Assembly (NCBI GenBank): GCA_022560555.1
Contig: JADFSZ010000100.1
Coordinates: forward strand, 1-6,514
DNA: 6,514 bases
Reading direction: 5' to 3'
Origin: PVC group bacterium
Lineage (GTDB): Bacteria; GCA-001730085; JADFSZ01
The notes beneath the pieces were generated by a model. It had not been told where the DNA came from. It saw only the letters and a list, made by a program, of their open reading frames with translations, and made no database searches. The stretch's first letter is position 1; the number at the start of each line of letters is the position of its first letter. The position numbers were made by a program, and so were the translations under genes. This document shows, in pieces, positions 1 to 6,514 of the stretch.

Positions 1-157
1 CTCATCCCTCAATATTGCCGTTTTAACTCCTGGCATCCTATTTGCGTGATTGAATATGTGCAAGCCAAACCCAGTTACTTAAGAGAAAGGGGTGGTCCTA
101 TGGCCCGTTCCAGCATAATCAAGATCTTAGCTTTATTTCCATCGACAGTCACGCATA

Positions 158-186
158 TTGACAAGACGGATTCCAGGTGCTACCAT
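158..186 (+). promoter_or_regulatory. Candidate sigma70-type promoter for the cluster (TTGACA-N17-TACCAT with TG at the extended -10 position)
   Basis: TTGACA at 158-163, a 17-nt spacer at 164-180 ending in TGC, and TACCAT at 181-186. It lies about 80 nt upstream of the SD-supported start at 268. Motif match only; no transcript data. Confidence 0.3.
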
Positions 187-267
187 ACGGCCTCACTTTT
201 CTCAAAAGCACCTGCTAAAGAGGATTTCTCAGAGCCTCGTTCATGGGGAATTCAAAGGAGTCCGGCT

Positions 268-801
268 ATGATGTATCAAGAAATAGCCATGCAAATACGA
301 CGGTTCTGCTTTTCCTCTTTGTTGATATACGCGGTTGTCGTTTTTGGCCAACCCGGCCTTGGTTATGCCCAGCCAAATGATCCGACACTCTTTTTGACTC
401 ATCCTTATTCAGGAAAAACACATTCATTGGTCGCTATCGGCTATGGAAAAATTGCTCAAGATCGGGGGCGCTTGCCGACTCAAGAAAAGCTTATGGCAAA
501 AAGAGCGGCTATGCTGGATGCCTATCGCAAACTTTCCGGCGGCTTAAGAAGTATCTCTAGCCATATTCAGAACGGAAATACAGTTTTGGAACAATCCGGA
601 TTTATCAAAGGCGCAAAGATAATGCGATATAATATTTTGCAAAATAATTATTTTGAAGTCGAGTTGGCCGTTCCAATAACTTTTATGGATTCTGTTTCAC
701 CGGCTAAGATTGAAAAAATGGCCGTGGTTTATCCGAAACCTTTTAACCAAAACCAGGGCGAACCCATTGATCGCGATGAATGGGTTCACATAATGAAATA
801 A
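268..801 (+). CDS. Secreted single-module LPP20/FlgP-like protein (177 aa from the corrected start)
   Basis: The frame is open from 46. The in-frame ATG at 268 follows AAGGAG (255-260) with a 7-nt spacer and opens a signal peptide, MMYQEIAMQIRRFCFSSLLIYAVVVFGQPGLGYA|QP. The mature part aligns with the modules of the next gene (AIGYGK...LMAKRAAMLDAYRKL...FIKGAKI...FEVELAVPI). Stop TAA at 799-801. The CDS itself is secure; the family call rests on motifs only. Confidence 0.8.
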   Translation: MMYQEIAMQIRRFCFSSLLIYAVVVFGQPGLGYAQPNDPTLFLTHPYSGKTHSLVAIGYGKIAQDRGRLPTQEKLMAKRAAMLDAYRKLSGGLRSISSHIQNGNTVLEQSGFIKGAKIMRYNILQNNYFEVELAVPITFMDSVSPAKIEKMAVVYPKPFNQNQGEPIDRDEWVHIMK

Positions 802-829
802 TCCCGTGCCATGAAAAGGAGTTACACTA

Positions 830-2152
830 ATGAAAAAACTATTAACAACCCTTATCTTAGGAACCCTGATGTTGTTTTATGGAACCTCGTCCGCCTTGGC
901 AGTCAACGAGGCCCAAAACAAACTCCTGGCAAAGCGTGCTGCTCAAGCTGATGCCTATCGCAATTTAGCCGAAACCGTCATGGGGTTTAATATCGACGCC
1001 AATACCTATGTTCGTGATTTTGTTGCCGAGAGCGATCAAATCCAAACAGATTTAAATACCTTTCTCAAAGGGGCTGAGGTGACAAATGTTTTCTATCTTC
1101 CTGATGGGACATGTGAAGTGACCGTTTCTATGACCATCCAACAAATTGTAACCGAACTTCAAACGATCCATAGAGCCCGGTATGTTTACATCAAGGGACG
1201 CAGACGGTGGCGGCTGCGTGATTTTGATCAAATCGTTGTTCATCATCCGCAACTCACGTTTGTCACGGCTAAAGGATCCGGCGTTCCGAGAAGTTCCGCA
1301 CAAAACATAAACACCAACAAATCAAACGAATCCATCGTCACGGCCAATATTCCCGGATGGGAAGGGGTGACACCGCAGGGCCGGCTTATGGCCGAACGTG
1401 CGGCAAAAACCGATGCCGTTCGTAATTTAGCTGAAACGGTGTATGGTTTACGTATCACATCTCAAACCTACGTCAGAGATTTTGTTGCTGAAAGTGATCA
1501 GATCCAAACCATGCTTGATCAATATATTAAAAATGTTAAGCAAATATCTCCCTACCGGTATACTCCGGAAGGCATATGTGAGGTTGATGTCGAGGTCAGT
1601 GTTCAGGATGTGATCAAACAACTCAAGACTATACATCAAGACATCGTGCGTCGGGGATGGCGATGGAGAACCGTTGAACATCGTACCATCAACTTTGAAG
1701 AAATTATCGGCTATACTCCTATTAAGATTATCCGTGCTACAGGCTCCGGTGTCCCTCCCGAAAAATATCGGCAAGATCGTTCGCCGACATCCGCGGGATT
1801 AACAAGTTTCGCGCCTCCCACTCCCGCTTGGGCCACATCCACAATTCAGGCCAAAGGAACCGGAATCCAAGCTCAAGGAATCAGCCCGGCAGAAGCCTAC
1901 TTGAGTGCCGAGCGCGCCGCGAAAATCGACGCACTAAGAAACCTTTCGGAACAAATCTACGGCGTTCGGATCACTTCTCAGACAACCGTGAGAGATTTTG
2001 TCACTCAGTATGATGAAGTCTCAGCTAATGTCACCGCGTTTCTCCGAGGAGCCCGCGAAATCGAAACACGGGAACTGCCGGACGGAAGTATCGAAGTCGT
2101 CGTTGAATTACCGTTAAACGGATTATACCAAATATTAAAACCAAGAATCTAA
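830..2152 (+). CDS. Secreted protein with three tandem LPP20-like modules (440 aa)
   Basis: AAGGAG at 816-821, an 8-nt spacer, then ATG at 830. Signal peptide MKKLLTTLILGTLMLFYGTSSALA|VNE. The motif A-[KE]-R-A-A-x-x-D-A-x-R-N-L-[AS]-E-x-[VI]-x-G-x-x-I-x-[SA]-x-T-x-V-R-D-F-V occurs three times (aa 34-65, 188-219, 360-391). Each copy is followed by a [LP]-P-[DE]-G-x-x-E-V-x-V strand. Stop TAA at 2150-2152. Confidence 0.85.
   Translation: MKKLLTTLILGTLMLFYGTSSALAVNEAQNKLLAKRAAQADAYRNLAETVMGFNIDANTYVRDFVAESDQIQTDLNTFLKGAEVTNVFYLPDGTCEVTVSMTIQQIVTELQTIHRARYVYIKGRRRWRLRDFDQIVVHHPQLTFVTAKGSGVPRSSAQNINTNKSNESIVTANIPGWEGVTPQGRLMAERAAKTDAVRNLAETVYGLRITSQTYVRDFVAESDQIQTMLDQYIKNVKQISPYRYTPEGICEVDVEVSVQDVIKQLKTIHQDIVRRGWRWRTVEHRTINFEEIIGYTPIKIIRATGSGVPPEKYRQDRSPTSAGLTSFAPPTPAWATSTIQAKGTGIQAQGISPAEAYLSAERAAKIDALRNLSEQIYGVRITSQTTVRDFVTQYDEVSANVTAFLRGAREIETRELPDGSIEVVVELPLNGLYQILKPRI
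911..1171 (+). repeat. Intragenic protein-level repeat, LPP20-like module 1 (aa 28-114)
   Basis: AQNKLLAKRAAQADAYRNLAETVMGFNIDANTYVRDFVAESDQIQTDLNTFLKGAEV...DGTCEVTVSMTIQQIVTELQTIH aligns colinearly with modules 2 and 3. Confidence 0.75.
1373..1636 (+). repeat. Intragenic protein-level repeat, LPP20-like module 2 (aa 182-269)
   Basis: PQGRLMAERAAKTDAVRNLAETVYGLRITSQTYVRDFVAESDQIQTMLDQYIKNVKQ...EGICEVDVEVSVQDVIKQLKTIH. It shares an identical 14-aa block (YVRDFVAESDQIQT) with module 1. Confidence 0.75.
1886..2137 (+). repeat. Intragenic protein-level repeat, LPP20-like module 3 (aa 353-436)
   Basis: PAEAYLSAERAAKIDALRNLSEQIYGVRITSQTTVRDFVTQYDEVSANVTAFLRGAREIETRELPDGSIEVVVELPLNGLYQIL. This is the most divergent copy, and it lacks the Arg/Trp-rich linker that follows modules 1 and 2. 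Confidence 0.7.
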
Positions 2153-2183
2153 ATGCTATGTTAATCGCACATTGGAGAAAAAA

Positions 2184-3347
2184 ATGAACGTCTATCATAA
2201 AACACTGCCATCTATCCTACCTTTGTTTTTGGGGATGTTCCTTCTCGGAATCGATCCTGGGGCTGTATCCGCCCAGCCGGGTTTCCCCCCATCAAAAATC
2301 ATTGAAGCCGAGGGCCGTGCTGCCGCAAGCTCTATAACGGCTCGTGATGAAGCTCTCTCTCGCGCTCTCAGAAACGCTGTTGAACAAGGCGTCGGCGTCA
2401 TTATTGACTCTGTCAGTATGACAGAAAATTTTCGCTTGATTGAAGATAAAATTTATTCTGAGGTTAAGGGCTTTGTTGAGAACTATACCATCCTTTTTGA
2501 AAATCCAAATGATAACGGATTTTTTGTAATACGCCTTCAGGCTCAAGTCGCTTTAGGGATGCTCCAAAACCGTTTAGCGGCTTTGAATCTTTTAAGAGAG
2601 AAAAAGGGGAATCCACGAATAATGATTATCGCGAGTGAACTTATCGATGGTTTAGAGCAAGCCGGTGCCGTTGTCTCTACCGAGATAGAAAGTCTTTTTT
2701 TATCAAAGAATTTCCCGCTCGTAGATAAGTCACAGATGGAAATGATTAAACAACGTGATGCCAGCATGGCCTATGCCAACCCGCAAAAGGCCGTGGCTCT
2801 GGGACGCCGCTATGGAGCCGAGCTCGTTATTGTCGTGCAGGCCACGAGTGATCTTGTGGACACAAGTCAACCGTACGGGCAATCCGTTTTTTATTACGGA
2901 TCTCAGTGCTCTGCTAAAGCTATCAAAGTCGATACAGCTCAAATCGTGGCATCGGAATCCGTCACGATTGATCGTGTGGGAGGCGGCGGACGCATCCCTA
3001 CGGCAAAAAAATCCCTGGCTCAAGCAGGACAAAGGCTTGCGGGCACCCTTCTTTCTAAAATCATTGAAAGCTGGCGGAGTGAAGTCTACAACACGGTCCG
3101 AACACAATTGATTCTTTCTAATGCCAGCCTCGGACGCTCATTAAAACTTCAAAACGCCTTAGACGGACTTCCCGTCGTGGTAAATGTTTATGAAAAATCC
3201 CTCGTCAACGGCGTGTTAGAGTTGGATGTCGAGCTCAAGGGTGCGTCTACGGACGAACTCGCCATTCGCTTGCTTGAACTCTCGGAAATCTTGATCAACA
3301 TCACAGGTAAATCGGAAAATCGCATTGACGGACAATTTATCAACTAG
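2184..3347 (+). CDS. Secreted three-domain FlgT-like protein: LPP20/FlgT-N-like domain, CsgG/TolB-N-like alpha/beta domain, small C-terminal alpha/beta domain (387 aa from the corrected start)
   Basis: The ORF track starts at TTG 2172, but GGAG (2174-2177) sits 6 nt before ATG 2184. Signal peptide MNVYHKTLPSILPLFLGMFLLGIDPGAVSA|QP. N domain (aa ~37-135): IIEAEGRAAASSITARDEALSRALRNAVEQGVGVIIDS. Middle domain (aa ~143-300): PRIMIIASE...LSKNFPLVDKSQ...LGRRYGAELVIVVQATS...AKAIKVDTAQIVAS, the CsgG-fold pattern without long hairpin inserts. C domain: aa ~305-387. The size and three-part layout resemble Vibrio FlgT. The CDS is secure; the FlgT-like call has moderate support (about 0.45). Confidence 0.8.
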   Translation: MNVYHKTLPSILPLFLGMFLLGIDPGAVSAQPGFPPSKIIEAEGRAAASSITARDEALSRALRNAVEQGVGVIIDSVSMTENFRLIEDKIYSEVKGFVENYTILFENPNDNGFFVIRLQAQVALGMLQNRLAALNLLREKKGNPRIMIIASELIDGLEQAGAVVSTEIESLFLSKNFPLVDKSQMEMIKQRDASMAYANPQKAVALGRRYGAELVIVVQATSDLVDTSQPYGQSVFYYGSQCSAKAIKVDTAQIVASESVTIDRVGGGGRIPTAKKSLAQAGQRLAGTLLSKIIESWRSEVYNTVRTQLILSNASLGRSLKLQNALDGLPVVVNVYEKSLVNGVLELDVELKGASTDELAIRLLELSEILINITGKSENRIDGQFIN

Positions 3348-3371
3348 CAAATACGAACCGGCATTAAACCT

Positions 3372-4193
3372 ATGTTTCTAAAAAATTCATTACTACTCGG
3401 CTTAATTGCGTTTATGATCCTCGGAAGCTCTAGCCCTGTTTATGCCCTAAAAAAACACGTCAGTATTAACCCCATCAAAATCAGAAGAACCGTTGGAGGA
3501 GATGAGGTCACGAGGATTAGAGACTATTTATTTAAAATTATAGAAAAAACCTTCATCCTTAAAAAAACAAAATTTATTGTCAGCGATCATCCTCAAATTC
3601 TTGTTGATGTCTCGATCTCCCGATGCGATACCGGAACCCGTAGCAGTGTTCGACAAACACCTTATCATAAAGCTATGGGACTCTCTTCCACGGAAGCCAA
3701 CGCTATCATTGAAGCCTACGTTCAATTCTTTGACGCCAATACAAATGTCGTGATTTCGGCGGGAACTTTGGAGGGAAGAGCGTCTTCCAAAAGAGCCTCC
3801 GGACGGTTTAACGAAAAATGGGAAGGCACAGTGGATGAATTCCGAGGCAACACCCCTATCGGCTTAGCCTGCCAAATATTCACGGATAAGCTAATGAAGT
3901 ACGCCTACCGCATTTTAGATAAAGTTCTTTGGAAAGGAACCATCACAAAAATTGAAGGAACAGATCTTTATATCAGTTCTGGGTTTATGGACGGCGTAGG
4001 AATGGCCGATATGTTTTCAGTCTATAGAAAAGGACAATCGATAACAACTCAGCGTCTCCTCGGCGGCACCGCAAAGGACAGATTCATTGAAGTGTATCAA
4101 ATCGAAGAGGATTATGCTATTGCGAAACCCGCTCGCGGATCTGAAGAATTGGTTTTTTCCGTCGGGGATATCATTCAAGCTATGCCTAAATGA
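3372..4193 (+). CDS. Secreted divergent CsgG-fold protein with charged, non-amphipathic hairpin-equivalent segments, plus a C-terminal FlgT-C-like beta-domain (273 aa)
   Basis: Signal peptide MFLKNSLLLGLIAFMILGSSSPVYA|LKK. No clear SD lies upstream of ATG 3372, which is 24 nt after the previous stop. The protein aligns by eye with the next two genes: PQILVDVSISRCD vs AQIMITGAVSEFD; AIIEAYVQFFDANTNVVISAGTLEGRA vs AYLAVVIRIIDMTTMQVLDSQRVEGYA; FRGNTPIGLACQIFTDKL vs FRKTPIGKACQEAINQAV. The C-terminal WKGTITKIEGTDLYISSGFMDGVGMADMFSVYRKG matches GQGAIAAIDQYGIIINIGGESGVKTGDKFNVLKKG. The CDS is secure; the fold call has moderate support. Confidence 0.8.
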   Translation: MFLKNSLLLGLIAFMILGSSSPVYALKKHVSINPIKIRRTVGGDEVTRIRDYLFKIIEKTFILKKTKFIVSDHPQILVDVSISRCDTGTRSSVRQTPYHKAMGLSSTEANAIIEAYVQFFDANTNVVISAGTLEGRASSKRASGRFNEKWEGTVDEFRGNTPIGLACQIFTDKLMKYAYRILDKVLWKGTITKIEGTDLYISSGFMDGVGMADMFSVYRKGQSITTQRLLGGTAKDRFIEVYQIEEDYAIAKPARGSEELVFSVGDIIQAMPK

Positions 4194-4258
4194 TTCTCTT
4201 TTTAACTATATTCTCTTTGTAACTATATTTTCTTTTAACTACATCATCTTTAACCGTA
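4194..4258 (+). repeat. Four tandem imperfect direct repeats (17, 17, 16, 15 nt) filling the largest intergenic gap, immediately 5' of the SD of the first CsgG paralogue
   Basis: Unit 1 at 4194-4210 is TTCTCTTTTTAACTATA. Unit 2 at 4211-4227 is TTCTCTTTGTAACTATA, matching unit 1 at 16 of 17 positions. Unit 3 at 4228-4243 is TTTTCTTTTAACTACA. Unit 4 at 4244-4258 is TCATCTTTAACCGTA. The AAGGAG SD begins at 4258. TATATT (-10-like) recurs at the unit junctions, 4207-4212 and 4224-4229. Confidence 0.8.
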
Positions 4259-4270
4259 AGGAGATCGTTC

Positions 4271-5173
4271 ATGCTCGCAAGAAAAATTAATATCCTATTC
4301 ATCATTTTGTTCTTGCTCCTCTCGTCAACCGCTTGGGCCATAGGGCCGAAAAAAACGATTATGGTGGGTTCCATTGAAAATAAAGCGGGAGCGAGTTCCC
4401 AATTTGCAATCGGCAACGCTCTTGAAGACATGCTGACAGAATCTCTGCAAAAAACCGGTCAGTTCATCATCACCGAGCGTCCGCAACTGCAGGCGGGATT
4501 GGCCGAACAGGATTTCGCTCAAAGCGGACGGACATCCGTCGTTGGAAGACCGCAATTAGGAAAAATCACTAACGCGCAGATTATGATCACGGGAGCCGTC
4601 TCGGAATTCGATCCGAGCTCAAGCGGAAATCGAGCGGGACTCAATATCAAAGGGTTCGGAGCCGGTGTGAGCCAGGCAACGGCTTATTTGGCCGTCGTCA
4701 TTCGTATTATTGACATGACCACCATGCAGGTTCTTGATTCCCAGCGTGTAGAAGGATACGCCAAAGCCGGGGGGGCAAATTTTTCGTACCAAGGTGGAAA
4801 TATTGGTGGCAATATCGGCGGTTTTCGTAAAACGCCGATCGGCAAAGCCTGCCAAGAAGCCATCAACCAAGCCGTGGCCTACATCACCGATCGCCTGCAA
4901 AACGTTTTCGGACAGGGGGCTATTGCCGCTATTGACCAGTATGGTATTATAATCAACATTGGCGGCGAAAGCGGCGTCAAGACCGGAGATAAGTTTAATG
5001 TTTTGAAAAAAGGATCAGAAATTATTGATCCGACAACAGGTGTTTCTCTCGGAACACGCGAACAATGGGCCGGAACGATTGAGATTGTCTCAGTCGATCC
5101 AAAATTCGCGACAGCAAGATCCATCAGCGGAAATAATTTTGCCATCGGAGACTCGATTCAGCCAATACAGTAA
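4271..5173 (+). CDS. CsgG-family outer-membrane channel-like protein, paralogue 1, with a C-terminal beta-domain (300 aa); no lipobox
   Basis: AAGGAG at 4258-4263, a 7-nt spacer, then ATG at 4271. Signal peptide MLARKINILFIILFLLLSSTAWA|IGP. It aligns colinearly with remembered E. coli CsgG: KTIMVGSIENKAG vs KIFVSVYNIQDETG; FIITERPQLQAGLAEQ vs FIPLERQGLQNLLNER; NAQIMITGAVSEFD vs AANIMVEGSIIGYE; LAVVIRIIDMTTMQVLDS vs IAVNLRVVNVSTGEILSS. Two Gly-rich insert segments sit where the CsgG barrel hairpins lie. Stop TAA at 5171-5173. Confidence 0.85.
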   Translation: MLARKINILFIILFLLLSSTAWAIGPKKTIMVGSIENKAGASSQFAIGNALEDMLTESLQKTGQFIITERPQLQAGLAEQDFAQSGRTSVVGRPQLGKITNAQIMITGAVSEFDPSSSGNRAGLNIKGFGAGVSQATAYLAVVIRIIDMTTMQVLDSQRVEGYAKAGGANFSYQGGNIGGNIGGFRKTPIGKACQEAINQAVAYITDRLQNVFGQGAIAAIDQYGIIINIGGESGVKTGDKFNVLKKGSEIIDPTTGVSLGTREQWAGTIEIVSVDPKFATARSISGNNFAIGDSIQPIQ

Positions 5174-5227
5174 AAGATAGTTTCCAGTTTCCGGTTAATA
5201 AAAAACACATGAATATCGGAGGTTTTG

Positions 5228-6346
5228 ATGAAAATTTATCGTACTATGATCGGTCTATTCCTATTGACATTTTTAACAGTTTCTCTGCCTAATTTTGCCG
5301 AAGCGGGGTTGAGGAACATGCGTAAACGAACGTATCGCCAATCCTCAAAAATCGATGCCAGGCGTTCGGATCATATGGACGCCGACGGTGTTGTTGACTA
5401 CAATGACAATAAGAAAAGACGCAAAAAAAGAAAATCAAAGAAGTCAGAAGAGATTGTTTTACCTCCTCCTCAAGGGCCTAAAAAAGTCATTATGGTTGGA
5501 AAGATTGAAAACAAAGCCGGAGGCGGGGCTCAAATCGCTATCGGAGATCCTTTAGAAGAAATGATGACTGAAGCTCTCATCAAAAGCAACCGTTTCATCA
5601 TTGCTGAGAGACCCGAAATGCTTGCAGGATTACAAGAGCAGGATTTTGCCCAAAGCGGTCGTACATCCGCCGTCGGGGGGGCTCAAATCGGAAAAATCAC
5701 CAACGCCCAAATCATGGTCACAGGTGCCATCACAGAATTTGACGCAAGTTCCGGAGGCGGACAACAGGCTTTTAGTTACGGTGGATTTGGCATTGGTTTT
5801 AATCAAGCGCAGGCGCATGTTGCCGTAACAATTCGGCTCGTGGATCTGACCACGATGCAGGTGATTGATTCTCAACGTGTCGAAGGAAAAGCTAAAGCCG
5901 GCGGCGCAACGTTTTCCTATCAAGACAGCGGCGGCTGGGGCGGATCACTCGGAGGCTTCCGTAAAACACCTATCGGAAAGGCCTCCCAAGATGCCATCAA
6001 CAAAGCTCTGGCTTATATCATTCAACGCATGGACAGCATTCCCTGGCAAGGCGCTATTGCCGTTATTGACCAATATGGAATCGTGATAAACAATGGAGGA
6101 GAAAACGGTATCAAAATCGGAGACCACTTTGTGGTATTCCAACCTGGGCCCGATATCATCGATCCCTCAACAGGTGTCTCTCTTGGCAGCCGAAAAAAAA
6201 GGGTTGGTCTGCTTGAAATTATTTCCGTGGATGCCAAATTCTCGACAGCCAAGGCTCTCGAAGGGAACGATTTCAATGTGGGCTATATTATAGAGTACAT
6301 GCCACCCCCACCACCACCTGTCCCTCAACCGCAACCTGTGAGCTGA
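5228..6346 (+). CDS. CsgG-family outer-membrane channel-like protein, paralogue 2, with an N-terminal charged extension, a C-terminal beta-domain and a polyproline tail (372 aa from the corrected start); no lipobox
   Basis: The ORF track starts at TTG 5225, but GGAGG (5218-5222) is 5 nt from ATG 5228 and only 2 nt from the TTG. Signal peptide MKIYRTMIGLFLLTFLTVSLPNFAEA|GL. From GPKK onward it is colinear with paralogue 1; 63 of the first 90 aligned residues are identical by manual count. Stop TGA at 6344-6346. Confidence 0.85.
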   Translation: MKIYRTMIGLFLLTFLTVSLPNFAEAGLRNMRKRTYRQSSKIDARRSDHMDADGVVDYNDNKKRRKKRKSKKSEEIVLPPPQGPKKVIMVGKIENKAGGGAQIAIGDPLEEMMTEALIKSNRFIIAERPEMLAGLQEQDFAQSGRTSAVGGAQIGKITNAQIMVTGAITEFDASSGGGQQAFSYGGFGIGFNQAQAHVAVTIRLVDLTTMQVIDSQRVEGKAKAGGATFSYQDSGGWGGSLGGFRKTPIGKASQDAINKALAYIIQRMDSIPWQGAIAVIDQYGIVINNGGENGIKIGDHFVVFQPGPDIIDPSTGVSLGSRKKRVGLLEIISVDAKFSTAKALEGNDFNVGYIIEYMPPPPPPVPQPQPVS

Positions 6347-6514
6347 TCTTTCCATAAGCGCTGAGAACGCTTTCAAGGGAACGAAGTCCTCTTTTATTGA
6401 CTGTAAGTCTTTATTTTACAGTATTGTATAACTTTCCCAAAACTCCTCTCAACCAAAAGCCTTTCCACCCATTTTTGGATTTGTTTGACAATCATATTTT
6501 AAATATGCTATGTA

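Follow-up and report, generated by a model that had tools for sequence, protein, structure and literature searches.

What would a bacterium build from six exported proteins whose modules recall the FlgP and FlgT rings of flagellar motors and the curli channel CsgG, at a locus with neither flagellar nor curli genes? The question is raised by a window of 6,514 nt (the whole stretch of DNA analysed) on contig JADFSZ010000100.1, from a PVC group bacterium, in which the original prediction saw an undescribed outer-envelope ring or channel system. Would such a complex hold a pore, or only rings? And what might pass through it? The reading that we favour, and regard as about an even call, is a sigma-54-dependent, non-flagellar outer-membrane complex in which a CsgG-type pore would be surrounded by FlgT/FlgP-like periplasmic rings.

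Gene layout, export signals and promoter motif

The window holds six open reading frames and an upstream promoter-like motif:
31..45, + strand: sigma-54 (-24/-12) promoter-like motif TGGCATcctatTTGC, ~220 nt 5' of g1
268..801, + strand: g1, exported protein of 177 aa; one divergent LPP20/FlgP-type (SHS2) module with a shortened hairpin region
830..2152, + strand: g2, exported protein of 440 aa; three tandem LPP20/FlgP-type modules
2184..3347, + strand: g3, exported FlgT-like protein of 387 aa, full-length, three domains
3372..4193, + strand: g4, exported protein of 273 aa; CsgG-fold remnant plus FlgT_C-like beta-domain
4271..5173, + strand: g5, exported, non-lipidated CsgG-family protein of 300 aa; CsgG domain aa 27-210, FlgT_C-like domain aa 226-289
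5228..6346, + strand: g6, exported, non-lipidated CsgG-family protein of 372 aa; CsgG domain aa 88-274, FlgT_C-like domain aa 285-344

With the starts chosen here, the gaps from g1 to g6 are 28, 31, 24, 77 and 54 nt, which agrees with the 24-77 nt originally given. A Shine-Dalgarno sequence (AAGGAG or GGAG, 5-8 nt upstream) backs the starts at 268, 830, 2184, 4271 and 5228; no clear one was found for g4 (3372). By inspection, all six products carry the signal peptide claimed for them, of Sec type, with a basic n-region, a hydrophobic core and small residues at -3/-1 (predicted cleavage, g1 to g6: GYA↓Q, ALA↓V, VSA↓Q, VYA↓L, AWA↓I and AEA↓G), and a lipobox cysteine, looked for in the same way at the six N-termini, is present in none.

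How might these genes be switched on together? Among 21 non-redundant related loci, 9 have a strict sigma-54 pattern (TGG[CT]A[CT]-N5-TTGC) in the 450 nt that precede their g1-like gene. The 754 kb of loci hold just 16 matches in total on both strands, which puts the chance expectation at about 0.1. In one locus (L001) a sigma-54 activator gene lies upstream of the cluster on the opposite strand, and activators of the same family, GAF-type and often beside the conserved operon motif, are found in 10 related loci. The statement that the window has no regulator was therefore not quite right: it contains a promoter motif that is conserved in relatives with an adjoining activator. Sigma-54 control, predicted from this motif, is part of the favoured reading. 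Both the motif and the small lipoproteins and Tyr-rich peptides of relatives (see below) had gone unmentioned in the first account of the locus.

Families and folds of the encoded proteins

The three modules of g2 (about aa 26-105, 180-262 and 336-430) match Pfam LPP20 in three stretches (E 4e-23), and in the family alignment modules 1 and 2 share an invariant TYVRDF motif between the helix and the next strand. For g1 the Pfam LPP20 match is at E 0.28 only, and its family has no member with a match at E 0.01 or better; the relationship emerges when the g1 and g2 families are aligned (hhalign probability 98.4%, E 1e-14), the g1 insert being 9 residues shorter. Together these genes, syntenic in at least 15 loci, provide four FlgP-type modules and, with the N domain of g3, the five LPP20-type modules originally counted, g1 entering through the g2-family profile only. 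The FlgP insert is a ring-forming hairpin, and the family members that have it tend to be those that form rings (PMC12222027). In g3 and the g2 modules an insert is likewise present between the SHS2 helix and the following strand.

The FlgT-like protein g3 comprises an SHS2/FlgT_N-like N domain (about aa 37-124), a middle domain of TolB-N/CsgG/LpoB type (about aa 131-302) and a C domain (about aa 304-385) that is alpha/beta in the AF2 monomer model (pLDDT 74.7, with low confidence for the insert, segment 76-94). Foldseek against the PDB returns FlgT as the best match to this model (8z5n and 3w1e, E 1e-11 and 1e-10, ~395 columns); the middle domain then matches LpoB, GNA1162, CsgG, PelC and LptE. 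Pfam FlgT_N reaches E 9e-5 with g3, below the Pfam cut-off, and Pfam detects neither FlgT_M nor FlgT_C in it. The N domain also matches C. jejuni FlgP (chain 9hmf_C, E 0.006), in an alignment that crosses the ring-hairpin segment with a one-residue gap only.

Do g5 and g6 resemble channel proteins? Both match Pfam CsgG across the two hairpin segments (E 2.6e-33 and 2e-32; 113-116 bits), and a sequence search of the PDB with g5 finds CsgG at E 4e-6. In the AF2 model of g5 (pLDDT 73) two long beta-hairpins, 104-148 and 153-182, fall at the TM1 and TM2 positions of CsgG; the hairpin segments of g5 and g6 are Gly/Ala-rich with few charges. Foldseek ranks FlgT (M+C domains, E 4e-14, TMq 0.59) above CsgG (E 4e-11) for g5. 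The NCBIfam CsgG equivalog, with a cut-off of 505 bits, scores g5 and g6 at 26 and 22 bits. In both, the loop matching the CsgG constriction is ~6 residues shorter and the constriction Tyr/Asn/Phe are not clearly conserved, g6 having Ile in place of the Trp or Phe usual for the family. Pfam LpoB weakly matches g6 (E 1e-5) and g5 (E 1.7e-3), and Pfam FlgO matches neither at E ≤ 1. Further features of g6 are a Lys/Arg-rich linker of ~60 aa behind the signal peptide, a basic extension common to the 'g6-type' homologues of relatives, and a Pro-rich tail. The C-terminal beta-domain said to be shared by g4, g5 and g6 is FlgT_C-like in all three (Pfam E 0.0098, 3.8e-9 and 1.8e-3), and the copies align mutually; it also weakly matches TsaP, a type IV pilus secretin-associated protein (E 0.007).

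The sequence of g4 marks it as a degenerate and fast-evolving paralogue of g5/g6. It aligns with the g5 family (hhalign probability 99.2%, E 1e-19) and is shorter by ~32 residues, the conserved EQDFAQSGRT segment being among those missing, and its hairpin-2 region is 39% charged as against 14-21% in g5/g6. Orthologues were found only in L056 (40% identity), L060 and, as a truncated copy, L055; the first exceeds the Pfam CsgG cut-off (25.7 versus 20.8 bits). The four CsgG/TolB-N modules of the original prediction can thus all be traced, in g5 and g6 by Pfam, in the middle of g3 by Foldseek and in g4 by hhalign and the L056 orthologue; the LPP20, FlgT and CsgG relationships were recovered by these profile and fold searches.

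Conservation and genomic context

Is the six-gene arrangement a unit? In ~25 PVC-type loci, from MAGs of Auribacterota, Omnitrophota and other PVC-type bacteria, synteny extends over a core of g1, g2, g3 and either one or two CsgG-like genes; Desulfobacterota-type and metagenome loci have looser, rearranged versions. The neighbourhood is conserved to that extent; the full six-gene unit, like g4, is limited to the closest relatives, and because of this the suggested stoichiometric pairing of three LPP20-type with three CsgG-fold genes finds no support. In relatives the system is joined by a FecR+LPP20 protein, DUF3307 and a CHASE2 cyclase, and also by two kinds of product encoded inside the operon, tiny lipoproteins and Tyr-rich secreted peptides; the description as self-contained does not hold for them. 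No gene for a tiny lipoprotein or Tyr-rich peptide is present in the window. In Ca. Auribacter, glycosyltransferase genes flank the cluster. The g3 family is large (668 cluster representatives at E ≤ 1e-30), and in Verrucomicrobiota no CsgG-like or LPP20 neighbours could be detected beside its members, which occur alone with a tiny lipoprotein; g3 should therefore be able to function without a pore.

The usual partners, reported missing from the window, are missing more widely: neither flagellar genes nor csgA/B/E/F are present in the window or the annotated flanks of related loci, with the sole exception of a FapA-family gene adjoining one distant g3 relative, and the annotated flanks showed no genes for pili or secretins. 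Loci L011, L014 and L024, which carry the core cluster, belong to Ca. Tritonobacter, Ca. Theseobacter (both PMC9324843) and Ca. Tantalella (PMC8542988), whose MAGs, 88-93% complete, are reported to lack flagellar/motility genes. Because the core recurs in such bacteria, an undescribed outer-membrane ring/pore complex is suggested. In the literature searched, no paper mentions CsgG together with LPP20 or FlgT.

Proposed pore and rings, and competing readings

How might the complex work? Gene structure, export signals, relationships of family and fold, synteny, the sigma-54 motif and the lack of flagellar or curli context are observed; we infer oligomerisation, membrane insertion, ring architecture and cargo as follows, from AF2 monomer models of no more than moderate confidence (pLDDT 73-75) among other evidence. 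Once exported by Sec, g5 and/or g6 (CsgG/HfaB family) would oligomerise, each protomer giving two beta-hairpins to a CsgG-type outer-membrane barrel, with the FlgT_C-like domains as a periplasmic collar below it. Concentric periplasmic rings of g3 and the SHS2-module proteins g1 and g2 would lie around the pore, beneath the membrane, by analogy with FlgT, FlgP and FlgO around the Vibrio L/P rings and FlgP in the Campylobacter basal disk; Vibrio FlgT (C26), FlgP and FlgO (C58) form concentric outer-membrane-attached rings (bioRxiv 10.64898/2025.12.02.691832). Membrane insertion is probably not to be expected of g4, which may be a periplasmic adaptor or cap. Small unfolded polypeptides could diffuse out through the pore with no energy source, candidate cargo, in relatives only, being the Tyr-rich secreted peptides and tiny lipoproteins of the same operon. 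CsgG/HfaB-family proteins do act outside curli, in A. baumannii and as HfaB in Caulobacter.

What counts against the pore? g5 and g6 lack the N-terminal lipid anchor of CsgG, their equivalog scores are far below the cut-off, and their constriction loop is shorter, with constriction residues not clearly conserved. The window has no cargo gene or CsgE/F-like partner, g3 homologues of Verrucomicrobiota have no CsgG-like or LPP20 neighbours that could be detected, and the FlgT M+C domains, the top match to the predicted g5 fold, form a ring and not a pore. A possible, if doubtful, alternative is a pore-less, membrane-attached scaffold, lying below the outer membrane as a disk of H-ring or basal-disk type, that would stiffen or tether the envelope or encircle another machine (type IV pilus, Tad secretin), the CsgG-like proteins acting as FlgO or as FlgT M+C domains. 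The Vibrio H-ring is indeed membrane-anchored without a pore, and the top fold match of g5, the window's lack of a cargo gene, the TsaP resemblance and the Verrucomicrobiota g3 with its tiny lipoprotein would fit. Against a scaffold stand the strong Pfam CsgG match of g5/g6, hairpins included, the missing FlgO match and annotated flanks free of pilus or secretin genes; moreover, since none of the six proteins is lipidated, no membrane anchor other than a barrel is evident in the window. The least probable reading makes the cluster a flagellar accessory, a divergent H-ring or basal disk encoded apart from other flagellar genes. Its modules do parallel FlgT, FlgP and FlgO, Ca. Auribacter fodinae (L022) carries the cluster and encodes flagella, and the FapA-family gene points the same way. 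Polar flagellates typically have their flagellar genes under the control of sigma-54. However, the cluster occurs in hosts reported without flagella, the annotated flanks are otherwise devoid of flagellar genes, and FlgT_N in g3 stays under the cut-off with FlgT_M and FlgT_C undetected. The cluster shares several features with the Vibrio H-ring and Campylobacter FlgP disk (an SHS2/LPP20 module with ring-hairpin insert, a three-domain FlgT-like protein, a TolB-N/CsgG-type module, exported components acting on the periplasmic side of the outer membrane). In contrast to those structures, in which FlgP and FlgO are lipoproteins, the cluster has no lipidated component, one chain (g2) holds three LPP20 modules, the C domain of g3 is modelled as alpha/beta, and the TolB-N partner is not FlgO but a CsgG-family protein with FlgT_C and predicted membrane hairpins.

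True curli-type (type VIII) amyloid secretion, with CsgA/B/E/F-like partners elsewhere or too divergent to recognise, is very unlikely. The Pfam assignment of g5/g6 would suit it, some sources label homologues 'curli biogenesis system outer membrane secretion channel CsgG', and the low-complexity Tyr-rich peptides of relatives are possibly amyloid-like. Compared with E. coli CsgG (PDB 4uv3, 6l7a), g5/g6 share the family (E about 1e-33), the hairpins at TM1/TM2 and 21-23% identity in structural alignment, but they are not lipoproteins, fall far short of the equivalog and come as two or three tandem paralogues; curlin, CsgE and CsgF families are absent from every annotated flank, and both the extra FlgT_C domain and the conserved FlgT/FlgP-like partners are foreign to curli systems. 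More improbable still is an operon that merely groups periplasmic proteins acting separately, such as LpoB-like peptidoglycan synthase regulators or LPP20-like antigens, with no joint assembly: the weak LpoB matches and the use of the TolB-N fold in many unrelated periplasmic proteins are offset by CsgG scores far exceeding those for LpoB, by the common sigma-54 promoter and by the linkage of the three module types across phyla although gene order is shuffled.

For the favoured complex of pore and rings, two further systems offer comparisons. PelC is a dodecameric periplasmic lipoprotein ring that funnels its substrate to an outer-membrane pore. It shares the TolB-N-type fold of the g3 middle domain and g5; it differs in having no sequence-level relationship to the cluster proteins, in its lipidation and in its barrel partner PelB (the PelBC exopolysaccharide exporter), the cluster having no pel genes. 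The other comparison is with the non-curli CsgG/HfaB clusters, linked to surface polymers (CsgG-like, DUF4810 and GNA1162-like genes in A. baumannii and Neisseria; HfaABD in Caulobacter), where a CsgG-family protein is accompanied by small proteins of TolB-N-like fold, either periplasmic or lipoproteins. The partners here are instead LPP20/FlgP-like and FlgT-like; for the window Pfam returned nothing for DUF4810 or HfaA/D, and nothing at E ≤ 1 for GNA1162-like (PF05643). One related locus (L037) does carry a GNA1162-like gene, placed between the g3-like and CsgG-like genes.

Six exported proteins and their modules

The window is occupied from 268 to 6346 by six + strand open reading frames (ORF listing), here called g1 to g6.

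Genes of the cluster in the window
268-801, + strand: g1, LPP20/FlgP-type protein
830-2152, + strand: g2, LPP20/FlgP-type protein
2184-3347, + strand: g3, FlgT-like protein
3372-4193, + strand: g4, degenerate paralogue of g5 and g6
4271-5173, + strand: g5, CsgG-family protein with FlgT_C domain
5228-6346, + strand: g6, CsgG-family protein with FlgT_C domain

The gaps between them (28, 31, 24, 77 and 54 nt) agree with the 24-77 nt of the original prediction. Shine-Dalgarno motifs back the starts at 268, 830, 2184, 4271 and 5228, and no obvious one precedes the g4 start (3372). An extended first frame (46-801) was rejected, because its start directly adjoins the promoter motif and 268 is the start backed by a Shine-Dalgarno motif. 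An Rfam search of the window gave no matches and no convincing terminator was seen downstream of g6. In each product the N-terminus runs from a basic n-region through a hydrophobic core to a cleavage motif of the small-x-small type, bearing out the expectation of a signal peptide on every one. As none of the six N-termini has a lipobox cysteine, the predicted products are envelope proteins that are soluble or form beta-barrels, not lipoproteins. How do they compare with their better known relatives? The LPP20/FlgP family is characterised by outer-membrane lipoprotein anchoring, whereas the signal peptides of g1 and g2 are of type I and have no lipobox. CsgG, the curli channel, is an outer-membrane lipoprotein with an N-terminal lipobox cysteine; in contrast, g5 and g6 of the window are non-lipidated, their signal peptides ending in AWA before Ile (g5) and AEA before Gly (g6), with no Cys. 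Lipoboxes are present in some of the homologues in relatives. After its signal peptide g6 has a Lys/Arg-rich, probably disordered linker of ~60 aa (window 5303-5480), common to 'g6-type' homologues, which might substitute for the missing lipid anchor by binding the membrane or peptidoglycan. The protein ends in the tail PPPPPPVPQPQP (window 6305-6346).

The count of five LPP20-type modules, four CsgG/TolB-N-type modules and three C-terminal beta-domains in the original prediction is correct, and the proposed LPP20, FlgT and CsgG relationships were recovered by Pfam, profile-profile and fold searches. g2 matches Pfam LPP20 (PF02169) in three stretches with 82.1 bits (cut-off 25.9, E 4e-23). Pfam LPP20 was detected in none of 13 members of the g1 family, and because Pfam is blind to them the relationship needed a profile-profile comparison; this aligned the g1 family with the g2 family (probability 98.4%, E 1e-14), the g1 hairpin region being 9 residues shorter. 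In FlgP-type ring formers the SHS2 helix and the second strand are separated by an insert, which in FlgP is a beta-hairpin, and FlgP ring formation depends on it (PMC12222027). As judged from alignments, a highly conserved insert of matching length is present at this place in the window proteins: g3 aligns with Campylobacter jejuni FlgP across it with a one-residue gap only, and the insert in the g2 modules is of FlgP-like length and bears a TYVRDF motif that is invariant in the family alignment. The match in g3 and g2 is one of length, hairpin shape and ring formation being predictions.

The FlgT_N score of g3 (23.3 bits, E 9e-5) is below the Pfam cut-off of 28.8, FlgT_M and FlgT_C were not detected in it by Pfam, and the g3 family profile finds C. 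jejuni FlgP (9hmf_C) with an E of 0.006. The AlphaFold2 (AF2) model of g3 (pLDDT 74.7) has FlgT structures 8z5n and 3w1e as its best PDB matches (E 1e-11 and 1e-10), over ~395 columns covering the full length, with low TM-scores (0.32-0.36) owing to differently oriented domains. LpoB, GNA1162, CsgG, PelC and LptE come next in the fold search for the middle domain. The model points to a three-domain N/M/C FlgT architecture, with some doubt over whether the C domains correspond.

g5 and g6 match Pfam CsgG (PF03783) with 115.6 and 112.7 bits (cut-off 20.8, E about 1e-33) and also match FlgT_C, above the Pfam cut-off in g5 only (37.3 bits versus 27). Against the NCBIfam CsgG equivalog PRK15184 they score 26.2 (g5) and 21.7 bits (g6), far under the cut-off of 505. 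The g5 model (pLDDT 73) retrieves the M and C domains of FlgT (E 4e-14) in fold searches, and also CsgG (E 4e-11), the latter at 21-23% identity. CsgG is a nonameric diffusion pore, each protomer contributing two transmembrane beta-hairpins to a 36-stranded barrel. In the AF2 monomer, g5 shows long beta-hairpins (104-148 and 153-182) at the positions of CsgG TM1 and TM2; these segments are Gly/Ala-rich with low charge, and oligomeric state and membrane insertion are predictions. The constriction loop of CsgG has stacked Tyr51, Asn55 and Phe56. The matching loop of g5 and g6 is ~6 residues shorter, and at this site a Trp or Phe after a polar residue is usual in the family, with SSQF in g5 and Ile in g6.

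The remaining protein, g4, has no match to Pfam CsgG; its orthologue in L056, a related locus, passes with 25.7 bits, and g4 matches the g5 family profile with a probability of 99.2%. It is without ~32 conserved residues, its hairpin-2 region is strongly charged (39%), and it (window 3372-4193) is 40% identical to its L056 counterpart (2957-3787), compared with 71-74% for g2 and g3 in the same pair of organisms. Going by these sequence features, g4 is a fast-evolving and probably non-inserting paralogue. A homologue search with g4 found one near-identical protein and no others.

Related loci, promoter and small proteins

Near-identical DNA (97-99%) is found in an NCBI 'PVC group bacterium' MAG (GCA_022561295.1) and an ENA scaffold, neither reaching upstream of g2. 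Searches for exact copies of the g2 and g5 sequences gave no match. Homologues of g3 are named Auribacterota, Omnitrophota, 'Chlamydiae' and similar, and the g3 family comprises 668 cluster representatives (50% identity) at E<=1e-30. A genome scan gave 50 loci, whose ORFs were searched with the six window proteins. About 25 PVC-type loci have the order g1-like, g2-like, g3-like, followed by one or two CsgG/FlgT_C genes. Omnitrophota-type loci show a reduced form (g3, a CsgG-like gene and a FecR+LPP20 protein on the opposite strand), Desulfobacterota-type loci have looser versions, and in Verrucomicrobiota g3 alone of the six is kept. Another 42 metagenome loci, found with g2, contain the same families in shuffled order. 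g4 and the exact six-gene layout are limited to the closest relatives, so conservation of the six genes as a unit does not hold in related genomes, and the paired 3+3 stoichiometry suggested originally is rejected because gene numbers vary between relatives. In Desulfobacterota-type versions the gene of a TPR + SLH-like lipoprotein separates the LPP20-like gene from the g3-like one, and in some metagenome versions TPR repeats are fused to the CsgG-like protein (L042 8775-9947, L037 8688-9932 and L068 795-1796 for these variants). Beyond the window end, a 99% identical contig (L055) has two genes downstream of g6, for a 143-aa exported protein (2859-3290) and, on the opposite strand, a protein of >579 aa (3350-5091), neither with a Pfam family.

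How is the operon controlled? The original prediction saw no regulator, which needs some correction in view of a sigma-54 motif at 31-45 that is kept in relatives.

Promoter and recurrent neighbours
Window 31-45, + strand: sigma-54 -24/-12 motif TGGCAT-N5-TTGC (motif search), conserved upstream of the operon in relatives
L001 5558-7105 (-), 13513-14250 (-), 14251-15573 (-) and 15700-17595 (+): recurrent neighbours, with equivalents in L005, L012, L014, L016 and L028

Of 21 non-redundant loci, 9 carry the strict motif ahead of their g1-like gene (L001 7302, L002 7385, L003 7245, L011 7243, L012 7295, L015 7488, L017 7291, L021 6498, L028 1824). With both strands counted, the 754 kb of loci contain 16 matches, which puts the number expected by chance at ~0.1. 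No metagenome contig matched an exact 32-nt pattern across the window promoter. A family of GAF-domain sigma-54 activators occurs in 10 related loci, and in L001 its gene is upstream of the operon on the opposite strand. Recurrent neighbours in Auribacterota-type loci are this GAF + sigma-54 activator, DUF3307, a FecR+LPP20 fusion and a CHASE2 + guanylate-cyclase protein. Such neighbours suggest a circuit in the relatives in which the cyclase would make a cyclic nucleotide acting through the GAF activator on the sigma-54 promoter.

Three kinds of small protein accompany the cluster in relatives.

Small proteins in related loci
L021 8893-9018, L002 9474-10014, L003 9287-10014, L030 9717-9854, L035 333-470: examples of tiny lipoproteins
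L002 13179-13382, L003 12163-12363, L010 2420-2611, L017 13149-13343, L019 4005-4205: 63-69-aa lipoprotein
L001 7352-7636, L012 7327-7644, L015 7492-7884, L020 7582-7932, L021 6544-6942, L028 1870-2223: Tyr-rich protein

Most relatives have one to three tiny lipoprotein genes (41-79 aa, ending ...VVE) directly upstream of the g3-like gene, also in Verrucomicrobiota loci where g3 is otherwise alone. The shortest have a mature peptide of ~20 aa that ends in ...VVE/K/R, and some copies contain a CTYHEHYY motif. Some relatives encode a second small and conserved lipoprotein, of 63-69 aa and with the ending NPYGR, behind their last CsgG-like gene; it is absent after g6 in the window and in L055. 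In six loci the first gene after the sigma-54 promoter encodes a secreted Tyr/Arg/Pro-rich low-complexity protein of 94-132 aa, of which 4/6 end in EPVVIVEEN..WW or a close variant. All three kinds are absent from the window, L055 and L056, and the 220-nt leader of the window (46-267) has no Tyr-rich ORF. A Pfam search of the relatives' small lipoproteins and Tyr-rich peptides gave no family. These small proteins are candidate lipid anchors in trans or candidate cargo, and the Tyr-rich protein is a candidate cargo of the CsgG-like pore.

Flagellar and curli context and models of the complex

Is the cluster part of a flagellar or curli system? By its annotated context it appears to be neither. 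The CsgG curli channel has csgA/B/E/F partners; in contrast, none accompanies g5/g6 in the window or in the Pfam annotations of related loci with listed genes. Annotated flanks vary by genome (glycosyltransferases, radical-SAM enzymes, regulators, transporters) and hold no flagellar or csg genes, the sole exception being a gene of the FapA family next to a distant relative of g3. The proposed absence of the usual partners is thus upheld, with that exception, for the window and annotated flanks. The presence of flagella or csg at genome level was taken from published MAG analyses. MAGs of Ca. Tritonobacter lacicola and Ca. Theseobacter exili (PMC9324843) and of Ca. Tantalella remota (PMC8542988) are reported without flagella or motility genes. 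The cluster is present in L011, L014 and L024, which belong to MAGs so reported; being 88-93% complete, they make the flagellar absence strong, not absolute. In Ca. Auribacter fodinae the cluster coexists with flagella.

What might these proteins build? In Vibrio, FlgT (C26), FlgP and FlgO (both C58) are concentric rings attached to the outer membrane (bioRxiv 10.64898/2025.12.02.691832). In the most economical model, g5 and g6 would make up a CsgG-type barrel bearing a collar of FlgT_C domains; g3, g2 and g1 would ring this barrel, and g4 would serve as an adaptor that does not insert. That the proteins oligomerise, enter the membrane and handle a cargo is inferred. The chief alternative is an H-ring-like scaffold without a pore, which is favoured by FlgT being the best fold match of g5 and by the occurrence of g3 without any CsgG-like neighbour. 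Returning to the barrel model, a much wider reading is tentative and, taken as a whole, rather unlikely to be right in full: that the cluster encodes a widespread, undescribed non-flagellar outer-membrane machine, a CsgG-type pore ringed by FlgT-like and FlgP-like proteins, a free-standing relative and possibly the source of flagellar H-ring and basal-disk proteins, which in relatives would be under a cyclic-nucleotide/GAF-activator/sigma-54 switch and would export or display tiny Tyr-rich peptides and lipopeptides. A literature search for CsgG combined with LPP20 or FlgT found no report, and one for Omnitrophota or Auribacterota with CsgG or curli gave none linking them among the top results.

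FlgT, FlgP and FlgO are regarded as flagellar add-ons with unclear origin. If true, a conserved cluster of relatives of the three in non-flagellated lineages, together with a CsgG-family pore, would be a concrete candidate source of the recruited flagellar proteins. That non-curli CsgG/HfaB clusters occur widely and are for the most part uncharacterised is acknowledged, and the cluster would offer a second architecture for these channels, widespread outside curli loci. Whatever its role, the putative complex is common among PVC, Omnitrophota and Desulfobacterota bacteria of anoxic environments. CsgG-type pores are useful as nanopores, a field in which one that also has a periplasmic collar may attract interest.

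Another CsgG-like cluster, with DUF4810 and GNA1162, is found in Acinetobacter and Neisseria. The window differs from it in having no GNA1162-like or DUF4810 partner genes, its six proteins giving no Pfam match to either (GNA1162-like, PF05643) at E<=1. Among the relatives, a GNA1162-like lipoprotein gene occurs only in the distant L037 (11192-11824, one Pseudomonadota MAG), between the g3-like and CsgG-like genes, which ties the cluster to those of Neisseria and Acinetobacter.
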